In this document: positions 1 to 10,260 of the stretch, in pieces | Position numbering within the stretch: position 1 is the first letter of the stretch | Layout of the letters: each line of letters starts with the position of its first letter | IMG/VR virus record: IMGVR_UViG_2737471864_000005 | Reading direction: 5' to 3' (one strand) | Length of the DNA stretch: 10,260 nt | Origin: a virus | Lineage: Duplodnaviria > Heunggongvirae > Uroviricota > Caudoviricetes | Notes under the pieces: generated by a model | The model's database searches: none | Seen by the model: only the letters and a program-made list of their open reading frames with translations | What the model was told of the DNA's origin: nothing | Position numbers and translations under genes: made by a program

Positions 1-30
1 TAAGTTGGAGTCATTACCCTCAAAATTTAA

Positions 31-71
31 AAATAAATAAAAAAAGGCGAAGCGTGAATACACGCCACGCC
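31..71 (-). terminator. Putative intrinsic terminator after the capsid gene
   Basis: Hairpin 46-71 (GGCG/CGCC and GCGTG/CACGC stems, AATA loop) followed on the minus strand by a T-run (complement of A-rich 31-45), 18 nt after the capsid stop. Confidence 0.55.
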
Positions 72-89
72 TCTATTACACGTTAAATA

Positions 90-1118
90 TTATTTAACAG
101 TGATTTGAACGGAGAAGCCAACGCCGTGGTTTACAACCATCTGGCTATTCTCTGTAACAACGTTAACAGCATCCCCGCGAGCAGACTCGTAACTGTAGCT
201 ATACACCTCAGCAGGAGCGGCATTAATCAGTTCAAAGGTGCTGGAAGCAGCCCCGTAGATGTTCTGATATACGTTAGAGCCTTTAGCAAACTTCGGAACA
301 GCTACAGCGTCTGCGGTCATATGTGCAAGGTGTAGCGGATCAGTCACTTTGATCAGGTCAATGTTAGTTCCTGGAATGGTGAAAGTAGTTACACCTGGTA
401 GCAGGGAACGCACATTAAACACCACGTTGGCATCGTCTACAGGGCTTGCATATTGGAAAGCATTGACCATACCAACACTGTAACGAATAGCGTTGAATGC
501 CGCAGGCTTACAGAATACTACGATACGCTCTACAGCAGCCGCCTGGCTTTGTGCTTTCTCCATAATATCCGTAGCAAGCTGGTCAAATTGCTTGAAAACG
601 GTCATTGTGTCAGTGGCGGAGGCGTTCACAGTGGCTTTCATAGGTGTCACATTAAACAGCTTGCCCCATTCGATAAGAACATCATCAGTTTTAGGCGTGT
701 AAGTTTTACCGCTAAACAGAGATGCAGCCAACACGCTCTCTTTTGTACGCTGATACGCTACGTGGTGTTTAGCGATATATTCCGCATAGATATCAGTGAG
801 TGTTTCCTGAAAATCAGTGCCAGGTTTACGTTTGCCTTGAACATCAGAAGGTCTAATCACATCTTCACGAAGAAAATACGGGATTTCAATCAGCCATTCT
901 TTACCTTGTTCTCGCTTAGTAACATTGTGTTCAGAACTAAAACGGCTTGTCTCTTTGTTAAAGAGAGATTCGTTGCTTTCGACAAGCTGTGAAACAGCTA
1001 CTTTGTGAGATGTAACCCCTACAGAATCCGTAAAATCAAGAGTAGAAAGCAGATAGTTTCTAGTGCTATGCGCAGAGAACAGAGGAGCTAAATCAACGTA
1101 ATCATTACCTAGAATCAT
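90..1118 (-). CDS. Major capsid protein, lambda gpE-like family
   Basis: 342-aa ORF, close to lambda gpE length. By-eye matches to remembered lambda gpE: FTDSVGVTSHKVAVSQL vs FRESYPFTTEKVYLSQI, SGKTYT vs KGKYTM, C-terminal GFSVQIT vs FVSVQLA. AAGGA SD 10 nt upstream of ATG; 18-nt gap to upstream gene. Confidence 0.8.
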   Translation of the reverse strand: MILGNDYVDLAPLFSAHSTRNYLLSTLDFTDSVGVTSHKVAVSQLVESNESLFNKETSRFSSEHNVTKREQGKEWLIEIPYFLREDVIRPSDVQGKRKPGTDFQETLTDIYAEYIAKHHVAYQRTKESVLAASLFSGKTYTPKTDDVLIEWGKLFNVTPMKATVNASATDTMTVFKQFDQLATDIMEKAQSQAAAVERIVVFCKPAAFNAIRYSVGMVNAFQYASPVDDANVVFNVRSLLPGVTTFTIPGTNIDLIKVTDPLHLAHMTADAVAVPKFAKGSNVYQNIYGAASSTFELINAAPAEVYSYSYESARGDAVNVVTENSQMVVNHGVGFSVQITVK

Positions 1119-1136
1119 TTATTATTATTCCTTTTA

Positions 1137-1499
1137 TTAAGAAGTGAAAACAGAATGGAACCCTTCAAGCTGGAAGCCTTTTTTAATTAATGCTGTTTTT
1201 GCTGCTTCACTTACAGCATTCAGCGCATCAGCTTTGATGCAGACAAGGCCAGCATTGCTACGTAGCACATCTACAGGCTTGTTTTCTCCAGCCGTTACAA
1301 ATTCACTCATAACAACATAGATATCATCTCCTGATTCATATTTAGCGCCAGTGCTGGTGATCAAGTCGCCGCACTCAACATCAGCAGGAAGAGAAGCAAA
1401 AACCTTGCTTTCTACAGAGGCAAACGGATCAGTACAATAAGCCACCAGATCTGTAAAAGTCTTTCGACTTGGAAATAGAGCGTCTAAATCAATAATCAT
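1137..1499 (-). CDS. Putative head decoration protein (gpD-like by size and position)
   Basis: 120-aa ORF immediately upstream of the gpE-like gene, as D precedes E in lambda; strong AAGGAG SD. Sequence similarity to lambda gpD is weak by eye, so the function rests mainly on synteny and size. Confidence 0.5.
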   Translation of the reverse strand: MIIDLDALFPSRKTFTDLVAYCTDPFASVESKVFASLPADVECGDLITSTGAKYESGDDIYVVMSEFVTAGENKPVDVLRSNAGLVCIKADALNAVSEAAKTALIKKGFQLEGFHSVFTS

Positions 1500-1708
1500 T
1501 TAGTAATCTCCTTAGCTTTTAATTTGATTAATTCATTAAGGGAAGGTGTAGACGGAGAAGAAGGAGAAAAATATTTTTCAACACATCTTTCTACTTCCTC
1601 TACAGAACACCCAGCGTATTTAGCTACCATTTCGGTAATTTGTGGATTGATCTTTAGCATTTCATCGCGATACTTGATGATTTGCTCTTTATCATTTAAG
1701 AACAACAT
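1496..1708 (-). CDS. Hypothetical 70-aa protein, first gene of the capsid operon
   Basis: ORF whose TGA stop overlaps the ATG of the downstream gene (ATGA overlap at 1496-1499), suggesting translational coupling. No recognisable motif. Confidence 0.45.
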   Translation of the reverse strand: MLFLNDKEQIIKYRDEMLKINPQITEMVAKYAGCSVEEVERCVEKYFSPSSPSTPSLNELIKLKAKEITK

Positions 1709-1830
1709 TTATATAAACCTTGTTACCTTGTTTAAAGTAAGAAATACAACTTTTAAGTTGCATAACGGGCAAAATAAAAGGCAGCATTTAAAGCCGCCTT
1801 TTATTAACTTGTACCTATGTAATTACCCTA

Positions 1831-1862
1831 TGTTATGCATACTCCAAGATGTATGCATAACA
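1831..1862. promoter_or_regulatory. Perfect 12-bp inverted repeat, candidate operator upstream of the capsid operon
   Basis: TGTTATGCATAC (1831-1842), 8-nt spacer, GTATGCATAACA (1851-1862), exact reverse complements, about 130 bp upstream of the operon start codon at 1708. Confidence 0.5.
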
Positions 1863-1882
1863 AAGGAAAAAAGAGGTATAAT
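1854..1882 (+). promoter_or_regulatory. Possible plus-strand sigma70-like promoter overlapping the palindrome
   Basis: Exact TATAAT at 1877-1882 with a weak -35-like TGCATA about 17 bp upstream; would drive a short transcript toward the weak hairpin plus T-tract at 2041-2062. Confidence 0.25.
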
Positions 1883-2060
1883 GACACAGTATTTACTTAA
1901 GGAGGAGGAGAAGCGGGGAGCGGAGATTTTACTCCCCTTTAACGACAAGAAGAATTTTTAATATCGAACCAATAAAGGAAAAATAATCACCCCTATATAA
2001 TTATATTAACATACAATATATGAAATGCCAAGATATTTTACAACTTTTTTGTTGCTTTTT

Positions 2061-2399
2061 TTATTCTTCTGTGATAGCAGCGCCTAAGCGTTGTGCGAGT
2101 TCGATAAGGCCATCTCCCACATAGCGAACATCAGATTCAATATCTTCTATCCAGTTTGATAGCTCCCATATCTGATCCGCTGTTAGATATGCGTTCTCAC
2201 GCTTACAGAGCATCTCTACACGCTTAGAGAGGTGCTCAAAGGCATTCACAGCTAAATCCCAGTGTTTAAACGCCTCATTGAGTGCCGCTGGCGTGTTTTC
2301 TCTGTATGCTTCAAGTTCAGCGCGGTTTAAAGGCAGGAGGTAATCATCCTCATAATAATTAATTAGTGAGTAAATTGTGTCATACGTGTTTTTGTTCAT
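2061..2399 (-). CDS. Hypothetical acidic protein (112 aa from preferred start)
   Basis: ORF track gives 2061..2426; I prefer the ATG at 2399, which has a GGAG SD 9 nt upstream and sits just after the upstream gene stop (2401-2403). No recognisable domain. Confidence 0.5.
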   Translation of the reverse strand: MNKNTYDTIYSLINYYEDDYLLPLNRAELEAYRENTPAALNEAFKHWDLAVNAFEHLSKRVEMLCKRENAYLTADQIWELSNWIEDIESDVRYVGDGLIELAQRLGAAITEE

Positions 2400-2400
2400 A

Positions 2401-2811
2401 TTAAAAGTCTCCATAGTGATCAGCATTCTCTAAAATCTGGAAGTCTGGGACTAAGTTATTTAGGCCATTGGTGGCGAGATAACCGACGTAGTGGTTATAG
2501 TCTTCAAATCCTAAAATCTGGTATTTGCGCAAATCAGAGCTATCAACGATATACTCTTTTCTTTTTCTAGGTTTCCAGAATACGCCAGGTGTTGAAGATA
2601 AGATTTCTTGTAATGCGTTAAATTCATCTCCGCAAGGCACAGAGGGAGAATGTTCTATGATCTCTGTTTTCCATTCGCCAGGGGCGCTATTTTGCTTGGA
2701 GAGCGTAACTAGCTCTTTAAAGTCTTTACGTCTTAGAATAGATTTAGGTTTACTTAGAAGAGAAGCTGAATCACCGATTTTCTTAACAACGTTGTTTTTT
2801 CTTTTTGCCAT
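2401..2811 (-). CDS. Hypothetical protein with basic N-terminus (136 aa)
   Basis: ORF with AAGGA SD upstream; lysine/arginine-rich N-terminus (MAKRKNNVVKK). No recognisable domain. Confidence 0.55.
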   Translation of the reverse strand: MAKRKNNVVKKIGDSASLLSKPKSILRRKDFKELVTLSKQNSAPGEWKTEIIEHSPSVPCGDEFNALQEILSSTPGVFWKPRKRKEYIVDSSDLRKYQILGFEDYNHYVGYLATNGLNNLVPDFQILENADHYGDF

Positions 2812-2902
2812 TATTTACTTTTCCTTTTCTTTTAAAGGAAAACACCCCGAAGTATGTTTCTACGAGCATAAAAAACAACAACCACCACATAGCTATTACC
2901 AT
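2783..2902 (-). CDS. Candidate small hydrophobic peptide (39 aa), low confidence
   Basis: Hand translation of the 132-bp gap between the 92-aa and 136-aa genes: MVIAMWWLLFFMLVETYFGVFSFKRKGKVNNGKKKKQRC, hydrophobic N-terminus with basic tail, AAGGA 10 nt upstream. Overlaps the start of the 136-aa gene out of frame; could be a chance ORF in AT-rich DNA. Confidence 0.2.
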   Translation of the reverse strand: MVIAMWWLLFFMLVETYFGVFSFKRKGKVNNGKKKKQRC

Positions 2903-2943
2903 AATAATGTTTTCCTTTTATATTTTAATTACATAGAGAGATT

Positions 2944-3222
2944 TTAGAGAGTGGAATAGATGAAGTCTATTTCTCTGTCTAGTCTTTTGAGATTGAATGT
3001 AGAGAAAGATAATTCTTTAATCTCAATAACACCGAAGTTTGATAGCTGTTTCAGCCAGAATTTTAAACCATCTTCAGAGCACCCTGCTCGGTGTAACACA
3101 TCGCTATATTTTAGCGGTGTTGGCTTTCCTTTATAGAGGTAAGCAAGTGTTTCGTAGATGCGTTTTCCTGTGTCATTACACTGAATTCTGTCTACTTGAT
3201 TTTTTACTAAATATTGAATCAT
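2944..3222 (-). CDS. Hypothetical small protein, possibly DNA-binding (92 aa)
   Basis: ORF with strong AAGGAGG SD; 11-nt gap after the upstream gene. Possible helix-turn-helix-like segment, not verifiable by eye. Confidence 0.5.
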   Translation of the reverse strand: MIQYLVKNQVDRIQCNDTGKRIYETLAYLYKGKPTPLKYSDVLHRAGCSEDGLKFWLKQLSNFGVIEIKELSFSTFNLKRLDREIDFIYSTL

Positions 3223-3233
3223 AACCCTCCTTA

Positions 3234-3905
3234 TTAAAATGGAATATCAAAGTCTTCATATACTTTGGGATGTTTCTTAGCAAAATATGCCTCAATACCA
3301 TTTGGTAGCTTTAACCTGTGCTTATAGGCTAACGATGTTGCAAATTCTATAAATGATGCTCCTCCTGTTCTTTTGTGTTTCTCCTGGATGATAAGAGAGG
3401 AAAAATTCTCTAACACATCCTCCTCATTATCATTAGCTACCTTTTCACTTGATGAAACAGGTGTTTCTTCCGTCTCCCAGGGTAAAGGCGTATCCCAATC
3501 ATCATCAAGAACATCAAAAGAAGGCTGTTTATTATCTTCCGTAGGGGGAAGCTGATCAGGAACAGTTTTAACAGTAGCTTCTTGTTGTGTCTGGGCTTCT
3601 TGTTCATAAGGAAGGACAATATAAGCATTTGTGCTACCTGCCCTTTCCTCAATCTTCAACCATCCAAAAGAAACAAGATCTTTGATATGACGGCGTACCG
3701 TCTGATCTGTACCTACTCCTAACCGCTCACCAATACCTTTCAAAGATGGTGTTACCTTTTGGTATGTGCCAGATAAACTTAACAAATAAGAATAAATGAT
3801 CTTATGGTGTAGTTTTACTTCTTTTGTTTTGCCGTTAATCACCAGGGAAGTGATTGCTAGTAAGTCATAATCTATTCCTAAAAAAGGTTTTGTATGTTTA
3901 ATCAT
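3234..3905 (-). CDS. Winged-HTH DNA-binding protein with acidic linker; possible replication initiator or replisome organiser
   Basis: 223-aa ORF with AAGGAG SD. N-terminal region (KIIYSYLLSLSGTYQKVTPSLKGIGERLGVGTDQTVRRHIKDLVSFGWLKIEE) resembles wHTH domains of phage O / DnaD-type initiators; central acidic tract (DDDWDTPLPWETEE). Function is an architectural inference. Confidence 0.55.
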   Translation of the reverse strand: MIKHTKPFLGIDYDLLAITSLVINGKTKEVKLHHKIIYSYLLSLSGTYQKVTPSLKGIGERLGVGTDQTVRRHIKDLVSFGWLKIEERAGSTNAYIVLPYEQEAQTQQEATVKTVPDQLPPTEDNKQPSFDVLDDDWDTPLPWETEETPVSSSEKVANDNEEDVLENFSSLIIQEKHKRTGGASFIEFATSLAYKHRLKLPNGIEAYFAKKHPKVYEDFDIPF

Positions 3906-3959
3906 TAAAAAAGCTCCTTGATGTAATCACGCTCTACGGCGCTACTATGGTGATAAAAA

Positions 3960-4130
3960 TCACTTGCTTTTATTTGAGAGTGTTTCAGCCTCTCTTTTCA
4001 ACATATCAAGAATGTAATCTGTGACAGTGATACGTCTACTTCTGGCTTCTTTAAATAACACCTGAAATACTTCATCAGGAATATGAAAGCAAGTGCGTGG
4101 TTGTCTTTTCTTTTCTGTAGTTTCGCTCAT
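3960..4130 (-). CDS. Ribbon-helix-helix (CopG/Arc-type) DNA-binding protein (56 aa from preferred start)
   Basis: ORF track gives 3960..4175; the in-frame ATG at 4130 has a strong AAGGAG SD 6 nt upstream and avoids overlap with the upstream gene. PRTCFHIPDEVFQVLFKEARSRRITVTDYILDMLKRE fits a beta-strand plus two-helix RHH pattern. Confidence 0.55.
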   Translation of the reverse strand: MSETTEKKRQPRTCFHIPDEVFQVLFKEARSRRITVTDYILDMLKREAETLSNKSK

Positions 4131-4149
4131 AGTTTTCTCCTTCTTTTCT

Positions 4150-4338
4150 TTACTCTGTTTCAGATTCTTTTTCATTTTTTCTTAGTTCATCAATAATCTT
4201 GAGTGCTTCATTGAAGCAAGCTGCTCGCTCTGGATAACCTCGACTCCTTGCCATATTACGATTCATTACTACTTGATGGCGAGATAACTCACCTTTTTTA
4301 AATGCCGAGACGACGTGTTCCGGTGTAAACCATTTCAT
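4150..4338 (-). CDS. Hypothetical 62-aa protein, first gene of the regulatory operon
   Basis: ORF with AAGGAG SD 6 nt upstream, directly downstream of the predicted promoter and leader hairpin. Confidence 0.5.
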   Translation of the reverse strand: MKWFTPEHVVSAFKKGELSRHQVVMNRNMARSRGYPERAACFNEALKIIDELRKNEKESETE

Positions 4339-4355
4339 AAAAAACTCCTTATTCA

Positions 4356-4394
4356 GTTAAAAGAAAAAACACCTTGCAAGCCTGACGGCTTCAA
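4356..4394 (-). terminator. Leader hairpin plus U-tract, possible attenuator
   Basis: Stem AAGCC/GGCTT with TGAC loop (4378-4391), extended by TTG/CAA with a 1-nt bulge; on the minus strand followed by GGTGTTTTTTCTTTT. Lies between the predicted promoter and the first RBS. Confidence 0.4.
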
Positions 4395-4444
4395 AGTGCA
4401 TTGATTTTGATTATTTAGAGAAGAATGTTTTCTGTCCCTCTAAT

Positions 4445-4477
4445 ACCTATTATTACATATAAAGAAACATTTGTCAA
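4445..4477 (-). promoter_or_regulatory. Putative sigma70 promoter for the 4338-to-2061 operon
   Basis: Minus strand reads TTGACA (plus 4472-4477), 17-nt spacer, AATAAT; about 100 nt upstream of the first start codon. Confidence 0.4.
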
Positions 4478-5009
4478 TACCTTTTCACAAAAAATCTGAT
4501 CTTTTTCATGCACTTACATTTTTTCTTAGCTATTCGTGCTCTTCTGTGTAGTGCTATTCTTCATTATCCGCTAAAACGCTCTAAAACGCGTTCTAACGAG
4601 ATTTTGATAAAAGCAATACATTCCCTTATGTAATGGCTGTTTAGCTCGCCAGAGGCTTATTTAAGGGGCTTATTTTGTATTTGTTAGGTATATGAAAAGG
4701 TGATTGTAGATATAAGATAGAGAGTCACTTTATAAAACGCTCTGTAAAGCCCTGTAGTGAGTTTATATATGTAGACAATGCGTTTCCATTCCCTACCCTG
4801 CTTAATGCTGTTAGAGAAGCATTTAGACCCCTTATTTTTAATTAATTAAAGTATCCTCTATACACTCCTGTTATGAAACACCTCTGAATCCTTCATAAAA
4901 CACATTATGACGCAAAGAACACTTTTCTAAGGTGATTCCCTTCCTGAATGCTGTTTCTTGCGTCAGAGAGCTACAGAGAGCTTATAAAGCTATTATTAAT
5001 AATAAAGTA

Positions 5010-5062
5010 GATAAGTAAGATAAGTAAGTAAGATAACTAAGATAGATAAGATTAATAAGATC
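5010..5062. repeat. Tandem degenerate 9-mer array (GATAAGTAA-like, 5 units)
   Basis: GATAAGTAA, GATAAGTAA, (GTAA), GATAACTAA, GATAGATAA, GATTAATAA, GATC read directly from the sequence. Confidence 0.6.
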
Positions 5063-5105
5063 AGAATTCTCTTTCGGTGTCGCCTCTGGCTTTTCCACCG
5101 AAAAC

Positions 5106-5260
5106 AATTACACGACTACAGAATGTAGAAGTGGAATTGTATTGAGGCTTAGTGAAATTACACGAGGAAAGCAGAGTGTAATTGAGCTTTAGCCACTCTC
5201 TCTTCGAGTAATTACACAACTACAGAGAATAACAGAGTTATTAAGTGTAGGAGGGTAATT
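5106..5260. repeat. Cluster of AATTACAC motifs with nested short inverted repeats
   Basis: AATTACAC at about 5106, 5157 and 5210; AATTACAC-N12-GTGTAATT inverted pair (5157-5183); CTACA-N-TGTAG dyads at 5115-5127 and 5219-5250; AATAAC-AGA-GTTATT at 5228-5242. Confidence 0.55.
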
Positions 5261-5323
5261 AAGAGGTAGAGAGATAGAGTTAACACGTAAGCAATCTGTA
5301 GATTGGTTAGGTGATTACTCTTA

Positions 5324-5495
5324 CTGCGCACAGCGCAATAGTATTTCTTCGTGGGCGTTATCGCCAACGAAGTTACACGAAGAAAGTAACGCTTTGCTTT
5401 CGGTGTGAGCGGAACGGGCCAGCCAACGTAGCCCGAAAGGTAGCGGAGTAAGGCTGCTTGCCAGAGAGTGAAGCTAACGCCGGAAGGCAAAAAGA
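5324..5495. other. GC-rich island of consecutive stem-loops (candidate structured RNA or DNA site)
   Basis: TGCGC-ACA-GCGCA (5325-5337); CTTCGT-G-GGCG-TTAT-CGCC-A-ACGAAG (5347-5372); GTTAC-N9-GTAAC (5372-5390); CGGGC-N11-GCCCG (about 5414-5434). Markedly more GC-rich than its flanks. The only ORF here (5212..5499 minus) is low-complexity and likely spurious. Confidence 0.35.
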
Positions 5496-5498
5496 TCA

Positions 5499-5675
5499 TA
5501 TATATATAGATATAAAGAATATTATTTAATTATTATTTAATTATTCTTATTAACTTATTCTTATCGGGTATCAGTTTTGATAGGGGTAGGGGTATCAGAC
5601 TTGATAGGGGTAGTCATATCAAAGTTAATAGGGGTATCAATATTGATAGGGGTAACAGAATTCTGTGGGGGTAGC
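5499..5675. promoter_or_regulatory. Candidate replication origin: AT-rich unwinding tract plus five palindromic iterons
   Basis: Near-pure AT tract 5499-5562, then TGATAGGGGTA-type units starting at about 5578, 5602, 5626, 5644 and 5664 (spacing 24, 24, 18, 20 bp). Units form TGATA-GGGG-TATCA dyads, consistent with a dimeric binding protein. Confidence 0.5.
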
Positions 5676-5716
5676 TCACAGTGACCTACCGTTACTACCA
5701 ATCATCACATAGCACT

Positions 5717-6200
5717 CTGTGTAATGTCTTTCTATGTGCGTGCCATAATCCCCCTATATTCCCTGTGTAAATCATAGAATAATGCTCTCTATTCCCTGTG
5801 TAATTCCATACTAAAAAATCCAATGAAAAGTAGCTTAAAAGTGCAATTCTTACTTTCTTCACTTTTACATCACTTTCGCAAATCCTTGTGTAGTGCGGCT
5901 TACAGAGCACCATCAGAAATTGTTGGCTAAAAATTGTTCTGCTTGTTTCTTAATGAGTTTTCTTGTTTGTGCAAATTTTAAAATTTATTTTGTTTTTATA
6001 GCCTTATTTCGTGTAATGCGTGGCATAGCAAGCCCTTTTCTTGTGTTGTCAAGACATTTGGCAACGTTCAAACATCTGTTTAGAAATGCCAAATTGTTGA
6101 TCTAACAAATAAACCTGTATAAACAGAACACCATTTAATCTATCCCCCTGTGTATCCATTAGGCATACCAAATGAATACATCTAAATCGTGTAATATTCC
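5717..6200. repeat. Dispersed GTGTAAT / CTGTGTAA motifs (reverse orientation of the 5106-5260 cluster)
   Basis: CTGTGTAAT-like motifs at about 5717, 5765, 5800, 5885, 6010, 6148 and 6188, including ATTCCCTGTGTAA twice (5758-5812). Confidence 0.5.
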
Positions 6201-6285
6201 GTACCTATAAGGCTTGAAACAGACCAAATGAATACGATATACTCATTTGCATTGAAGTAGTGCCAAATCGATACATTAAGAGGAT
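6160..6285. promoter_or_regulatory. Candidate res site (three resolvase-binding subsites) upstream of the recombinase
   Basis: ACCAAATGAATAC at 6167-6180 and 6223-6235; the latter pairs with ATACTCATTTG (6239-6249) as an imperfect dyad; third related copy CCAAATCGATAC at 6263-6274. Ends just before the recombinase start. Confidence 0.4.
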
Positions 6286-6288
6286 TTT

Positions 6289-6828
6289 ATGAGCAATATC
6301 GGTTATAAGCGTGTGAGCACTGTAGATCAGAACACTGATCGCCAGCTTGCAGGAGTAACGCTTGATAAAGTCTTTGAAGATAAGCTGTCAGGTAAAGACA
6401 CTAACCGTCCAGGATTGCAGGCGTGTTTATCCTATCTGAGAGAAGGCGACACCTTACACGTCCACTCTCTTGATCGTTTAGGGCGTAACACCTTAGACAT
6501 TCTGGAGTTAATCAAACAATTGAATGATCGAGGTGTAATTGTTCGCTTTCACAAAGAAGGAATCATTGCTGACATTACAAGCGCGATGGGAAAGATGATG
6601 CTTACGATGTTGTCGGCAGTTGCAACGTGTGAACGTGAACTGATGTTAGAGCGTAAACGAGAAGCGCAAGCCGTCAATCCTACAAAGCGTGGTAAAGGGA
6701 AGGCAGTAGATAGGGAAGGTATAAAGAAAGCCCTTTCCGCTGGAGTGTCAGTGCGTAAAACCGCCGAGAGCTTTAATGTTGCTCCTTCAACGGTGCAACG
6801 TATCAAGAAGGAAGAAGAGGAGGCGTAA
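6289..6828 (+). CDS. Small serine recombinase, resolvase/invertase family
   Basis: 179 aa. N-terminal GYKRVSTVDQ with catalytic-serine context, DRLGRN, GKMMLTMLSAVATCERELMLER helix, and C-terminal HTH-like tail resembling gamma-delta/Tn3 resolvase. GAGGA SD 4 nt upstream. Confidence 0.85.
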   Translation: MSNIGYKRVSTVDQNTDRQLAGVTLDKVFEDKLSGKDTNRPGLQACLSYLREGDTLHVHSLDRLGRNTLDILELIKQLNDRGVIVRFHKEGIIADITSAMGKMMLTMLSAVATCERELMLERKREAQAVNPTKRGKGKAVDREGIKKALSAGVSVRKTAESFNVAPSTVQRIKKEEEEA

Positions 6829-6836
6829 TGCCTCCT
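6818..6836 (+). terminator. Hairpin overlapping the recombinase stop codon
   Basis: AGGAGGC-GTAAT-GCCTCCT perfect 7-bp stem (6818-6836); downstream T-tract is weak, so terminator function is uncertain. A second hairpin TCTGGA-TTT-TCCAGA lies at 6851-6865. Confidence 0.3.
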
Positions 6837-7155
6837 TGATATTTGGGGATTCTGGATTTTCCAGATCGGGGGGCGCTGATCTTCGCGTTAAACATTGATC
6901 ACGTTTGCGCCGATTTCAGATAAAAAGGCAGCTATTAAGCAATACGTAACTTTTACAATTAGTGAAATTATCTAAAACACAAGTTATATAGATGAGAAAA
7001 TGAAATATTATCTTGAACAAATCAAACAAAACAACACATCATCTTGTTGACACCATGCAAAGTGAATAGTAAGCTATTATATGTGAAAATTTGCACATTG
7101 CATGCAATAAAAAATAAATGATACCTTGTTGTTGTTAAATCAATAGGGGGTATCT

Positions 7156-7314
7156 ATGCGCTTTATCTTATCCATTTTAAAAACCTGCAGAACCACAATT
7201 ACTTTAGCTGTAATTGTTACCATCATATACCTCATCTATTTTACCCCTCGAGATAAAATCGATTCACTAGCGATCATCGTTCATGCAATGGCTACATTAA
7301 CTAAAAAACTTTAA
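7156..7314 (+). CDS. Candidate small membrane peptide (52 aa)
   Basis: Hand translation: MRFILSILKTCRTTITLAVIVTIIYLIYFTPRDKIDSLAIIVHAMATLTKKL. AGGGGG SD 5 nt upstream of ATG. One predicted transmembrane helix. Not in the ORF track, presumably because it is under the length cutoff. Confidence 0.4.
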   Translation: MRFILSILKTCRTTITLAVIVTIIYLIYFTPRDKIDSLAIIVHAMATLTKKL

Positions 7315-7327
7315 TAATTTCACTATC

Positions 7328-7371
7328 AGGCGCACAAACACATCTTTGATTGCTGGATGTGTTATGCGCCT
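7328..7371. other. Long imperfect inverted repeat between two convergent small genes
   Basis: AGGCGCACAAACACATC (7328-7344), 11-nt loop, GATGTGTTATGCGCCT (7356-7371). No clear U-tract on either strand, so it may be a binding site or RNA structure rather than a canonical terminator. Confidence 0.4.
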
Positions 7372-7380
7372 ACTGGTGAT

Positions 7381-7533
7381 TCAATCCTTAAGCCATTTCA
7401 ACTCACTAAGGAGTTTTCTTTCTTCGTTCTCTCGCTGTTTACGCTCTAGCCAGGCTTTTCCCTCTGGCGTAGACAGGAACTTACGAGCGTGAATCTTGCG
7501 GTTATTACGTTTTATAGCTGCAATGTTTTTCAT
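7381..7533 (-). CDS. Candidate small basic protein (50 aa)
   Basis: Hand translation: MKNIAAIKRNNRKIHARKFLSTPEGKAWLERKQRENEERKLLSELKWLKD. AGAGG SD about 7 nt upstream. Highly basic, likely helical. Confidence 0.4.
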   Translation of the reverse strand: MKNIAAIKRNNRKIHARKFLSTPEGKAWLERKQRENEERKLLSELKWLKD

Positions 7534-8355
7534 CGTGTTGCCTCTGTATTCATATGAAAATTAACAAGTTACATACTACACAGGGAGACTACGCATAAAA
7601 CACAATACAAGTAAAGATACATTTTCAAGACAATAGGAGCCATAAAGCGCCTTTGATGGTTATACCAAAAAATAAGCGCCGTAGGCGTATCCACTAAAAG
7701 GGCTTTTTCACAAAAGCTATGAAGTCTTAGCAGTTCTTCTCTTATCAGGCACCCGTTGTACTCCGGTGGACGAAACCGTGCTAGAGCTTGATTCTTTCCC
7801 GATCAAGTTAGGTTTTGAAGAGGTGGGCTTTAATCCACTATTGCACTTAAAACTCTTCCCATCATTTAGCCTGTTTATCCTCTGCAACGTCTCACGACGT
7901 GTGGCATCATTGGACACCGCGCCAGGTGTGGAACATCTTGCTAAGAGTTTTGGTAGAAGGTTTAGAGACGGTGGCACGTCTTCCAGCTTCAAAGGAACTT
8001 GTTACGAGGTTGAGCCTGGGAACTACTCGCCCATACGTGTTACACTACCAAAGCCCATAACAACGTATAGGCGTTTGTAAGTGATAACAGAAGATACAAT
8101 TTCTTAGAGAAGTTAAGCTAAGTTATTGATTTTCTTAATGGTGCGATAATAGGAACAATACACATAGGCGATAAGCTTTGTTTTTGTTGCCTTTTTTATT
8201 GTTCATTTTTTATAGATACCCCCAAAAGTACCCCCATATCTTTTTCCGCCCCTGAAATTTGGTTGTTATTCATACAGCATATCAGGCGGTAACGCTCTCC
8301 CTTTAACCCACTTATTGTATGATAGTGCTATCCCACAATAAGGAATCAGCCAGCC

Positions 8356-8715
8356 ATGAGAATGACCAGTCGCAAAAAAGAGATACTTAGCTACTTTGAA
8401 CCGGATAACCTCGAATGGGTGACTGGTGAGATTGGTGCGCCGCCGTTCGATGTGTCGGGTGTGGCCTACCTGCTTCATGGCATGGTGTCGTTCGATAAGC
8501 GTCACCAGCTCGAATCAACCCGGCACACACTGGAAAGCATGGTTGCTGGTGGACTGCTTGAGCGGGTGACAGTGTATGAATCGCGCCAGATACGGCGCGG
8601 CGGTGATACTAACGCAACGGTCGTGCGCTACGGTTTACCCGGTCAGTGCGCTGTTATGCGCGATACTGGCGGCGCTGACAACGCAATATCAGGTGAATAC
8701 ATGCGGGTCAGTTAA
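8356..8715 (+). CDS. Hypothetical protein (119 aa), enterobacterial-type composition
   Basis: ORF with GC-rich codon usage unlike the AT-rich region to its left; weak AGGA SD. Its 3-prime end overlaps the convergent gene by 8 nt. No family recognised. Confidence 0.5.
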   Translation: MRMTSRKKEILSYFEPDNLEWVTGEIGAPPFDVSGVAYLLHGMVSFDKRHQLESTRHTLESMVAGGLLERVTVYESRQIRRGGDTNATVVRYGLPGQCAVMRDTGGADNAISGEYMRVS

Positions 8716-9250
8716 TAGCCTGCAATCTGTCGTTGATGCGGCTCAGGTCGTAAACCCGGCGTTCAATATCCAGCATCAGGAAATTGTGGATCTCGGCCTG
8801 CTCAGGATTATCAGACTCTCTGGCCTGTAATAGCAATTCATTGTAACCATGCAAGCCGCCTGAGTTTTCCGCCGGGGTGGTGCCTTTCCCACGCAGGCAG
8901 CTAATGGGCTGATTACTCGTATCGTGTGTTTGCTTCTCCAGCACAATGACGCAATCCCACCAGTCGCCAAAGTCATACGTGTAAACCAGCTTGTCACCCT
9001 CATTCTGGAGCGCCGCCCATAGTGGCGTGATTGCCGCGTTACCCATGCTTTCATCCTCACCCCATACGCGATACTCGCTACCTGGATCACCTTTACGCCC
9101 TTTCTCGAACATATACAGGTGTTCGTCATTCCAGCCAAAAGCTAACTGGATCACGGCATGAAGTTTACTAAAGGGGATTTGCTCTGGAACCAGCACACGC
9201 CGCCATATAGGTGGTTTGCTGTCTCGGATGGTTATCTTTAGCTGGTACAT
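8708..9250 (-). CDS. pRiA4b ORF-3-like family protein
   Basis: 180 aa. N-terminal MYQLKITIRDSKPPIWRRVLVP and FGW...YDFGDWW motifs match my memory of the plasmid pRiA4b ORF-3 domain family; assignment is by recall only. Confidence 0.65.
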   Translation of the reverse strand: MYQLKITIRDSKPPIWRRVLVPEQIPFSKLHAVIQLAFGWNDEHLYMFEKGRKGDPGSEYRVWGEDESMGNAAITPLWAALQNEGDKLVYTYDFGDWWDCVIVLEKQTHDTSNQPISCLRGKGTTPAENSGGLHGYNELLLQARESDNPEQAEIHNFLMLDIERRVYDLSRINDRLQAIN

Positions 9251-9370
9251 GCAAATCCTGAATAAATGCGAATCGGAAGGATAACGATACTGACGTACTC
9301 ACAATTCTGTAAAGGTGAATAAAGGAAATTTGCTTAATACGCATAAGTTACATGTGGAATAATCCCATAT

Positions 9371-9556
9371 CTACCTGCGCGGCGCTGGCTTCTTCCACTG
9401 GTAGGCAGGTGCTCGCATCATTTCGCGGAACCTGTCGCGCCGGGCTATATCGGCATTAACTGATCGTTCTATCTCCCGTTGATCTGCCTGTGTAAGCTGG
9501 TGGCCTCCGTGCTCAAGTTTGGCGATGGTCAATAAGGCTATTTCGCGTGGTATCAT
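9371..9556 (-). CDS. Hypothetical small protein (61 aa)
   Basis: ORF with GAGGG SD about 8 nt upstream; charged helical protein, no family recognised. Confidence 0.4.
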   Translation of the reverse strand: MIPREIALLTIAKLEHGGHQLTQADQREIERSVNADIARRDRFREMMRAPAYQWKKPAPRR

Positions 9557-9740
9557 ACGTCATACCCTCTGGAAGGATGAAACACGCCCGGATTAAATTT
9601 CATTTTTCGCGGGTATAAAAAAACGATGGGGCGGGCAGTCCCGGATAGTCAGGGCTGTAGAGATTTGACTACCCCCTCCCCACTGGATTCAGGTTACTGC
9701 TATTCCGTTAAGCGCTGCTTACGGGGATAGCTGCGTTGTG

Positions 9741-9766
9741 ATTTTGACCATTCAGGTCGCCGCTAT
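9741..9766 (-). other. Lambda cosN-like decamer within a repeat-containing non-coding gap
   Basis: Plus 9754-9763 AGGTCGCCGC is the reverse complement of GCGGCGACCT, matching 10 of 12 nt of the lambda cohesive-end sequence GGGCGGCGACCT. Nearby direct repeats of ATTCAGGT and GATTT(T)GAC. Could be chance. Confidence 0.2.
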
Positions 9767-9853
9767 TTCCTCACCGATTGGGTGCTACGCGCGCGCGTAC
9801 TTGTCCCGAAATACCAGAAACCGCCAGCCAGAGGATGATTTCCCTCTGGTGGT

Positions 9854-10135
9854 CTACCTTTGCCTCTTGCCGCCATTTAACCGGAAGGCGTTACCGTTCG
9901 GTTGCGCTATCCCCATGCGGTGTTGCGTTTCGGTAACAGCTTTATGCAGGTCGCCAAATTCCTCAACCTTCACGGGCGGGCGCTTCACGTTCTCCAGACA
10001 CGTTTCACGGCGGCGCTTTATCCATTCCCGATCATCGTCCTCAGTGCATAACAGCATGACTTCCATCCATCGTGCGGCAGCTCTCCGGTATAGCCCTTTT
10101 GACTCCAGCTCTTCAGCTTTCCTGTCCCTTATCAT
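9854..10135 (-). CDS. PerC-family transcriptional regulator-like protein
   Basis: 93 aa. N-terminal pattern AEELESKGLYRRAAARWMEVM...REWIKRRRETCL matches the conserved PerC/Pch N-terminal motif as I recall it. GAGAGG SD 5 nt upstream. Confidence 0.65.
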   Translation of the reverse strand: MIRDRKAEELESKGLYRRAAARWMEVMLLCTEDDDREWIKRRRETCLENVKRPPVKVEEFGDLHKAVTETQHRMGIAQPNGNAFRLNGGKRQR

Positions 10136-10171
10136 TTCTGCCTCTCAGATTATATAGATAAGCAAAAAGGT

Positions 10172-10250
10172 GTTGGTTCAGTTGGTTCAGTTGGTTCAAT
10201 TTGTAAAGATCGTTGTTTTTATTGTGTTTTTTCTGAAATGTTGAACCAAC
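10172..10250. repeat. Three perfect tandem 9-mers GTTGGTTCA plus one inverted copy
   Basis: GTTGGTTCA at 10172-10180, 10181-10189 and 10190-10198; reverse complement TGAACCAAC at 10242-10250. Located upstream of the perC-like gene. Confidence 0.6.
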
Positions 10251-10260
10251 ATCAACTCAT

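Follow-up and report, generated by a model that had tools for sequence, protein, structure and literature searches.

The window, by which we mean the whole stretch of DNA analysed here (10,260 nucleotides (nts), IMG/VR record IMGVR_UViG_2737471864_000005), carries near its first position a capsid unit of three minus-strand ORFs, which runs from 1708 to 90 and is transcribed in the order 70 aa, 120 aa and 342 aa. All three ORFs were found where a preliminary description of this DNA had placed them. The 120-aa ORF overlaps the 70-aa ORF by 4 nts, and its stop codon is located 18 nts ahead of the capsid start. The coordinates of the features discussed below are collected in Table 1.

Table 1. Features of the capsid unit and of the surrounding element, in window coordinates.
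Feature	Position	Strand	Basis or detail
Terminator-like hairpin and T-run after the capsid gene	41..73	-	Scan: 9 pairs, 5 of them G-C, then GCCTTTTTTT
342-aa major capsid protein, HK97 fold, lambda gpE family	90..1118	-	Pfam, PHROG and PDB profile matches
120-aa head decoration (cement)-like protein	1137..1499	-	Foldseek matches of the AF2 model; position next to the capsid gene
70-aa protein, first gene of the capsid unit	1496..1708	-	ORF; all-helical, helix-turn-helix-like motif ITEMVAKYAGCSVEEVERCVEKY
Terminator-like hairpin	1771..1799	-	AGGCGGC-TTTAAAT-GCTGCCT followed by TTTATTTT; read from the sequence, missed by the automatic scan
Perfect 10-bp inverted repeat	1833..1860	.	TTATGCATAC / GTATGCATAA (1860-1851 / 1842-1833), 8 nt between the arms; intergenic
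223-aa replication initiator, N-terminal winged-HTH DNA-binding domain	3234..3905	-	Pfam HTH_36, 1.1e-7; PHROGs 'replication initiation protein', 4e-12
Sigma-70-type promoter of the leftward early operon (62 aa, 71 aa, initiator onwards)	4449..4477	-	TTGACA, 17-nt spacer, AATAAT
Five iteron-like direct repeats	5563..5672	+	Core GATAGGGGTATCA; repeat family D1
Right end of the element, att core	8144..8154	+	CGATAATAGGA; the homology block ends at 8154 and a different island lies beyond it in the window

The 342-aa protein had been described as a lambda gpE-like capsid protein, and the profile search confirmed this. It matched Pfam Phage_cap_E (PF03864) above the gathering threshold (E = 1.1e-15, 58 bits, cutoff 22.9) over the full length of the profile (positions 13-329 of 329), and it also matched PHROG 29, 'major head protein'. 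The nearest solved structure by sequence is 9ZBI, the capsid protein of Pakpunavirus P7-1 (5e-11). The 51 homologues returned are confined to Enterobacterales chromosomes, and PF03864 is precomputed on 49 of them. Identity with the capsid protein of Justusliebigvirus is 19-24%, as measured on phage VEcB (the ends of the Muut record are not contiguous, and its capsid gene was not rebuilt by joining them). The dN/dS ratio was 0.10-0.14 for the capsid gene and 0.13-0.29 for the 120-aa gene, and therefore these are not chance ORFs; over all structural genes of the element the ratio was 0.06-0.29, indicating purifying selection. An encapsulin was also considered for the 342-aa protein and rejected, as encapsulins belong to a different family.

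The 120-aa protein matched no Pfam or PHROG family and gave no PDB sequence-profile match, and BLAST found no similarity to the decoration protein of Justusliebigvirus; by sequence it falls outside the gpD-like (beta-tulip) decoration family. Its AlphaFold (AF2) model, which is of moderate confidence (mean pLDDT 68, rising to about 84-86 in blocks within residues 31-80), is similar in fold to decoration proteins. The best six Foldseek matches in the PDB were chains of 122-146 residues from the capsid reconstructions of Sf14, Bas63 and phiTE (probability 0.90-1.00, TM 0.49-0.55), which we take for decoration or cement chains from the chain length and from the titles of the entries; the phiTE protein alone carries such a name. 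Against BFVD, the top match was a 'head decoration protein', with matches in Rheinheimera and Pectobacterium phages (E = 1.9e-4, TM 0.62-0.65); the E-values of the decoration matches as a whole ranged from 1.9e-4 to 2.6e-2. The gene is placed directly upstream of the capsid gene, like phi92 gp123 and P7-1 gp70, and the same decoration-capsid order is found in Muut and VEcB. The best matches of the model thus point to a head decoration (cement)-like protein, which upholds the decoration gene proposed earlier by structure, the family profile search being empty. That a cement protein is kept together with a capsid protein would argue for real, DNA-filled shells and not for decoys.

The first gene of the unit is conserved in position and size (66-71 aa) in six members of the family to which the element belongs (see below), with an identity between variants of only 13-28%. 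No Pfam, PHROG or PADLOC family was found for the 70-aa protein, the homologue search returned only relatives that were 88-100% identical, and among PDB profiles only spurious matches to designed helical repeats and HTH segments below significance came up. The structure prediction that had been suggested for it was made and yielded four helices, with a pLDDT of 58.7 that is too weak for fold assignment or fold search. We regard the protein as a candidate regulator or DNA-binding factor. It was also compared with the small protein encoded after the capsid gene in relatives, and a paralogous relation was not supported (hhalign probability 22%); the two have similar N-terminal 'ILK' and HTH-like motifs despite this value.

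Hairpins bracket the capsid unit. The downstream terminator that had been proposed is present as a hairpin and T-run, and an equivalent hairpin follows the capsid gene in other family members (six were read by eye), the Sodalis element being doubtful. On the other side, the 352 nts upstream of the 70-aa gene hold the second hairpin of Table 1, 62 nts upstream of the start of that gene, and the 10-bp inverted repeat, a candidate operator or RNA hairpin. The upstream hairpin probably ends the early transcription unit, and all six family members read by eye have a comparable hairpin ahead of the small gene. That the unit is a self-contained operon, as had been claimed, is true only in part; in relatives a second structural unit with tail-lumen genes follows the capsid terminator, so the structural region extends past the capsid unit. 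Scanning upstream of the unit revealed only weak promoter-like sites. Comparison of six family members with the structural intergenic regions of phage Muut, which contain plain sigma-70-consensus promoters, showed no shared motif upstream of the 70-aa gene or the post-capsid gene that would suggest a helper-responsive promoter. Rfam gave no match over the whole window at E-values up to 0.1.

The genes further upstream had been taken for small regulators. Two of them are candidate regulators, one with a weak Arc-like match; another is a replication initiator, and three are unknown. In the promoter of the early operon, the TTGACA hexamer is invariant and the -10 region is conserved in an alignment of five family members including Klebsiella. 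The N-terminal 123 aa of the initiator are identical at 122 positions (99%) to the N-terminus of Muut gp094, a T5orf172/MUG113 nuclease, and window positions 3537-3965 are 96% identical to Muut DNA, while neither a T5orf172 nor a MUG113 domain was found in the initiator itself. The iteron-like repeats probably serve as the origin of replication and as the target of the phage nuclease; in relative L002, which has a different initiator allele, no conservation of the region was seen. The nucleases of Muut, Inny and Mt1B1_P17 carry N-terminal domains that are 99%, 88% and 82% identical, respectively, to three different initiator alleles of the family. The second DNA-binding domain of these nucleases, which was reported without a cognate in 2023 (PMC10448857), is 75% identical to a fourth satellite replicon type. 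In ICP1, the chimeric T5orf172 nuclease Odn bears the DNA-binding domain of the PLE initiator and serves as a counter-attack on PLE (PMC8263062). By analogy with ICP1 Odn and PLE RepA, the matching of initiators and nucleases would be the signature of an arms race.

The part of the element beyond position 1 can be read from relative L001, which is 100% identical to the window over positions 13-8154 and contains a 12,452-bp element in tRNA-Thr (thrW). Its order is int, Dit-like, tape measure, 67 aa, capsid, 120 aa and 70 aa, and then on to the initiator, iterons and a serine recombinase. Beyond the equivalent of window position 1 there are, in turn, the 67-aa gene, a 610-aa tape-measure homologue, a 237-aa Dit-like tube initiator, a tyrosine integrase, an att site and the chromosome. 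The 13-bp att repeats CGATAATAGGAGT are direct and 12,452 bp apart; the integrase adjoins one, and the other is in thrW, the 3′ end of which corresponds to the att core of Table 1. The window shows the right att core only, and the tape-measure and tube-initiator genes are seen only in relatives. The second structural unit of relatives consists of the small HTH-like gene, the tape-measure homologue and usually the tube initiator, and all 22 relatives inspected share a common layout except for the tube-initiator gene (absent in two) and the type of recombinase.

These data bear on another reading, in which the window would be cut from an ordinary prophage, with the genes for portal, protease, scaffold and terminase directly beyond its end. 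The window does end 89 nts past the capsid gene, and its first 12-18 nts are unlike every relative found; no match was obtained when the loci retrieved and collections of viral, metagenome and species-representative genomes were scanned for exact patterns. Downstream of the capsid gene, however, L001 and 21 other family members have the small ORF, the tape measure, usually the tube initiator, and a recombinase, with no homologue of terminase, portal or protease, and the upstream side of the window is occupied by replication and regulatory genes and the att site. Sixteen further relatives from IMG/VR, searched in the sequence retrieved (up to 10 kb on each side of the capsid gene), contained no homologue of the phi92-type terminase, portal, protease, scaffold-like, sheath or tube proteins, and tblastn with TerL, portal and protease of that type gave no match. 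The earlier remark that these head genes are missing therefore extends beyond position 1, to L001 and the 16 loci. An ordinary prophage is refuted for all relatives, and we give it practically no chance for the window. The 16 loci all come from isolate genomes, where they were called as prophage-type on contigs 19-76 kb long, and are uninformative on encapsidation. A gene transfer agent and a tailocin were rejected as well, since the gene content does not fit.

The tail genes link the element to a particular group of phages. The tube initiator of relatives is 61% identical to Justusliebigvirus gp018 / phi92 gp135 (E = 2e-78), and the tape measure has its homologue in phi92 gp134 (E = 2.7e-34), the two genes being adjacent in the same order as in the phage. 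Divergence between satellite and phage differs between the two pairs, as the tail pair is much closer (27-61%) than the head pair (19-24%). The lambda gpD/gpE genes and phi92 gp123/gp124 and gp134/gp135 form the same adjacent pairs in the same order as in the element; the capsid (gpE), tape-measure and tube-initiator families are shared, and the cement protein is of the same fold class. In phi92 these pairs sit in complete head and tail operons of a phage with a T=13 head and about 146 kb, whereas in the element they stand alone in 12 kb. Large virulent phi92-like myoviruses (Stephanstirmvirinae) are most likely what the element parasitises. With a capsid protein as distant as this from that of the presumed helper, it is not assured that the two systems work together at the portal, scaffold and protease.

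A decaying remnant of a phi92-related prophage, which has lost most structural genes and has no current function, would also present just fragments of a virion gene set. IS insertions occur in some copies (IS2-like in the tape-measure gene of L021 and L024, and an IS in several E. coli matches), and one integrase is frameshifted. Apart from the IS cases, however, the ORFs are intact in 22 of the 22 loci inspected, and the strong purifying selection described above applies. The compact gene order is common to elements of E. coli, Klebsiella and Sodalis, the capsid proteins of which are 41-58% identical, and the modular initiator alleles are tracked by phage nucleases. Moreover, by taxonomy and annotations the phi92-like phages are virulent and lack an integrase module. 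This alternative is close to refuted and we assign it a very small probability. The family was also found in Citrobacter, Enterobacter, Cronobacter and Serratia, and the module is present in 397 of 5,426 complete E. coli genomes (~7%), in chromosomes only and in up to three places per genome.

A capsid-plus-decoration pair had been expected of an element that exploits a helper phage; this is supported here, and the same reading has been published independently (PMC10448857). Barth, Dunham and Seed described in 2023 putative E. coli satellites as the presumed targets of the origin-directed nucleases of Muut, Inny and Mt1B1_P17. These satellites encode an integrase as well as decoration, capsid, tape-measure and baseplate-component proteins, have att repeats at a tRNA or at lysR, and possess an initiator of the RepA_N type that matches the phage nuclease in its DNA-binding domain; absent from them are terminase, protease, alpA, adaptors and Pri-Rep (PMC10448857). 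The present element agrees on each point. The N-terminal domain of its initiator is homologous to the phage T5orf172 nuclease and stands without a nuclease domain, att sites, integrase and tRNA are found in L001, and the structural set is there, with the tape measure and the baseplate component in relatives only. Pfam and PHROG scans of the element's ORFs showed no terminase, prohead protease, alpA, head-tail adaptor or Pri-Rep, and besides the integrase only the capsid protein and the tape measure exceed 250 aa. The element is thus a member of the Barth-Dunham-Seed family with the Muut-cognate initiator allele (99%), and nothing essential differs. The satellite reading is therefore not new, having been predicted by computer in 2023 for the family (PMC10448857). 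Experimental induction, packaging or transfer of the family was found neither in the literature nor here. What is added to that report (PMC10448857) is the structural support for the decoration protein, the homology to phi92 gp134 and gp135, the selection analysis, the iterons, the early promoter, the 7% prevalence in complete E. coli genomes, the wider range of genera and the cognate allele for the second DNA-binding domain.

The family lies between known strategies, since it neither remodels the coat of the helper, unlike P4, SaPI and PLE, nor carries a whole head, unlike cf-PICIs. Like this element, cf-PICIs have their own HK97-fold capsid protein and do not remodel that of the helper, which supplies the rest of the virion. 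The gene set of cf-PICIs includes a portal; from their temperate helpers they need the tails only, and they are not known to have tail genes themselves. The head part of the present element, in contrast, comprises only shell and cement, to which two tail-lumen genes are added, and its phage relatives are virulent myoviruses. It is not a cf-PICI, as no portal, prohead protease, head-tail adaptors, small or large terminase, alpA or Pri-Rep of its own was detected. PLE of V. cholerae (helper ICP1) is similar in being a chromosomal satellite of a virulent myovirus, which is here the presumed life style, and in its initiator-plus-iteron replicon with modular DNA-binding domains; homology between PLE genes and those of this element was compared by family scans only. 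PLE re-sizes the ICP1 coat protein with the external scaffold TcaP, and to our knowledge it has neither a capsid nor a tape-measure gene. P4 (helper P2) resembles the element in genome size, in a capsid decoration protein (Psu in P4), in the integrase and in its own replication. It is 11.6 kb long and is packaged in a T=4 shell, for which it uses the helper capsid protein gpN and the Sid external scaffold; we know of no capsid, tape-measure or tube-initiator gene in P4. Membership of the P4-like group was rejected, as Pfam and PHROG scans of the element proteins gave no match to psu, sid, delta, the alpha primase-helicase or eps. Tail-lumen proteins brought by the satellite are unique to the present family.

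From these comparisons, we consider it likely that window positions 90-1708 make up the head-shell part of a phage satellite that is integrative, measures about 12.45 kb and has a phi92-like helper. Upon infection by such a phage, the element would excise and replicate from the iterons. Its own capsid protein would build a small shell sized for about 12 kb (compare 11.6 kb and T=4 in P4, and about 146 kb and T=13 in the helper), and trimers of the 120-aa cement protein would stabilise it. The helper would supply the portal, maturation protease, terminase, neck, sheath, tube and baseplate, while the tape measure and tube initiator of the element would replace those of the helper inside the tail. 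The outcome would be transducing particles at a cost borne by the helper, and some helpers would respond with a nuclease bearing the DNA-binding domain of the satellite initiator. No small-terminase-like or pac/cos function that would account for packaging specificity was identified in the element. More tentatively, and with the balance of our judgement somewhat against it, the particle may be a true chimera of two unrelated lineages, in which the satellite shell and cement sit on the helper portal, the satellite tape measure and tube initiator lie in the contractile tail of the helper, and the phage nucleases are bispecific. If this holds, no earlier satellite would be known to adapt the virion in both respects, its container and its DNA-delivery core.

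Should the predictions for the family hold, a satellite of large virulent phages that is both common and amenable to genetics would be available in E. coli. The questions raised are how a foreign capsid recruits the helper portal, what purpose its own tape measure has, and how nucleases track satellite replicons. The presumed helpers, the phi92/phAPEC8 group, are under consideration for therapy, in which the element could both confer resistance and serve to transfer genes.

Helper exploitation has also to be weighed against a defence island that acts by assembly interference only, in which the capsid, cement, tape measure and tube initiator would be dominant-negative proteins that poison phi92-like head and tail assembly, and the element itself would not be packaged. 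The structural homologues are indeed partial sets that are unable to build a virion alone, and interference with tail assembly by satellite and prophage proteins is documented (Tai systems, PMC11364771). The phage countermeasure, being aimed at the replicon of the element, implies merely that the element harms phages. The integrase, att sites, initiator and iterons of the element, however, speak against interference only. Since the element has moved among several integration sites and genera without conjugation genes, a transfer route is called for, and the estimated sizes of about 12-13.6 kb for the E. coli, Klebsiella and Sodalis elements suggest a packaging limit. The cement protein would be needed only on closed, expanded shells, and PADLOC found no defence family among the ten small proteins of the element. 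We therefore regard interference as the sole function as unlikely. The two activities, interference and transduction, may also occur together, as they do in PLE and PICI.

Inspection of the three minus-strand genes at 90-1708, which the preliminary description had proposed as a stand-alone capsid and decoration module, found the open reading frames in place, and the gpE-type capsid assignment was borne out. Pfam places the 342-aa protein in Phage_cap_E along its whole length (E = 1.1e-15; score 58 bits, cutoff 22.9; alignment to positions 13-329 of the 329-position profile), and it also matched PHROG 29, 'major head protein'. The best match among solved structures was the capsid protein gp71 of Pakpunavirus P7-1 (PDB 9ZBI, E = 5e-11), a 344-aa protein that builds a T=9 shell covered by the gpD-like trimer gp70, the product of the adjoining gene (PDB 9ZBI). 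Identity of the element protein was 19-24% to the Justusliebigvirus capsid protein and about 23% to those of Pseudomonas myoviruses. Both the capsid gene (dN/dS 0.10-0.14) and the 120-aa gene (0.13-0.29) are under purifying selection.

The 120-aa protein had no sequence-family match in Pfam, PHROG or a PDB profile search, and the 95 homologues collected, all from Enterobacterales, are without exception annotated 'hypothetical'. Its structure, predicted from an alignment of 23 of these homologues, had a mean pLDDT of 68, with blocks of about 84-86 across residues 31-80. When the model was compared with the PDB using Foldseek, the best six matches were 122-146-residue chains from the Sf14, Bas63 and phiTE capsid reconstructions (probability 0.90-1.00, TM about 0.5), which were taken to be decoration or cement chains, and the top match among predicted viral structures was a 'head decoration protein' (E = 1.9e-4, TM 0.62-0.65). 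These matches support, with moderate confidence and at the fold level, the decoration-like protein suspected earlier.

The 70-aa protein is all helices with a helix-turn-helix (HTH)-like motif in a weak predicted model (pLDDT 58.7), and gave no significant match in Pfam, PHROG, PADLOC or the PDB. Hairpins like those listed in the table flank the three-gene unit, by eye, in six compared members of the family, the post-capsid hairpin being doubtful in the Sodalis element. Both structural units of the element start with a small protein (66-71 aa, window 1496-1708; 59-67 aa, 11791-11994 of the LZHX12 locus, L001) that has an 'ILK' strand at the N-terminus and an HTH-like motif. The two may be paralogous regulators or excision/packaging factors; profile comparison did not support their homology (probability 22%).

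Features of the element, its neighbouring island and the related phage nucleases (window positions unless a locus is named)
Feature	Position	Strand	Basis or remark
Hairpin and T-run 3′ of capsid gene	73..41	minus	sequence scan
342-aa capsid protein gene	1118..90	minus	ORF, third in reading order
120-aa gene	1499..1137	minus	ORF, second; 4-nt overlap with 70-aa gene
70-aa gene	1708..1496	minus	ORF, first
Terminator-like hairpin upstream of 70-aa gene	1799..1771	minus	read from sequence
Perfect 10-bp inverted repeat upstream of 70-aa gene	1860-1851 / 1842-1833
Three small genes upstream of capsid unit		minus	no assignment
223-aa winged-HTH replication initiator, upstream of capsid unit		minus	HTH_36; PHROG 'replication initiation protein'
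Two small genes upstream of capsid unit		minus	weak Arc-like match in one
Sigma-70 promoter, conserved	4477..4449	minus	TTGACA / 17-nt spacer / AATAAT
Five iteron-like direct repeats	5563-5672		core GATAGGGGTATCA, spacing 18-24 nt
179-aa resolvase/invertase-type serine recombinase	6289-6828	plus	Pfam Resolvase 9.6e-34; PHROG 'DNA invertase'
att core, element end	8144-8154
pRiA4b ORF-3 family gene, neighbouring island	8708-9250
PerC-family regulator gene, neighbouring island	9854-10135
67-aa gene	past position 1, in LZHX12
610-aa protein (tape-measure gene)	past position 1, in LZHX12 (L001 9943-11775)		PHROG 'tape measure', 3e-48; equivalents in relatives L002, L003, L010, L011
237-aa protein	past position 1, in LZHX12		Pfam Dit_like, 3.5e-29
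Tyrosine integrase	past position 1, in LZHX12
Phage Muut gp094	L009 4371-5369		N-terminal domain is the element initiator domain (122/123 residues identical)
Muut gp094, second domain	residues 123-230		winged-HTH
Muut gp094, C-terminal domain			MUG113/T5orf172 (GIY-YIG-type) nuclease
Homologous nuclease, phage Inny	L012 1057-2160
Homologous nuclease, phage Mt1B1_P17	L013 1414-2400

The window is E. coli DNA, and strain LZHX12 is 100% identical to it across 13-8154. There the element occupies 12,452 bp between CGATAATAGGAGT repeats, one of which lies in the 3′ end of the thrW tRNA-Thr, adjoining proA; family members are estimated at ~12-13.6 kb. Within it, only the integrase and the homologues of capsid protein and tape measure exceed 250 aa, and among its ORFs none is similar to a portal, protease, scaffold or terminase. 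The layout recurs, with the tube initiator sometimes missing and the recombinase type varying, in divergent elements of E. coli, sited at tRNA-Gly and tRNA-Thr, in Klebsiella and Sodalis, and in 16 further loci, where the sequence retrieved on either side of the capsid gene, at most 10 kb each way, contained no homologue of the terminase, portal, protease, scaffold-like protein, sheath or tube of phi92-type phages. Of 5,426 complete E. coli genomes, 397 carried the three-gene module, on chromosomes only and at up to three places per genome. An ordinary prophage with its head genes just outside the window is contradicted by LZHX12 and the other relatives, 22 inspected in all, the source's own downstream sequence not being among them. 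Since none of these genes accompanies the module in the relatives, and the capsid profile match is full-length, neither observation that the preliminary description had named as speaking against it was made. A prophage remnant is likewise contradicted, by the purifying selection and by an architecture kept across genera. In two relatives (L021 and L024, 12228-13503), an IS2-like insertion sequence of the IS3 family splits the tape-measure gene, so that some family copies are inactivated.

The genes beyond position 1 link the element to phages. In phages of Justusliebigvirus and Phapecoctavirus, the gene adjoining that for the tape measure encodes a protein with 61% identity to the 237-aa protein. 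The latter also matches the hexameric tube initiator of phi92, gp135 (2e-78). The phi92 tape measure, gp134, is matched by the 610-aa protein (2.7e-34), whose N-terminal 66 residues are 51% identical to it and whose ~450 C-terminal residues are 27-39% identical, reaching the end of the phage protein. The two genes adjoin as they do in the phage, with their order kept, and a single phage group, the phi92-like phages, is indicated by this tail-lumen pair. The head pair has the order of phi92 gp123 (cement) and gp124 (capsid, T=13), with a divergence far greater than that of the tail pair. Tape-measure length is 610-616 aa in E. coli and Klebsiella and 650 aa in Sodalis (L006), with alleles down to 24% identical (24-30%), and compared with the 659-aa phage protein a segment is missing after the first ~66 residues. 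The constant length and the missing segment are consistent with a ruler setting a slightly different tail length. In phages Muut (L008 2398-2877) and VEcB (L030 9753-10232), the gene flanked by those for the portal and the scaffold-like protein is annotated 'DNA methyltransferase'; it matches Pfam Peptidase_S78_2 (2.5e-11), the family of the XkdF-type prohead protease, and this public annotation is probably wrong.

A conserved leader of ~110 nt (4339-4448) lies between the sigma-70 promoter and the first early gene, with a short hairpin (4392..4377) directly before that gene. The arrangement suggests an early promoter that is constitutive and a leader that is regulated, and no obvious repressor for it was found. 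The iterons, ~1.7 kb from the initiator gene, are a probable origin of replication; their region is not conserved in the relative L002, whose initiator allele differs. Promoter and iterons both lie in ~2 kb (4339-6288) that has no convincing ORF or Rfam match, within a compact 12-kb element, and an equivalent gene-less gap of 1.1-2.3 kb was present in every family member examined. Two blocks, 4112-4753 (including a 62-aa gene) and 5765-5940 (containing direct repeats CTaTATTCCCTGTGTAAaTC), exceed most small genes of the element in conservation. The serine recombinase, with direct repeats near its gene (6164-6179 and 6220-6235), is present besides the tyrosine integrase of relatives and is missing in some variants (L010, L011); it could act in inversion, resolution or alternative integration. 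With integrase, att sites, initiator and iterons, the element is mobile and self-replicating in design.

The initiator provides a second link to these phages. Window 3537-3965, encoding initiator residues 1-123, is 96% identical in DNA to phage Muut, the sole match among 50,697 phage records. The N-terminal domains of the Inny and Mt1B1_P17 nucleases differ from that of Muut and are 88% and 82% identical, respectively, to the initiators of two other family variants. The second winged-HTH domain, common to the phage nucleases, shares 75% identity (E = 6e-59) with the N-terminus of the initiator in the tRNA-Gly element from strain FDAARGOS_1286 (L010 15263-15928), a fourth satellite variant, whose initiator is 90% identical to the allele of another relative, L020. 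The phage nucleases share their architecture with Odn of ICP1, an origin-directed nuclease by which the PLE satellite is destroyed (PMC8263062). There has been sequence exchange between phi92-like virulent phages and the element's tail genes and replicon, and the phages bear nucleases tailored to element replicon alleles.

The element holds conserved, selected genes for shell, cement protein, tape measure and tube initiator and is without the remaining needs of a virion. We propose that infection by a phi92-like phage would trigger its excision and replication, and that its capsid protein would form a small shell, cemented by the 120-aa protein and fit for ~12 kb. By comparison, the T=4 shell of P4 takes 11.6 kb, and the T=13 shell of the helper about 146 kb. 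Portal, protease, terminase, neck, sheath, tube and baseplate would come from the helper, whose tail would incorporate the element's tape measure and tube initiator. A pure assembly-interference defence is possible and compatible with a satellite, but it leaves the mobility, size constancy and cement protein unexplained. Because the cement protein is conserved alongside the capsid protein, the pair argues for real, pressurised shells and not decoys.

The family has already been described, bioinformatically only, by Barth, Dunham and Seed (NAR Genomics and Bioinformatics 2023; PMC10448857), and the same picture was reached independently here. Their study reported Odn-like genes in Inny, Muut and Mt1B1_P17 and, in E. 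coli and its relatives, 224 'putative satellites' that contain bacterial homologues of the nuclease RepA_N domains and have att sites on their flanks, at tRNA or lysR loci. These encode decoration, capsid, tape-measure, baseplate and integrase proteins and are without the terminase, protease, alpA, adaptor and Pri-Rep genes of cf-PICIs (PMC10448857). The second RepA_N domain was stated to have no detectable satellite cognate, whereas the FDAARGOS_1286 initiator is such a match. That report contains no experiments, and no follow-up study was found in the literature. Our analysis adds the cement fold evidence, phi92 structural homologues, selection analysis, iterons, early promoter, prevalence and genus range. 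Together with the partial head set, phi92-like tail genes and Odn-like nucleases, the published description supports the earlier suggestion of an element exploiting a helper phage; the system is real and common, is unusual for a satellite, and lends itself to direct tests in E. coli.

At the edge of the window, the terminal 12-18 nt (positions 1-18) are unlike all 1,645 matching E. coli records and had no exact-pattern match in viral, metagenome or species-representative genome collections. They include an ATG (14..12) at which the gene past the capsid terminator begins, and the source therefore carries an unseen allele of that gene. At the other end, no tRNA follows the att core according to ARAGORN, and the sequence from there to 10260 belongs to a different island of higher G+C, which indicates that islands lie in tandem at thrW in the source genome.

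Follow-up and report, generated by a model that had tools for sequence, protein, structure and literature searches.

The stretch of DNA analysed here—the window, 10,260 nucleotides long—was 100% identical over positions 13–8154 to E. coli LZHX12, in which it belongs to an island of ~12.3 kb lying between a tyrosine integrase and the tRNA-Thr beside proA. The island genes were all on the minus strand, with the exception of one serine recombinase. The early operon, read from a TTGACA promoter near 4475, comprises the genes for p62, an RHH protein, a 223-aa wHTH/replication-initiator-like protein, p92, p136 and p121. A late operon, transcribed leftwards, comprises p70, p120 and the major capsid protein (PF03864, 90–1118) within the window and, past its end, a 67-aa protein, a 610-aa tape-measure-like protein (phrog_16051) and a 237-aa Dit-like tail protein (PF21821). 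Among the early products, p136 is a conserved small protein with a basic N-terminus, for which a single-sequence AF2 model was unusable (pLDDT 35), and p92 (92 aa) was predicted to form a winged helix (pLDDT 71), its best fold matches being to the wHTH domains of CodY, ArsR and MarR. No antitermination protein was matched in Pfam or PHROG by the island proteins of the window that were scanned. Overall, the island resembles a phage satellite and fits none of the described satellite families that we considered, and it is possibly undescribed: unlike capsid-forming PICIs it carries neither portal nor terminase, and it has none of the P4 hallmark genes. No description of the island was found in the literature searched.

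The relatives that capsid searches recovered (three loci in species-representative genomes, 16 in IMG/VR and 50 in metagenomes) fell into three types. Type A islands (capsid 87–100% identical; 52 loci fetched, yielding 32 unique intergenic variants) possess the intergenic region of the window and have diverged from one another by 0–8% only; p92 was 93–98% conserved across all of them. Type B and type C capsids were ~80% and ~64% identical, respectively. By BLAST, the intergenic region was present at 90–100% identity in 308 of 5426 complete E. coli genomes; the island occurs in about 6% of complete E. coli genomes. Searches for more diverged type A relatives, using homologues of p70 and p92, returned E. 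coli and Shigella only, mostly at 83% identity or above, with the lowest full-length match at 62%, and so gave access to no deeper covariation.

The early and late operons are separated by an intergenic region of 352 bp (1709–2060), bounded on its upstream side by the p121 stop codon (2061–2063). Its features, together with the corresponding promoters of related islands, are given in Table 1. The near-consensus promoter P2 has TTGGCA as its −35 element in the window, compared with TTGACA in all 31 other type A variants. Hairpin 1 of the predicted leader was unchanged in 31/32 variants, the remaining one having lost a single nucleotide from the loop. The CU-rich stretch that follows contains CCUCCUUA, which is identical to the 3′ end of 16S rRNA, and after it come, in order along the sense strand, a variable spacer, a hairpin formed by the dyad that is our subject, an AU-rich linker and an intrinsic terminator. 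The dyad lies ~135–165 nt downstream of P2 and 25 nt upstream of the terminator, which itself ends ~60 nt ahead of the first late gene. One pair of the terminator stem is G.U when read on the sense strand and A.C on the opposite one; a simple terminator scan missed this terminator, probably because its A tract pairs with its U tract.

Table 1. Features of the region between the early and late operons, and promoters at the same place in related islands. Positions are those of the window unless another locus is named.
Feature	Position	Strand	Details
Second CAAC-N6-GTTG palindrome	2039–2055		GCAACAAAAAAGTTGTA on sense strand; directly upstream of P2 −35
Promoter P2	2003–2031	minus	TTGGCA-17 nt-TAATAT, TG extended −10; predicted start near 1996
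Leader hairpin 1	1915–1937	minus	GGGGAGU / GCUCCCC, 7 bp including one U.G
CU-rich stretch	1896–1913	minus	CUUCUCCUCCUCCUUAAG
Full predicted dyad stem-loop	1826–1867	minus	12-bp stem, 8-nt loop, U.U mismatch, 4-bp extension
Dyad right arm	1851–1862		GTATGCATAACA; sense strand, 5′ arm UGUUAUGCAUAC; holds TGCATAA
Dyad spacer/loop, 8 nt	1843–1850		plus strand TCCAAGAT; sense strand AUCUUGGA
Dyad left arm	1831–1842		TGTTATGCATAC; sense (minus) strand, 3′ arm GUAUGCAUAACA; holds TTATGCA (TGCATAA on minus strand)
Intrinsic terminator	1768–1805	minus	13-bp stem AAUAAAAGGCGGC / GCUGCCUUUUAUU, 7-nt loop, U-rich tail UUUUAUUUU
Small palindrome	1745–1761		GCAACUUAAAAGUUGUA; between terminator and p70 ribosome-binding site; overlaps third TGCATAA (1759–1765)
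p70, first late-operon gene	1496–1708	minus	ATG 1706–1708
Promoter of type B locus L016	2421–2450		TTTGCA-18-TATAAT; directly after last early gene
Promoter of type C locus L075	2179–2208		TTGACA-18-TACTAT with TG; directly after last early gene
Promoter of locus L061			TTGACT-17-TAGAAT; seen by eye

The two arms of the dyad were exactly complementary over 12 bp, both on inspection of the sequence and by repeat finder; with one mismatch allowed, complementarity extended to 16 nt per arm (1827–1842 and 1851–1866, 94%, 8 nt apart). This is the longest perfect inverted repeat with a loop of 3–20 nt in the whole window, and only 2/300 dinucleotide-preserving shuffles of the window reached 12 bp, confirming as non-random the exact 12-bp repeat with 8-nt spacer described in the first-pass annotation. 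Each arm contains one copy of an 8-bp self-palindrome, TATGCATA, of which the window holds no further copy (two observed, 0.28 expected; two were reached in 7/200 shuffles). The stem is AT-rich (8/12 pairs), and its 4-bp extension beyond the mismatch consists of UCCU/AGGG, one G.U included. As sense-strand RNA the stem-loop was predicted by RNAfold at −21.3 kcal/mol (z = −5.7), within a 236-nt sense leader RNA of −68.7 kcal/mol (z = −5.3). On the sense strand the loop contains a −35-like TTGGAG, similar to the −35 context of P2 (ATCTTGACA), with no acceptable −10 at 16–18 nt.

Several straightforward identities for the dyad were rejected. It is not itself an intrinsic terminator: the stem is AT-rich, no T run follows it on either the plus (AAAGGAAAAAAG) or the minus strand (AUAGGGUAAUUA), and the separate terminator hairpin lies further on. 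Nor does it specify a leader peptide or small ORF, since neither the 41-codon ORF that crosses it (1823–1948) nor an 11-codon AUG ORF within it has a Shine–Dalgarno sequence; moreover, relatives have 1-, 9- and 10-nt indels that disrupt the frame of the longer ORF, and the dyad region is therefore non-coding. An operator overlapping a promoter was also dismissed, the sole sigma-70-like promoters on the sense strand being at 2043–2015 and 2031–2003. The first-pass annotation had placed the dyad about 130 bp upstream of the capsid operon, in good agreement with the 123 bp that separate it from the first late-operon ATG, and had described it as overlapping a plus-strand TATAAT. That hexamer does occur at 1877–1882, but 14 bp (1863–1876) intervene. 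It is on the strand that points the other way from the capsid operon, a promoter scan gave no acceptable −35 for it, and it falls outside the conserved element, in an indel hot spot where most relatives have a T insertion (TAATAAT) or deletions.

The dyad was kept in 52/52 type A loci, among all 32 unique variants, and in 307 complete E. coli genomes. Across positions 1822–1871, 231 of these genomes were identical and 76 had one or two differing positions. Only two substitutions were found in the dyad itself. The first, T1840→C (A→G on the sense strand), was present in 15/32 unique variants and about a quarter of the E. coli genomes, so that what was a U-A pair becomes U.G in the sense RNA and A.C on the other strand. 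The second, C1861→A (sense G→U), breaks pair 2 and was confined to one lineage, represented by three complete genomes and one metagenome contig. The loop was invariant in 32/32 unique variants. Meanwhile, indels of 1, 3, 9 and 10 nt abutted the dyad on its 5′ side, destroying the plus-strand TATAAT in most relatives, and a 17-nt deletion started 12 nt past its 3′ side. The stem extension kept its pairing through two one-sided changes in one variant (L054), and was retained in a variant whose flanking sequence had been replaced through a 9-nt deletion.

Pairing was better preserved on one strand than on the other. Taking the three type A hairpins together, 1103/1104 cells were paired on the sense strand compared with 992/1104 on the antisense strand, and G.U pairs, A.C on the opposite strand, were seen in hairpin 1, the dyad extension, the terminator and the common dyad variant. 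Within the dyad there were no double-sided changes, three one-sided changes that preserved pairing and one broken pair, and at 0–8% divergence every shuffle equalled the observed covariation score. Beyond type A the dyad was absent: type B and type C islands have other hairpins, some with compensatory changes, while a search of IMG/VR for the exact pattern and BLAST of the dyad against INPHARED phages returned the same islands only, an E = 3 match in the rV5 polymerase gene being taken as chance. A looser IMG/VR scan (TATGCATA-N2-30-TATGCATA) recovered at least 120 unrelated contigs with arbitrary spacings and was uninformative. Recurrence of the dyad in related elements or helper phages, as envisaged on first pass, was thus borne out for related elements as far as type A extends, and failed for types B and C and for the phage collections.

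Type B and type C islands nevertheless follow the same plan as type A, with promoter, structured leader, terminator and late operon in succession. Their leaders are longer (~0.65–1 kb) and unrelated to that of type A by blastn, start with ..AGGGG.. among the first transcribed bases, and contain several hairpins and a CCUCCU(Y)..AA motif, which, as in type A, lies upstream of the terminator; the terminator is found 45–75 nt ahead of the first late gene. For type B, eight predicted pairs of the leader were kept through changes on both sides (RNAalifold), other pairs had undergone G.U changes of the sense-strand kind, and one long hairpin existed in three sequence versions with the same closing pairs (by eye). 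These both-sided and G.U changes indicate that in this island family RNA structure constrains the leader, a structured RNA of the sense strand.

Rfam gave no match in the intergenic region at E≤1 when the whole window was searched. With the search restricted to 1690–2070, the best scores were 21 and 18 bits, compared with gathering thresholds of 52 and 42; the weak, sub-threshold matches on the sense strand were to STnc250, sraA and STnc430. Two further resemblances within the leader were at chance level by estimate: AUAGGG(G)U.AUUA is repeated at the P2 start and just past the dyad, and the dyad shares 23 nt of partial complementarity with the palindrome beyond the terminator. No alternative pairing of the dyad with the terminator was found by eye, and a search for targets of the anti-Shine–Dalgarno seed of the leader produced generic Shine–Dalgarno matches only.

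We consider the dyad best explained, with a probability of roughly 0.45, as a stem-loop of the leader RNA in a late gate resembling that of lambda PR′. This reading is favoured because the dyad is placed between P2, which in 31/32 variants has the form TTGACA-17-TAATAT with TG, and a canonical terminator, with the flanking genes on the minus strand; because the layout of promoter, structured leader, terminator and late operon recurs in types B and C; and because the type B leader shows compensatory changes of the RNA type. It is further favoured by the excess of sense-strand over antisense pairing and the G.U pattern, by complementarity that spans all 12 positions of the stem and four pairs beyond the mismatch, by the non-coding nature of the region, and by the absence both of a usable promoter at the dyad and of any island regulator that co-varies with it. 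A sigma-70 polymerase starting at P2 near 1996 would transcribe a non-coding leader RNA of ~225 nt, with the GGGGAG/CUCCCC hairpin, the CU-rich anti-Shine–Dalgarno-like stretch, the dyad hairpin as central stem-loop and the AU-rich linker in that order, and would terminate at 1805–1768, before the first late gene. The capsid/tail operon would then be on only when RNA polymerase passes the terminator, and the dyad hairpin might act as a structural or stabilising module of a leader or sRNA, as a pause hairpin, or as a hairpin that recruits a factor for read-through. We infer that transcription does start at P2 and stop at the terminator, and that the hairpin folds in the living cell and plays a part of this sort.

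Several observations tell against an RNA role. The dyad itself shows no double-sided covariation, and one real lineage (the three complete genomes above) breaks its base pair 2. A fully Watson–Crick, AT-rich 12-bp palindrome composed of two 8-bp sub-palindromes has more the look of a DNA site; neither substitution touches the TGCATAA heptamers, which occur as phased direct repeats around the type C counterpart of P2; and no Rfam family matches. The RNA stem-loop and a protein-binding dyad are not mutually exclusive. The place of the dyad inside the predicted transcribed leader makes a classical promoter operator less likely than either an RNA stem-loop or a roadblock.

The main rival, that the dyad is a DNA site bound by protein and composed of two inverted TGCATAA boxes with centres 21 bp (two helical turns) apart, seems to us somewhat unlikely. 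Such a site might hold a dimer of dimers as a roadblock or auxiliary operator in the leader, or might be the remnant of a box/−35/box operator, and its binder could be the type-A-specific winged-helix p92, a helper-phage protein or a host factor, with DnaA as one candidate. The heptamer occurs three times in the island part of the window, always in the region between the two operons (1833–1839 on the minus strand, 1854–1860 and 1759–1765 on the plus strand). Three type C loci (L075, L076 and L079) each carry it in three direct repeats, at spacings of 21 and 20 bp, astride the −35 of the homologous promoter; it is absent elsewhere in the 8 kb of these loci, and is invariant there though the flanks differ among them. 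Both substitutions seen in the 307 genomes fall just outside the heptamers, and the flanks that result are also found in type C boxes (GTGCATAAC, TGCATAAA). The 5′ arm, loop and 3′ arm of the dyad (TGCATAC-AT-CTTGGAG-TG-TGCATAAC) can be aligned with box 2, −35 and box 3 of type C, although the alignment is only marginally significant (p 0.03–0.06 with the G variant and 0.26 with the allele of the window). Recognition of heptamers, however, leaves the perfect complementarity at the other five arm positions unexplained, and the dyad is not at the late-operon promoter, with a terminator already downstream of it. The third type A TGCATAA, for its part, is better explained by the CAAC palindrome at 1745–1761, which is 88% identical over its 17 nt to that at 2039–2055 (repeat finder): a G→A change in four variants abolishes the heptamer at 1759–1765 and makes the palindrome perfect.

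The candidate binders fare unevenly. The predicted winged helix of p92 and its conservation throughout type A suit the part, and p92 is a candidate through linkage only; type C loci with TGCATAA boxes have no p92 homologue, whereas type C loci that do have one carry boxes of the TGAATAA type. The RHH protein and the wHTH protein of the adjacent operon, proposed as binders in the first-pass annotation, are unlikely, as the dyad fails to co-vary with either. Loci L014 and L010 have an identical dyad, yet in their 223-aa protein the sequence of the wHTH domain bears no relation to that of the window, and the RHH protein of L010 is only 43% identical to that of the window (in L014 it is identical over the aligned part); conversely, L018 and L067, both of type B, encode a 98% identical RHH protein and lack TGCATAA near the leader, and type C locus L078 has a window-like wHTH domain and no dyad-like site. 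For DnaA, the box consensus is TTATNCACA, to which TTATGCA(T/C)A is similar: the arms in the window (TTATGCATA) match it at 8/9 positions, and one arm of the common variant is a perfect TTATGCACA, but one-mismatch matches in the window were at chance frequency (8 observed, 12.5 expected), and the likeness serves as a lead only. As to a helper-phage protein, neither IMG/VR nor INPHARED phages yielded a copy of the dyad, and in the first 50 kb of the candidate helper phage muut TGCATAA occurs at chance frequency and inside genes only; half-site-like matches near muut_150/151 correspond to a promoter start and a start codon, and were put down to chance. The motifs of the host regulators LexA, NikR, Zur, NarL, CytR, MetJ and H-NS did not fit in orientation or spacing. 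What survives of the operator-like site originally envisaged is a conserved cis element in the control region of the capsid operon. It does not sit at a promoter reading into that operon, P2, the only good one on the sense strand, being ~140 bp upstream and the terminator intervening between dyad and operon; the mechanism, the associated promoter and the binders first proposed are probably wrong. Where it stands in the leader, the dyad might still gate capsid expression, though otherwise than by occluding a promoter.

It is quite unlikely that the dyad has no function of its own, being a young inverted duplication or a relic of a promoter-operator carried as a linked passenger in a recently spread, little-diverged lineage. 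The p70 homologues, at 88% identity or above and confined to E. coli and Shigella, do indicate a young lineage, and two variable positions in 32 bp equal, by estimate only, the rate in the surrounding intergenic alignment; furthermore, the indel hot spots that flank the dyad coincide with mutation-prone T runs and CTC repeats, and the dyad is missing from types B and C despite their having the same overall layout. On the other hand, a perfect 12-bp inverted repeat is rare by chance, and across 307 genomes and 52 loci neither an indel nor any change to the loop or heptamers was seen, despite independent indels abutting both sides. The dyad substitutions that did survive are of a kind tolerated under both functional models.

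Very improbable indeed is a DNA site for serine-recombinase recombination, replication origin or packaging: ori and pac signals must exist somewhere in the island, and two 12-bp half-sites totalling 32 bp are within the size range of resolvase sub-sites, but the island has no second dyad-forming copy with two mismatches or fewer, as a res/hix-type site would require, the repeats upstream of the recombinase gene are of a different motif (CCAAATGAATAC), an iteron array with core GATAGGGGTATC at 5563–5672 is the better origin candidate, initiator specificity domains vary where the dyad does not, and the dyad region has no similarity to any phage genome.

Taken alone, the dyad is nothing unusual among cis elements, whether as leader hairpin or as operator-like site; what gives it value is where it stands, in the control region that separates the early/replication module from the capsid–tail module of an integrative island. 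If the cassette couples capsid and tail expression to helper infection, the dyad provides a handle on the switch, and the three island types, with their different leaders, make up a natural comparative series. A broader reading, distinctly improbable when taken whole, would join these elements. The islands would be undescribed ~12-kb E. coli satellites of large virulent myoviruses (phi92/phAPEC8-like Stephanstirmvirinae) that encode their own major capsid, tape-measure-like and Dit-like proteins, and their late operon would be kept locked by a constitutive promoter–leader–terminator cassette. Upon helper infection, the dyad RNA hairpin would recruit an antiterminator, p136 or a helper protein being the candidates, and so serve as a type-specific, nut/boxB-like device, with the anti-Shine–Dalgarno mimic CCUCCUUA as a second regulatory arm.

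Among known systems, the Ogr/Delta sites of P2 and P4 share with the dyad a satellite/helper context and an outer TGT...ACA upstream of a capsid-related operon. Those sites, however, have the form TGT-N12-ACA centred near −55, whereas the TGT (1831–1833) and ACA (1860–1862) of the dyad are 26 nt apart; no promoter was found at the required distance from the dyad, nor was any Ogr/Delta-like zinc-finger protein detected, and an activator site of this kind was rejected on spacing and for want of a suitably placed promoter. The 12-2-12 operators of ArsR/SmtB similarly have inverted half-sites of 12 bp, and the ArsR/CodY/MarR-like p92 is encoded in the adjacent operon, but the dyad differs in having a spacer of 8 bp compared with 2, in overlapping no promoter, and in that type C islands do not combine p92 with the same boxes. 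A further likeness in layout is to the 3′ module of enterobacterial Hfq-type sRNAs, with stem-loop, AU-rich linker and terminator hairpin with U tail in the same order, and a predicted single-stranded CU-rich candidate seed preceding the dyad hairpin; unlike such sRNAs, the leader scores far under the Rfam gathering thresholds.

As in lambda nut, an RNA hairpin able to recruit an antiterminator would lie between promoter and terminator, a conserved pyrimidine-rich motif ending in UUAA is found upstream of it, and the island encodes a small protein with a basic N-terminus, p136. The boxB of lambda, by contrast, is a 5-bp stem with a GNRA-like pentaloop ~8 nt after boxA, whereas the island hairpin has a stem of 12–16 bp, a loop of 8 nt (AUCUUGGA) and a spacing of 25–38 nt that varies through indels; its upstream motif, CCUCCUUAA, fits the 16S anti-Shine–Dalgarno sequence (CCUCCUUA) better than it does boxA (GCUCUUUA). 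The dyad was therefore rejected as a nut site, on motif, spacing, stem and loop alike.

The cassette resembles in layout the late gate of lambda (PR′–6S RNA–tR′, with Q antitermination), though with differences as well as likenesses. The island proteins scanned against Pfam include no Q homologue; a Q-binding element would be expected at the promoter and not 135 nt downstream, and none is recognisable at the type A P2. Lambda, in turn, has no counterpart of the dyad in its leader, and the candidate helper is a virulent myovirus and not a lambdoid phage. With neither a Q homologue nor a promoter-proximal binding element found, the cassette is not a member of the lambda Q-gate family. It nonetheless shares with that gate a strong, apparently constitutive promoter directly downstream of the final early gene; among the first bases transcribed, a −10-like hexamer with a G run behind it, visible by eye in each of the three island types; and a short structured transcript that ends at an intrinsic terminator just before the head and tail genes.

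The promoter predicted upstream of the late operon (P2, minus strand, 2031–2003) has the −35 element TTGGCA in the window, compared with the consensus TTGACA in all 31 other unique variants. Two type A relatives (L001 and L034) carry TTGACA there and are otherwise identical to the window, this being the sole difference over the 471 bp compared (1650–2120). To judge from the sequence, the substitution would weaken predicted P2. Two minus-strand copies of a 17-bp palindrome were found, one abutting the P2 −35 and the other lying between the terminator and the ribosome-binding site of p70, the first late gene. For a protein operator acting on the late region, this palindrome may be a stronger candidate than the perfect 12-bp inverted repeat at 1831–1862, for which the first-pass annotation had suggested such a role. 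Boxes around the homologous promoter in type C islands (capsid identity to the window ~64%) are subtype-specific, the first overlapping the stop codon of the homologue of p121, the last early gene.

Coordinates of features (window positions unless a locus is named)
Feature	Position	Strand	Details
P2 −35	2026–2031	minus	TTGGCA
17-bp palindrome, two copies	2039–2055; 1745–1761	minus	GCAAC(A/T)(A/T)AAAAGTTGTA
Type C direct repeats, three	L075 2146–2193; L076 2143–2190; L079 2160–2207		TGCATAA, spacing 21 and 20 bp
Type C direct repeats, two	L078 ~2145–2175		TGAATAAAA, 21 bp apart
Type C palindrome	L074 ~2165–2185		AATGAATA-AG-TATTCATT
Leader motif	1896–1913	minus	CCUCCU(U/C)..AA
Leader motif, relatives	L016 ~3270–3285; L061 ~2745–2760; L075 ~2752–2765		CCUCCU(U/C)..AA
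Type B leader terminators	L016 2682–2730 and 3313–3372; L061 ~2283–2312 and ~2818–2850
p136	2401–2811	minus	small protein; basic N-terminus (MAKRKNNVVKK..); conserved PRKRK motif
p92	2944–3222	minus	predicted winged helix-turn-helix; H-beta-H-H-beta-beta topology
muut match	3537–4145		first 123 codons of 223-aa wHTH gene and most of RHH gene; muut_154 and muut_153
Stretch without annotated genes	4339–6288		roughly 2 kb
Strong GC skew	5000–5600
Iterons, five	5563–5672		18–24 bp each, core GATAGGGGTATC
8-mer at predicted P2 start	1989–1996	minus	ATAGGGGT
Direct repeats	6164–6179; 6220–6235; ~6263–6276		CA(T/G)ACCAAATGAATAC, just upstream of serine recombinase gene (6289–6828)

Leaders of all three island types retain a CCUCCU(U/C)..AA motif 5′ of the terminator, within which CCUCCUUA is identical to the anti-Shine-Dalgarno sequence at the 3′ end of 16S rRNA. 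The motif could occlude ribosome-binding sites, whether in cis or in trans; duplex searches for its targets returned generic Shine-Dalgarno matches only. Type B leaders (capsid identity ~80%) each have two terminators, one ~270 nt past the promoter and the other shortly ahead of the late operon, enclosing ~600 nt of structured RNA in which one long hairpin is present in three different sequence versions.

Only two early proteins, p136 and p62, are common to all three island types. Identity among p136 homologues is 29–57%, no sequence match was found in Pfam, PHROG or PDB, and the AlphaFold model from the single sequence had a pLDDT of 35 throughout. The predicted model of p92 (core pLDDT about 80) gave as top fold matches the CodY C-terminal domain and ArsR/SmtB and MarR family domains; RefSeq does not annotate p92 as a regulator.

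The five iterons, which share a stretch lacking annotated genes with the region of strong GC skew, probably mark the replication origin; a single copy of the 8-mer ATAGGGGT is also present where P2 is predicted to start. The direct repeats near the serine recombinase gene are candidate recombinase-binding sub-sites.

The features listed at window positions belong to an integrative island of ~12.3 kb at tRNA-Thr next to proA (window 13–8154; L001 3837–16203), the intergenic region of which was found in 308 of 5426 complete E. coli genomes. Likeness to this island stops at 8154, and G+C rises from about 0.38 to 0.50–0.56 over 8155–10260; ARAGORN found no tRNA in the window. Because other strains are annotated there with a pRiA4b ORF-3 family protein and a PerC-family regulator, 8155–10260 is a separate island adjoining the first.

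The tRNA-Thr island encodes a Dit-like tail protein, a tape-measure-like 610-aa protein, a major capsid protein, a Tyr integrase, a serine recombinase, an RHH protein and a replication-initiator-like wHTH protein, with neither portal nor terminase. It matches none of the described satellite families checked, and a literature search found no description of it; it looks like a phage satellite. Its early-operon segment at 3537–4145 has 86% DNA identity to the virulent 146-kb Escherichia phage muut (Stephanstirmvirinae, Justusliebigvirus), and other large virulent coliphages (inny, Mt1B1_P17 and BI-EHEC) gave short matches. Given these matches, a virulent myovirus is a candidate helper for the island, which would imply a PLE-like lifestyle.

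Follow-up and report, generated by a model that had tools for sequence, protein, structure and literature searches.

A conserved six-gene operon encoding a candidate iteron-binding initiator in a phage-satellite-like island of Escherichia coli

One of the closest described systems to the locus studied here is PLE, a Vibrio cholerae satellite of the lytic phage ICP1, which combines a RepA protein with an iteron origin and is countered by the origin-directed nuclease Odn. To our knowledge, PLE and ICP1 in V. cholerae are the only satellite and lytic phage whose arms race has been worked out in molecular detail. Odn joins a satellite-initiator-type N-terminal domain to a T5orf172/GIY-YIG-type domain and acts by cutting at the iterons of the PLE origin (PMC8263062). 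The enterobacterial satellites PICI, cfPICI, and P4 have temperate phages as helpers; they are tRNA-associated and ~10–15 kb long, and in addition to an integrase and an early operon they carry genes for manipulating the assembly of helper virions. Two further points of comparison are the lambda O, DnaD-like, and HTH_36 initiators of phages or plasmids, with an HTH_36-type N-terminal winged helix and iterons beside an A+T-rich stretch, and the C-terminal tip of SSB, DDDIPF (PMC5872125), on which replication and repair proteins converge.

We analyzed a 10,260-nt stretch of viral DNA (the window), whose positions 13–8154 match with 100% identity an island located in E. coli between a tyrosine integrase and tRNA-Thr. 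We interpret the six-gene operon at 2061–4338 as the probable early regulatory and replication unit of a ~12-kb phage-satellite-like island, with its third product, g3, as a putative iteron-binding initiator, and we assign this reading a probability of roughly 0.6. Over its ~12.3 kb, the island encodes the integrase (integrase-type Pfam domains only) and a major capsid protein private to it, and it has copies of two Justusliebigvirus phage genes, those for the tape measure and the tail-tube initiator. Its tape-measure-like protein (PHROG E = 3e-48) is 30–51% identical to muut_231 and its Dit-like protein (Pfam 3.5e-29) is 60% identical to muut_230, which are adjacent genes in the phage muut. 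A promoter-like site (2031..2003) lies between the operon and the late operon, whose start falls within the window:

90..1708, minus strand: start of the downstream late operon, 352 nt beyond g6, in agreement with the annotation of island L001
1708..1496, minus strand: late-operon gene of 70 aa
1499..1137, minus strand: late-operon gene of 120 aa
1118..90, minus strand: major capsid protein gene (Pfam Phage_cap_E, 1e-15)

Judged by its genes, the island has what is expected of a phage satellite: alongside an integrase and a candidate replication module, it has genes homologous to helper virion genes, and its virion set is incomplete. It shares the general features of PICI, cfPICI, and P4 listed above. 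However, when we looked for their hallmarks in Pfam, PHROG, and NCBIfam scans of the window proteins and three other late-gene proteins, we found neither the AlpA and Pri-Rep of PICI nor the alpha primase-helicase and Sid/Psu/Delta of P4, and only capsid and tail-related genes where cfPICI has a full head module (portal, protease, small terminase). The island looks like a member of a previously undescribed satellite family whose helpers would be Stephanstirmvirinae myophages (Justusliebigvirus, Phapecoctavirus), that is, large lytic phages instead of temperate ones; we found no literature on the island, its protein accessions, or a link between these two phage genera and satellites. With PLE it has no detectable sequence homology. 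It also differs from PLE in encoding its own capsid, tape-measure-like, and Dit-like proteins, in the SSB-like tip of g3, and in using a tyrosine integrase and a small serine recombinase rather than a large serine recombinase. Such islands occur in 1094–1642 of 5426 complete E. coli genomes, about a fifth to a third; their IMG/VR matches are prophage-style calls from isolate genomes and say nothing on packaging.

All six genes of the operon lie on the minus strand and encode 62, 56, 223, 92, 136, and 112 aa, exactly as the initial annotation had reported, and NCBI annotates these six genes, at equal lengths, on the E. coli LZHX12 chromosome (100% identical). The operon and its upstream elements are as follows:

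4480..4660, no strand assigned: non-coding block preceding the promoter, highly conserved, a candidate for an operator or another cis element
4449..4477, minus strand: early promoter, TTGACA-17-(TG)AATAAT, the window's best match
4339..4443, minus strand: 5' leader of ~105 nt with two hairpins, between promoter and g1
4399..4358, minus strand: second leader hairpin (13-bp stem, 4399..4369) and U-tract (4368..4358), resembling an intrinsic terminator or attenuator
4150..4338, minus strand: g1, basic orphan of 62 aa specific to the island, first in the operon
3960..4130, minus strand: g2, 56 aa, candidate ribbon-helix-helix (RHH) DNA-binding protein
3234..3905, minus strand: g3, 223 aa, proposed iteron-binding replication initiator (profile matches, AlphaFold2 model, allele-iteron pairing)
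2944..3222, minus strand: g4, 92 aa, stand-alone winged-helix paralogue of the g3 domain (hhalign)
2401..2811, minus strand: g5, 136 aa, the operon's most conserved orphan, with a basic N-terminus (homologue search)
2061..2399, minus strand: g6, 112 aa, acidic helical orphan at the operon's variable end

The g2 frame is nested in a 71-aa ORF starting at 4175 and that of g6 in a 121-aa ORF. Strong Shine-Dalgarno sequences and tight spacing had also been described; this holds for g1 to g4, each preceded by an AAGGAG-type sequence, and for most of the gaps (19, 54, 11, 132, and 1 nt from g1 to g6), but not for g5 and g6, whose Shine-Dalgarno sequences are weaker, nor for the 132-nt interval between g4 and g5. 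We judge the six genes to be real because homologues of g1, g4, g5, and g6 keep their order in Klebsiella and Enterobacter islands at 27–55% protein identity. At least 80% of the operon is present in 272 of the 5426 complete E. coli genomes, and conservation in related elements, whose absence the initial annotation had named as grounds for refutation, is observed. Rfam (E up to 1) matched neither the operon nor the 2-kb non-coding region, its single match in the window being a sub-threshold L20-leader at 33–158; a tRNA scan of the window found no tRNA genes, PADLOC matched no operon protein to a defence system, and an NCBIfam scan returned noise only.

The consensus-like promoter that had been proposed before the operon scores 11/12, and its −35 hexamer is invariant across nine island variants. 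The case for it rests on this conservation, because promoter-like matches in the window as a whole (22) do not exceed the count in shuffled sequence (24.9). The leader that follows has a fold energy of −25.2 kcal/mol (z = −2.06). Its terminator-like hairpin and T-run are kept in all island variants compared, and in island L008 one A-T pair has been deleted on both arms, a compensatory change. This conserved hairpin is absent from the initial annotation, and a consensus terminator scan does not flag it. The block upstream of the promoter retains 83–99% identity in every island variant, even where g1 and g2 are only 46–63% identical, and holds two CTAAAACGC repeats (4571–4579 and 4581–4589) flanking the palindrome AACGCGTT.

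The initial annotation had inferred at least two DNA-binding members. A winged helix is indeed found in g3 and also in g4, while the RHH assignment of the 56-aa g2 depends on a weak match to the Arc-like repressor family PHROG 582 (E = 0.0017 for the 71-aa form, 0.011–0.017 for the 56-aa forms), with no Pfam match and no significant PDB sequence match. Homologues of g2 lie directly upstream of a chimeric nuclease gene in the phages muut and inny. For g4, Pfam and the PDB gave no direct sequence match, and hhalign aligned its family with that of the g3 domain over 62 columns (probability 91%, E = 1.1e-6). It is 40% identical to an Enterobacter island protein and 29% identical to a Klebsiella one, and its sequence is constant across g3 alleles.

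The AlphaFold2 model of g3 shows a three-part layout:

3905..3606, minus strand: residues 1–100, predicted winged-helix DNA-binding domain
3605..3429, minus strand: residues 101–159, disordered acidic linker (pLDDT <40)
3428..3252, minus strand: residues 160–218, helical C-terminal domain, followed by the tip DFDIPF

This protein had been likened to the N-terminus of an O/DnaD-type initiator. Pfam HTH_36 matches it with 31.9 bits (cutoff 25; E = 1e-7) and the PHROG replication-initiator, O-like, and DnaD-like families at 4e-12 to 2e-8, in agreement with that view, although the O-like and DnaD-like matches mainly span the winged helix, the g3 C-terminal domain is unrelated to those of these initiators, and the island lacks a gene for a P-like or DnaC-like loader. 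MarR-family PDB chains match the sequence at 4e-4, and the structural matches of the model include RepA_N initiators and the N-terminal domain of PLE RepA as well as the regulators MarR, LexA, and Crp. Pfam RepA_N (PF06970) gave no match to g3 at E up to 1, and we therefore keep g3 out of that family and regard it as analogous in its proposed function only. NCBI labels it "transcriptional regulator." The name "LexA family," attached to one allele, we rejected, as that protein has no peptidase domain and consists of allele B joined to C-terminal type II.

The protein is modular, with at least five alleles of the DNA-binding domain (A–E) and four types of C-terminal domain, three of them unrelated and the fourth 30% identical to type I. 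What these types share is the tip: 22 of 1017 ORFs in the fetched loci end in [IL]PF, and all 22 are g3 orthologues, spread over the four types. The tip has the features of an SSB-Ct-type motif, namely acidic residues with I/L-P-F at the extreme C-terminus and a flexible region before them. It differs from that of SSB in being variable (DFDIPF, DFDLPF, YDSIPF, and QSTIPF among orthologues) and in sitting on a small helical domain, g3 not being an OB-fold ssDNA-binding protein.

The proposed replication origin lies 1.65 kb upstream of g3:

5498..5557, no strand assigned: A+T-rich stretch of 60 nt (93% A+T), candidate DNA-unwinding element, abutting the iterons
5563..5672, no strand assigned: type-A iteron array, TGATAGGGGTATCA, about five copies at 18- or 24-bp spacing (repeat search)
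5654: single B-type site after the type-A array
5670–5690: single C-type palindrome after the type-A array

Each of the alleles A–E has its own semi-palindromic iteron type. A cognate array of at least three sites was present in 24 of 27 loci, whereas non-cognate arrays appeared in 9 of 96 combinations, counts that are not independent since the loci are related to one another. For all five allele types, a stretch of 82–93% A+T lies 0–32 bp from the cognate array. A-type iterons are retained even in a distant island whose domain shares just 74% identity with allele A. The pairing is not exclusive: A arrays persist in islands with C and D alleles, and the B-allele island L003 has one B site only. 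This pairing of domain allele and iteron type supports the early suggestion that the 223-aa protein might act at the iteron origin 1.6 kb away. There are no DnaA boxes near the iterons; the lone match, with one mismatch, lies inside g1, fewer than expected by chance. Separately, the stretch 5285–5495 folds well (z = −2.7), and an RNA gene there is not established, its eight homologues showing no compensatory changes.

A second body of evidence comes from phages. In the lytic phages muut, inny, Mt1B1_P17, and BI-EHEC, two g3-type domains, 89–100% identical to those of the islands, are fused to a predicted GIY-YIG-type nuclease domain (muut_154, inny_184, QNJ49226, and a BI-EHEC ORF). In muut_154, domain A (100% over 101 aa; 99% over residues 1–123) is followed by domain D (95.5%) and a MUG113/T5orf172 domain; Pfam finds two HTH_36 domains (3.6e-15), MUG113 at the borderline (22.5 bits; cutoff 22.3), and T5orf172 at E = 0.03. 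The Mt1B1_P17 and BI-EHEC chimeras consist of B (95.6%), D, and the nuclease domain, and the inny chimera of E (92.6%), D, and the nuclease domain. Satellite-initiator-type N-terminal domains joined to a predicted T5orf172/GIY-YIG-type domain correspond to the design of Odn, which has one domain at 42% where the phage chimeras have two in tandem at 89–100%. A search of muut for an SSB mimic did not support one, as none of its ORFs ends in an acidic IPF tip.

Taken together, these observations suggest the following mechanism. The strong sigma-70 promoter would start transcription, which would then meet the conserved terminator-like hairpin, so that the operon is probably held low until read-through is permitted. 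The putative RHH protein g2 and the small winged helix g4 are probable DNA-binding regulators, and the winged helix of g3 would recognize the allele-specific iterons beside the A+T-rich unwinding stretch. The island itself encodes neither a helicase, a primase, nor a polymerase, and we therefore propose that the C-terminal domain and DFDIPF tip of g3 recruit replication proteins. Six things can be read directly from the sequences, namely how the genes are arranged, the winged-helix folds, the match between domain allele and iteron type, the conserved tip, the presence of the operon in several genera, and the phage chimeras with g3 DNA-binding domains. DNA binding by g3 and the replication, induction, and helper dependence of the island are what we infer from these patterns. 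We also entertain a broader scenario, to which we give somewhat less than an even chance: the satellite family would parasitize large lytic Stephanstirmvirinae phages, with an arms race of the PLE–ICP1 kind in which satellites swap matched sets of domain and iterons, phages stack two domains on a GIY-YIG nuclease that cuts satellite origins, and the g3 tip recruits SSB partners of the host, for example PriA, DnaG, or chi, to fire the origin. As far as we know, and as far as a limited literature search shows, SSB-tip recruitment by an initiator has not been described.

Other readings of g3 and of the island can be weighed against the initiator model. It is rather unlikely that g3 is a transcription factor (a master repressor or activator) and that the arrays are operators for the divergent serine recombinase or for the early and late operons. 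The arrays do sit in a long intergenic region between divergent genes, but the early promoter is over 1 kb away from them and the start of the recombinase ~600 bp away, and they lie directly beside the 93% A+T stretch. Likewise, the fold matches regulators as well as initiators, and the NCBI names point to regulation; all PHROG matches of g3, however, are replication proteins, and the conserved SSB-like tip would have no obvious role in a repressor. Finally, the sister islands of Klebsiella and Enterobacter have an SF2-helicase-like protein in the g3 slot, which fits the expectation for a replication-module slot. We consider it very improbable that the island is a decaying prophage remnant, with the operon a functionless leftover and the likeness to phages due to old ancestry or one-way capture by phages. 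We saw no portal, terminase, or lysis genes in the island, some copies are interrupted by IS elements, and some lack the serine recombinase, observations in favor of this reading. Against this, the ORFs are intact and keep their order in the 272 E. coli genomes and, at 27–55% identity, in other genera; the non-coding elements are conserved; the island is found at several tRNA sites with an intact integrase each time; and the 89–100% identity between phage and island domains, with 96% at the DNA level for muut, points to recent exchange.

The phage chimeras could also be ordinary homing endonucleases or phage replication proteins whose domains the islands borrowed, in which case they would be uninformative on the island origin, an account that we regard as improbable. 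In T5-like and jumbo phages, putative homing endonucleases resemble the nuclease domain of the chimeras, and domain D, common to all four phages, may be ancestral to the phage gene. Yet the first domain varies and matches a different island allele each time, with the junction in the shared linker ...QLPPTE, and the 146-kb muut genome has no A-to-E iteron arrays, so that its domains have no cognate array in the phage, whereas the one examined island with allele D and an intact origin region has a D array beside its A+T stretch. If the arms-race scenario is correct, such conflicts are not peculiar to Vibrio and have a convergent counterpart in E. coli, Klebsiella, and Enterobacter. The helpers there would be easy to grow, as muut, inny, and Mt1B1_P17 infect laboratory E. 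coli strains. The scenario would also offer at least five DNA-binding domains with their matched iterons as a natural library, a model in the tandem-domain nucleases for the evolution of sequence-specific anti-parasite weapons, and, in the SSB-tip mimic, a testable mechanism by which an initiator could start replication with no helicase or primase. Given their frequency among complete E. coli genomes, the islands may affect the host range of Stephanstirmvirinae phages considered for therapy.

The remaining proteins had been described as lacking a recognizable family and as possibly serving in helper interference or anti-defence. On the first point, profile and family searches agree for g1, g5, and g6, which by these searches are island-specific orphans conserved across genera. 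Pfam, PHROGs, NCBIfam, and PADLOC gave no family for g1 or g6. The 88 members of the g1 family all belong to Escherichia, Klebsiella, Raoultella, or Leclercia, and the relatives of g1 in Klebsiella and Enterobacter islands are 34–35% identical; a species-level genome scan with g1 gave four loci only, its patterns being too specific. The 387 homologues of g5 include proteins of ~55% identity in Klebsiella, Enterobacter, Raoultella, and Leclercia, and the search thus extends the family to Klebsiella and Enterobacter. Its profile found 40 matches among 1.84 billion cluster representatives, none annotated, there was no PDB sequence match, and its AlphaFold2 model (pLDDT 57, pTM 0.25) was too poor for a fold search. 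The g6 protein is 37% identical to an Enterobacter island protein and 27% identical to a Klebsiella one, and at its position other E. coli variants encode different small helical proteins.

Comparative sequence analysis supports a reading in which the six-gene operon serves early regulation and replication in an island that resembles a satellite of lytic Stephanstirmvirinae phages, and in which g3, the product of the third gene, would be an iteron-binding initiator. The operon stands as first described: the same six genes were called by NCBI on a 100%-identical E. coli chromosome, and the strong SDs attributed to them are AAGGAG-type ribosome-binding sites before g1 to g4.

Genes of the operon
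4338..4150, minus strand, g1, 62 aa
4130..3960, minus strand, g2, 56 aa
3905..3234, minus strand, g3, 223 aa
3222..2944, minus strand, g4, 92 aa
2811..2401, minus strand, g5, 136 aa
2399..2061, minus strand, g6, 112 aa

The intergenic gaps, from g1 through g6, are 19, 54, 11, 132, and 1 nt. The sole long one, between g4 and g5 (2812-2943), carries promoter-like hexamers at 2928..2901 and may contain an internal promoter or a site of processing.

The consensus-like promoter proposed by the initial annotation was recovered at 4477..4449 as TTGACA-17-(TG)AATAAT, which scores 11/12, the top promoter score in the window. The total number of promoter-like matches in the window was not above that in shuffles, so what makes this promoter credible is that its -35 hexamer and the entire leader are conserved across the nine island variants compared. 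The ~105-nt leader contains a feature that had not been annotated, a 13-bp hairpin with U6CU4 after it (4399..4358) that resembles an intrinsic terminator ahead of g1; in the leader of one island (L008), one A-T pair is deleted on both arms and the stem is preserved. Upstream of the early promoter, a block of ~180-230 bp (4480-4660) is more conserved than the genes in all island variants, and it holds CTAAAACGC repeats flanking the palindrome AACGCGTT.

The suggestion that g3 has an O/DnaD-type initiator N-terminus is supported by a Pfam HTH_36 match above threshold and by PHROG matches that were all to replication proteins (4e-12 to 2e-8). An AlphaFold2 model, built from an input alignment of 18 sequences, comprises a winged helix (9-100), a disordered acidic linker (101-159), a four-helix C-terminal domain (160-218), and a short tip. 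Because generic regulators give similar scores to this fold, it is compatible with an initiator but is no proof of one. The tip ends in DFDIPF, and many proteins of replication and repair dock at the E. coli SSB C-terminal motif, DDDIPF (PMC5872125). Of the 1,017 distinct ORFs in the loci compared, the 22 with an [IL]PF ending are all g3 orthologues; these carry four types of C-terminal domain, three of them mutually unrelated and the fourth 30% identical to type I. The island lacks a helicase, a primase, and a polymerase, and we infer that the tip would recruit proteins of these kinds to the origin; of all the steps in the argument, this is the weakest.

The g3 DNA-binding domain occurs as at least five alleles, A to E, the others being 15-27% identical to A, and the C-terminal domain as at least four types, with the N- and C-terminal halves reassorting. 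Each allele has a matching semi-palindromic iteron.

Iterons matching the g3 alleles (all semi-palindromic)
Allele A, TGATAGGGGTATCA
Allele B, AACAGAATTCTGTGGGGGT
Allele C, TCACAGTGACCTACC
Allele D, CCTAGGAAATGAGTTCCTACCT
Allele E, GTAACGATNNGTTACAT

Of the 27 loci in which the origin region is intact, 24 have a cognate array of at least three sites, and non-cognate arrays occur in 9 of 96 combinations; the loci behind these counts are relatives of each other, and alleles and arrays do not pair exclusively. A-type iterons are retained in a distant island, where the domain has 74% identity to A. A 60-nt stretch of 82-93% A+T always adjoins the cognate array, and retained non-cognate arrays lie ~140-150 bp away. 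Where the allele is D or C, the cognate array has a retained A-type array beside it (L010:6200-6492 and L013:5943-6340), and the origin region seems to accumulate arrays as alleles swap.

Four Stephanstirmvirinae phages encode proteins with two tandem island-type DNA-binding domains and a C-terminal MUG113/T5orf172 domain of the GIY-YIG clan, the junction always falling after a shared linker (...QLPPTE).

Tandem DNA-binding domains of the phage proteins, with identity to the island alleles
muut, first domain A (100%), second domain D (95.5%)
Mt1B1_P17, first domain B (95.6%), second domain D (88.5%)
BI-EHEC, first domain B (95.6%), second domain D (93%)
inny, first domain E (92.6%), second domain D (95.5%)

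At the DNA level, window positions 3537-3965 are 96% identical to muut, and a g2 homologue lies directly upstream of the chimeric gene in muut and inny. The muut genome contains no A-to-E iteron arrays, and the adjacent A and D arrays of the one D-allele island examined that has an intact origin region correspond to the two predicted specificities of the muut protein. The design of the chimeras is that of Odn, the origin-directed nuclease of phage ICP1. The N-terminus of Odn copies the DNA-binding domain of RepA from PLE, a Vibrio cholerae satellite of ICP1, and cleavage of the PLE origin by its T5orf172 domain depends on the iterons (PMC8263062). We propose that g3 works like PLE RepA, yet it is no sequence member of RepA_N.

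A second winged-helix member of the operon is g4, a stand-alone domain homologous to that of g3 (hhalign 91%). Because its sequence stays the same whichever g3 allele is present, its binding site is probably constant too. As to the RHH assignment, the sequence pattern of g2 is RHH-like, but profile support is weak. As anticipated, g1, g5, and g6 matched nothing in the searches run; they are restricted to this island family.

Window positions 13-8154 are part of a ~12.3-kb island at tRNA-Thr (thrW), between the tRNA and a tyrosine integrase; related islands occupy other tRNA genes and other sites. All variants share an architecture of integrase, Dit-like protein, 610-aa tape-measure-like protein, ~65-aa protein, major capsid protein, two small genes, the six-gene operon, 1.4-2 kb of non-coding DNA, and a small serine recombinase, which is missing in some E. 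coli islands and is additional to the tyrosine integrase:

6289-6828, plus strand, small serine recombinase (resolvase/invertase type, 179 aa), divergent from the operon

Of 5,426 complete E. coli genomes, 1,094 carry at least part of the operon and 272 carry 80% or more of it. Gene order is the same in islands of Klebsiella, Enterobacter, Raoultella, and Leclercia, with cross-genus identities to the window proteins of 34-35% (g1), 29-40% (g4), 54-55% (g5), 27-37% (g6), and 56% (capsid protein). In the Klebsiella and Enterobacter relatives, a 192-205-aa tyrosine recombinase replaces the serine recombinase, and the g3 slot holds a protein with Walker A and DExx motifs, whose DEAD and ResIII matches are sub-threshold (E 1.6e-5):

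L023:8155-9603 and L025:8138-9595, SF2-helicase-like protein (482-485 aa, C-terminal resolvase-type HTH), replacing g3

In place of iterons, islands of this type show A+T-rich TTAATTAAT-type repeats or lack repeats altogether. With a helicase-like protein in its place, the g3 slot behaves as an exchangeable replication module, and, judging from these sequences, the whole putative module is exchanged in the Klebsiella and Enterobacter islands.

The tie to the phages extends to structural genes. The "tail tube initiator" of Justusliebigvirus phages shares 60-61% identity with the Dit-like protein, and the phage tape-measure gene next to it encodes a homologue of the 610-aa protein. Both island genes lie outside the window (L001:3196-5775, the same island); their counterparts in muut (137962-140770) are the adjacent genes muut_231 (30-51% identity, tape-measure-like) and muut_230 (60%, Dit-like). 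The capsid protein is at most 23% identical to phage capsid proteins in the collection compared. The island contains no portal, terminase, or lysis genes, and its own capsid, tape-measure-like, and Dit-like proteins without portal or terminase are an unusual combination for a satellite. It fits none of the P4, PICI, cfPICI, and PLE families. Our literature search found no paper describing the island or tying these phages to a satellite, which is no proof of unpublished status.

The non-coding region has further features. YGTGTAAW occurs 10 times in the window (1.7 expected), with 8 copies in 5107-6195; those left of the iterons are on the minus strand, those right of them on the plus strand. 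The motif may be bound by g4, g2, the serine recombinase, or a packaging protein. A G+C-rich 200-nt stretch at 5285-5495 (plus strand) has a predicted multi-branched fold (-74 kcal/mol, z = -2.7). Where islands have the long intergenic region, its conservation is 91-97%, and the short variant lacks it; it has no compensatory changes and no Rfam match. The island ends at ~8154, at a fragment of the tRNA-Thr 3' end, and the rest of the window, to 10260, belongs to a different element with a pRiA4b ORF-3 family protein and a PerC-family regulator; the thrW site of the source genome therefore holds tandem elements.

Follow-up and report, generated by a model that had tools for sequence, protein, structure and literature searches.

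A candidate structured RNA beside a putative Rep/iteron replication origin in an Escherichia coli phage-satellite-like island

What occupies almost 2 kb of a compact mobile element, if not genes? The question is raised by positions 4339–6288 of a 10,260-nt viral sequence (hereafter the window, meaning the whole stretch analyzed). A first-pass annotation, made from sequence alone, had claimed that these ∼1.95 kb lack a credible ORF and carry at least five distinct repeat or structure classes, and had read them as a replication, partition or packaging control region and/or as non-coding RNA. The absence of genes held, the longest ORF being 95 aa (5212–5499, minus strand), and so did the repeat and structure classes, all of which are above chance. 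The reading as a replication control region and/or non-coding RNA is supported: the evidence favors an origin and a structured element whose best interpretation is an RNA. Partition and packaging are neither supported nor excluded as roles.

The interval lies between a leftward operon, encoding a 62-aa protein, an Arc-like protein and Rep, and a rightward serine resolvase gene (Table 1), and is present in 733 of 5426 complete E. coli genomes. The RefSeq/PGAP annotation under the match is empty in nearly all of these carriers; the exceptions seen were one IS1 insertion and one "hypothetical protein". When the interval was compared with eight divergent relatives by tblastx, all six frames matched equally strongly, and neither frame-specific conservation nor homology to a known protein was found. 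Many 1-nt indels separate thirteen close copies of the interval. Equal matches in six frames together with such indels are a pattern of conservation at the DNA or RNA level, not of coding. The two observations that would have refuted the first-pass annotation, a conserved coding gene and homology to a degraded pseudogene, were both looked for in the interval and not found. It had also called for searches of Rfam and of phage and plasmid sequences. Both were run: no Rfam family matches the interval, and near and distant BLAST searches of phage and plasmid records gave no informative match to it.

An island in E. coli LZHX12, flanked by a tyrosine integrase and tRNA-Thr, matches the window at 100% identity; E. 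coli NCTC9080 is a further carrier strain. The host element is a ∼12-kb mobile island of E. coli integrated at tRNA-Thr (thrW), and probably a phage parasite. It is phage-satellite-like and restricted to Escherichia, and apparently parasitizes large lytic phAPEC8-like phages. Capsid homology, used as a pointer to the helper, gave only matches of ∼23% identity, mostly to Pseudomonas phages, and the element is not described in the O157 prophage paper (PMC2669165). Rep matches Pfam HTH_36 (E=1.1e-7) and PHROG replication-initiation families (E down to 4e-12). The Arc-like and 62-aa genes are the first two of the leftward operon. A single-sequence AF2 model of the 62-aa protein (pLDDT 89) contains three helices; a Rop-like RNA-binding role was considered and rejected, with no Pfam or PDB sequence match and no significant fold match. 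A scan of 100,044 species genomes located this protein at no more than 4 loci, of which Escherichia genomes and contigs labelled Bacillota MAGs account for two each, and the power of covariation analysis is limited because the family is so narrow. The recombinase, which also matches a PHROG DNA invertase (E=6e-55), has both the resolvase catalytic domain and the C-terminal HTH required of Tn3-family resolvases.

Table 1. Coordinates of the features discussed, from left to right in the window.
Feature	Positions	Strand	Basis or remarks
Rep, lambda-O/DnaD-like by PHROGs	3234..3905	-	HTH_36 domain; third gene of leftward operon
Arc-like (RHH) small protein	3960-4175	-	weak PHROG Arc-like repressor match, E=0.0017
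Conserved 62-aa three-helix protein	4150-4338	-	family alignment, AF2 model
Leader hairpin and U-run, terminator-like attenuator	4357..4399 (hairpin 4369-4399)	-	between promoter and first RBS
Sigma-70-type promoter of leftward operon	4449..4477	-	TTGACA-17-AATAAT with TG, 11/12 match
Three imperfect ~150-160-bp motif copies	4560..4975	+	AAAACGCTCT...CATTCCCTACCCT...; repeat families D3, D11
TAAG-rich tract	4985..5056		82% AT; only in window-type element
Structured element (SE), ~440 nt, candidate non-coding RNA	5057..5500	+	fold, covariation
SE closing helix P1	5070-5090 / 5460-5487	+	
SE hairpins H1-H4	5104-5321	+	
SE long-range helix P5	5325-5335 / 5401-5412	+	
SE invariant 3' domain	5413-5465	+	
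Putative DNA-unwinding element	5497..5562		91% AT, begins at GATC
Five dyad-symmetric iterons	5563..5672	+	four TATCAnnnnnTGATAGGGGTA, one TAACAGAATTCTGTGGGGGT
Six same-orientation YGTGTAR(T) motifs	5719, 5765, 5798, 5888, 6011, 6189 (field 5712..6197)	+	
Putative res-like recombinase binding region	6164..6275		CAAATGARTA at 6169 (+), 6225 (+), 6240 (-)
Promoter-like site of recombinase gene	6214..6243	+	TTGAAA-18-TATACT, 10/12 match; inside res-like region
Small serine recombinase (resolvase/invertase family)	6289..6828	+	Pfam Resolvase (PF00239) E=1e-33 plus HTH_7

The interval holds a conserved structured element, SE, carried by 438 of the 5426 complete E. coli genomes (∼8%). Its 446-nt segment folds at −165.9 kcal/mol, compared to −114.5 kcal/mol for shuffled sequences (z = −9.8), with the structure signal confined to about 5050–5400. 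The plus strand folds 11–31 kcal/mol better than the minus strand in seven of seven sequence types, in which G·U pairs are frequent. Three AATTACAC(G/A)ACTACAG hairpin modules (repeat family D2) are present in the interval. Because hairpins have been swapped between types, alignment of the whole element (MAFFT with RNAalifold) was poor, and per-module alignments were used instead.

The structure of SE is conserved, with compensatory changes, across seven sequence types. In H3–H4, 96.8% of the alignment cells are paired, compared to 32–47% with slid partners; double changes occur at eight pairs, compared to one or two when slid; and the covariation score is 0.241 versus at most 0.076, a value reached by none of 500 shuffles. 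Further compensatory pairs are found in H1, H6 and P5, the last of which has A-U in the window and L003 types and G-C in the L035 and L050 types. The compensatory changes mostly separate two lineages, and the independent events are therefore few. Inner P1 and the 3' domain lack covariation evidence because both are invariant. For the outer arms of P1, a cross-type duplex matrix revealed no cognate preference, leaving that part of the model unsupported. Among close copies, SE varies in its loops or by the loss of whole hairpin tips. A model of SE (R1) scores 115 bits in sense and 20 bits in antisense orientation, and misses the variants of L003/L004 and of L030. In the L003/L004 type the structured segment is a largely different one.

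No catalogued RNA family accounts for SE: the Rfam 15 covariance models (E≤1) gave no match over the interval of the window or over SE in five divergent loci, ARAGORN found nothing, and a literature search with a conserved 19-mer returned no paper. A sigma-70 search upstream of SE found no promoter in any type, and no terminator was found downstream. A CsrB-like sponge was rejected, as GGA is not enriched (6 in 446 nt). SE is most likely an RNA, and is best read as a new structured RNA transcribed toward the origin, its expression and function being inferred.

Immediately to the right of SE is the putative unwinding element, richer in AT than the window as a whole (59%); all types have a tract rich in AT or GATC at this position. 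The five iterons that follow are spaced 24/24/18/18, and their pattern matches 8 times against 2.1 expected, a count reached in none of 200 shuffles. Iteron theta origins need at least three direct repeats of 17–24 bp and an adjacent AT-rich element, and both are present. No DnaA box was found in the interval within 1 mismatch. In 22 of 22 loci, the iterons are of the type expected from the N-terminus of the neighboring Rep: each of three iteron types occurs only with its own Rep N-terminal type (11, 8 and 3 loci), no discordant strong match was seen, and other iterons accompany other Rep types in relatives. SE, AT-rich tract and iterons follow one another in this order in five or more iteron types, whether the recombinase is a serine or a tyrosine enzyme. 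Thus, the interval likely contains a Rep/iteron replication origin, a reading that rests on the AT tract adjoining the iterons, on the Rep/iteron co-variation and on a phage fusion of the Rep DNA-binding domain to a putative nuclease; firing and autonomous replication are inferred. As an observation against this reading, rep and the origin are ∼1.7 kb apart, an unusual distance among lambda-like replicons.

The phage protein in question is gp154 of muut, a lytic Justusliebigvirus; it joins the DNA-binding part of Rep to a further HTH_36 and to a domain of the MUG113/T5orf172 kind (the match to PF13455, at E=1.8e-4, passes its cut-off, and that to PF10544, at E=0.03, does not). It is identical to the Rep DNA-binding part at 122 of 123 residues, with 2 nt differences in 369. 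Odn (Gp88) of phage ICP1 cleaves satellite iteron origins (PMC8263062), and gp154 shows its architecture, an N-terminal copy of the satellite Rep DNA-binding domain fused to T5orf172/GIY-YIG; nuclease activity and cleavage by gp154 are inferred by analogy. As Odn does with RepA_N of the PLE, gp154 joins a satellite Rep DNA-binding domain to a T5orf172/MUG113 domain (GIY-YIG superfamily), and phage muut itself has no island iterons. The two differ in the degree of mimicry (99.5% at the nucleotide level in gp154, compared to 42% amino-acid identity for Odn), in the inclusion of the second HTH_36, and in the co-acquisition of a neighboring Arc-like gene by muut. One of the large lytic phAPEC8-like phages has thus taken up the island Rep DNA-binding domain very recently and fused it to a predicted nuclease domain, which would be the same counter-measure as that of ICP1 against the Vibrio PLE.

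Beyond the iterons lies a field of YGTGTAR(T) motifs in a single orientation, four inverted copies of which are found inside SE. YCGTGTAAT matches 4 times against 0.15 expected, and 9 of the 11 window copies of [CT]GTGTA[AG]T fall in the interval, which makes up 19% of the window. The motif becomes GTGCAAT in the right field and ATTGCAC in SE in the L030 and L063 types. Three copies of CAAATGARTA are located within 81 bp upstream of the recombinase ATG and a related GCCAAATCGATAC at 6261, so that two direct half-sites and one inverted are exact and a fourth is degenerate, without a resolved arrangement of subsites. A minus-strand fold signal (z = −4.7) is observed at 6100–6249. In L003, whose recombinase is ∼58% divergent, different half-sites (GTGTAGTGAT / ATCACTACAC) are found at the same place. 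The region 6164–6275 is likely a res-like site of the adjacent resolvase, with resolvase action inferred.

At the left end, the L030 and L035 types have a leftward promoter as strong as that of the window in the corresponding position. In the window, the leader downstream of the promoter, folded as minus-strand 4336–4445, has a stem of 13 bp with UUUUUUCUUUU after it; in the L035 and L031 types this place is taken by another GC-rich hairpin with U7. Tandem copies of ∼150–160 bp at 4572/4733 and 4796/4939 (families D3 and D11) share a motif that an alignment across eight types shows to be kept upstream of SE in all of them, and that is possibly a regulator or promoter site. It was rejected as a helper-phage promoter, being absent from phage muut. 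In the TAAG-rich tract, Tandem Repeats Finder reports periods of 4, 9 and 13 (5003–5061); ToxI-like or CRISPR-like arrays were rejected, the repeat geometry being unfit and the partner genes absent.

With the evidence leaning modestly in its favor, we propose that the interval is the cis-acting replicon control region of a thrW phage-satellite-like island, composed of four adjoining units and including the SE RNA. The strong leftward promoter and leader terminator would gate the operon of the 62-aa protein, the Arc-like protein and Rep. The N-terminal winged-helix part of Rep would bind the five dyad iterons and open the adjacent AT tract, at a predicted origin of lambda-O type free of DnaA boxes. 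SE, adjoining this tract on the left, would be an RNA read rightward into the origin, where its job would most likely be origin activation or priming (transcriptional activation, R-loop pre-primer) or the setting of copy number. This role is inferred from position alone: SE stays in one place and one orientation across all types of iteron, Rep and recombinase. Finally, the serine resolvase would bind the res-like site overlapping its own promoter and resolve multimers of the excised, replicating circle.

Of the alternatives, the one that survives best is that SE is a real RNA whose role is unrelated to the origin, as a trans-acting RNA or scaffold in satellite-helper conflict; this remains possible. 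Such an RNA might regulate helper or satellite genes, relieve the leader terminator, or serve as a decoy that draws off a protein of phage or host, its adjacency to the origin being incidental. The 3' domain stays invariant whichever Rep, iteron or recombinase type accompanies it, which points to a partner that is not part of the replicon module. The SE hairpin arms (AAUUACAC) are complementary to the same-strand YGTGTAAT copies right of the origin, both change together in other types, and this complementarity recalls the P4 CI / seqA-seqC logic. In addition, the sequence lying opposite the 5' arm of the leader terminator recurs at 5833 as GCTTAAAAGTGCA (family D13). However, searches of phage muut and of phage records showed no extended complementarity to SE, the complementary stretches of the arms are only 8–9 nt, no Rfam C4/CI match was found, and the strict juxtaposition of SE and AT tract in all types is left unexplained.

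It is unlikely that SE acts instead as single-stranded DNA, the hairpins of the opened plus strand serving as a signal for primosome assembly or primase recognition in the manner of ssi/G4 or phiX sites close to plasmid origins. In support, SE directly adjoins the unwinding element and has many short stable hairpins (some with GAA/ACA-type triloops), and both of its strands fold better than shuffles. Against this, the helices tolerate and evolve through G·U pairs on one strand only, as in H2 (3 G·U in 8 bp) and in the series U-A, U-G, C-G at single SE pairs, and SE has GNRA loops (GAAA, GAGA, GUAA). Known ssi signals are 40–150 nt long, and SE, at 300–500 nt with long-range helices, exceeds them.

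Even less probable is that the hairpins are double-stranded palindromic sites for a YCGTGTAAT-binding protein (the Arc-like protein, the 62-aa protein or a host factor), with the origin organized as a nucleoprotein complex and no folded nucleic acid. In its favor, the YCGTGTAAT-type motif occurs 13 times in the interval, inverted in SE and in one orientation beyond the iterons, it shifts together in SE and right flank in other types, and AATTACAC-N12-GTGTAATT resembles an operator. However, most covarying helices (H3 outer, H4, H6, P5) lack the motif, a one-strand G·U bias is meaningless for duplex sites, and each hairpin tip appears or disappears as a whole. Coding sequence that has decayed or escaped annotation (pseudogenes or missed small genes) can practically be dismissed: small genes do occur right of the origin in divergent relatives (in L031 one for an HTH protein, in L050 one for a methyltransferase-like protein and one for an HTH) and short genes can escape PGAP, but the six-frame tblastx result and the frequent frameshifting indels between close copies speak against it, the candidate 55-aa ORF of L030 is truncated in L050 and L031, and the right flank of the window type lacks a homolog of the L031/L050 genes.

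Returning to the preferred reading, a replicon control region with an SE RNA, a bolder version would have SE found a new class of large (300–510 nt), multi-helix RNA in E. coli phage satellites, coupled to the origin and obligatory for satellite replication or for exploitation of the helper phage. We hold this version with reserve, as falling short of an even chance. If true, an RNA would be part of a Rep/iteron replicon, with no described counterpart. More generally, should SE prove to be an RNA on which origin function depends, Rep/iteron replication would gain an RNA component, and the island would make a tractable system in E. coli for the study of arms races between satellites and phages and of large structured RNAs. 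E. coli is the best-annotated bacterium, yet SE in ∼8% of its complete genomes has remained uncatalogued by annotation pipelines and RNA catalogues.

Among known systems, the P4 CI and P1/P7 C4 immunity RNAs (Rfam C4) share with SE the satellite context, a replication operon under a leader terminator, and short same-strand complementary repeats in and around a folded RNA. SE was rejected as a C4/CI RNA: it has no Rfam C4 match, it is six times larger than CI RNA, and its 8–9 nt complementarity compares with required targets of at least 15 nt on the same transcript. The RNA II pre-primer of ColE1 and the transcriptional activation of ori-lambda resemble the proposed role, in that a long, highly folded, G-rich RNA would be read toward the start of DNA synthesis; the GC skew on the RNA-like strand is +0.16 to +0.28. 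However, ColE1 is Rep-free and controlled by the antisense RNA I, whereas the island has Rep with cognate iterons and no RNAI match, grounds on which a ColE1-type RNA II primer was rejected. SE has no sequence or Rfam similarity to RNA II, its promoter and processing are not shown, and the element, being Rep-dependent, does not require an RNA primer of the ColE1 kind.

The Tn3/gamma-delta res sites are likewise located in the ∼110 bp preceding a small serine recombinase gene, with several half-sites of ∼10–12 bp, one inverted pair among them, and overlap with the recombinase's own promoter. The island site differs in having only three clear half-sites, with the I/II/III subsites unassigned, and a small tyrosine recombinase takes the same position in island relatives. 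The closest parallels to the origin are the iteron origins of lambda (ori/O), PICI/SaPI and the Vibrio PLE (RepA-ori), with 4–5 dyad repeats of ∼20 bp beside an AT-rich tract, an initiator whose N-terminal winged-helix domain sets iteron specificity, Rep-plus-iteron pairs swapped modularly between elements and, in lambda, no DnaA boxes. The island departs from these systems in three respects: its Rep lacks a helicase or primase domain, and nothing resembling the P loader can be seen; its putative origin lies ∼1.7 kb upstream of rep across a divergent promoter region, rather than inside or directly after rep; and a 440-nt structured element is fused to the AT-rich side of the origin.

The interval 4339–6288 had been flagged in the first-pass annotation as free of credible ORFs, densely patterned with repeats, and either a control region or a source of non-coding RNA. 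The first two claims held: no ORF exceeds 95 aa, and the repeat classes are real and above chance. The interval is found in 733 of 5426 complete E. coli genomes, 335 of which match over at least 80% of its length, and RefSeq annotates no gene under the match in nearly all rows shown. Together with ~80 bp flanks, it spans 1.9–2.5 kb in 23 distinct full-length copies. No frame-specific conservation was detected by tblastx against eight divergent relatives, all six frames being equally good in every conserved block, and many single-base indels separate 13 close copies. Thus, what is conserved in the interval is not coding sequence. The control-region or RNA interpretation is also supported. Most likely, the interval controls replication and maintenance through elements of a generally known kind, namely a Rep/iteron origin (whose firing is inferred), a regulated promoter and a res-like site. 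In addition, it holds a large, conserved, covarying folded element outside every described RNA family; the expression and function of this element have not been shown.

Features of the gene-free interval, its flanks and the related phage gene (window positions unless stated)
Feature	Position	Strand	Description
Left operon			three genes left of the interval: 62-aa protein, Arc-like protein, 223-aa HTH_36 protein (Rep)
Gene-free interval	4339–6288		flanked by genes at 4150–4338 (−) and 6289–6828 (+)
Leader terminator	4399–4357	−	13-bp hairpin and U-run between promoter and first RBS, directly before the RBS
Leftward promoter	4477–4449	−	TTGACA-17-AATAAT
Motif upstream of SE			three ~150-bp tandem copies; consensus ...AAAACGCTCTGTAAMGC...CATTCCCTACCCTnTTTAAATCGCT...
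Structured element (SE)	5057–5500	+	
AT-rich tract	5497–5562		91% AT; starts at GATC; directly left of iterons
Iterons	5563–5672		five, ~20 bp, dyad-symmetric
YGTGTAR(T) motifs	5719–6189	+	six, one orientation, right of iterons
CAAATGARTA	6169, 6225, 6240	+, +, −	directly upstream of recombinase
Promoter-like site	6214–6243		overlapped by CAAATGARTA copies
Serine recombinase			179 aa; Resolvase and HTH_7; right of the interval
Phage muut gp154	MN850573.1 81258–82256 (locus L092 2501–3499)		332 aa; see also window 3537–4145

Window positions 13–8154 are 100% identical to a ~12.4-kb island of E. coli LZHX12, which is bordered by a tyrosine integrase and by the tRNA-Thr 3′ end beside proA, the thrW site. 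Its cargo includes a Dit-like tail protein, a 610-aa protein, a Phage_cap_E capsid protein and several small proteins. The PHROG matches of Rep are replication initiators of O-like or DnaD-like type. A module made up of the Rep operon, about 2 kb of gene-free DNA and a recombinase recurs in islands with other cargo and other integration sites, such as L002, which sits at the thiM riboswitch and carries GmrSD, and L031, which carries a TIR-domain gene. Cargo travelling with the module includes the GmrSD restriction enzyme (L002 10005–11576), the TIR-domain protein (L031 6592–7066) and a methyltransferase-like protein with an HTH (L050 9655–10374), a variety that suggests carriage of defence genes by this family. 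The 62-aa protein was found at only four loci in a scan of one genome per species (two Escherichia genomes and two contigs labelled as Bacillota MAGs).

The island match stops at 8154, within a repeat of the tRNA-Thr 3′ end. A second element of higher GC content (50–57%) follows at 8155–10260; it encodes a PerC regulator and a protein of the pRiA4b ORF-3 family, and small plasmids of Klebsiella and Raoultella match it at 91–94% identity. The islands thus lie in tandem at thrW. Other gene-poor stretches of the island are located at 1709–2060 (350 bp) and 6829–8154 (~1.3 kb), with a 50-aa annotated ORF as their sole content. At 33–158 (−), L20_leader of Rfam scores only 23.8 bits (gathering score 58.7; E=0.4). 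This weak match overlaps the capsid gene at its 3′ end, extends beyond the stop and is essentially a terminator hairpin with a U-run; it probably arose by chance.

Iterons occupy the same place in relatives, as five copies of TAACAGnnTTCTGTGGGGGT in L003 and L004, four copies of ACATACGGGTTTTTCCCGTATATCA in L030, and ACCTACC-type or GTGCCT-type repeats elsewhere. The N-terminal type of Rep agrees with the iteron type at all 22 loci that allowed scoring of both (11 + 8 + 3). A DnaA box with at most one mismatch was not found in the interval. In its anatomy, this set of iterons, AT-rich tract and matching Rep is a lambda-O-like, Rep-dependent origin, whose firing is inferred. In addition to the six YGTGTAR(T) motifs right of the iterons, four inverted copies (5108–5373, − strand) form hairpin arms in the SE. 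Stated as YCGTGTAAT, the motif shows this same split between an inverted set in the SE and a uniformly oriented set beyond the iterons. Both sets are changed together in L030 and L063, to GTGCAAT and ATTGCAC. L063 retains window-type iterons despite its altered motif; the motif change is independent of iteron type, and its cause is unexplained.

The position of the leftward promoter is conserved in other types, and a different hairpin with U7 takes the place of the leader terminator in the L035 and L031 types. Accordingly, the Rep operon is probably controlled by termination/antitermination. The sequence opposite the 5′ arm of this terminator, GCTTCAAAGTGCA (4388–4400), recurs 1.4 kb away as GCTTAAAAGTGCA (5833–5845), and + strand RNA from the latter copy could conceivably pair with the terminator arm.

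At the right end of the interval, half-sites overlap a promoter-like site, and the half-sites of L003, whose recombinase is ~58% identical, differ from CAAATGARTA. These features fit a res-like site with autoregulation, the resolvase action being inferred. A small tyrosine recombinase (~186–205 aa) replaces the serine enzyme in L030 (4605–5165) and L063 (2537–3154), where it adjoins the gene-free region in the same position. This swap, possibly a functional replacement of the resolution enzyme, fits a role in multimer resolution.

The predicted fold of the SE comprises a closing helix (P1), hairpins H1–H4, helix H6, a long-range helix (P5) and a 3′ domain. Its + strand folds at −165.9 kcal/mol, compared to −114.5±5.2 for dinucleotide shuffles (z = −9.8), and the fold signal in 150-nt windows is limited to about 5050–5400. 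Copies with 89–100% identity occur in 438 of 5426 E. coli genomes. A 29-nt probe from the invariant 3′ domain retrieved 49 metagenome contigs, those with a labelled source being from human gut, and 11 IMG/VR contigs. These contigs and two E. coli genomes (L030 and L031) define six divergent SE types, which share module order but differ widely in sequence. The + strand is more stable than its complement by 11–31 kcal/mol in 7/7 types. No Rfam match was found for the window type or the divergent types. L003 (6555–6935) and L004 (6380–6750), a sister type, carry in this position a different structured segment (z = −6.8 and −7.7) that has a 26-bp long-range stem and lacks the invariant 3′ domain; P5 is the only part common to the SE and this variant.

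Covariation is documented for H3–H4. Across 13 sequences, 96.8% of cells are paired, compared to 32–47% when the 3′ partners are slid; eight pairs have both sides changed, compared to 1–2; and the covariation score of 0.241 (vs. ≤0.076) was reached by 0/500 shuffles. A covariance model of H3–H4 gives one sense match per locus (88–123 bits in full-length copies; antisense about 20 bits). H1 adds two compensatory pairs, H2 a series of G.U to G-C and G.U to A-U changes, and H6 covaries within the divergent group. P5 (5325–5335/5401–5412) is A-U in some types and G-C in others. Differences between close copies sit in loops or involve gain or loss of whole hairpin tips, and some copies lack 100–150 nt of 5′ hairpins while keeping P1, H4, P5 and the 3′ domain. 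Being invariant, the inner P1 and the 3′ domain are uninformative; the outer P1 arms failed the cross-type specificity test, and the compensatory changes mostly split two lineages.

In favor of an RNA that is read from left to right, in the direction of the AT-rich tract, are the long-range helices, several GNRA loops and the G.U pattern on one strand; expression of such an RNA has not been shown. No sigma-70 promoter was found upstream in any type, nor a terminator downstream. The motif that stands upstream in tandem copies in the window is conserved upstream in all types. The position and orientation of the SE relative to the AT-rich tract, the putative unwinding element, are kept across at least five iteron/Rep types, whether the recombinase downstream is a serine or a small tyrosine enzyme, and even with a methyltransferase insertion in the right flank. 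An origin-coupled RNA is therefore the most economical reading, inferred from position; such an RNA might act in transcriptional activation, R-loop or primer formation, or copy control. The main rival is an RNA acting in trans in satellite–helper conflict. A single-stranded-DNA priming signal or an array of duplex protein sites is less likely, since the G.U pattern is strand-specific.

Apart from the verdict on the interval, a separate finding of interest is an Odn-like fusion in a phage. A tblastn search of phage records with Rep identified a single phage, Escherichia phage muut (146 kb, Stephanstirmvirinae, Justusliebigvirus). The first 123 residues of its gp154 are identical to Rep at 122 positions, with 2/369 bases differing in the DNA, which is evidence of very recent gene capture from satellite to phage. 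A second HTH_36-like domain and a C-terminal MUG113/T5orf172 domain of the GIY-YIG superfamily follow. The gene upstream, muut_153, encodes a protein identical to an Arc-like allele of the islands. Neither the iterons and other motifs of the interval nor the motif upstream of the SE were found in muut. In phage ICP1, Odn is a chimeric nuclease that borrows the DNA-binding domain of PLE RepA and cuts the PLE iteron origin (PMC8263062). By analogy, the island would be a parasite of phAPEC8-like phages, with iterons important enough for targeting, and gp154 is a candidate anti-satellite nuclease in a coliphage; its nuclease activity is inferred. The fusion thereby also lends independent support to the origin reading of the interval. 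The architecture of gp154, a satellite Rep DNA-binding domain joined to a nuclease-type domain, is that of ICP1 Odn.

Follow-up and report, generated by a model that had tools for sequence, protein, structure and literature searches.

Among the described systems that lie closest to the locus reported here is the origin of phage lambda, which has in common with it an O-like initiator (by PHROG assignment), five iterons with dyad symmetry beside an AT-rich stretch, and an initiator specificity that varies together with the iterons. The oriV of the IncQ plasmid RSF1010, with its ssiA and ssiB sites, likewise has iterons and GC-rich and AT-rich stretches, followed by hairpin strand-specific signals on opposite strands, and in oriC of E. 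coli the DnaA boxes, which are short and asymmetric, switch orientation across the unwinding region, as the motif treated below does across its candidate origin. The par region of pSC101, which is not known to resemble the locus in sequence, is a cis-acting element of a few hundred base pairs beside an iteron origin, and consists of three related units, some direct and some inverted, that could form hairpins.

The whole stretch of DNA that was analysed (the window) is 10,260 nucleotides long and comes from a viral sequence record. An earlier note on it had described an 8-mer, AATTACAC, as recurring at least ten times, mostly in one orientation to the left of a candidate origin and as the reverse complement to its right, and had likened this to the bound-protein arrays of centromeres, origins or recombinase sites. 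The observation was confirmed in part and the interpretation is partly supported: the motif is non-random, is conserved, and switches polarity around a real candidate origin. What we propose, as an explanation about equally apt to prove right or wrong, is that two different things share the core GTGYAAT/ATTRCAC around an iteron origin of the lambda-O type.

The element, its candidate origin and the motif

Positions 13-8154 of the window are, at 100% identity, the right two-thirds of an island of ~12.4 kb that adjoins tRNA-Thr in strain LZHX12; strain NC101 is another carrier. The proteins of the element were scanned against Pfam and PHROG, and its genes include those for a tyrosine integrase, a Dit-like protein, a 610-aa protein matching a tape-measure PHROG, a Phage_cap_E capsid protein and small proteins, as well as a 223-aa HTH_36 protein matching lambda-O-like replication initiators and a 179-aa serine recombinase. 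The element is an integrated, capsid-encoding, satellite-like one of ~12 kb. Its family is common, with related sequence in 799 of 5426 complete E. coli genomes (~15%) and, via capsid homologues, in at least six other genera (Klebsiella, Enterobacter, Citrobacter, Cronobacter, Dryocola and Sodalis) and in metagenomes; the relatives in other genera have the same gene order around a gap of 1.3-2.7 kb. The capsid protein has no close phage homologue, and since the nearest phage capsids (Pseudomonas Pakpunavirus-like) are only ~24% identical, no helper phage could be named; one lead is phage muut, in which an N-terminal segment of Rep recurs at 96% identity. Nothing specific to this family of elements, or to a phage that helps it, came up in full-text searches of the literature, and a scan of IMG/VR for GCGTAGGTGAGATTTCCC gave no matches.

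The leftward operon and the recombinase gene are separated by 1.95 kb (4339-6288), for which no RefSeq record annotates a coding sequence. This gene-free core is better conserved than the genes, and no other part of the element is conserved as well. Open reading frames at 5212-5499, 5695-5913 and 5893-6105 were rejected as coding, because in relatives they contain indels whose length is not divisible by three. In an element that encodes an O-like Rep, an AT-rich stretch with five dyad iterons makes this a credible origin (Table 1). Comparison of E. coli elements with ~90-95% identity elsewhere shows that the N-terminal part of Rep and the iterons (5544-5671) have been replaced together, and three iteron types were seen among the E. 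coli elements compared. The left AATTACAC array and its positions are unchanged when this cassette is swapped, from which it follows that Rep reads the iterons and not the motif; an iteron or initiator accessory site for Rep was rejected as the identity of the motif, given that it does not co-vary with the Rep DNA-binding domain.

Table 1. Coordinates of the features of the locus (positions in the window)
Feature	Position	Strand	Remarks
AATTACAC sites	5106, 5156, 5210	+	
AATTACAC sites	5176, 5798, 6533	-	top strand reads GTGTAATT
Rep, lambda-O-like replication initiator (HTH_36)	3234..3905	-	Pfam HTH_36; PHROG replication initiation/O-like; co-swaps with iterons
N-terminal part of Rep	3532-3895		swappable DNA-binding module
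Main leftward promoter	4449..4477	-	TTGACA-17-(TGt)AATAAT, extended -10; -10 region overlaps one-mismatch motif ATGTAAT
Self-complementary non-coding domain	5061..5497		437 nt, long-range closing helix; holds every left motif copy
Palindrome units	5106-5138, 5156-5183, 5210-5260		
H1 hairpin/palindrome	5104..5141		AATTACACGACTACA-GAA-TGTAGAAGTGGAATT; 8-mer copy at 5106-5113
H2 hairpin	5146..5194		frame GGCTTAGTGA..GAGCTTTAGCC around inner helix AATTACAC/GTGTAATT (5156-5183)
H3 hairpin	5196..5270		CTCTCTCTTC..GAGGTAGAGAG around TAATTACAC..GGGTAATTA; 8-mer copy at 5210-5217
Three-way junction	5344..5385		stem TTTCTTCGTG/CACGAAGAAA enclosing GGCG-TTAT-CGCC and AAC-GAA-GTT
AT-rich stretch, candidate unwinding element	5497..5560		
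Five iterons TAGGGGTATCAnnnTTGATAGGGGTA	5563..5672		internal dyad symmetry; Rep sites; exchangeable cassette
Right-hand polar boxes	5719..6195	+	all single; GTGTAAT at 5719, 5798, 6011, 6189
Right-hand box variants	5765, 5841, 5888, 5969	+	GTGTAAA, GTGCAAT, GTGTAGT and GTGCAAA, respectively
Block conserved between both E. coli lineages	5790..5934		holds boxes 5798, 5841, 5888
Promoter-like site upstream of recombinase gene	6214..6243	+	among CCAAATGAATAC repeats (6167, 6223; inverted 6238)
Small serine recombinase (Resolvase + HTH_7)	6289..6828	+	closest to gamma-delta/Tn3 resolvase

Against dinucleotide shuffles, the comparison that had been put forward as a check, both forms of the motif are enriched: the exact 8-mer occurs six times in the window versus 0.38 +/- 0.64 expected (0 of 200 shuffles reach 6), and the 7-mer GTGTAAT 11 times versus 1.51 (0 of 200 reach 11), with nine of the 11 copies falling within 5107-6539. 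A count of at least ten is reached only when hexamer or one-mismatch variants are included, and fails for the exact 8-mer. Because the motif had been chosen after looking, GTGTAAT was also set against the commonest 7-mer of any kind in 300 shuffles of 5061-6288, in which its eight copies compare with a mean of 3.9 and a maximum of 7. The hexamer GTG[CT]AA has 12 copies in 4339-6288.

The polarity switches across the AT-rich stretch and the five iterons, in an element with a lambda-O-like Rep, and here the earlier description stands, with mostly AATTACAC on the left and GTGTAAT throughout on the right. The exact GTGTAAT copies left of the origin read, in order, -, -, + and -, and those to its right are all +, as is a further one at 6533 inside the recombinase gene. 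This bias runs opposite to the local GC skew, and composition therefore fails to explain it. The positions, too, proved to be conserved in the E. coli relatives of the window's lineage that were compared, 11 of which keep all four left copies. In these relatives, 4339-5540 is ~98-100% conserved throughout, so that motif and flank offer no footprint contrast within this lineage. A second E. coli lineage, which left of the iterons is unalignable with the window, carries the one-base variant TTGTGCAAT in the same layout ('-' left, '+' right).

Predicted left-hand folding and right-hand boxes

The three AATTACAC copies begin three tandem units of ~50 bp, each an imperfect palindrome that ends GTGKAATT. 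The domain that holds them (5061-5497) is predicted to fold well beyond its shuffles, with z = -9.2 for the + strand and -6.9 for the - strand under RNA parameters and -7.7 under DNA parameters. The right-hand block has no excess structure (z = -1.6 and -1.0), and in eight of eight family members predicted structure is stronger over the 400 nt to the left of the AT-rich stretch than over the 400 nt that follow the iterons on the right. Homologous hairpins are recognisable in other genera. H3 has the further inner helices CTACA/TGTAG and AATAAC/GTTATT. The frame of H2 is conserved in nine relatives, in which the inner helix has been exchanged for at least four other complementary pairs (ACTTGCAC/GTGTAAGT, ACCGT/ACGGT and ACTGG/CCAGT among them), with loops of 3-12 nt. 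The three-way junction sits in the GC-rich island, and its 3' strand bears the TTACAC copy at 5373; in other genera it reads TTGTGCM-[hairpin][hairpin]-KGCACAA. Across nine relatives it has the same topology in other sequences, with 93.9% of cells paired and both sides changed in 6 of 15 pairs, and its covariation score is 0.319 versus 0.106 in shuffles (0 of 500), with slid-partner controls at or below 0.07. The junction relatives were recovered with a covariance model, and because they were fitted to it the alignment leans towards the structure; helix tables made manually alongside agree. The covariation draws on about 9-12 distinct sequences in a partly model-fitted alignment.

What relatives conserve in these alignments, through compensatory changes, is base pairing and not the 8-mer, the three identical copies of which are peculiar to this E. 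coli lineage. Folding energy beyond that of shuffles, together with compensatory changes in H2 and the junction, is the behaviour of a generic conserved folded element. Several of the long 'helices' show, by eye, recurrent G.G mismatches. One natural variant, L009, lacks 5123-5209 and keeps a single left motif copy; the three hairpins are therefore at least partly dispensable.

The right-hand boxes have no local pairing partner, lie in unstructured DNA, and all point outward from the origin. A candidate RNA stem at 5827-5876, in the conserved right block, was unsupported by substitutions in L006. A polarity scan of all hexamers in eight diverse members placed GTGCAA (29 outward, 6 inward), TGTAAT (20:4) and GTGTAA (18:4) among the most biased. 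As the box had been defined in E. coli, six members from outside it (five isolates of other genera and one metagenome contig) provided an independent test, and in these GTGYAA has 37 copies versus 15.4 +/- 3.7 in shuffles, 30 of them outward and 7 inward (p = 2e-4); for the right side alone, a tally from the hexamer scan is 20:3. Within the coding operon the orientation of the box is unbiased (32:30) at a density of ~1 per kb. The 47 outward copies extend the consensus to T(-6)..T(-2)-Y-GTGYAA-T, the 5' flank being poor in G. The weight table of these copies shows T not to be enriched at -7, so that the box is not a promoter, and a sigma-70 promoter array was rejected on this ground and for its want of a -35/-10 partner; the promoter form (extended -10, TGn-AAT) is matched solely by copies at the two promoters nearest the genes.

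Competing readings

In the explanation that we favour, the left copies (5106-5260, plus 5373) are arms of three tandem hairpin-forming palindromes and of the three-way junction, in a domain directly beside the AT-rich stretch and iterons. Since relatives keep the pairing and not the 8-mer, we infer that this left part acts by folding as a single strand, which would be either a transcript or DNA exposed as the origin opens, and its role may be that of an origin-accessory or regulatory module. The right copies would be strand-specific, polar signals that point outward to some reader. Conserved dyad symmetry is equally expected of palindromic protein sites, a point against the two-part proposal, and pairing alone accounts neither for the basal helix that the three neighbouring hairpins share nor for the right-hand boxes.

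The main rival, possible though doubtful, is essentially the model of the earlier note: one sequence-specific protein would read the asymmetric GTGYAAT on double-stranded DNA, either in a nucleoprotein complex at the origin or to co-regulate two outward promoters. Every genus shows enrichment and polarity of the box, whatever its type of Rep or recombinase; the extended consensus is asymmetric, in several members the -10 of the main leftward promoter is overlapped by exact or one-mismatch copies, and the right copies lie in DNA without structure. Candidate readers exist in a 56-aa ribbon-helix-helix-like protein and a 62-aa basic protein, encoded at the start of the leftward operon and conserved across genera, or in a host or helper factor. 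Such a polar duplex-binding factor fits the right-hand boxes, for which it is possible, and the shared basal helices, but not H2 and the junction, where the box has been replaced by unrelated complementary sequences with the pairing kept; the paired copies, moreover, are spaced 3 to ~35 nt apart, unlike the sites of a rigid dimer, and the right copies are irregular (33-178 bp apart). A single bound-protein array of the centromere, initiator or recombinase type, as originally envisaged, is not supported in the face of the Rep swap, the change of recombinase class, the lack of inversions, the paired left arms and the absence of ParA/ParB domains from the proteins scanned. Of these types the recombinase one is largely refuted, and it now seems hardly credible that the adjacent small recombinase acts on the arrays, whether as a res-like site of three dyads or as the inverted repeats of an invertible origin segment. 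The adjacent enzyme is indeed resolvase-like, the three dyads are variably spaced (33, 28 and 51 bp) as in res, and the origin lies between the two halves of a 31-nt inverted repeat (5153-5183 and 5778-5808). The left array, however, is separated from the gene by over 1 kb and by the origin itself, another repeat, CCAAATGAATAC, occupies the recombinase promoter, and in relatives from other genera, where a tyrosine recombinase of 185-291 aa replaces the serine one, the boxes and hairpins persist. With a chimera in which 5184-5777 was inverted as the query (at least 80% coverage), the inverted form was found in 0 of 688 E. coli genomes, and ~25 fetched loci were all collinear, on which basis the inversion reading was rejected; an invertible segment of the Hin/Gin or Fim type requires both orientations, of which the inverted one was never seen.

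That the copies are relics of local duplication without function, a ~50-bp tandem unit three times over on the left and chance copies on the right, is very improbable. The left units do start 50 and 54 bp apart and can be aligned with one another, and their identical 8-mers are confined to one lineage, but the same polarity and enrichment recur in the second E. coli lineage and in other genera, in sequence that cannot be aligned, and the non-coding region exceeds the genes in conservation. Quite improbable, too, is a reading in which the boxes are strand-specific replication signals, related to priming or a helicase, on the lagging-strand template of both forks, with the left palindromes as single-strand initiation hairpins. 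By geometry and polarity counts, the outward polarity places 5'-GTGYAAT-3' on both sides on the strand that a 5'-3' helicase would follow outward, the hairpins fold well as DNA, and the element encodes Rep with no recognisable primase or helicase among its scanned proteins. Against this, no primase is known to recognise a GTGYAAT-type sequence, and a 437-nt domain with a long-range closing helix far exceeds known ssi signals.

Within the proposal that two things share the core, a more specific version of the left part is unlikely: that 5061-5497 encodes a new structured non-coding RNA of ~440 nt, conserved among the Enterobacteriaceae in a widespread and uncharacterised family of elements, in which alternative or intermolecular AUURCAC/GUGYAAU pairings control origin firing or immunity. 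The RNA-based control of P4 CI and P1 c4 would be the model for such pairing, with GUGYAAU boxes downstream on the same strand, and between 5154-5176 and 5786-5808, 19 of 23 positions are able to pair. A scan for a promoter and terminator for a transcript of the folded domain found none, apart from a weak terminator-like hairpin at 5325-5337, and G.U pairs, at 74/1002 versus 69/961, did not differ between the strands. Known Rfam families were rejected, as covariance models of Rfam 15 gave no match in 4339-6288 at E <= 1 and none at gathering score in five relatives. If the domain is RNA, it would be a new class of large structured RNA tied to a mobile element. The combination in one core of a Rep/iteron cassette that can be exchanged, a large folded, covarying domain and a family-wide polar box supplies concrete, testable cis elements that bear on how these islands replicate and are controlled.

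Comparison with known systems

Several familiar identities were tried for the motif and rejected. As a DnaA-box array (TTATNCACA) the region has no TTATCCACA with at most one mismatch, the only such site in the window being at 4229, outside it, and the motif shares only TGTGnA with the DnaA box. For a Tus/Ter fork trap (GTTGTAAC, core GNRNGTTGTAAYKA), all copies have, by eye, G and not T before TGTAA, and none contains GTTGTAA. A parS-type centromere is opposed by Pfam and PHROG scans, which found no ParA or ParB domain among the element's proteins, though a partition factor might act in trans, and the reading of AATTACACGACTACAGA as a promoter for a T7-like phage RNA polymerase by the lack, by eye, of the conserved CACTATAG part. 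Copies checked by eye also misfit the consensus sequences of LexA, CRP, GalR, TyrR, IHF and OmpR sites. A serine-resolvase res site was rejected because over 1 kb, including the origin, separates the dyads from the gene, and the hairpins persist with a tyrosine enzyme.

The locus nonetheless shares with the res sites of Tn3 and gamma-delta three dyad subsites of different internal spacing and a resolvase-like gene nearby; unlike them, it is not gene-adjacent, does not co-vary with the recombinase, and has half-sites that are reversed relative to TGTCYNNTA. With the P4 CI and P1 c4 RNAs, ROOL and GOLLD it has in common a heavily structured non-coding region of a satellite or phage, with short complementary boxes on one strand, but it has no Rfam match, and its domain boxes are paired together and not exposed. 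The IncQ ssi sites are ~40 nt long and read by the plasmid primase RepB', whereas the folded domain of the present locus measures 437 nt, the element encodes no recognisable primase, and its boxes are scattered on either side across more than 1 kb. Unlike the boxes of oriC, the box here is not a DnaA box, matching it at no more than six of nine positions. The lambda origin lies inside the initiator gene, and here it is 1.6 kb from rep, with no recognisable P-like loader; lambda, in turn, is without the large folded domain or the polar boxes that flank the origin here. The locus shows none of the traits by which res, invertons, DnaA boxes, Ter, parS or an Rfam family are defined, and the feature is best described as a set of origin-accessory cis elements, of which the left domain recalls in layout the par region of pSC101.

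Exchange of an initiator domain together with the iterons

Among the relatives of the element, a ~12-kb integrated, capsid-encoding island of E. coli with relatives in other genera, the N-terminal domain of the lambda-O-like replication initiator Rep (3532-3895) and the iterons (5544-5671), the five Rep sites, have been exchanged as a matched pair, despite the 1.6 kb that separates them. Three or more types of iteron occur in E. coli, and these types also turn up in other genera. One family member (L042, 3830-5278) carries, in place of Rep, a 482-aa protein with a faint match to a DEAD helicase.

Conservation and repeats of the gene-free region

In the E. coli lineage, ~98-100% of columns are invariant in the gene-free region (compared over 4339-5540), versus ~92% in the coding genes (19-3532). 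Of the inverted repeats in the region, the longest joins 5153-5183 with 5778-5808 (31 nt, 71% complementary), and RNA pairing could potentially occur on one strand at 19 of 23 positions, between 5154-5176 and 5786-5808. The repeat is a lead for pairing that would be either long-range or intermolecular.

Directly to the left of the folded domain, the self-complementary non-coding stretch beside the origin, is an AT-rich run (5000-5059) of 9-13-bp AAGATAAGTAAG-like tandem repeats, the length of which differs between E. coli relatives. A natural variant from Escherichia sp. E1V33 (L009) is without the segment matching window 5123-5209, which separates the first AATTACAC unit from the third, and retains a single hairpin unit; this deletion apparently came about via recombination between the 17-nt repeats. 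To the right of their iterons, relatives in Klebsiella have five GTGCCAWWTTGACAC palindromes. The gap of the Klebsiella elements also holds an inserted Dam methylase gene (L029, 4394-5083).

The recombinase gene and the right edge of the element

The E. coli elements encode a small serine recombinase at 6289-6828, and at the same position all of the other-genus relatives encode a small tyrosine recombinase of 185-291 aa (e.g., L029, 2968-3585, and L031, 4166-4726). The replacement is non-homologous, which suggests a conserved role, e.g., multimer resolution. The short motifs near the gene are candidate recombinase sites or operators.

Motifs near the recombinase gene
Motif	Position	Orientation	Setting
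CCAAATGAATAC repeats	6164-6249	direct at 6167 and 6223; inverted at 6238	surround the recombinase gene's promoter-like site
GTGCCAAAT	6260		

Past 8154, a different island (8155-10260; GC 50-58%) encodes a pRiA4b ORF-3 family protein and a PerC/ANR-like regulator. A search for a tRNA gene across the window found none, and therefore this copy of the element adjoins another island and not an intact tRNA.

A segment shared with phage muut

Window 3537-3965 has 96% DNA identity to positions 4001-4426 of muut (L027), a virulent phage of the genus Justusliebigvirus. In the window, the muut-like stretch takes in the region of rep for the N-terminal DNA-binding part and, immediately upstream of rep, the sequence as far as the 3' end of the small gene next to it. 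Its counterpart in the phage is a portion of muut_154 (hypothetical protein, 332 aa) together with the neighbour of muut_154. The shared segment may be a helper link, or it may be a decoy that the phage acquired.

Follow-up and report, generated by a model that had tools for sequence, protein, structure and literature searches.

The question raised by this locus is whether an AT-rich tract and the short palindromic sites directly behind it constitute a replication origin and, if so, which protein recognizes the sites. The whole stretch of 10,260 nt that was analyzed is referred to here as the window, and 55 related loci were gathered from RefSeq E. coli genomes, IMG/VR and public assemblies. 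Sequence comparisons suggest, with a probability of roughly 0.7, that a phage satellite integrated in the E. coli chromosome has its vegetative replication origin here, and that this origin is bound by the island's own initiator. The predicted origin is pinned to ~175 bp. Its location is new, but the satellite family to which the island belongs has already been predicted.

The window is predicted to represent a satellite of Stephanstirmvirinae phages that resides in the E. coli chromosome, and to be a member of this family. Positions 4300–6300 show 100% identity to an E. coli chromosome, and the same stretch is present in ~733 of 5,426 complete E. coli genomes, where nearly all copies are chromosomal. 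A blastn search of plasmids gave two partial matches only, one of which is a 4.9-Mb record, and a genome contig search with a single Rep protein as query gave one close locus. In NZ_CP155555 the stretch is within a 12-kb island beside tRNA-Thr. This island has genes for a tyrosine integrase, a baseplate-like protein, a 610-aa protein and a capsid protein (Phage_cap_E), together with small genes. It also has the gene for a 223-aa HTH_36 protein, two small genes, a 1.95-kb non-coding region and a gene for a small serine recombinase. Barth et al. 2023 (NAR Genom Bioinform) independently predicted these islands as satellites with a modular RepA (PMC10448857). The islands described there are of the same element family. 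They have genes for a capsid and for tape-measure-like and baseplate-like proteins, a tyrosine integrase next to a tRNA and an optional serine recombinase, as well as modular RepA heads that are mirrored in phage odn homologues (PMC10448857). No origin was located in that work, and iterons or a non-coding origin are absent from the paper (PMC10448857).

The baseplate-like protein of the island (L001, 6908–9487 region, compared with Muut 138055–140770) is 60% identical to gp018 of phage Muut, and the 610-aa protein encoded in the same L001 region is homologous to the Muut tape-measure protein gp017. The satellite thus carries diverged copies of helper tail genes. The capsid protein gives tblastn matches of ~23% identity to capsids of Pseudomonas myoviruses and nothing closer, so the helper is not identifiable from the capsid. 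At the right-hand end of the window the G+C content climbs from ~0.35 to ~0.55 near position 8300 (region ~8300–10260). There is a match to an ANR-family regulator at 9854–10135 and a perfect 3x GTTGGTTCA repeat at 10172–10198. A search of the window gave no tRNA, whereas tRNA-Thr marks the end of the 100%-identical island in NZ_CP155555. The rise in G+C, the missing tRNA and the right-end content indicate that the right-hand junction of this island copy differs from that in NZ_CP155555.

The coordinates of the features are listed in the table. The non-coding region that holds the tract and the sites has no annotated gene in RefSeq relatives, according to the RefSeq annotation and the ORF list. 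The AT-rich tract of the original prediction is confirmed; it has 93% A+T in its best 60-nt window, which is the maximum of the non-coding region, and a copy of the tract begins every cassette in the related loci. Directly behind the tract is a tandem array at 5562–5672 with periods of 24 and 18 bp (TRF). The array consists of alternating TATCA and TGATA pentamers with spacers that are G-rich or 4 nt in length, and two dyad phases can be read from it. The pattern TATCA-N4-TGATA with at most one mismatch has 6 matches in the window compared with 0.57 expected (0 of 200 shuffles reach 6), and four of the 6 fall within 80 bp. Similarly, TGATAGGGGTA with at most two mismatches has 8 matches compared with 2.06 expected. 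The four clustered dyads, termed type A, have a constant 4-nt spacer and GGGG flanks, with a centre spacing of 24/24/18 bp. Both the half-sites and this spacing are kept in the diverged relatives L036, L046 and L059, where the inner 4 nt vary and the Rep proteins are just 44–75% identical.

Features of the window discussed in the text, with positions numbered from its first nucleotide
Feature	Position	Strand	Description
Gene for the 223-aa initiator-like protein (rep)	3234..3905	-	type-A N-terminal winged helix-turn-helix (wHTH) head; Pfam HTH_36
Non-coding region, 1.95 kb	4339..6288	.	holds the origin candidate and other repeat families (at least 4 families in all)
Conserved GC-rich multi-hairpin element	5320..5490	+	directly abuts the AT tract; folding z ~ -3 on either strand
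AT-rich tract, candidate DNA-unwinding element	5498..5560	.	63 bp; starts right after GATC (5494–5497)
Type-A dyad iteron 1	5569..5582	.	TATCAGTTTTGATA; listed as TATCAgtttTGATA at 5569
Type-A dyad iteron 2	5593..5606	.	TATCAGACTTGATA; listed as TATCAgactTGATA at 5593
Type-A dyad iteron 3	5617..5630	.	TATCAAAGTTAATA, 1 mismatch; listed as TATCAaagtTAATA at 5617
Type-A dyad iteron 4	5635..5648	.	TATCAATATTGATA, perfect 14-bp palindrome; listed as TATCAatatTGATA at 5635
Single non-cognate type-B dyad	5653..5666	.	TAACAGAATTCTGT; identical to units of the 5-copy arrays that accompany type-B Rep heads
Single non-cognate type-D unit	5676..5690	.	TCACAGTGACCTACC; unit of the 3–6-copy arrays that accompany type-D Rep heads

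The sites had been proposed as five palindromes of the form TGATA-N4-TATCA, regularly phased about two helical turns apart. Non-random tandem dyads are indeed present, but four of the five are type A and the fifth is the type-B dyad, which lies within the part common to the conserved right flank. The proposed definition fits 2–3 sites only, and it is the TATCA-N4-TGATA phase that is conserved in relatives. This proposed reading, a TGATA-GGGG-TATCA 14-mer (TGATAGGGGTATCA), was rejected because its half-site spacing is 4 or 10 nt and thus inconsistent. The sites that it fits are those at 5626 and 5644, with 1 mismatch each, and the one at 5584, with 2 mismatches. The phasing over two turns does not hold either, as a spacing of 24/24/18 bp is not helically phased. 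Further to the right, the type-D unit overlaps a degenerate type-E half-site (CGTTAC). No DnaA box (TTWTNCACA) is present in 4339–6288, which is compatible with a helper-dependent origin; sites for host factors of this sort are frequent in iteron-type origins, though some origins do without them.

On its other side the AT tract is abutted by the structured element. An alignment of 6 sequences shows compensatory changes at 13 of the 37 consensus pairs of this element, and G-U wobbles favour the plus strand. A search of 4300–6300 against Rfam, at gathering and E-value thresholds, gave no genuine match, and there is no Rfam family for the element. It might act as a small RNA, as a priming or activating transcript, or as a signal for single-strand priming that belongs to the origin. 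Other repeats surround the core. The 1.95-kb non-coding region has 10 copies of the sequence ATTACAC(G/A), compared with 11 in the other 8.3 kb, and those in the non-coding region lie, e.g., at 5108, 5158, 5212 and 5373 on the plus strand and at 5719, 5765, 5798, 6011 and 6189 on the minus strand. These copies mostly face inward from both sides toward the AT tract and iterons. Tandem TAAG/ATAAGATAA-type repeats with periods of 9, 13 and 22 are present at 5005–5061 and are kept in relatives such as L007.

The candidate for the protein that recognizes the dyads is the 223-aa protein. The array is in non-coding DNA upstream of its gene and 1,664 bp from the gene start. The earlier statement that no Rep gene is adjacent therefore holds as to distance, but the island does encode a cognate initiator-like protein. 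The protein matches replication-initiation, O-like and DnaD-like helicase loader families among the PHROGs with E-values of 4e-12 to 2e-8 (6e-10 for the O-like family). An AlphaFold2 model displays an N-terminal winged helix (residues ~10–96, pLDDT 70–83), a disordered acidic linker (100–158) and a small helical C-terminal domain. By Pfam, PHROGs and the model, the protein has neither a helicase nor a primase domain. Searches of the island by Pfam, PHROGs and annotation show no helicase or primase gene, and a P-like helicase loader gene is also absent from the island. Pfam Phage_rep_O gives no match. An hmmscan with each of the five types of N-terminal domain described below gives HTH_36 only and no match to Pfam RepA_N; an assignment to RepA_N by HHsearch has been published (PMC10448857). 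The best fold matches in the PDB are the N-terminal domains of RepA_N initiators (4pql and 4pt7), but these are weak (Foldseek, E >= 6e-3), with no match below 1e-3.

The list of Foldseek matches mixes RepA_N with MarR, Fur and TubR folds, and the pNOB8 centromere-binding protein is among the weak matches. When the PDB was searched by sequence, a single-sequence query and a profile both gave weak generic wHTH matches only (MarR family, E 4e-4; TubR), and many of the alleles are labelled 'transcriptional regulator' in RefSeq. The TubR and pNOB8 matches raise the possibility that the wHTH protein binds the array as a partition centromere, and centromeres are often tandem repeats. A role of this kind has very little probability, since no partition NTPase (ParA, ParM or TubZ) was found in the island by Pfam, PHROGs or annotation, and since the element is integrated in the chromosome and presumably episomal only transiently.

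The C-terminal end of the protein points to replication. The tail (codons 3234–3257) reads ..YEDFDIPF, and DFD(I/L)PF ends 113 of 120 homologues. The C-terminal hexapeptide of SSB, DDDIPF, docks many replication proteins (PMC5872125); in E. coli the SSB tail recruits PriA, DnaG, chi and others. The ..DFDIPF tail may be the means by which an initiator that has no helicase recruits the replisome, and the resemblance to DDDIPF is to be taken as a lead and not as a test.

Comparison of the homologues shows that they are modular, with five types of N-terminal heads that are unrelated to each other (A–E, 20–30% identical to one another) on a conserved C-terminus. Each head is accompanied by its own dyad: TATCA-N4-TGATA for head A, TAACA-N4-TCTGT (core ACAGAATTCTGT) for head B, GGAA-N5-TTCC for head C, TCAC-NN-TGA.CTACC for head D and GTAAC-N5-GTTAC for head E. 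Arrays have 3–6 copies spaced ~21–24 bp apart. The five head-iteron pairs are new in this analysis. A scan of IMG/VR with the exact pattern gave 43 stretches, mostly with single matches, which is about the level estimated for chance with 16 specified bases. The IMG/VR loci used were the multi-match loci L036, L046, L052 and L059, each with a Rep gene in the retrieved stretch; L030, which has an array and no Rep gene within the retrieved stretch, was left out. The type of the array that abuts the AT tract is the same as that of the head in 48 of 48 loci with a scorable clustered array, with none discordant (17 of type A, 15 of D, 13 of B, 2 of C and 1 of E), although the 48 loci are not phylogenetically independent and the count overstates the number of independent events. 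A decayed relative is found near metG in E. coli B / NEBExpress (L002, NZ_CP053592 2344680–2346787). The Rep encoded there has 221 aa, a head that is type-A-like (74% identical) and a different C-terminus, and the type-A array of this relative has two clear dyads and is truncated by IS1.

A comparison of the window with L020, which is of type D, shows where the sequences have been replaced. The two are 93.7% identical up to position 3532 and have no similarity at 3533–3894, which represents the head. Identity is then 96.2% over 3895–5543, i.e., the 1.65 kb between the head and the array, is lost at 5544–5671, the array, and is 93.1% from 5672 onward. The type-E locus L008 has the same two gaps relative to the window, one at the head and one at the array. 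In addition, head B is found with two different C-termini and island backbones, with B arrays in both, and head A is found on three diverged backbones, with A arrays in all. In these alignments the mosaic breakpoints and the associations across backbones make a stronger argument than the count of 48. Because head and array are replaced as separate cassettes and heads cross backbones, the co-variation goes beyond simple linkage. It is thus highly probable, from sequence data, that the type-A head binds the type-A dyads. An initiator supplied in trans, one of the options in the original prediction, is not needed, as the island's own wHTH protein co-varies with the array. The other option, an iteron-type origin with the distant wHTH protein as candidate initiator, appears the best supported, by the co-variation in 48 of 48 loci, the replacement of cassettes, the PHROG matches and the phage chimeras described below.

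The gene nearest to the array on the right (6289–6828) encodes the serine recombinase and matches DNA invertases (phrog_125, 6e-55). Serine recombinases bind imperfect inverted repeats, and the dyads might be recombination or accessory sites (res, hix or enhancer-like) of this enzyme. However, arrays are present in islands that have no gene with a Resolvase domain nearby (L005, L006, L067, L068, L071, L073–L075, L079, L086 and L092), and for this reason such a function is excluded for practical purposes. Also, the array type follows the Rep head and not the recombinase. Crossover sites of serine recombinases are 26–28 bp in length, and the 14-bp dyads are shorter.

A further alternative is that the dyads are operators and that the wHTH protein is a MarR-like dimeric regulator of a promoter in or near the AT tract, which would serve, for example, the structured RNA or rightward transcription. 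Co-variation demonstrates a specificity of binding and says nothing of the effect of the binding. The head is a generic wHTH by sequence, so that a regulator role is conceivable on homology, and the MarR-family matches and the RefSeq labels are in line with such a role, as is a weak promoter-like site (9/12 matches) inside the AT tract at 5507–5536. Operators are nevertheless unlikely when the position of the array is considered. A distance of ~1.1 kb separates it from the promoter predicted for the rep operon (4477–4449), which is strong and has no type-A dyad, and it is ~550 bp from the predicted recombinase promoter. The cognate array always abuts an AT-rich tract. The PHROG matches are to replication initiators, and neither the SSB-like tail nor the long acidic linker is characteristic of a regulator.

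Many relatives have extra, non-cognate arrays behind the cognate array, whose order is the same throughout: B, D, C, A, b, d, E. Stacks of this type are found in L012, L014, L018, L019, L067, L068, L073–L075, L079, L092, L094, L095 and L098. For example, L067 has B5 D2 C4 A2 B D E, L014 has D4 C4 A2 B D2 E2, and L079 has C5 A4 D. In the window the order is A4, one B dyad, one D unit and an E-like half-site. The presence of extra non-cognate arrays (e.g., D+C+A) means that presence of an array alone does not imply its use. The arrangement that is conserved is one where the cognate cassette always leads, and the cognate array abuts a conserved left block and the AT tract. This constant place fits a need for iterons to be beside an unwinding element.

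What is unusual about these loci is that spare iteron cassettes are stacked, and the ordered stack is new here. A tentative explanation, one that we regard as possible and on balance doubtful, is that the stack is a store of spare origins from which a new specificity, and with it an escape from origin-directed phage nucleases, could be obtained in two steps. In the first step the leading cassettes would be lost by recombination between copies of the AT tract, and in the second an exchange of the Rep head would complete the new replicon specificity. The lone B and D sites of the window would be remains of a stack, and the two-headed phage nucleases described next (a variable head plus head C) would be a counter-move against composite origins.

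Four phages, Muut, Inny, Mt1B1_P17 and BI-EHEC, encode proteins that consist of a head A, E or B, followed by a head C and a T5orf172 nuclease. In Muut gp094 (332 aa; L004 5001–5999), head A has 99.5% nucleotide identity over 369 nt to the rep gene of the window, and head C has 98.9% nucleotide identity over 261 nt to the rep gene of L007 (L007 2485–3204). These are joined to a T5orf172/GIY-YIG-type nuclease domain (phrog_681, 2e-18). Syntenic genes have heads E and C in Inny, heads B and C in Mt1B1_P17 (99.7% over 314 nt) and heads B and C in BI-EHEC. Nucleotide identities between phage heads and island rep genes are 99.5%, 92.8% and 99.7%. The BI-EHEC gene (L011, OL505078, ~130096–131060) is an unannotated ORF of 321 aa with heads B and C and T5orf172, and it represents a fourth phage beyond the three published. 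The second head of the phage nucleases has been reported as having no satellite homologue (PMC10448857). It matches the N-terminal heads of type-C island Rep proteins (L007 2485–3204; L021 2375–3043), and this match is new relative to that report.

The phages carry the heads and not the sites. A search of the helper phage for dyads, as proposed with the original prediction, found no clustered dyads of any type in the 146-kb Muut genome, and positions 5300–5900 have no blastn match among phages, so no sequenced phage carries the array. In phage ICP1, the protein Odn has a RepA-like head that directs a T5orf172 nuclease to the origin iterons of the satellite PLE, which are cleaved (PMC8263062). 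By analogy, we infer that the head-nuclease chimeras would cut at the same dyads that the island initiator binds. That phages aim a nuclease with the same heads, as Odn is aimed at the PLE origin, is a further point against operators.

A nuclease aimed at a packaging site would likewise disable a satellite, and the array may be considered as such a site (pac or cosB-like), with the wHTH protein as a small-terminase-like factor by which the terminase of the helper would be steered to the DNA of the satellite. In lambda gpNu1 and other small terminases, repeated sites are bound by an N-terminal wHTH. The island has no terminase gene, and the conserved C-terminus of the protein could dock a helper protein. 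However, there is no similarity to terminase families in Pfam or PHROGs, and the families that are matched are those of replication initiators. The model has no oligomerization core and has a 60-residue disordered linker, and the rep gene is in an early operon and not beside the capsid genes. As the AT-rich neighbour and the SSB-like tail also fit replication, a packaging site is distinctly improbable.

For the replication origin, the following series of steps is proposed. The 223-aa protein would bind the four dyads at 5569–5648 by its N-terminal wHTH head, probably as dimers, and the nucleoprotein complex would then melt the adjacent 63-bp AT tract, where replication would start. Because the initiator has no helicase or primase domain, the conserved C-terminal domain and the SSB-like ..DFDIPF tail are proposed to bring in the helicase, primase and polymerase of the host or of the helper (Stephanstirmvirinae, e.g., Muut). 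Some Stephanstirmvirinae phages may counter this with a nuclease that carries the same head and would cut the same dyads. The exact dyads for five initiator specificities are now given, and the published hypothesis of an origin-directed nuclease in Muut, Inny and Mt1B1_P17 becomes directly testable in E. coli. Along with ICP1 and PLE, the islands and their phages provide a second tractable system in which to study co-evolution between an initiator and its origin on one side and a phage nuclease on the other.

The proposed origin has similarities to several known replicons. The phage lambda origin and the window both display four dyad-symmetric iterons beside an AT-rich region. In lambda, as proposed for the island, the initiator binds DNA through its N-terminal domain and recruits through its C-terminal domain, and in both, initiator specificity modules are swapped among relatives. 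However, the lambda origin is inside the O gene and has 19-bp iterons, whereas the array here is non-coding and 1.66 kb upstream of rep. The RepA_N plasmids of Firmicutes (pSK41 and pTZ2162) have in common with the island a wHTH N-terminal domain paired with semi-palindromic iterons; their C-terminal domain is host-specific. In these plasmids the iterons are within repA, in contrast to the non-coding array of the island, where the fold matches to RepA_N are weak (E >= 6e-3) and Pfam RepA_N is not matched. Satellites of the SaPI/PICI type have origins composed of iterons and an AT-rich region, with specificity pairs of Rep and origin. There the Rep is a helicase (Pri-Rep) and the origin is just 3' of rep, and neither is true of the island. 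The distance of 1.66 kb between origin and rep is unusual for lambda-type and RepA_N replicons and resembles that in PLE.

In PLE, a satellite of Vibrio cholerae, the origin is apart from repA in non-coding DNA that is rich in repeats, and RepA has no helicase or primase (PMC7145576). The differences from PLE are in host, phage and sequences: the window has 14-bp dyads in 4–5 copies and PLE has three repeats of ~30 bp. The nuclease here is two-headed, relatives of the island stack non-cognate cassettes, and RepA_N is undetected by Pfam hmmscan in the island heads. The similarities are extensive. PLE is a satellite of a large lytic myovirus (PMC7145576, PMC8263062), as the island is predicted to be. 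In both, the initiator joins a DNA-binding N-terminal domain to a C-terminal domain and has no helicase or primase, the iterons are semi-palindromic, and the known or proposed origin is in a large, multi-repeat non-coding region apart from rep. In both, the initiator head and the origin are exchanged between elements as a module, and both ICP1 and Muut carry a chimera of the corresponding head and T5orf172.

Follow-up and report, generated by a model that had tools for sequence, protein, structure and literature searches.

Two convergent small genes and an upstream structured RNA on a tRNA-integrated island of Enterobacterales

Two short open reading frames (ORFs), one for a hydrophobic peptide of 52 aa and one for a basic protein of 50 aa, face each other across an inverted repeat in the virus record IMGVR_UViG_2737471864_000005. 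The whole stretch analysed, 10,260 nucleotides long, is called the window here. A preliminary description of this DNA likened the arrangement to toxin-antitoxin or small holin-like gene pairs of mobile elements. Do the two genes form such a pair, or does each of them belong to something else? With moderate confidence, we read the locus as a junction between the core and the cargo of a satellite-like island, at which a module of an RNA and the 50-aa gene meets a toxin-like peptide cassette with its own stem-loop.

The two genes and the island that carries them

Both ORFs are preceded by ribosome-binding sites. The Shine-Dalgarno (SD) sequence of the 52-aa ORF is GGGGG at 7146-7150, 5 nt 5' of the ATG at 7156, and that of the 50-aa ORF is GAGG at 7544-7541 on the minus strand, 7 nt 5' of the ATG at 7533. 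The stop codons of the two convergent ORFs are separated by a 66-nt spacer. The preliminary description was right about the composition of both products: the 50-aa protein is basic (15 K/R vs. 7 D/E) and the 52-aa peptide is hydrophobic (top 19-residue Kyte-Doolittle mean of 1.88). The imperfect dyad of 16-17 bp that it placed between the genes is real and larger than described, a stem-loop of 22 bp. It had also proposed a check on the conservation of both frames, and both proved to be conserved genes, the 50-aa gene across genera and the 52-aa gene as three alleles. The features discussed below are collected in Table 1.

Table 1. Positions of the features in the window
Feature	Position	Strand	Basis or remark
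Serine recombinase (resolvase / DNA-invertase type)	6289..6828	+	Pfam Resolvase 1e-33; PHROG DNA invertase 6e-55
Predicted sigma-70 promoter of the 52-aa gene	7047..7075	+	-35 TTGACA 7047-7052, 17-nt spacer, -10 TAAGCT 7070-7075
5' leader of the 52-aa gene (~73 nt)	7083..7155	+	MFE fold
52-aa peptide ORF	7156-7314	+	translation; protein MRFILSILKTCRTTITLAVIVTIIYLIYFTPRDKIDSLAIIVHAMATLTKKL
Imperfect stem-loop, 22 bp	7320..7379	both	folding; fills the spacer between the convergent stop codons
50-aa basic protein ORF	7381-7533	-	translation; protein MKNIAAIKRNNRKIHARKFLSTPEGKAWLERKQRENEERKLLSELKWLKD
Structured RNA (~430 nt)	7640-8072	-	RNA alignments, RNAalifold; 106-nt gap to the 50-aa gene
Partial 3' end of tRNA-Thr (attachment-site repeat), TCCTATTATCGCACCA	8137..8153	-	marks the island end

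The mobile-element setting that had been suspected was borne out. In megablast searches the window matched the E. coli chromosome, and the segment with both genes is the right-hand part of an island of approximately 12 kb in annotated relatives, integrated at tRNA-Thr or tRNA-Leu. The island starts at its far end with a tyrosine integrase, followed by structural-looking genes, an O-like replication initiator, variable cargo, the 50-aa gene, approximately 600 nt and tRNA-Thr, which is thrW, next to proA. It encodes a major head protein (Pfam Phage_cap_E, 1e-15; PHROG major head protein), and the O-like initiator (PHROG, 4e-12) is accompanied by iterons and an AT-rich stretch at 5520-5672. The island is phage-satellite-like. 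An origin from a sequenced phage was rejected, as the window matched none of 50,697 phage records. There is no intact tRNA within the window; a second island follows in tandem beyond the partial tRNA-Thr, and the matches in many genomes stop at 8154, beside an intact tRNA-Thr.

The neighbours of the peptide gene are the serine recombinase and the 50-aa gene. Nearby lysis genes are absent, and neither the window nor the annotated relatives contain a lysis gene or a holin/lysis cassette; the holin-like reading has no support. The recombinase gene adjoins the peptide gene in two E. coli alleles and is absent beside the Raoultella allele, so it is not an obligate partner of the peptide gene. A segment inverted under the control of this recombinase was also considered and rejected: an inverted-repeat search from 4000 to 8300 gave only weak pairs (73-87% complementarity), and the recombinase is not found next to the Raoultella allele.

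The 50-aa gene and the RNA upstream of it

The two genes differ in their distribution. The 52-aa peptide family was present in 36 of the 140 50-aa-gene loci with enough downstream sequence. Among 90 distinct contexts downstream of the 50-aa gene, 12 had the peptide, 22 another co-directional hydrophobic ORF (49-54 aa) and 56 other genes. In E. coli, the hairpin and the peptide were found in 226 genomes vs. 491-604 for the 50-aa gene with the RNA upstream of it. Approximately 11% of the complete E. coli genomes carry this module, among them those of the outbreak strains HUSEC2011 and 2009EL-2050 (O104:H4) and of O103, O26 and O111 strains. Three classes of E. coli islands were distinguished. 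Class A (53 genomes) matches the window in full and has its peptide allele; in class B the match starts at 7270 and a second peptide allele is present; in class C the match starts exactly at 7383, in the stop codon of the 50-aa gene, and there is neither peptide nor hairpin. NT1N31 and LZHX12 are examples of E. coli carrier strains, and HUSEC2011 has the second allele. The cargo breakpoints in E. coli are accordingly 7270 or 7383, and other genera hold different genes in this slot. The 50-aa proteins of islands with and without the peptide differ in sequence solely in their last 2-4 residues, at the recombination breakpoint, and the gene is equally conserved where the peptide is missing. These patterns show the 50-aa gene to be a core gene of the island and the 52-aa gene to be accessory cargo. 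The constant partner of the 50-aa gene is the structured RNA upstream and not the peptide. As the peptide was seen in E. coli exclusively beside the 50-aa gene, the two may still be functionally linked.

The core of the 50-aa protein (KRNNRKIHARKF..TPEGKAW) was invariant across at least ten Enterobacterales genera in the family alignment, in which every position of KRNNRKIHARKFLxTPEGKAWLERK was invariant or close to it. In the core codons of 16 loci, 24 of the 26 third positions vary vs. 9 first and 6 second positions, and the codon differences were 1175 synonymous vs. 350 non-synonymous. The gene is under strong purifying selection and confined to the end module of the island. Among 5.8 billion proteins, 57 relatives were detected, nearly all of 49-52 aa; they belong to Escherichia, Shigella, Klebsiella, Enterobacter and Raoultella. 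Scanning genomes extended the range to Citrobacter, Kluyvera, Kosakonia, Scandinavium, Pantoea, Erwinia, Winslowiella and Mangrovibacter. When 1.84 billion representative proteins were searched exhaustively with HMMER, only 42 matched. Those that clearly belong to the family are 28-96 aa long and stand alone, while four longer matches are weak and spread over several stretches.

The 50-aa protein is deposited as RefSeq WP_000788776.1, annotated as hypothetical. Searches of Pfam, PHROGs, NCBIfam and PADLOC assigned it to no family, and no fold assignment was obtained. AlphaFold2 modelled it as a helical hairpin (helices 4-20 and 23-49, pLDDT 91) with the positive charge on the Arg/Lys-rich first helix and an acidic second helix; residues 1-20 contain no acidic residue. 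A search of PDB sequences detected a weak likeness to ribosomal proteins (six bL34 or bL9 sequences, E 0.13-0.85). The bL34 core does resemble the 50-aa protein in the basic stretch K-R-N-x-x-x-H-x-R-x-x-x-(A/S)-T-x-x-G-x-x-x-L, but the 50-aa protein is predicted as a helical hairpin with an acidic second helix, the profile-profile probability in hhalign was 10.5% and Pfam Ribosomal_L34 matched none of 26 members. An identity as bL34 was rejected, and we treat the likeness as a chance or compositional resemblance. An excisionase or recombination directionality factor was also rejected, as there was no Pfam match and the model is a plain two-helix hairpin, not a winged-helix or HTH_17/AlpA-type fold.

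The stretch of approximately 600 nt from the tRNA to the 50-aa gene is unannotated in relatives and shows conservation across genera. It contains a structured RNA that is co-oriented with the 50-aa gene and with the attachment-site tRNA and has several GNRA-capped hairpins and long-range helices, some of which have arms approximately 200 nt apart. RNAalifold, run on 24 sequences of less than 93% identity, predicted 71 pairs, of which 39 show compensatory changes. As the alignments were built from sequence (MAFFT) and do not take structure into account, some helices are mis-registered, and this pair count is probably an underestimate. Standard pairs made up 96.3% of the cells, compared to 33-45% in a control in which the 3' partners were slid by 1-3 columns. 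The number of pairs changed on both sides was 39 vs. 6-11 with slid partners, and the covariation score was 0.353 vs. approximately 0.06, a value matched by none of 500 shuffles. The slid-partner control retains the kinship among the RNA sequences, yet stays far under the observed values. The strand of the 50-aa gene was 96.3% paired with 143 G.U cells, while the opposite strand was 89.3% paired with 26. A protein-coding explanation of 7534-8154 was rejected: the indels are not multiples of three, a 91-aa ORF is broken in locus L080 and the changes are compensatory.

The region in the window had no match in Rfam 15 at E<=10, and five other representatives of the RNA had none at E<=1 except the flanking tRNA. 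A literature search on the island, the accession and the tRNA-linked RNA found nothing relevant, and the RNA is apparently undescribed so far. Hundreds of complete E. coli genomes carry it, and it occurs in at least ten further genera. A 21-nt pattern taken from the RNA matched 40 IMG/VR and 120 metagenome stretches; further motifs of the RNA element were present in 137 of these 160, and in nearly all motif-bearing matches with enough sequence the 50-aa gene started 275-345 nt downstream of the pattern. In total, the RNA and the 50-aa gene are linked in more than 100 loci. A scan for consensus sequences found no sigma-70-like promoter for the RNA and the 50-aa gene, and no consensus promoter or terminator between the tRNA, the structured RNA and the 50-aa ORF; these three may be co-transcribed.

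The linkage suggests a joint function of the structured RNA and the 50-aa protein. The RNA might be bound by the protein, or it might serve the 50-aa gene as a regulatory leader. The exceptions to the linkage were pseudogenes and three loci that count against such a relationship: in L080 the RNA is followed by a different basic ORF, and in L089 and L180 by no small gene at all. There is also a broader reading, in which the hairpin protein and the ~430-nt RNA would be an undescribed RNA-protein module and a defining part of the core of a widespread family of capsid-encoding, tRNA-integrating Enterobacterales islands, with the convergent peptide wired to the module at the RNA level. We put it forward tentatively, as possible rather than probable.

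The peptide gene and the stem-loop

The 52-aa transcript probably starts near 7082-7083, judging from the position of the predicted promoter. The corresponding promoters are TTGACG-17-TAGACT in locus L005 and TTGACG-17-TAAACT in the Raoultella allele (L011), and the block TTGAC(A/G)-17-TAnnCT, common to all three peptide alleles, is kept in the alignment. In the predicted fold of the leader, an anti-SD sequence GATACC (7120-7125) pairs with GGTATC (7149-7154), which overlaps the SD, and the outer stem also covers the AUG. The SD was paired in the MFE leader folds of all three alleles, each time by a different sequence (CTTCC/GGAAG in L005 and AATCCTCCTA/TAGGAGGATT in L011), and the leaders were approximately 70-75 nt long. 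The leader-fold z-scores were -1.5, -1.9 and -3.9, two of them modest. That a strong promoter and an SD-sequestering leader are kept in three diverged alleles suggests that translation of the peptide must be restrained.

AlphaFold2 modelled the peptide as two helices (2-29 and 32-51) with a break at T30-P31 (pLDDT 75), predicted to be an N-terminal transmembrane helix and a C-terminal amphipathic helix. The three alleles (52-56 aa) are approximately 35% identical and conserve the C-terminal motif A(I/N)I..AMA..T..K(K/R)L. The second one, from class B E. coli (MHLLSKHLHTIHFLVIDVFVVAISYRICIASSEEMDAVAIIAQAMAMLTKRL, RefSeq WP_000550450.1), has the same length as the allele in the window and is 35% identical to it. 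The third, from Raoultella planticola, has 56 aa counted from an ATG preceded by an SD and is also convergent with the 50-aa gene; the big hairpin is missing there, and only 12 nt separate the two stop codons, so that the transcripts must overlap. Differences between alleles numbered 30-36 at codon position 3 vs. 17-23 at positions 1 and 2 in the whole gene, and 11-14 vs. 3-6 in the C-terminal part. Within alleles, some variants had non-conservative changes and one was truncated (P0058-P0061). All three sequences are in public databases as hypothetical proteins. The peptide matched no toxin, holin or defence family in Pfam, PHROGs, NCBIfam or PADLOC, and among the described type I toxin families (Hok, Ldr, Ibs, TisB, ShoB, ZorO, DinQ, Fst and others) in Pfam and NCBIfam there was no match at E<=10.

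The size of the peptide (below 60 aa), its predicted transmembrane helix and an mRNA predicted to inactivate itself, with the SD paired in the leaders of three alleles, together give the gene an architecture like that of a type I toxin gene. From this architecture, the product may be a small inner-membrane peptide that would be harmful when freely translated, and it possibly serves exclusion, abortive infection or island maintenance. The likeness to toxin-antitoxin loci noted in the preliminary description is supported for the peptide gene, which looks like a tightly gated gene of a small membrane toxin. For the two products as a cognate protein pair it is not supported, since the 50-aa gene stands without the peptide in approximately three quarters of the loci.

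The stem-loop has an inner stem of 16-17 bp (GGCGCACAAACACATC / GATGTGTTATGCGCC) and an outer stem of 6 bp (TCACTA / TGGTGA). Its MFE in the plus-strand RNA was -30.1 kcal/mol, compared to -14.4 ± 2.8 kcal/mol in shuffles (z -5.6; 0 of 200 as stable), and in the minus-strand RNA -30.3 kcal/mol (z -4.6). It was found in 226 of 5426 complete E. coli genomes, as a rule once and at most twice in each; a dispersed repeat of the REP or MITE type was rejected because of this single copy per genome. The stem-loop co-occurs with the two E. coli peptide alleles and is missing in class C islands and beside the Raoultella allele, and it may therefore be counted as part of the peptide cassette. Four variants were seen, none with compensatory changes. 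One of them, a G-to-T change, keeps the stem in the plus-strand RNA as U.G and weakens it in the minus-strand RNA, which hints weakly that it is the plus strand, and with it the peptide mRNA, that matters. Both strands lack a canonical U-tract (only UUCAAUCCUU follows the stem on the plus strand, and on the minus strand U6 lies 11 nt beyond), and the terminator scan called none at 7320-7379; a terminator function is therefore putative. Both genes probably share the stem-loop as a structure at their 3' ends and as a barrier to transcription. Most likely the peptide mRNA ends with it, and it would stop the convergent transcripts from running into each other.

Other readings and known systems

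We weighed four other explanations, taken here from the best to the worst surviving. The first, which we consider unlikely, is a toxin-antitoxin system of type I-like character with a 3' overlap, in which the 50-aa transcript or a read-through RNA would pair with the peptide mRNA at the stem-loop or the 3' coding region and cause its decay or block its translation. The convergent genes share a perfectly complementary 60-nt stem-loop, the overlap of the transcripts in Raoultella fits such pairing, and so do the strong promoter, the sequestered SD and the confinement of the E. coli peptide to the side of the 50-aa gene. Moreover, the second allele has an antisense promoter-like site inside the peptide gene, with a terminator-like hairpin over the -35. 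However, neither allele 1 nor the Raoultella allele has kept this antisense promoter, and no conserved antisense promoter for an antitoxin RNA was found across the peptide alleles. The 3' end of the peptide gene varies synonymously, which argues for constraint at the protein rather than the RNA level, the gene facing the peptide gene is a core gene that encodes a deeply conserved protein and occurs without the peptide in most islands, and no known type I family was matched.

Slightly less probable is a reading without any toxin biology, in which the 52-aa product is a harmless small membrane protein, such as one that regulates a transporter or sensor, or else the remnant of a gene in decay, and the hairpin is an ordinary bidirectional terminator. 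Many small membrane proteins of E. coli are non-toxic regulators, homology to toxins is absent, and non-conservative changes and a truncation occur among the within-allele variants. Against this, the promoter and the SD-sequestering leader are conserved in three diverged alleles, and across genera the ORF has retained its length and the C-terminal motif.

The 50-aa protein could also be a factor like lambda N, whose Arg-rich helix would bind GNRA-type hairpins of the nascent RNA and let RNA polymerase read through 7320-7379, as a regulated terminator, into the leftward genes. Its first helix is indeed rich in Arg and Lys, the leader RNA contains several GNRA-capped hairpins, the RNA and the small gene head a long minus-strand gene array, and a strong hairpin directly follows the 50-aa stop codon. 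We rate this reading lower still, as a 430-nt RNA with long-range helices far exceeds what a nut or put site needs, islands without the peptide cassette lack the hairpin, the protein has no sequence relation to N proteins and opposite-strand cargo genes sit between the hairpin and the core genes.

Neutralisation of the membrane peptide by the 50-aa protein, as in a type II system, is very improbable in spite of the adjacency and small size of the two products and of the peptide never being apart from the 50-aa gene in E. coli: co-occurrence is limited to 36 of 140 loci, with the 50-aa gene alone and equally conserved in approximately 74%; the convergent genes form no operon and had no match in Pfam, NCBIfam, PHROG or PADLOC, toxin-antitoxin and defence models included; a transmembrane helix would be an unusual target for a helical hairpin that is soluble and highly basic; and only the last 2-4 residues set the 50-aa proteins with and without the peptide apart.

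The core/cargo junction remains our preferred reading. The small-gene pair itself is a modest finding, an uncharacterised peptide family with toxin-like gene architecture in a cargo hot spot next to a tiny protein of the core. Of greater weight is the RNA that the 50-aa gene follows, which is large, strongly covarying and without a match in Rfam, and which sits beside tRNA genes on an island with a head protein gene of its own. Should this RNA and the small protein act together, they would add a new RNA-based function to those of satellite-like elements in the best-studied bacterium.

Parts of the locus resemble known systems. The par locus (Fst/RNA II, pAD1) and TxpA/RatA and BsrG/SR4 of Bacillus subtilis are type I toxin-antitoxin systems with convergent RNAs that overlap at their 3' ends. 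The 52-aa locus has, or is predicted to have, several of their traits: the product is a hydrophobic single-helix peptide of approximately 50 aa, the promoter is strong, the ribosome-binding site is hidden by the leader, a stem-loop at the 3' ends is common to the two convergent transcripts, and the locus is carried on a mobile element. Unlike in those loci, the convergent transcript here encodes a conserved protein that is without the peptide in most islands, a dedicated small antisense RNA was not identified, there is no sequence homology and the toxicity of the peptide is putative. Hok/Sok and the other enterobacterial type I toxins (Hok, Ldr, TisB, ShoB, ZorO, DinQ/DqlB) are comparable to the peptide in size (approximately 50-52 aa in Hok) and in their transmembrane helix, and the translationally inert primary transcript of Hok-type systems, which results from fold-back of the leader, is predicted here as well. 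By contrast with the Hok type, the peptide gene has no Pfam or NCBIfam match, no mok-like overlapping frame and no conserved Sok-like promoter in its leader.

Other comparisons concern the structured RNA and the 50-aa gene. GOLLD, ROOL and HEARO are large ornate non-coding RNAs of prophages and mobile elements. The structured RNA is similar to them in its length of several hundred nt, its many covarying helices, its GNRA loops and its position next to a tRNA on mobile DNA, but it does not match their Rfam models, occurs in Enterobacterales and is coupled to a specific 50-aa gene. Rop (Rom) of the ColE1 plasmids is a very small helical-hairpin protein encoded beside RNA I/RNA II, and the 50-aa gene shares this layout, a tiny protein predicted to form a helical hairpin, encoded just downstream of a co-oriented structured RNA of approximately 500 nt on a mobile replicon.

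Structured RNA and its flanks

Thirty-nine compensatory pairs were found in the structured RNA, and a search of Rfam 15 returned no match for it. Over 100 loci, spread across ten or more genera, have this RNA in the interval from the tRNA attachment site to the gene for the 50-aa basic protein, a predicted helical hairpin.

The metagenomic relative L080 carries, after the structured RNA and in place of the 50-aa gene, a Lys/Arg-rich ORF that is predicted to be helical and is unrelated to that gene, which suggests that small basic proteins are favoured at this position.

A TGTATCTT motif was observed on both sides of the structured RNA, as AAATTGTATCTTCTG upstream and AAAATGTATCTTTACTTGTA downstream. 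Its positions are kept across genera; the motif could serve as a binding site for a protein or as part of a promoter.

Features of the window and of related island loci
Feature	Position	Strand	Description
O-like initiator gene	window 3234-3905		
ORF-poor stretch	window 4340-6289		about 2 kb
Tandem repeats	window 5005-5061		TAAG-type, within the ORF-poor stretch
AT-rich stretch, then five iterons	window 5520-5672		spacing about 18-24 nt, core GATAGGGGTATCA
58-nt block	window 6837-6894		equivalent at L006 4574-4631
Two short palindromes	window 7081-7111		ATGTGAAAATTTGCACAT and ATTGCATGCAAT
TGTATCTT motif	window about 7616-7623 and 8091-8098	minus-strand reading	
Structured RNA	window 7640-8072	minus	about 430 nt, GNRA loops, long-range helices
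Partial tRNA-Thr 3' end	window 8137-8175		TCCTATTATCGCACCA, one G missing
Alternative hydrophobic ORF	L006 4758-4922	minus	also in L009, L010 and L080; sequence MFNA.VSLFCALFCIFIMQKRTRK...
Lys/Arg-rich ORF	L080 11039-11356		about 100 aa

Candidate origin and tandem junction

The AT-rich and iteron stretch is probably the replication origin of the island; it fits the O-like initiator encoded in the same window, and the surrounding ORF-poor stretch of about 2 kb holds no convincing ORF. The partial tRNA-Thr 3' end is the boundary of two tandemly integrated islands, the second of which occupies the rightmost 2 kb of the window and carries pRiA4b ORF-3 family and PerC-like genes.

Cargo slot and peptide leader

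In the E. coli islands lacking the 52-aa peptide, the variable slot 3' of the 50-aa gene has a different conserved hydrophobic ORF (49-54 aa), co-directional with the 50-aa gene. The E. coli slot is therefore usually filled by either of two small hydrophobic ORFs that are unrelated to each other.

Immediately 3' of the serine recombinase stop codon lies a 58-nt block, which is 93% identical in islands whose recombinase gene has itself been replaced. One possibility is that recombination takes place at this block; another is that it marks the edge of a cassette.

Two short palindromes were detected at the start of the predicted leader of the 52-aa peptide, and in the other peptide alleles the -35 element is overlapped by an inverted repeat (AATCTACGTCAAC...GATGTAGATT). 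These sequences could act as operators or form part of an antisense terminator.
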